Origin: Podarcis liolepis | Taxonomy: Eukaryota | NCBI GenBank assembly: GCA_965112155.1 | Contig: OZ218105.1 | DNA length: 64,000 nucleotides | Direction: 5' to 3' (one strand) | Translations under genes and position numbers: made by a program | In this document: positions 1 to 64,000 of the stretch, piece by piece | Position numbering within the stretch: the stretch's first letter is position 1 | How the letters are laid out: each line of letters starts with the position of its first letter | The notes under the pieces: generated by a model | What the model was told of the DNA's origin: nothing | The model's input: only the letters and a program-made list of their open reading frames with translations | Database searches by the model: none

Positions 1-39894: not shown

Positions 39895-40818
39895 GTACTA
39901 GCTTTTGTTTTGTCAGATAGTTAACTTGTTTCTTTAAATTTGTTGTCTTTGCATGGTAGAATTATTTACACAAATAGCAAATGATTCAGCCTGCTACCAT
40001 GTGAGAAGGAGCGTTTGGATACTGGATAAGCTCCTGCAGATTAGGCCGCAGAACTAAAGAGAGAGAAAGGAGAAGCCCAGCTCAGTTCTCTTATACCCAT
40101 GTTGTCACTTCTCATGGAAGACTTATTTAACTATTACAGCAATAGATAACTATTCCATGAAGAATGTACACAAAAGTACACATAAATATATTCTGTACCT
40201 GCAACTGTCATAAAATGTTCCTCTGTGAAATATTCCATGAATGCAGCCACAGACACATCTGTTTGTATGACAATACTGACTTACTTCACATGACCTTTGT
40301 CCTATCAACCTAAACTACCCCTTCTTCCTATACAGAGCCTCAACCAGTAGCAGACGGGGCGAGGGCAGGAGTAGTGCTGCTCACCCAATCTCTTGGCTGG
40401 TGAATCACTGCTGCTTCCTGGGAAAGTGAGTGGGAGATAAAAGATGGTGGGGAGCTCAGCACTGTGTGAACATGCTGGCAGGAGTGTTGTATTAACTCCG
40501 CCAGTGCATTTGCACAGCCCCAACCTCCCCACAAACTTGTACCTCCCACTCTTAGTATAAAGCAGCAACTCTGCTGCTAAGAGGTCAGGTGAGCAATTCT
40601 GTCCCATCGCACCATCCACTACTGGCCTCAACAGCTGGACCCTGCACCATATCCTTAGCAGAGGGGACCTATACATTTTTGGTTAATGATATATAATAAG
40701 AATTTGCTTTGATAGACAGCAATTGAATACAATTCTCAGGACAGAGATACAGCTGCATTTTTTATAAGCGCAATAGACAAGTAATAGTCAACTAAACTGA
40801 CTCTCAATTACTTCATAG

Positions 40819-40917
40819 ATATGGATGTTAACAGGAGATAAATTGGAGACAGCTACTTGTATTGCAAAAAGCTCTCACCTAGTATCCAGAGCACAAGATA
40901 TTCATATTTTCAGACCT
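40819..40917 (+). CDS. ATP9B: ATP9B exon 9 ([33 protein letters not shown])
   Basis: catag| acceptor, CCT|gtaagt donor; 99 nt; TGDK motif. Confidence 0.95.
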
Positions 40918-41892
40918 GTAAGTATTGCTACCAGTACTTTGTTTCTTGTCACCCTTAGCAATGTCTACTACTGTTGTGGTGTTTGCTAAAGACATGATAA
41001 GTGTTCATTCATTTTATGAGACAGACAGACAGACAAACAGTATGGTAAAAGAATGAATTCCAGTGGGAATGCTATACACCCTTAGCTGCCCCAGTTTAAT
41101 TTGGTCTTTATGTTTCATGACATCTGTTGCATTATGCACATATACTCATGTTCTCATGCACCTACATGCCCACATACTATGCGCCTGCACAGGCCATGTC
41201 AATGGGAAACATACAGAAAAAGTCTTCTGTTTCAATTTGACCCCGTGTCAGAGGATAGCTAAAGTGCAGTAAAGCCAGCTTAGTGTCTTTCGGACTACAC
41301 TGAGAGCATATTGACAGCTTTTTCTGATAGTCAAGGCCAGAGATGGAGGAACTCCAGTCTGTGAGCTGATCTTGGTCTGCTGGCTTGTCCAGTTTGGCTC
41401 ACACAGTCATTTCCCCCAGACTATGCCCATATTCCTGGAGTACCCCTTGCAAGTTTCCCACCCTCTCTTAGTGCATGAGGACTTCCTCTTTTGGAATTAT
41501 AATTGCATGAAAATGTCCACTTTGGAAATTATCAGTATTTGCTATCCCTTCAGCTGCACATTCCTTATATCTTATCCCTTTGGAAATCCTGGGGTAGAAC
41601 ACAGTTTCTTATTCCAATAGTTTTTCATCTTCTATGAAGTATTGCCCTGGTCCGATATAGCACTAAACCATGATTTAGCATTATGACAATGTGCCACAAC
41701 TTGTGCAATCTCTGCTTCTCTCCCCACTCCCCAGCTTTGCATCATTCCGAAGGGGAGTTTTAGAAAATGTCACCTACTCAGCTTCCCTTCAGCATTGCAG
41801 ATATTGCAGTATCTTATTTACAGTGGGAGGCAAGAGATTCATAGAGATTTAAGGGTGGAAAAAAACAGAGTAATTCCACCATAGTAAAAAGC

Positions 41893-41945
<53 letters not shown>
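41893..41945. repeat. (AGAT)n microsatellite
   Basis: direct reading; ends ~45 nt before the exon 10 acceptor. Confidence 0.95.
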
Positions 41946-41990
41946 TTACTGTCACACCTTAAACTGTTGAATGTATCTTTTTAAATTAAG

Positions 41991-42080
41991 GTTACAAGTC
42001 GTGGAGAAGCTCATTTGGAGCTAAATGCATTCAGAAGGAAACATGACTGTGCATTGGTAATATCTGGGGACTCTCTGGAG
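41991..42080 (+). CDS. ATP9B: ATP9B exon 10 ([30 protein letters not shown])
   Basis: ttaag| acceptor, GAG|gtaagg donor; 90 nt. Confidence 0.95.
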
Positions 42081-42991
42081 GTAAGGCCCTGGCTTTTGTC
42101 AGTGACTGTACTGTTAAGGTAATTTAAAAATTGATTAATTCTAAGTACTTTTACCACCAGACTGCCAAAAGAGGACCCGAATAGCACCTTTGGTCTGCAG
42201 TTTGTTTTACATCAAAAACACTTAATACTGTAAGATTAAACCAAGTTGAGGAACAGTTACCCAGAATATCTGTTATCTAATACCAGCCTTGGACACATTG
42301 AAATAAATGGATCTACTTTGAGTATAACTTTGTTGTCACCCTCCTTCTGCAAAAATACTTGTTCGTCATTTCATAATATCAAAGATGATAATAACTTTCT
42401 GTGAGTTAAATTCTCCAATTTAAATACCAAGGGGGGAAAAGAGCCTCTCCAAGAGTTGCAGTGCCCTACCCTGCCCATTCAGCAATATAAGTGTGTGCTT
42501 GGAAGCTACCAGTTACAATTTACAGAGACACTGGCGCAGGAATTACTAAGGAGATTTTTGCTGGAAAGGTTTAAGAATCAGCATTCTCATTTTTATGTTG
42601 GGGGGGGGATAGTTTCTGAAAACAGTTAAACAATCTCCATATATCCCACCTGCAATAAACATTCATTTCATACACAATGTAGCTTATATAGTCAAACATT
42701 AAGCAGATATGTAACAATAATTACACTCTGTTAAGTGTCTTGTACTATATGCGGGTTGTCCATGAGTGATTTGTGGGTATTCTTGATTGCATCTTTTCAG
42801 GAACAAATTATTTCCACCCTCAGCTAGTCCCCTAGCAAATCTGTGTGCTCCTCCTTTTGAGTTCTGCAGAAGGAGTCAATACGTGGGCAAGTCTCTTGTT
42901 CCTGCAATATAGTATCTATTCCTGTTGGGAAGGATGAACTTGCCCCACAATGAGTTGTGAGAAGGTCAGGAATATCTGTCATGGACATGAT

Positions 42992-43150
42992 CATAGGAAG
43001 CTGCCTTGTGCAAACAGTTGGTCTTTTTGCTCAGTCTTGTTGACAGTGACTGGTAGCAGCACTTCAAGTTTTAATGCAGAAGCCTTTTCCACCTCTATCT
43101 AGAGATAACATGAATTGAACCTTTGCATTCAAAGCATGTACTGTATTAAC
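42992..43150 (-). mobile_element. Degraded tRNA-derived squamate SINE (Squam3-like)
   Basis: Reverse complement resembles the copy at 61784-61973; cataggaagctgcctt end. Confidence 0.55.
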
Positions 43151-43473
43151 ATGCTCTAATAGATCCTATTTTGTGTTGTATCAAAATAAAGGTTCCAAGA
43201 TAAATAGTATGTTCTTATACCTTCATTCACACACAACAGTGATTTCCATTGATGAAGAAACAAGCTGCCTTTTAGACTTTACAGTAACAGACATTTATCT
43301 ACCATTTCTTTCTCGCTTGCCCATAGCCCATACATGTACTTCTGGTGCATGGGAATAGCACTGAAAAGTGATCCAACTTTCAACTAACTCTTATGTTGTT
43401 TAAGCTAAAAATACTGCTGGATAAAAAAATTCCTTCCAGTAGCACCTTAAAGACCAACTAAGTTAGTTCTTGG

Positions 43474-43510
43474 TATGAGCTTTCGTGTGCATGCACACTT
43501 CTTCAGATAC
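43474..43510 (-). ncRNA. Minimal type I hammerhead ribozyme motif (Penelope-type), antisense copy
   Basis: Reverse complement reads gtat-CTGAAGA-a-gtgtgcatgcacac-GAAA-gc-TC-atac with a 4-bp stem I. Confidence 0.65.
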
Positions 43511-43519
43511 TTCTTCAGA

Positions 43520-43556
43520 TATCTGAAGAAGTGTGCATGCACACGAAAGCTCATAC
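43520..43556 (+). ncRNA. Minimal type I hammerhead ribozyme motif (Penelope-type), sense to ATP9B pre-mRNA
   Basis: tat-CTGAAGA-a-gtgtgcatgcacac-GAAA-gc-TC-ata: core boxes, stem II, palindromic AGCT stem III, 3-bp stem I. Confidence 0.65.
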
Positions 43557-43702
43557 CAAGAACTGACTTAGTTGGTCTTTAAGGTGCTACTGGAAGGAAT
43601 TTTTTTATTTTGACTATGGCAGACCAACACGGTTACCTATCTGTAACCAATACTGCTGGAGTTCTGTTAAGTGGTAAACCCCCAATATGTTGCTTTTTGT
43701 AG

Positions 43703-43847
43703 GTCTGCTTGAAATACTATGAGCATGAATTTGTGGAATTAGCTTGTCAGTGTCCAGCTGTAGTATGCTGCCGATGTTCACCCACCCAAAAGGCCCACAT
43801 AGTAAAATTGTTGCAACACCACACAGGAAAACGTACTTGTGCAATAG
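43703..43847 (+). CDS. ATP9B: ATP9B exon 11 ([49 protein letters not shown])
   Basis: tgtag| acceptor, G|gtaagc donor; 145 nt; CCRxSPxQK motif. Confidence 0.95.
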
Positions 43848-43985
43848 GTAAGCATCCACTCTGGTTTTATTCCCGTTGACAAACTAATGATATGTCTCTC
43901 CTCTTAAGTACAAGGACTAAGGAACTGTCCTGGATAATTTAATAGGCAAATGTTATATTTTCATTTATTTGTTTTCGTAAAAACC

Positions 43986-44060
43986 AAGGGAAAGGAGAAT
44001 GTTAGCCGCTTTGAGACTCCTTCTGGTAGTGATAAAGCGGGATATCAAATCCAAACTCTC
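43986..44060 (+). mobile_element. 3' end of SINE/LINE with L2-like tail (second copy)
   Basis: Matches 4043-4115. Confidence 0.65.
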
Positions 44061-44154
44061 TAAATTAATTCCAAGTGAAATTAAATTCAACAAGCAAATT
44101 TTAAAGATTGTGGAACTGGTCTAAAATGTGACAGGTGATTGTACTTTTTTTCAG

Positions 44155-44219
44155 GTGATGGAGGAAATGATGTCAATATGATCCAGGCAGCAGACTGTGG
44201 AATTGGAATTGAAGGAAAG
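44155..44219 (+). CDS. ATP9B: ATP9B exon 12 ([21 protein letters not shown])
   Basis: ttcag| acceptor, AAG|gtatat donor; 65 nt; GDGGND hinge typical of the ATP9/Neo1 class. Confidence 0.96.
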
Positions 44220-44480
44220 GTATATTTATTACAGAGTTTATTAAATGTATACTTTAAAATGTGTTGGAATCCACTGGTTAAAATTGTAAATACATTTGGT
44301 ATATGCATATCTTACTCATAGTAGTAAAAATTCATGCTGTGTATAAATCCCCATCACTTGAATTTTCAGATTTGGAGGTGCTCATTATTAAACCTGTTAA
44401 TAGATGGTACTTTTTCCAAGGTGATGTTTACAGTGTTGATCGTGTGTTTTTTTAATGTGTGATTCTTATTTTCAATTTAG

Positions 44481-44636
44481 GAGGGGAAACAAGCTTCTTT
44501 AGCTGCTGATTTTTCAATTACACAATTTAAACACATTGGCCGGCTGCTGATGGTACATGGTCGAAATAGTTACAAAAGATCGGCAGCACTTGGTCAATTT
44601 GTCATGCACAGAGGCCTTATTATTTCAACTATGCAG
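44481..44636 (+). CDS. ATP9B: ATP9B exon 13 ([52 protein letters not shown])
   Basis: tttag| acceptor, CAG|gtattt donor; 156 nt. Confidence 0.95.
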
Positions 44637-44755
44637 GTATTTAATTCTTTTTACTTTCATGGTGAACTGTTTACCAACATTGTTCTAGCCATTTAAATAA
44701 TTTCCCCAGATTATCTGTAAGAATCCCAATATAATATACTGTGTTCTTCCTCTAG

Positions 44756-44820
44756 GCTGTGTTTTCTTCAGTCTTCTATTTTGCATCCGTTCCTTTATAC
44801 CAAGGTTTCCTCATGGTAGG
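44756..44820 (+). CDS. ATP9B: ATP9B exon 14 (AVFSSVFYFASVPLYQGFLMVG)
   Basis: tctag| acceptor, GG|gtaagt donor; 65 nt. Confidence 0.95.
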
Positions 44821-45260
44821 GTAAGTAAGAGATTCAGTTCTACGAAAACTTATTTCAGAGGTGTGTTGGTTTTTTGTTTACAGTGTTCATCATTATTATT
44901 AGTTATAATGAACAGTAACTTTCATTATGTTACCACTATTATGGCATGTAATATGTTACCATTATAGGTGGCCACTATAATTTTTTTCTTGTGGCCTCAA
45001 AAACAGTACTAATTCTAGACAGAAACCAATGAATTGAAGCATGTGCCATGAGTTCCTGTGAACCTCCCTCTTAAGTATAAATGATATAAAACAGATACAT
45101 AATCAGATTGTGTTGTTTTGATTGGTGAAGATAAAAATGTTCAAAGCAAGACCAACATACGCCATAGCTTGCATGGGCACCAAGATATTATTATGGAAGT
45201 GAAAGCAAGTTTATGTAAAGGATACATTTTAAAATATTTTTCAAATGATTTCTCCCTGAG

Positions 45261-45369
45261 GTATGCAACCATATACACGATGTTCCCAGTTTTCTCCTTA
45301 GTGCTGGATCAGGATGTGAAACCGGAAATGGCACTCCTTTATCCAGAACTTTATAAAGACCTTACTAAG
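45261..45369 (+). CDS. ATP9B: ATP9B exon 15 ([36 protein letters not shown])
   Basis: ccctgag| acceptor (GAG), AAG|gtaaga donor; 109 nt; YPELY motif. Confidence 0.94.
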
Positions 45370-46180
45370 GTAAGAGTTTTCAAAACGGGTCCATGTGGGC
45401 GACATTCTTTCTTTCCTTTTTTCTTTTCCCCCCTTGGCCCTATGTTCATTTCTTTCATAAAATTTGTACACCATTTGATTGTAAAAAAAAAAAAATTAAG
45501 CAGTTTACAAAAAGAGTTGCCACTTCCAGAGCAAAATATTATAGTGATAAGTTGACATTATATACATCTTGCCTTGAACACTGGGCAGTTTCTTCATATT
45601 AAGACCAGCATCAGCACCCTCGAGCAGCTGCTGGGACCCAAGTAGTAGGTGTTTTGGTCCACCCACTCTCTTGACTGCAGCTGGTTCTCATCATTCAGGG
45701 GCATTGTGGGTAATTTAGATGGTTGGTGGATTCCCAGACCCTGCCACATGGGAGAATGCTCCACCTGTGTGCAGTGTGAAGTCATGGCCCATGGATACCA
45801 TTTGGCATATTATAGTTGCATGTGTTGATTTTAAGGGAGAAAGTGAAATTGTGTGTTATATCAGTAATGAAAAACAAACACCCCTTTCAAAACAACACCT
45901 GAGGTTGTTTTTTTCCAGAAGTGATTATAATTATTGCAAAATTGAAGCACAGCACTATATATTCAATAGGGAAATTGAATCTTTTTTGCAAAAGTTTAAA
46001 TAAATCTTTTAAGTTTAGGTACCAAATGTAATTGCTGAAATTTAGCCCATATATTCTGTTTTTAAAATGAGGCCGTTGTAGTCCCAAAATATATAATTAA
46101 AAATACATGGTTTTTTGCTAATTGAATATATTTTGCCTTGTCCAAGTTGCTTACAAACTTCTTTTCATTGTTTCTTTTAG

Positions 46181-46238
46181 GGAAGATCTTTGTCATTTAA
46201 GACTTTCCTCATCTGGGTTTTAATCAGTATTTACCAAG
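46181..46238 (+). CDS. ATP9B: ATP9B exon 16 ([20 protein letters not shown])
   Basis: ttttag| acceptor, G|gtaaga donor; 58 nt. Confidence 0.95.
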
Positions 46239-46588
46239 GTAAGAGATCTGACTTGGTTTTTTTCTTGAGTAAATTTTTTCCCCGTCTTCTAACAGTTCCA
46301 TTTCAGCTTTCACAATGAGATTTCCAAAACTTAACGTTTCATCCACAGGGCTTTTAAAAATTGCTTTATGTTTATCTTGAAATATGATATTCAAGTAGTG
46401 TCAGACCTATTAATTGCAGTTCAACATTGATTTTTTTCCCCCCAAGCCTGTTTGAGCCCCTTTCACATATTCCCCATGCAGTCCCTGAATGCCTAGAATG
46501 AGGAGTGGAAGTGCAGTAACTAACCGTGCATGAAGAAGATGAGCTCTACAGTGAATCCATTATTAAAGTTCTTGTATATCTTTCTCAG

Positions 46589-46792
46589 GTGGCATTCTGA
46601 TGTATGGAGCTCTTTTGCTTTTCGAATCTGAATTTGTCCATGTTGTTGCCATTTCTTTCACTGCACTAATCCTGACTGAGCTTTTGATGGTTGCACTTAC
46701 CATACGAACATGGCATTGGTTAATGGTGGTGGCTGAAATCTTCAGCCTTTGCTGTTATGTGGCCTCGCTTGCATTTCTAAATGAATATTTTG
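46589..46792 (+). CDS. ATP9B: ATP9B exon 17 ([67 protein letters not shown])
   Basis: tctcag| acceptor, G|gtgagt donor; 204 nt; hydrophobic TM segments. Confidence 0.96.
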
Positions 46793-47309
46793 GTGAGTAG
46801 CTATCACTTACATAATGGGTAGTATCTATTGTTCTGTTTTAAGATGTGCTATGTTTACACAGCTGTGAGCAGTATGACAGTAGTTTTTGTCTGAATTCAA
46901 TTCAGCTGTATTAATTTGATCCAGATATGTGGACTGTCACCATAGGTAATACCAGGCAACTTACATTATATATAAAAATCTGGCCTTTATCACAAGGGGT
47001 TGTGTTAGGCTTCCTCTTCGCCACAGCATTCAAATTAAAAACGCTGTTGGAGGTATGGGGTTACTGACCTCTGTCTTCTGTTTATCTAACATAGCTCTTA
47101 AAAATAACATTCACTTTTAGAATATATTCCAGAATGTATTTTTAAATCTGAAATGGTACGGTCTGTAGGAGAGCAGCCTTCAGATACTACTAACCACTTT
47201 CAAACCTTTCAGCTCTCTCTTACTTAACACATTCCTTTTTAATATATTGCTTCTTATTTCCTTGTTTTTCTATAAATCTGTCCTTTCTTCTTCTACCTTA
47301 TCGGAGCAG

Positions 47310-47342
47310 GTATAGGCAGAGTGTCTTTTGGAGCTTTCTTAG
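47310..47342 (+). CDS. ATP9B: ATP9B exon 18, 33-nt symmetric cassette exon (GIGRVSFGAFL)
   Basis: gagcag| acceptor, G|gtaggt donor; phase 1-1; encodes the 11-aa segment I recall from the long human isoform. Confidence 0.88.
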
Positions 47343-47978
47343 GTAGGTATAATTGTTATTTTCTTCAAGGTAAAGTGCCCCACAGAGCACTAGGACAAAT
47401 TTGCCAAAACAGTAACAGGCATCCCTTTTTGCTAGCATTGAAAAAACAGGTGTTTTTTTCATATTCCACTGCATGGTAATTACTTGGAATCTTAATGGAT
47501 TTGTATTGAAAAAGACTGATCAGGTTCTTAATTGTTTAATTGAATATGTATTTAAATTTACATGTGCAAATATCAGTGAAAGTGTGTCAACAATCCTGAA
47601 ATCCATAAAATTCAACTTTCAAAGTTCAAAATTTGCTTTTAATTTTGTTTAAATCATGCTGGATTTTTAAAAGGTGACATATTTGAACACCTTGCCTTTG
47701 TTCTTTGACATTTGCCTTTGAGCAAGAGCCTGGCATTTTCAAATCTGTTATAGTGGTGTTATTCAGTCCATTTTCAGGAGAGACTGATTTAATAAAGCAT
47801 TTTAAAAGAAACATATGACAGTGTACAGCTGTGGCCTAATATTAATCAGCTCCCACCACCTCACAGTCTTATAAAATAGCCTGTGACAAGAGTTCAGTGA
47901 TATTTATTGATCTTGCACATTGGACATTCCCCCAATTTCCTGCTTTTATAACTTATTTCCCCCTTTTTATGTCTATAG

Positions 47979-48115
47979 ATCTTGCCTTTATCACAACTGT
48001 GACCTTCCTGTGGAAAGTGTCAGCCATCACTGTAGTAAGCTGTCTTCCACTTTATATTCTGAAGTACTTAAAACGTAAATTTTCTCCTCCAAGTTATTCC
48101 AAACTTACCTCGTAA
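47979..48115 (+). CDS. ATP9B: ATP9B terminal coding exon ([45 protein letters not shown])
   Basis: ctatag| acceptor; TAA at 48113-48115; ATP9/Neo1-type C-terminus (PPSYSKL). Confidence 0.96.
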
Positions 48116-49930
48116 AAGTGACTGCACACCTATGTTTTTTCCACCAATGTGACTATACCTAGAAATTGCTTCAAGCATTCACACTCTACTTCAGTCTGTA
48201 ATAGAGAGAAGAAAAATAATAACCAGAAAAATGGAGCAAACAGCACAAAAAAGACGGGGAACCTCTTCGAGGTGTTACAGTGAGCTTATTAGCAGAACTG
48301 TTCAGAACAAACATATTTCCTTTTGTACACAGTTTTTTTAAACTTCTGAGTTAACAGTGCTACTGAATTATTTAATTGCTACTGTAAAGGATTTATTCCT
48401 ACTGCACTATTTTTCTGCACATGGAACTGAAAACATTTTTTCCTGTAAGCTCATAATTTACTGATAGACACATTCCTTCATCAGAATATTCATTCATTCC
48501 CACGTTAAAAAAAAAAGTGTAACAAGCCTAGAAACTGTAAATGCGATTGTCTGTATTTGCTGCTCTATGTAACCGATATATGCACTATATGAATTATGTA
48601 CAGCTGTCTGCGTAGCACAGTATTTGTTTGGGATCTGTGGTCCTTTTTCCTCCCCTGTACTCTCCATTGCTAGCTGCATTTAAGAAATCCATGTCATAAA
48701 TAGCAGCCTTTCAATTGCAGATGGAGGCCACATTGCACAAAACGTGATGGAAATAAATTCCTGTACATATTTACATTATACCTACCGATCTGTACAGATT
48801 GACCTAGACTTTACTGTTCAGTAAATGTTTTATAAACTCCTAGCTGCTTTGTATTTGTAAAGCTATACTCCAGAAGCATAAGCGCATTACTGAACATTTC
48901 ATATATAGAAATTAACCTTGGATGAAAGAAAATCCACCAACAATGGGTTCTGTGCAGCTTTCGGCGTTTTAGTGGGGATTTTGCTCAAGCCCCATGGAAA
49001 ATGGTTATGTAGCACCCATGCTTAATGGATCATTCCCAAACAGTCTGTTCTGGGTGCAGGAGTTTCTGTGTCTATGCACAACTCCTCTTCCTGGAATGTT
49101 TCCCCCATTGATTTCAGTAGATGGAACTGATCCACATACATGGTTCCTCTTTGTACATGTGGATTGACTTTCTGTTTGAAATAATGAGGGTCTTTCCACA
49201 AACTTCATTTGAACATAGACTGTACATGGAACTCTTGAGTCAGGCAAGTACATGCACATTGTAATTGTTTTCTTAAGGTTACTCAGGTAAAAAGGATAAA
49301 ATGGACAACATAATAATAGTAGAAAATCCATCATCTTCCAAAACTTAATCTTTATATTTCTGAGTTAGTTACAACAAAGAAAAGAAAATAACACACTCTA
49401 ATCTGATGTAATCTTGATGGATAGTTGTCTGAATCTTACGTACTGTATTATTATGCAGGATATTTTTTCTCCACAGTGCTGTTTCGTTTTTCAAGAAATA
49501 GATGTACCAGGTTATTTAGCTTAGTCAAGTACCGGCTGAAATAGTAAATATAATTGACCCATGTTTCTTTACTAAAAATAATAGTTTATTTGTATGTTTT
49601 AAGCAATTAATAATTGTATTTTGTATCGCATTGTTTTGTTAGACTATCTCACAACTCCTTTTATAGTTACTTAGAACCATCATCTTATGCCCTTATTTTA
49701 TAATGATGCTAATCTTGAACACCTCCACAGACAGACTGTTGCCAAGCTTGTTGAGCTACAATCCAACTCCATTTGTTTTGAAGATGTTTTAATAGCAACT
49801 GATCCTTGCTTCTTCTTTTTAATAAAAAAAAACAAACTTTTTTTTCATTATAAAAGCAATAAAACCTCATTTCTACCAAATATTATTATTGCAAGTTTGT
49901 AAAATAAACATGTTTGGTAGTGTTTCTGTT
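48116..49930 (+). other. ATP9B: Probable ATP9B 3' UTR
   Basis: Repeat-poor AT-rich sequence after the stop, ending in a cluster of AATAAA signals; end point inferred. Confidence 0.6.
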
Positions 49931-49960
49931 ATGCTTTGCTCATTAATTTTCTTTCTGTGA
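49821..49960 (+). terminator. Polyadenylation signal cluster
   Basis: AATAAA at 49821, 49858 and 49903 followed by a GT/T-rich tract (tgtttggtagtgtttctgttatgctttg). Confidence 0.6.
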
Positions 49961-52900
49961 ACTTATGGAACAATCAGTTAATCACAGTGCCCACTAGATG
50001 TCATCAGGTTGTTGCGGGGGGCGGGGGGCGTTATGTGCTGGCACACTGCTCTGCTCATGATATGTGAAATCTGCTAAGCTTTTATATGTGCTGTGTTTTA
50101 ATCATTGTAACTGAAAACAAAGCTAAAATACGTCCAGTTCTTTTGGAATACTTATAAATAAACAATTACAAATGACCATCAGCTTATGAACAGAGTAGTC
50201 AGCAATATTATATCCAATGTCCATTTTCCATTGTAATTATTTATCCATATGTTCCAAGCAGGCAAAAACCTCACCGTGTTTAAATTCAGTACATGAACAA
50301 AAGGTGCTTGGTCATCTTTTGATATAAAATAACTTTTGTTGTGGGCTAAATTAATAAGAAAGAAAAACAGACCTGGTTTAACAAATGCAAGTAGTTTTAC
50401 CTGAGCATATCTGTGTACAAGAACGCAAATATACATAAGTGTATTGTGTATCTCCTGTATATAAATTTGTACATATGTATATTAAAAATTAACTGACTAT
50501 TACATGGTTAGTGTGAGAGCACTGTGTGAAAAGAACACAATTAACCAATATTTGTCACTTGCATCTTATTATACCTAATGCAAACAGGGAAGAAAAGCAT
50601 TCCCATTTCACTTTTGCAGTACTTCTACTGCGAGCTTTGTAGGTGGAAGTGCAGTGCACAGTACCTGTTATATAACCTTTCCTTTTCCAGCACCTACTCC
50701 TATGTGAGGGCACAGAGAGTTAAAGTGTGGGGACTCATTCTTCCTTTGTAACAGGAGAAGATTCTGAGGCAAGTGTACATGGAGTGCAAATATCTAAAAC
50801 TTGTTTGCCCAAAAAGCAAACAATCAGACTAGCCCATGCTACAGCAAGATTGGGGAGAAGATGGAGCAATTTGACACCTTTCCCCTTTCTTGATGCTTGT
50901 GTCAAGGAGGAGCTATGGTTTTTTTCTTGCAGACACATGTCATTTGATATATGAAATTGCATGACATGTGCAAGTGTAATTCAGGATGCTGAGGCCGTTA
51001 TTATGACATGTAAAATCCTTGAATGCAGCAAGGTATGGTCAGAAACATGACTTCCCTATTGAAATAGCACTAATTTATCACCACCCAATTGATGGATTGA
51101 TTCATGTTTATTCATCACACAATTATGTCTAGAGAGCCTGTGGACAAATTCAGAACCACTATTTGCCATCAAAAGGTGATCTTCAGACTTCATTAGCCAT
51201 TCAAATAAAATATGTCTGGAGAGTTATATCTTAGTTCTTTAATTGTGTGAAACTAAAGACAAAGAAGAATTCAAGTTGCTCCTGATTTCCTTTTAGTCAT
51301 ATTAGCCAAAACCAACTATTACAGAGGTGGAAGGAACTTAACTAGATATAAGAGTCTGTCATAAGGAAGTGAATGAAATACATGGATCCATTTCAAGGTT
51401 AAGTGGCCCAACTTTCTCAGAAAACACAGTTTTCACATTGTAGCTAGGGTTGTTGGCTTCAGTGAATGACAGGGTTTCTGTGACTTTACACATTGCTTAG
51501 GCTGGAGATCTTCAGTAGTAGGAGTGCAGTGACAGCGCACCTGCGATATATATCTTCTATCACAATTAATGACACAGGGAAAACCTGGTCCCTACTAAAT
51601 CAGGCAGTCCAGAGATATACTGAAAATAACAGGGAGCAATTGTGCTGAATATTTCAAAAGGCAAAGTCTGATCACGTCTGAACAGTACTGGAACTAGTCA
51701 TGTGCCACTTCATTTTTGAGACAGCATTTGAACTGGTTAACCAAGTGTGTGTTTCAAGGCTCTGACTCTTTCATTGGGAATGGTCTGTGTATCCTGTAAT
51801 TCCACCGGAGCACAGAATGTAAAATTCAGCTTCCTGAATATTTCCATTTCAGCAGAGAAAGAGTTTTACTGTGTGATGGAATGGCTTAATTTAGGGGGAC
51901 TAGCTACTGTCCTGCTTACTACCAGAATGCCTATTATTGTTTCTGAGAGGCATTACGCTCCCCACCCATTTCCTAAAATTGTCGTTACTTGTGCTGAGGC
52001 TGGAAATTGTCTCGTGATTCTACCTGCAAGGCCTCTTTCCCTTTTCTCAAATGCCATAGTTGATGTTTCTCCCTGCAGATGCTGGTGTAAGAATAGCGAG
52101 AGAATCAGGCCCCAGCTCCCTGCAACGCTCTTTGTTTTAACAGCACATTTGTACATTTAGGCTGGTATTATTATTATTATAACTCAGTTGAAATGAAAAT
52201 AATAAAAAAGCCCTTCAATATGCTAGCCCCCCTGCAGGGAAGAAAATCAGCAGTAGGGAACAGAGACAACACAGTCCCAGCATTATATGTAAACAAACAG
52301 GAGGTACAATATCTTTTAACGCTGTTGAAAAGCATAGGAATTTCTCTAGTAAACAAAACACAGTCAGAGCTATATGATTCCCAAGCAGTATTAACAACCC
52401 AACAGATGCCCTCAGCAGGGTTCACAGCTGTTATTGTGTGAGTAGGTCTTTGCTCAGCCAATTGCCGGTGAAAATCTTCCCTTTCAGATACGGAACTACA
52501 GTCAAAGGCCTATTTGCCACTCCATCAGCTGAAAGCCATAGATTTGATGAGTGCATTCTGCAGCAGAGTCAGCACAGTCAGATGCCTGGAACAGAACACA
52601 TTCATGAACCGTTTTGCAATCACATGTCTCTCCCTTCTGCTGTTACTTTTATTCCAAATTAGGGTTCAGACTAATATTCAGCAGCCTTCATTTGCTTATC
52701 TAGGCACACAAGCAGCAGGTTCTGGGTTTATAATTTAAGGATCTTACAAGATCTTTCAGGTGGGGAGGGGAGGGGATTCACTGTTTCCAAAGGTTTCAGG
52801 AGGTTCTTCATTTAACTTATTACTAGGCGACCCTTCGTTCGAACAGACCATATCAGGCATACATTCATCTCATTCACATATGCTAAACTATATGTTATTA

Positions 52901-54141
52901 AACCATGACTTAGTACATGTGAACTCTAGATGTTCTTGACTACAATTCCCATCAGCCAACACAGCTGTATTGGGAGACATATAGGAGCTGATGAATCTTA
53001 GAAGACAGCTGGTAGAGTTTGCAGTTGCAGGGAAATCTGATTGTTGAGAAAATGTGTAAAAAATAAGAGATTTCCAGTATCTATGAGCTGGAATGGAACT
53101 CAAATCAGGGTGCCAAGAGCCTCTTAGAAAGAAAGCGAACTAAAGCCCTTGTCAAGAAGATCCCATAATTGAGAGGCACAGGAGAAACGTGAGTATCCAA
53201 AGCAAAGAATAGTTTGGGCAGGTGTAAAAATGGCACTCCTGTTGTGGTGGTGTGCAGAGATTGCAGGATAAGGAGTGAGGGCACCTGAGGAGGAAAATGG
53301 ACCCGTGGGGAACTTCAGCAATAATTAAGGGAGCAAAGATGGATGGAAAGAGAACAGAAGAGTGGAGACTGGTGAGGGAAATCCATCAGACTGGGAAAGA
53401 CTGCTCTAAGATAAAATGAAAGGAAGGGTGGGTGAGAAAACAAGACAACAGACAGAATGAGCTAGTTAGAAAGTAAATTATTTTGGAGACAATTAGATGT
53501 CAGTACAGTTACCAACTGTACAGGCAATAAATTCATTGATTTTAAGTAATGCTGCCCAAGATCTAGGGTGCATTGTACAGTATGTGATGGAAATTCAGAG
53601 GGGACAGTCAGGGACAGAGCACTGCTGGCAAGATGGCTTAGGAGGTTCAGGGTTTTTATTTTTTGCAGTCAGCACCTCTTACTTAGGTTATAATTTCACA
53701 ACCTCTGTTGAGCCCTTTTGGATAGGGAAGCCTATACATCAAAATTAATGACTACAAATTACCCTTTGATTTGTTGTTTCCACTTAAACAGCTGGAAAGT
53801 GGGGATTTGGATATCAATTGTGTAGGTACCCATAGTTCCACCACCGCACAAGTTGGGCCTCCATTGCTCCACATACTTTGTTTCAACTGTGGGGTCCTGC
53901 TATGTTCCCTCTTAGTTATGAACTCATCACAAAAGGCTGCCTCTCAATTCTAAGAATATGTGGTTCTGCTGATGTAGCCAGTTCCATGATGGTAGCTAAA
54001 GTCCCTTTAGAAGATCATGGATGTGTGATGTTCTCCATAGCAATACTCCACATCACACTGCCAGAAAGGTACAGATTTAACTTCGATGTCATGGCTGTTC
54101 TGCTGCAGTCTTGATAAGTGGGGTGATTAATTCACCTAGGT

Positions 54142-54258
54142 CAGACTTGCCCAACCAGGTGCCCTCCAGGTGTTTTAGACTACCAGCAAGTGAACTAGCT
54201 GAAGATGATGGGAGTTGTAGACCATAATATATTTAAGGCAGCAAGTTGGGGAAGGCTG
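54142..54258. mobile_element. Short hAT-type MITE
   Basis: Imperfect TIRs cagacttgcccaacc / agttggggaaggctg. Confidence 0.6.
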
Positions 54259-54311
54259 ACTCATCGTAGATATACAAACCCTTAAGACATTTTGGCATCA
54301 CAATGGTAGTA

Positions 54312-54553
54312 CAGTGGTGCCTCGGGTTACATACGCATCAGGTTACATACGCTTCAGGTTACAGACACCGCTAACCCAGAAATAGTGCTTCAGGTTAAAA
54401 ACTTTGCTTCAGGATGAGAACAGAAATCGTGCTGCGGCGGCGCGGCAGCAGTGGGAGGCCCCATTAGCTAAAGTGGTGCTTCAGGTTAAGAACAGTTTCA
54501 GGTTAAGTACGGACCTCTGGAACGAATTAAGTACTTAACCCGAGGTACCACTG
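54312..54553. mobile_element. Tc1/mariner-superfamily (Tigger-like) MITE
   Basis: TA duplication; TIRs cagtggtgcctcgggtta / taacccgaggtaccactg; internal ttcaggtta repeats. Confidence 0.85.
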
Positions 54554-55794
54554 TATATCCAATCCTAAGCACTTATTTGCCAAGGCAGGAATTCAAAATG
54601 GTATTCATGGGGTGCAGTTTACACAGAGTGGATACAGGGTGTGTTCTTGCCGACTTGTGATCCCTGCAAAGCAGTTTTATTGCCTGTCCTTCCATGAGAA
54701 CAGTGTTACTGCGGAATTCTTTGCACACTGCATCTAGTGAAGAAGTTGTCACTAGGAGAATATCCAGTGCAAAATGGCTACTATGCTATTATGCAGTGCT
54801 GGGACGAAGGGAATGCGCAGTCCCACAATCTCCTGCACCTAGAGAGGTAGGTGATGCCTTCATCTTAACTGCCAAAAAAATCTTTGTGGTCATAAGTAAT
54901 AATTGAATAAATCAGGGGTTGCTAACATGGTGCCCACATGCCCACAGAGGCCTTCCTTGTTGCCCACAAGGTTCCTGCCTCCTCCTCCTCCTCTTCCCTT
55001 GGGACTTTGGCTTGAAAGAAGCTTTCAAATGTAGCTGATAGAATAGAATGCAGTCTGTGCTTGGGCTGTGTTGTGTGCAGAGCCAGATTTAGGGGAGCAT
55101 GACCGGTTCATCCACTCTGGGCACCAAGCCGAAAGGGGGCCACAAGGAATGCTACAACACTGATAAACAATGGAAGGCGAGAAGCGGGGCGCCACCCAAT
55201 TTTAAATCCCAAAGTCCACCACTGGTGTGTGCGGTGCCCGCAGTGTTTTTTTTCCCCCCTGTGTACAAATGTGCACAAGCACCCATCAAGGTTGGTGACC
55301 CCATCCTGCACTGATCGGGAAAGGCATTGGCAGCCTTTATAATGCAGGGGACTTGGGCGTAGACTTGGAGAATAGCAAGTCTGATGCCTTTCACAGTGAA
55401 TTTAATTCAAGTGCTGGGGTTTTTCAGGAGAGAGAGAGAAATCGAGCTGCAGTTGTCTAGAAGTGAGTCTTTTTGTCAAGGAGTTCGGAGAAGAGGCAAG
55501 CGGTCACAGGGCCCCCCTGTTCACCTGCCATCTGTCCAAAAGCAATTACTTCCAAATGGCATAAAGGGCTGGAAAGAAGCTATACCTCGTTGGTAGCAGA
55601 CTATACAAGCCATGGTCACTGACCTACTACTCAGGAGCACATGCGTCCCTCTTCTTGACACACAGCTAACTCATTCTGCCATTAAGACACATGAGCACAA
55701 TAAGCTGTAGAGTTCTTGGGGGAAAGAAATAAAGGAAGGATGGTTTTATATATATATATAAAGAAGTTATGTTGAAAAGCAGGTGGTTAGATAT

Positions 55795-55887
55795 GAGAGA
55801 CGGTTAGCTCAGTTGGACAGAGTGTGGTGCAAGGTTGCAGGTTCAATCTGCCCATATGGGATAGCTGCAAATTCCTGCATTGCAGGA
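55795..55887 (+). mobile_element. tRNA-derived SINE, 5' half (split by insertion)
   Basis: A box tagctcagttgg (55805), B box ggttcaatc (55840), then attcctgcattgcagg. Confidence 0.65.
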
Positions 55888-55904
55888 GATGATGATGATG
55901 ATGA

Positions 55905-55954
<50 letters not shown>
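55888..55954. repeat. Compound (GAT)n(AAT)n microsatellite at the L2 3' tail
   Basis: direct reading. Confidence 0.95.
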
Positions 55955-56841
55955 TTATTATTTATACCCCGCCCATCTGGCTGGGCCTCCCCAGCCACTC
56001 TGGGCGGCTTCCATAAAAACCAAAAATACAATAAAATATCACACGTTAAAAACTTCCCTGAACAGGGCTGCCTTAAGATGTCTCCTGAATGTCAAGTAGT
56101 TGTTTATCGCTTTGACATCTGCTGGAAGGGCGTTCCACAGGGCGGGCGCCACTACCGAGAAGGCCCTCTGCCTGGTTCCCTGTAGCTTTGCTTCTCGCAA
56201 TGAGGGAATCGCCAGAAGGCCCTCGGCACTGGACCTCAGCGTCCGGGCAGAATGATGGGGGTGGAGACGCTCCTTCAGGTATACTGGACCGAGGCCGTTT
56301 AGGGCTTTAAAGGTCAGCACCAACACTTTGAATTGTGCTCGGAAACGTACTGGGAGCCAATGCAGGTCTTTCAAGACCGGTGTTATATGGTCTCGGCGGC
56401 CACTCCCAGTCACCAGTCTAGCTGCCGCATTCTGGATTAGTTGTAGTTTCCGAGTCACCTTCAAAGGTAGCCCCATGTAGAGTGCATTGCAGTAGTCCAA
56501 GCGGGAGATAACCAGAGCATGCACCACTCTGGCGAGACAGTCGCAGGCAGATAGGGTCTCAGCCTACGTACCAGATGGAGCTGGTAAACAGCTGCCCTGG
56601 ACACAGATTTGACCTGTGCCTCCATGGACAGCTGTGAGTCCAAAATGACTCCCAGGCTGCGCACCTGGTCCTTCAGGGGCACAGTTACCCCATTCAGGAC
56701 CAGGGAATCCTCCACACCTGCCCGCCTCCTGTTGCCCAAAAACAGTACTTCTGTCTTGTCAGGATTCAACCTCAATCTGTTAGCCGCCATCCATCCTCCA
56801 ACCGCCTCCAGACACTCACACAGGACCTTCACCGCCTTCAC
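55955..56841 (-). mobile_element. Young 5'-truncated L2-clade LINE; ORF2 C-terminal region with one frameshift
   Basis: WMAANRLRLNPDKTE, LGVILD, SRLDYCNALYMGLP, LQLIQNAAARL, LHWLPV motifs across ORFs 56461-56841 and 56039-56527; frameshift near 56540; CpGs retained. Confidence 0.92.
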
Positions 56842-56900
56842 AAATTCAATAATAATTGAATTTTTTATTATTTATACCTAGAAGTCTCAGGGTGGTCTCA

Positions 56901-56953
56901 GGTTGGACTAGATGATCCTCAGGGTCCCTTCCAAGTCTAAATTCTATGATTCT
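56901..56953 (+). mobile_element. CR1-like 3' tail (probable 3' half of the split SINE)
   Basis: ggttggactagatgatcctcagggtcccttccaa...attctatgattct is the typical CR1 3' end. Confidence 0.7.
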
Positions 56954-57787
56954 GTGTGCAGGCCTGTTAGCAGCATAATGAGGCAAAGGCAAGGGATTGG
57001 CAGCCGCTAGGTATATTCAGAGACATGGTGCTCCCTTCTCCTACTCAGGAAAAAACACACATTCAGAAATCAGTAGAAGAGCATTTGGGTATTTGGCTGA
57101 TAATCAGATGAAGAACTTATGAAGGGTTTCCACTGATCTGTTCCCACCTCCATTTTTATAGTGTTTCCAGAAGTCCTCAAAGAGGACTGTTTCACAAAAC
57201 TCTCCATTTTCACAGAGATGGGATTTCATAATTGTGTGCTGCAGCCACCTGGTACATGTTCATCTGGTACATTTTGATTTTTCCTGGCCTCCAACAAGCA
57301 CATTTTTAATAATTTGGAGGTTGGGGGTGGAGGTTTAGATCACTGATTTTCATAGCTGAGCGGGAATTTGAACTTGGGTTTCACCAGACACCTAAGCCCC
57401 ATGCTGCAGCCTGCCCAACACTGACTTTCTCAAAATTATAGGAATGCTATGAATGGATGGTATTGCAAAATTGCCTCCTGGATCATCATAGAGATTCTGG
57501 TGAATAAGAAGGAGGAGGTGGTCCCTAAGATACCTGTTACCTATAACAAGGCAGCCATTTGAAAACCTCTCCAGAAAATGGGACTGGGGGCGGGGGGGCA
57601 GGACTGCCAACGCTACCTGGACAGCTTTTGGTGTGGGAGACAAAGGTTACTTCAAAAACTACCCTCCTAGACACTCCTTACAGTCTCTTAAAGTAGCTTT
57701 TCAAAACATCTCACTATTTTACATTTGCAAACGTATGCAAATGTTCAAATGCGGCAGCTGAATAACTATTAGCTTCCCTGTTGATTA

Positions 57788-58122
57788 GGGCTGCGGGTGG
57801 CGCTGTGGGTTAAACCACAGAGCCTAGGGCTTACCGATCAGAAGGTCAGTGGTTCGAATCCCCACAACGGGGTGAGCTCCCGTTGCTTGGTCCCTGCTTC
57901 TGCCAACCTAGCAGTTTGAAAGCACGTCAAAGTGCAAGTAGACAAATAGGAACCGCTCCGGCGGGAAGGTAAACAGCGTTTCCGTGCACTGCTCTGGTTC
58001 ACCAGAAGCGGCTTAGTCATGCTGGCTGTACGGCTCCCTCAGCCAATAAAGTGAGATGAGCGCTGCAACCCCAGAGTTGGTCACAACTGGACCTAATGGT
58101 CAGGGGTCCCTTTACCTTTACC
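57788..58122 (+). mobile_element. Full-length Sauria-type SINE
   Basis: A box tggcgctgtggg, B box ggttcgaatcc, (ACCTTT)n tail, exact 13-bp TSD tccctgttgatta (57775-57787, 58123-58135). Confidence 0.92.
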
Positions 58123-61100
58123 TCCCTGTTGATTACAGACATAGAAACAGTTTTCTCATACATGTTGGCTTTGACTTTCCCATTCCTTTATTTAGCCTCT
58201 TCACTTATCCCAGTTAAACTATTTGGACTGAAAATCACACCCATCCGCCCGCCCGCCCCCCCCCCCCAATATCCCCACAGGGATGGGATAACCAGAGCTG
58301 GCCTATGGAGATGGGGTGCGGCTTCACCACCAGCCCTGGTGGTGCTTTTTCCCTTGTCTAAACTGCCTCCCGGAGCTGCTGTTTGCCCTTCAGAAGAAAA
58401 CTTGTAGATAACATTGGATTGGGGTGGTGTTTTTTTTGCAAAACCTTATTCTGGCCACTTCTTCTATGTCCACTAGGTGGAGCTCTAACTCCCCGGATTA
58501 GCACAGCGCGTTTCACACTTAACTGTGAAACAGGCAGATGCTGCAAAAAAACAAACAAAACTAAAACCGGGGACAGCAGGACTTGACATTTCTATAGGGA
58601 GCAAAAGAACCGTCACAACAGGCAGGAAGAACAAGGCACCCCTGGGTGGCACACATATCTTTATGGGGGAGCGGGAGGAGACAGTTATGTTGCAAAAGGT
58701 TCTGTGACTCAAGAGCAAGCCACCTCTTCCTCTTTCCTTTCCTTTTCTGGGCTGTGAGTCATCTGGCTGCCTGTTTTGTTCTCGACAAGGCAGCCTGCTG
58801 ATCTTGTATGCATCTTGACTCAAGACAAGTCTCAGCCTCAGGAGGATCAGCATCAGGGACTGCAGCTTTTTTGGAAAAAGGAGGAACAGCGAGCAATTTC
58901 CATAAGAAACAGAGTCACGGGCATCATGCGGTGAGAGTGACTGAGCTGGCAGAGAGCAGCAGCAGCAGCTCAATTCCTCATCAAGGCCTGGACCCCGGAG
59001 GCCCTTTGCCATTTTCATATTTAAAGTGCAATCCGGTGGTCTCTAGCATCTCAGGGGCCGCAGAATAGATTGGCTTTATCCCATTGACTTCAGAGGAGGA
59101 GATCCAGTGTTGGAACCTACTTTTCTGACTCCATTAGCTCCTCCAAAAGCCTAACCCAAACAACATTAGATCTTTGATGGCAGAACTGCCAAAAAGGGGA
59201 CATGTGGGGGTGGGGGTGTCATATTGTGAAGTGGCTGTGATCCAAAGGATCCTAAGCCCTCCTGGTCGCCTGTCACACACCCCAAACTGGGGTTCAGGGT
59301 TTTCCTTTGAAAGTTAAATGGCAAAATAAAATAGAGGCTAAAGACCTATTCCACCCATGTCGGTCCTTTCCTCCTGAACGTTTTGTGACTGGCACTAATT
59401 GGGTGGAATGGTTCCCTGTTTCAGCATTGCCTTTGAGCTGATGTGGGAAGACATATTAAAGTTCTGTTAAAGCCATGGTGGGCCATTCGCACATGCAAGG
59501 TGTCACCTGATGTTGCAGTCTTCAAGTGATTAACATGCATTCAGGGTCAGGTTTTGGTGATACTCTTCATCTAGGTACCATCTATCCCTGTTCGGTGTTT
59601 GCTATTACTTTTTCTTTTTCTGTAAATAATTTTTATTCATTTTCAATAAAATCCTCCAATTAATGACAAATCCAATCAAATCATTCCAAATTACAATAAT
59701 AATAATACCAATTATATACTCCAATTATAAAAAATTTCAAAAGGGGACTCCCCATGTCCCAGATGTCTTGAGATTTTTGCCCTCATTACAGTCTCTGCGT
59801 TCTTTGCTATTGTTCAGTTCATAACTCTGATAGTTTGCTATTTCAATCATTTCAACCGTTTCCTAAATTTGGGTGACTGGAAGTAGTACTGTTACTGTGG
59901 TCCGAAGAGTGCTCAGATCAGATTTCAATTATCAATGCACTCAGGACAGTCACCTCTGTGGGATTATTACATATATATAAATTGGCAAACCCATAAATAT
60001 ACTTGAAACTAACAGAGTTGTTGCTCCTCTATCAGCGCCAGGCCTCATTGTTTTCCTGCAATACTTTATTATTTGTGGTAGAATACAATCTTGTCACAGA
60101 CTATTTCACTTTAGTGCTGTACTAAACACTTGCACTGTATTTTCTCCCTAACCACCCACCATCTAATAATAACAAAAGAAAGCACATTTTAAACCGATCC
60201 AGCACATCAAAAAGAATTATCAAAAACATCAACCCAAAAGCAATAAAAAATAAACCCACACATAAAAGATACTTGAGAACAATTCCATATATGAAAGCAA
60301 TTTCACATGGAAAAACACATGGAAAATCCAGTACAGATACGGACTTGGACAAATATTTCCACTTAAAGGGCTTTTTGAAAGAGGAAGGTCCTTCAACAGG
60401 CGTCCAAAAGTTCACGAGACATAAATTGGATTGTGGAAACCAAACATATGGAGAATGAGGCATGAGATTCCTAAACAGGATGCCCATTATGAAGATGCTC
60501 CCCATCTTATGTGCTGCAGCTCCTAGCTTACCAAGCATTATCCTTGTGTAGACCTTCCTGTCTTTCTATCAGAATTTTTCTATCCTCTTTTCCTGTTTTA
60601 TCAGCGGTATGCCAGGAGAGGGAGCGGTATACCAAGAAATGAATTACATTGAGCAGTTTGGAAAAACCTACCAGATACTGAAGATACTTTTTGAAGATAC
60701 AGTACTTTTTGAAATCGCACATATTCCACCCAATACAGCCAATACCCTTAGGTTGCAATTTGATGCACATTTAGCTGAAAAGTAGCCTGGGAGAACACAT
60801 TAGGACTTCTGAGTAAATGTGCTGCTCTGTTGAACGCGGAATTTTGCTCACGTCATCTCAGTCACTTGTTCAAGCAGAAACGATCCCGAGCATCATAGCT
60901 GTATCAGCTTAGCTCCTGTTACTTTTTCATATTTATTTTCCAAATTAGTTTCATCAGTGCTTTGTAAGCAGAGATCCACACCAGAGTGTTCTCACGAAAC
61001 CTACAAAGGGGAAAGTGAGCTTAACCAAGACACCAAAGCCTGGCTTGGTGGTTTCTGTTGCCCTTTGTAGCAAATGGGCTACAATTTGAAACATAGGACT

Positions 61101-61783
61101 CAGCTATACAGCTTCAAATAAAACGTTTTAAAGTGTGTTTTAAGTGCAATATACAATGTGACACTAGATGGCCATGGTGAGCCTTATGGAAAATTCAATG
61201 TATTCTTTAAAATGCTTTTTCAAAAAGCATTTTCAGAACCATTTTTTGGGGGGGGGGGTATGTGTGTAGATTCCACCATAGTTATGGCGAGAGGGCAATA
61301 AGTGCCTCTTTGCATCAGGCAAATGAGTCATCAGTGGTTGCAGGCAGATTTCAGCCAGTCCAACAAAATCCCCAAACGCACCCAACTTTACCCTCTCGCG
61401 TGTAACGTCCTTATCATCATCATCATCATCATCTTCATCACTTTTAATTTGTATACCAGCTTTCTATTTAACAATACCCAAGGCGGTTTACAGACTGAAG
61501 AATCAAAAAATGTACACCTTATAACAATCTAATCCAATACAAAAATATGATAATAAAACACACCTTTAAAATAAGCAACTTATATCAAATAAAGTAATAC
61601 TCATAGAATAGTAGGTTCACTCTGGTGGGGGAAAGCAAAGCACTAAGGGACACTATTGTAGTGGAGATAAAAAACTGTTACCCGTTCCTGAAATAGGATT
61701 ATTTCACCTTCACTGACAGGGATCCCAAGGAGAGTGCAGTGTGTTATCTCACACACCATAACACAAAAAGCCACCTGCAGTGA

Positions 61784-61973
61784 GGAAGAGCCACAGCTCA
61801 GTGGCAGAGCACCTGTGTTGCAGACCAAAGGTCTCAGGTTCAATCCCAGGCATCTCCAGGTAAGGATGGAAAAGATTCCCTATCTGAAATGCTGGAGAGC
61901 AGCTGACAGTCAGTCTAGACAATACTGGGCTCAAGATGGGCCACCGGTCTGGTTGAACAGAAAGCTTGTTCCT
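61784..61973 (+). mobile_element. tRNA-derived squamate SINE (Squam3-like)
   Basis: A box agctcagtggcagagc, B box ggttcaatccc, followed by catctccaggtaagg...ctggagagcagctg body. Confidence 0.7.
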
Positions 61974-62183
61974 GTGCAATGCATGGGCCTTCCCCTTCTC
62001 ACAATGACCACTTTTCTGTAGTCCTTAATGATAAAGATACGTCTGCACTACGAAATGGATGGCTGATATACTAGGGCACTTGTTCCATAATCAAAGGCTG
62101 GTGGACAAGGTAGAAAATGAGGAAGTTGTTGGGGAAAATATGTGCACTGGAGTAGTTCAACTGGGCAGAGAGTTTAGCTTTTT

Positions 62184-62235
<52 letters not shown>
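62184..62235. repeat. (CAA)n microsatellite
   Basis: direct reading. Confidence 0.95.
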
Positions 62236-62236
<1 letters not shown>

Positions 62237-62327
62237 AATTGGTGGATGAGTGTAGCCTAAATATTGGTTTGTAAGTTATGGTGCACACTATCCAGTTTAT
62301 GGTGTTTTTCCCCCTGCACAAACCTAG

Positions 62328-62420
62328 CAGTGCAATCCTATCCATATATGACTCAGAAGTAAGACCTATGGAGGTCAGTGGGGCTTGGTTTCAGAGAAGT
62401 GTGCATAAAAATTGCAGCCT
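62328..62420. repeat. Short palindromic squamate interspersed repeat
   Basis: cagtgcaatcctat...attgcagcct ends; degraded relatives near 3120-3205 and 25632-25687. Confidence 0.5.
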
Positions 62421-62505
62421 AAATAAGGTGTTTCCATGTATGAGGATGGATGCCCCACTCATATAAATGGTGCTTGTACAAGAAGTGGATTGTGACTCAT
62501 AGTGT

Positions 62506-62508
<3 letters not shown>

Positions 62509-62540
<32 letters not shown>
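62509..62540. repeat. (AT)n microsatellite
   Basis: direct reading. Confidence 0.95.
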
Positions 62541-62542
<2 letters not shown>

Positions 62543-64000
62543 ATATAGAAGTAAAATCTGTGTCATTTCAGCACATACCCCTGACTCTCTTGTTGATCCT
62601 TACTCACTGCAGTGACCATTTCGGCCACAGCATCACACTGCCAAAATTTTAAGACTTTTGGAATGGCTGGTGGAACAGCCTTTCTGCCAGCTTCCCAACA
62701 GTCATGGATTCCTTTTTCAGATCATCCTTCTATCACCAAGGCTATTTGATACTGGGTGCTTGCCAAGGCAACTCAGCTTCTGAGTGCAGAACTTATACTG
62801 CAGATCCACAAAGCATAGGCACAGGGGGCTTGGCTTGCAAACTTTATTCAGAATCCAACTTTATTTTTAAAAAATCTCACTTAAGAAAAGAAAAGAAAAT
62901 ACTTGTTTTTACATAGGCAACATAGCCATCAGAACCCCTGGGTGTGAACAGCAACCTAGACTCTGCTTCTTACTCTTGACTCAGATAGGAGCAGCCAATC
63001 TGAGGAGGAGGCAGAGGTGTTGAAAACTGAGCCAGGGCCTTAGCAACATGAACTGAGCCAGAGTCTGCTGCATCAGGTGACCTTAAGCTTGATTAATGAC
63101 GACAGTCTCAGTTTGGATCTCCAGAACCTAAGTGCTCCTGGCCTGTGTCTCTCTCAAGAACTTTTCTGCTTCACATCAGTAGCCCACATCCACCATGTTA
63201 GGTTATCAGTGCAGACAATGAGCCTGGTGGAAATTGCCCAGGAAGAAGGCGCAGCTCCAAATATGAGTCCAGCTGCTTTAAGGCCTTCTGCTGCTCCTGG
63301 AGACACAAAAGTCTTCAGTCCAGTCATGGACCTTGCTAGAGCAAGTTGCTGCCATTTGTTAAGGTCCGAATAACAGCCAGAGGAAAGCACTGAGAGACAG
63401 GTAGTAACAAGGGTTGCATATTTAGGGGACTAGAACTGCAGATCACAGGAATTTTATTTAGAGGCCAGGTAGTCATTCAGGAAACAGAAGTACCTTCCCT
63501 TGAGTATTTTGCAGGTGCCAGGTGTGCCCCTGTCTGAGTTCTTGCACGTTAAATGCTCTTTCTACATTTCTTTCACGTCCCTGATAGTCCTTAGTCTCCA
63601 CCTTCCCATGAATCTCTTTCTCTCTCATACAGACTCTGTCTCCCAAATTCCCTGTGCCTCAGAAGTATTTGATCCTGGACCTTGGAAAGATCAGCCTCTG
63701 GCAATGGTCCTCTGTAGTCACAGGCAGCAAATGAGATGAAGCGGTGACAATGTCCGTGGGCAGCAAACTGTCAAGACCGTAGTGGCAGGCGGTTTATGGG
63801 CAAGGGGACAGAGCTGAGCCCAAAGCTGAGGAGCAGCCGTGCAGAGGCAGAAGACCTGGGCAGGCAATGGAGGCAGGCAGGCGCCTTGGAGAAAGAGAGT
63901 CTCTCCCGGAGGTGATGAGTTGAGTTGCTCAGACGAAAGAACAGTAGCAGCTGTCTTGCCAGATTATTAATTTGGCCTGCTCACAGCAGAGCGTCAAAAC

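Follow-up and report, generated by a model that had tools for sequence, protein, structure and literature searches.

A young head-to-head Penelope-like insertion with two hammerhead motifs in an ATP9B intron of Podarcis liolepis

The insertion and its host intron

The analysed DNA (hereafter the window) is a stretch of 64,000 nt of Podarcis liolepis contig OZ218105.1, in which 19 exons of ATP9B were found, the first of them near residue 362 of a 1139-aa homologue. One intron carries an insertion of 227 bp (43422-43648, as delimited by the flanking TSD). The features of the locus are given below; q coordinates are counted along the forward arm with q1 = 43520 of the window.

42081..43702, + strand: host ATP9B intron, GT..AG, 1,622 nt including the insertion (exon mapping)
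43410..43421, + strand: left copy of the TSD, AATACTGCTGGA, 12 bp (repeat search; exact match to the right copy)
43422..43510, - strand: short inverted arm, pLTR q0 to ~q88, ending at the upstream one of the two 3' end points of the family
43472..43510, - strand: minimal type I hammerhead motif with a 4-bp stem I, antisense to ATP9B; predicted cut between 43477 and 43476
43497..43520, + strand: central junction with a 12-nt templated tandem duplication (seen in the sequence)
43520..43555, + strand: minimal type I hammerhead motif in the ATP9B pre-mRNA (motif features as described in PMC4209133)
43520..43608, + strand: base-paired portion of the long forward arm, with 98% identity to each of the two pLTRs in the full-length element L189
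43609..43648, + strand: unpaired Penelope "tail", 40 nt (the tail as defined in PMC8557442 and PMC11167929)
43649..43660, + strand: right copy of the TSD, AATACTGCTGGA, 12 bp; the match of contigs from runs X1, X4 and X10 breaks off exactly at 43649
43703..43847, + strand: ATP9B exon, residues ~817-866 of the 1139-aa homologue, 11th exon in the window

The inverted arms (43421-43509 and 43520-43608, 89 nt each) are 99% complementary. Their sole mismatch is T at 43464 versus G at 43565, which makes a U-G pair in the + strand RNA; the A>G change at 43565 is private to the long arm, being shared neither by the left arm nor by the other top-scoring copies. The centre of the insertion (43509-43532) is a perfect 24-nt palindrome. 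The length of 227 bp, the perfect 12-bp TSD, the ~89-bp arms with one G-U difference and the 12-bp central duplication, all listed in a preliminary description of this DNA, were confirmed in the sequence. Templated centres similar to 43497-43520 occur among the 50 family centres listed, and we infer that the 12-nt duplication is the product of two cDNA ends being joined. The tail contains an in-frame ATG (43616), the likely start of the element ORF, and its positions 43618-43625 are an 8-nt complement of the acceptor G plus the first exon bases (43702-43709). The hairpin fold of the + strand has an energy of -180 kcal/mol (z = -25.6 versus 200 shuffles).

The exon next to the insertion (43703-43847) is 100% identical over the 48 aa queried to proteins named ATP9B or ATPase IIB. 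It was previously called exon 11; it is indeed the 11th of the 19 exons of the window, yet it begins near residue 817 of 1139, so it is not exon 11 of the gene and the number is a window count. The insertion ends 54 nt ahead of the acceptor, close to the ~55 nt given earlier. The last 54 nt of the intron are host sequence, and neither the nearest branch-point candidate (43667-70) nor the pyrimidine tract is part of the insertion. The hairpin, proposed earlier to lie next to the branch region, stops 94 nt ahead of the acceptor. According to RNA folding, the accessibility of the 3' splice site is similar in the filled and empty alleles. Masking of the acceptor by the insert tail was rejected because no difference between the two alleles is predicted. 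The insertion allele is probably near-neutral for ATP9B splicing, being effect-free by prediction. In the next ATP9B intron, positions 43986-44059 are the 3' end of another very high-copy repeat, other copies of which run on into TCT-type simple repeats.

Hammerhead motifs

Core boxes of minimal type I hammerheads are found on both strands, back to back as proposed, and match the published descriptors; the two cores, one per strand, are 16 nt apart. On the + strand CUGAAGA (43523-29) is followed by an extra A, stem II (43531-43544), GAAA (43545-48), the palindromic AGCU and UC (43551-52), C17 being 43552. The G10.1-C11.1 pair, the palindromic 15.2-16.2 positions, the extra nucleotide after A9 and the CUGANGA/GAAA/UH boxes are all present. 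Helix II is formed by 5 bp with a CAUG loop, the 14-mer being self-complementary, and stem I has 3 contiguous bp in the + strand (pre-mRNA) copy, compared with 4 bp for the family and for the - strand arm. In minimal PLE hammerheads helix I has 4-5 bp and helix II 7-8 bp (PMC4209133). The covariance-model search of the insertion against Rfam gave no hammerhead at E<=10 and only miRNA matches below the gathering score. The hammerhead call thus rests on the motif features and the published descriptors.

Folded alone, the + strand copy is predicted to prefer the central palindrome over the hammerhead. In the pre-mRNA its core is predicted to be paired to the left arm with a probability of at least 0.95, in line with the earlier suggestion that the antisense arm masks it. 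We favour the view that this predicted masking is a by-product of the insertion. A monomeric minimal hammerhead showed no cleavage and dimers cleaved at a low level (PMC4209133), and the anole Poseidon hammerhead showed none without the element protein, cleavage being dispensable for insertion and RNA reads ending at the cut being absent (PMC11167929). As the published minimal hammerheads showed no cleavage as monomers or without protein, there may be little for the hairpin to silence.

As a genomic footprint of cleavage, an insensitive test, 2 of 30 arms have their first base exactly at the cut site. Genome-wide the number of arms with this start (q34) is 73 at most, the rough background from the 30-arm sample being of similar size, and many of the 73 can be put down to a 1-nt deletion, to self-palindromic joins or to ATAC microhomology. 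Cleaved RNA is no noticeable template for insertion. In RNA reads of a related species on a family copy (again an insensitive test) there is neither a pile-up of read begins or ends nor a step in the sense depth at the cut site.

The element family

The 35-nt hammerhead core has 11,579 exact copies in the 1.57-Gb genome, and back-to-back centres (13+13 nt with at most 30 nt between) number at least 1,733; the reversed-pattern controls gave 0 in both cases. The ATP9B insertion is therefore not unique. Longer copies extend upstream into a GIY-YIG frame, and a protein search resulted in at least 10 genomic matches in 926-aa open frames. The frame of one such copy (L189) is flanked on both sides by the pLTR, q1-123 of the insert arm being 98% identical on each side. 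It contains the RVT_1 domain (457-602, E 1.4e-11) plus, at its C-terminus, a GIY-YIG domain (824-876, E 2.1e-5), as well as the DKG (ADKGG) and CCHH (CQQC...H...H) motifs, read by eye against PMC8557442. Ahead of the endonuclease lies a CX4CxxC linker (CNKPRCQLC). According to PMC8557442, a CX2-5CxxC linker is present in Neptune/Nematis and absent in Penelope/Poseidon. Judged by this linker, the family is an EN+ Penelope-like element of the Neptune/Nematis type. The Penelope-like origin supposed earlier is thus upheld by the RT and GIY-YIG domains and by pLTRs 98% identical to the arm, whereas the assignment to the Penelope/Poseidon clade is contradicted by the linker. With at least 10 open 926-aa frames the family looks currently active.

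The first 20 loci chosen by the ORF start contained no full-length family element, and a PDB sequence search with the element protein gave weak RT matches only (E>=0.04). A non-LTR retrozyme was rejected as a candidate: it needs head-to-tail tandem units, and the insertion is a single head-to-head one.

Several copies with the 926-aa frame (L189-L193 among the loci) are found in tandem or inverted pairs. At L041:2855-3925 a differing RT/GIY-YIG-like frame follows the ORF start of the family, possibly representing a second Penelope-like family. Two 95%-identical 3-kb loci on C5 (L026 and L027), ~150 kb apart, share one inverted insertion beside a GC-rich open frame; they may represent either two haplotypes or a segmental duplication that postdates the insertion.

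Age and polymorphism

The site is empty in contigs of X1 (organism A), X4 (organism B) and X10 (organism C), among four runs, X3 giving no information on this point, and the filled allele was seen in the assembly only. The 1.8-kb contigs of these three runs align from exactly 43649 and then hold more than 1.4 kb without the insert tail; the unaligned part would be the left flank of the empty site. By word share, organism A appears to be the species of the window. With three differences from the window in the aligned piece, X1 is another haplotype. The empty site in three other runs agrees with the earlier impression of a recent and perhaps polymorphic insertion. A polymorphic ATP9B allele offers a natural filled-versus-empty test of the effect of the hairpin on splicing.

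RNA editing of the family

Two bulk RNA runs of organism B, a related species, were mapped on a family copy (L008:1400-1629); a search for RNA runs with the filled ATP9B allele found none. The DNA run of this organism is without the ATP9B insertion, and the DNA control is another individual. A>G changes were observed at 21 and 29 places in the RNA runs and T>C changes at 18 and 18, as compared with 4 and 6 in the DNA contigs; the changes are strand-split as expected for A-to-I editing. In the two runs q51 is changed in 34% and 47%, q62 in 27% and 39%, and q29 (A15.1 of the core) in 12% and 20%, against at most 0.3% in DNA contigs at the same sites, among the 12 sites listed. All 12 listed sites are within the paired-arm region. 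The suggestion that the hairpin could be an ADAR substrate is thereby borne out at the level of the family, by the A-to-I pattern in RNA of a related species. The read depth of organism B shows an antisense excess, which appears to come largely from one expressed locus.

Lizard Penelope has been named as massively edited, with over 40 K sites (PMC5625713). The head-to-head stubs give a concrete likely reason for this published heavy editing. The open-access literature yielded no paper that connects head-to-head PLE stubs with twin priming or with editing of the hammerhead.

Geometry of the insertions

The first 100 exact core matches on C1 were taken as 71 loci, which cover the first 5.4 Mb of one chromosome, and 85 insertions were kept after dropping arms of <90% identity and insertions touching a locus edge. 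Head-to-head insertions make up 46 of the 85 and the other 39 were classed otherwise; the choice by exact core favours palindromes with two intact cores. A long (tailed) arm is paired with a short one in 44 of the 46 head-to-head insertions. Both cores are intact in 23 of the 46, and 12 of these 23 are shorter than 300 nt. A TSD of at least 8 nt was found in 65 of the 85 insertions (12-13 nt in 36 of the 65), of which a few may be due to chance given the search slack of 12 nt.

The 3' ends of 101 exact-core arms fall into two groups, q123-129 (44 arms) and q81-104 (53 arms), with 4 elsewhere. Their 5' ends are in q-5..q4 in 56 cases, with the mode at q-2 (20 arms). The same end points recur as loose ends in reads and contigs of organism B. 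Many arms ending at q-2 carry T, where the templated base is A, just before q-2, which is compatible with a non-templated or mis-incorporated base at the RNA 5' end. The TATATAG of the pLTR has its first base 30 nt ahead of the A of TCAGT at q-3. TATA-to-start spacing of this order is established. We infer that the transcript starts ~3 nt upstream of the hammerhead, at the pile-up of 5' ends. The same spot also reads as a 3' splice site (TTTCAG|TG), which may count against a transcript start; in Penelope of Drosophila, helix I is where an intron ends (PMC4209133).

The two arms of an insertion are concordant at their 5' ends. An arm at the putative start has a far-upstream partner in 2 of 45 pairs versus 11.7 expected (permutation p=4e-5), which suggests that both arms are copied from a single RNA molecule. 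The sequence differences between arms, 1.15% within insertions and 1.31% between them, cannot show a single RNA template. Of the 45 long/short pairs, 26 have a short arm that extends further 5' and 11 a long arm that does so, the remaining 8 being ties (p=0.02); in 18 of the 45 the start of the long arm is downstream of q4 and the short arm extends beyond it.

At ten of the 20 loci chosen by the ORF start (L042, L044, L045, L048, L049, L050, L053, L056, L057 and L058) the tail runs ~36-60 nt into the ORF, and this stretch is followed by a new forward copy starting at q1-2. The pattern points to an additional RT start site and to template jumps from the RNA 5' end.

Origin of the palindrome

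The ATP9B insertion is best described as a very young non-coding pLTR stub of an active Penelope-like retrotransposon, the palindrome of which probably arose during insertion, by head-to-head joining of two cDNAs that had been primed on the two opposite strands of the target. We give this reading as a whole a probability of about 0.75. The element transcript would start ~3 nt 5' of the hammerhead, 30 nt after the TATA box of the pLTR. The endonuclease would nick both strands ~12 nt apart, and RT would start at two internal sites bracketing the tail, ~q128 and ~q90. With anole Poseidon in vitro both target strands are cut and extended, and two internal RT starts bracket the tail (PMC11167929). 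As the end statistics suggest, both cDNAs would then copy the same pLTR copy and run off the RNA 5' end, and their 3' ends would be joined with short templated duplications. Since the hammerhead lies within the first ~40 nt of the RNA, the join places two hammerheads back to back. In the ATP9B pre-mRNA the arms are predicted to form a duplex of ~89 bp burying the + strand core, and such RNA may be A-to-I edited, as was shown for the family in a related species and not at the ATP9B locus.

A much broader scenario, which we consider unlikely, would combine this mechanism with selection. A dimeric RT using both nicked strands, two sites of one RNA and run-off at the capped end would mass-produce self-silencing hammerhead hairpins of ~200 nt, which would be the main ADAR substrate of lizard transcriptomes; sense intronic copies with an inverted arm would be preferentially kept, pairing and A15.1 editing disarming the ribozyme.

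Selection by itself, i.e. preferential survival of those sense-strand intronic copies in which the inverted arm masks a harmful ribozyme, is improbable in our view. It would agree with the predicted complete pairing of the + strand core, with editing of A15.1 in family RNA and with the under-representation of retrozymes in Xenopus introns (10.64898/2026.07.22.740005). However, the inverted arm is a routine product of insertion with a fixed long/short geometry (46 of the 85 sampled), and 39 of the 85 were classed as not head-to-head. A monomeric minimal hammerhead showed no cleavage (PMC4209133), nor did the anole hammerhead without protein (PMC11167929), the + strand copy is one stem I pair short, and the sense-read depth has no step at the cut site. 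The ATP9B allele is also too young to show selection by itself. A selected "tolerance" is probably unnecessary to explain the inverted arm, and the by-product model is favoured.

Equally improbable is a fold-back, in which one cDNA end snaps back and copies itself into the inverted arm. The perfect 24-nt palindrome at the centre of the ATP9B copy speaks for such an event, which would also give two arms of one length class. Under fold-back the tailed arm should extend furthest 5', whereas the short arm does so in 26 pairs versus 11, with 8 ties (p=0.02). Nor is the tail, which is outside the short arm, copyable from the short-arm cDNA, so that in the 18 of 45 pairs with a further-reaching short arm and a long arm starting downstream of q4 the long arm cannot stem from fold-back on the short cDNA. 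Fold-back is thus disfavoured for most copies; in the ATP9B copy, with arms ending at q0 and q1, it is possible.

That the palindrome is an assembly artefact (a chimera of a fold-back read) is very improbable, even though the filled junction was in none of the contig pieces listed from four runs. The TSD is exact over 12 bp, and the empty-site contigs break at its first base. The unequal arm ends are typical of the family, the arms differ at one position, and there are at least 1,733 similar centres; strand-changing joints of the family are also present in RNA reads and DNA contigs of organism B. Least probable of all is a MITE or a miRNA gene: the short palindrome with a TSD and the Rfam miRNA matches would fit, but every match is below the gathering score and reflects the hairpin only, and a MITE origin is refuted by the asymmetric ends and by the sequence being the pLTR of an RT element.

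Comparison with known systems

The ATP9B insertion is well explained as a member of a known element type, and there is nothing unusual about the locus as such. Inverted 5'-truncated copies and a one-sided tail of 30-40 bp are typical of EN+ PLEs (Craig et al. 2021, PMC8557442). The family resembles the Neptune/Nematis-type elements described there in its single ORF with RT and GIY-YIG, the DKG and CCHH motifs, the pLTRs and the hammerhead in the pLTR, and the insertion resembles them as an inverted 5'-truncated copy with a 40-nt one-ended tail; unlike them, the ATP9B copy is a pLTR stub only.

In Poseidon of Anolis carolinensis (PAc; Frangieh et al. 2024, PMC11167929) RT starts 111-118 nt after stem II, and the long end of this family is at 116-117 nt. 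Uncleaved RNA is the template of PAc, and the end points of our family agree with this in a different clade. The PAc main text describes no head-to-head stubs, pile-up at the transcript 5' end or concordance of two arms.

With the minimal PLE hammerheads (Cervera and de la Pena 2014, PMC4209133) the insertion shares the core boxes, the extra nucleotide before stem II and the short helix I. That work reports motifs in turtle and snakes, as well as dual motifs on opposite strands 100-700 bp apart; the ATP9B cores, in contrast, are 16 nt apart. The helices differ as well from those described there, helix II having 5 bp and a palindromic loop and the + strand helix I having 3 bp. Among the hyper-edited repeats of Porath et al. 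2017 (PMC5625713), palindromic Harbinger repeats of a frog are edited without a neighbouring copy. In the part consulted, the lizard editing signal is reported there without a tie to self-palindromic insertions, an explanation which the present counts offer.

The family has thousands of near-identical copies, the end points of which read out in vivo the poorly understood integration of Penelope elements: two RT start sites, a sharp 5' stop and concordant arms. In twin priming of L1, priming on both target strands results in an inverted 5' part flanked by a TSD, and each of the two cDNAs is copied from a different part of the RNA, without overlap. In the present family, in contrast, the cDNAs overlap by ~90 nt, which produces a perfect hairpin.
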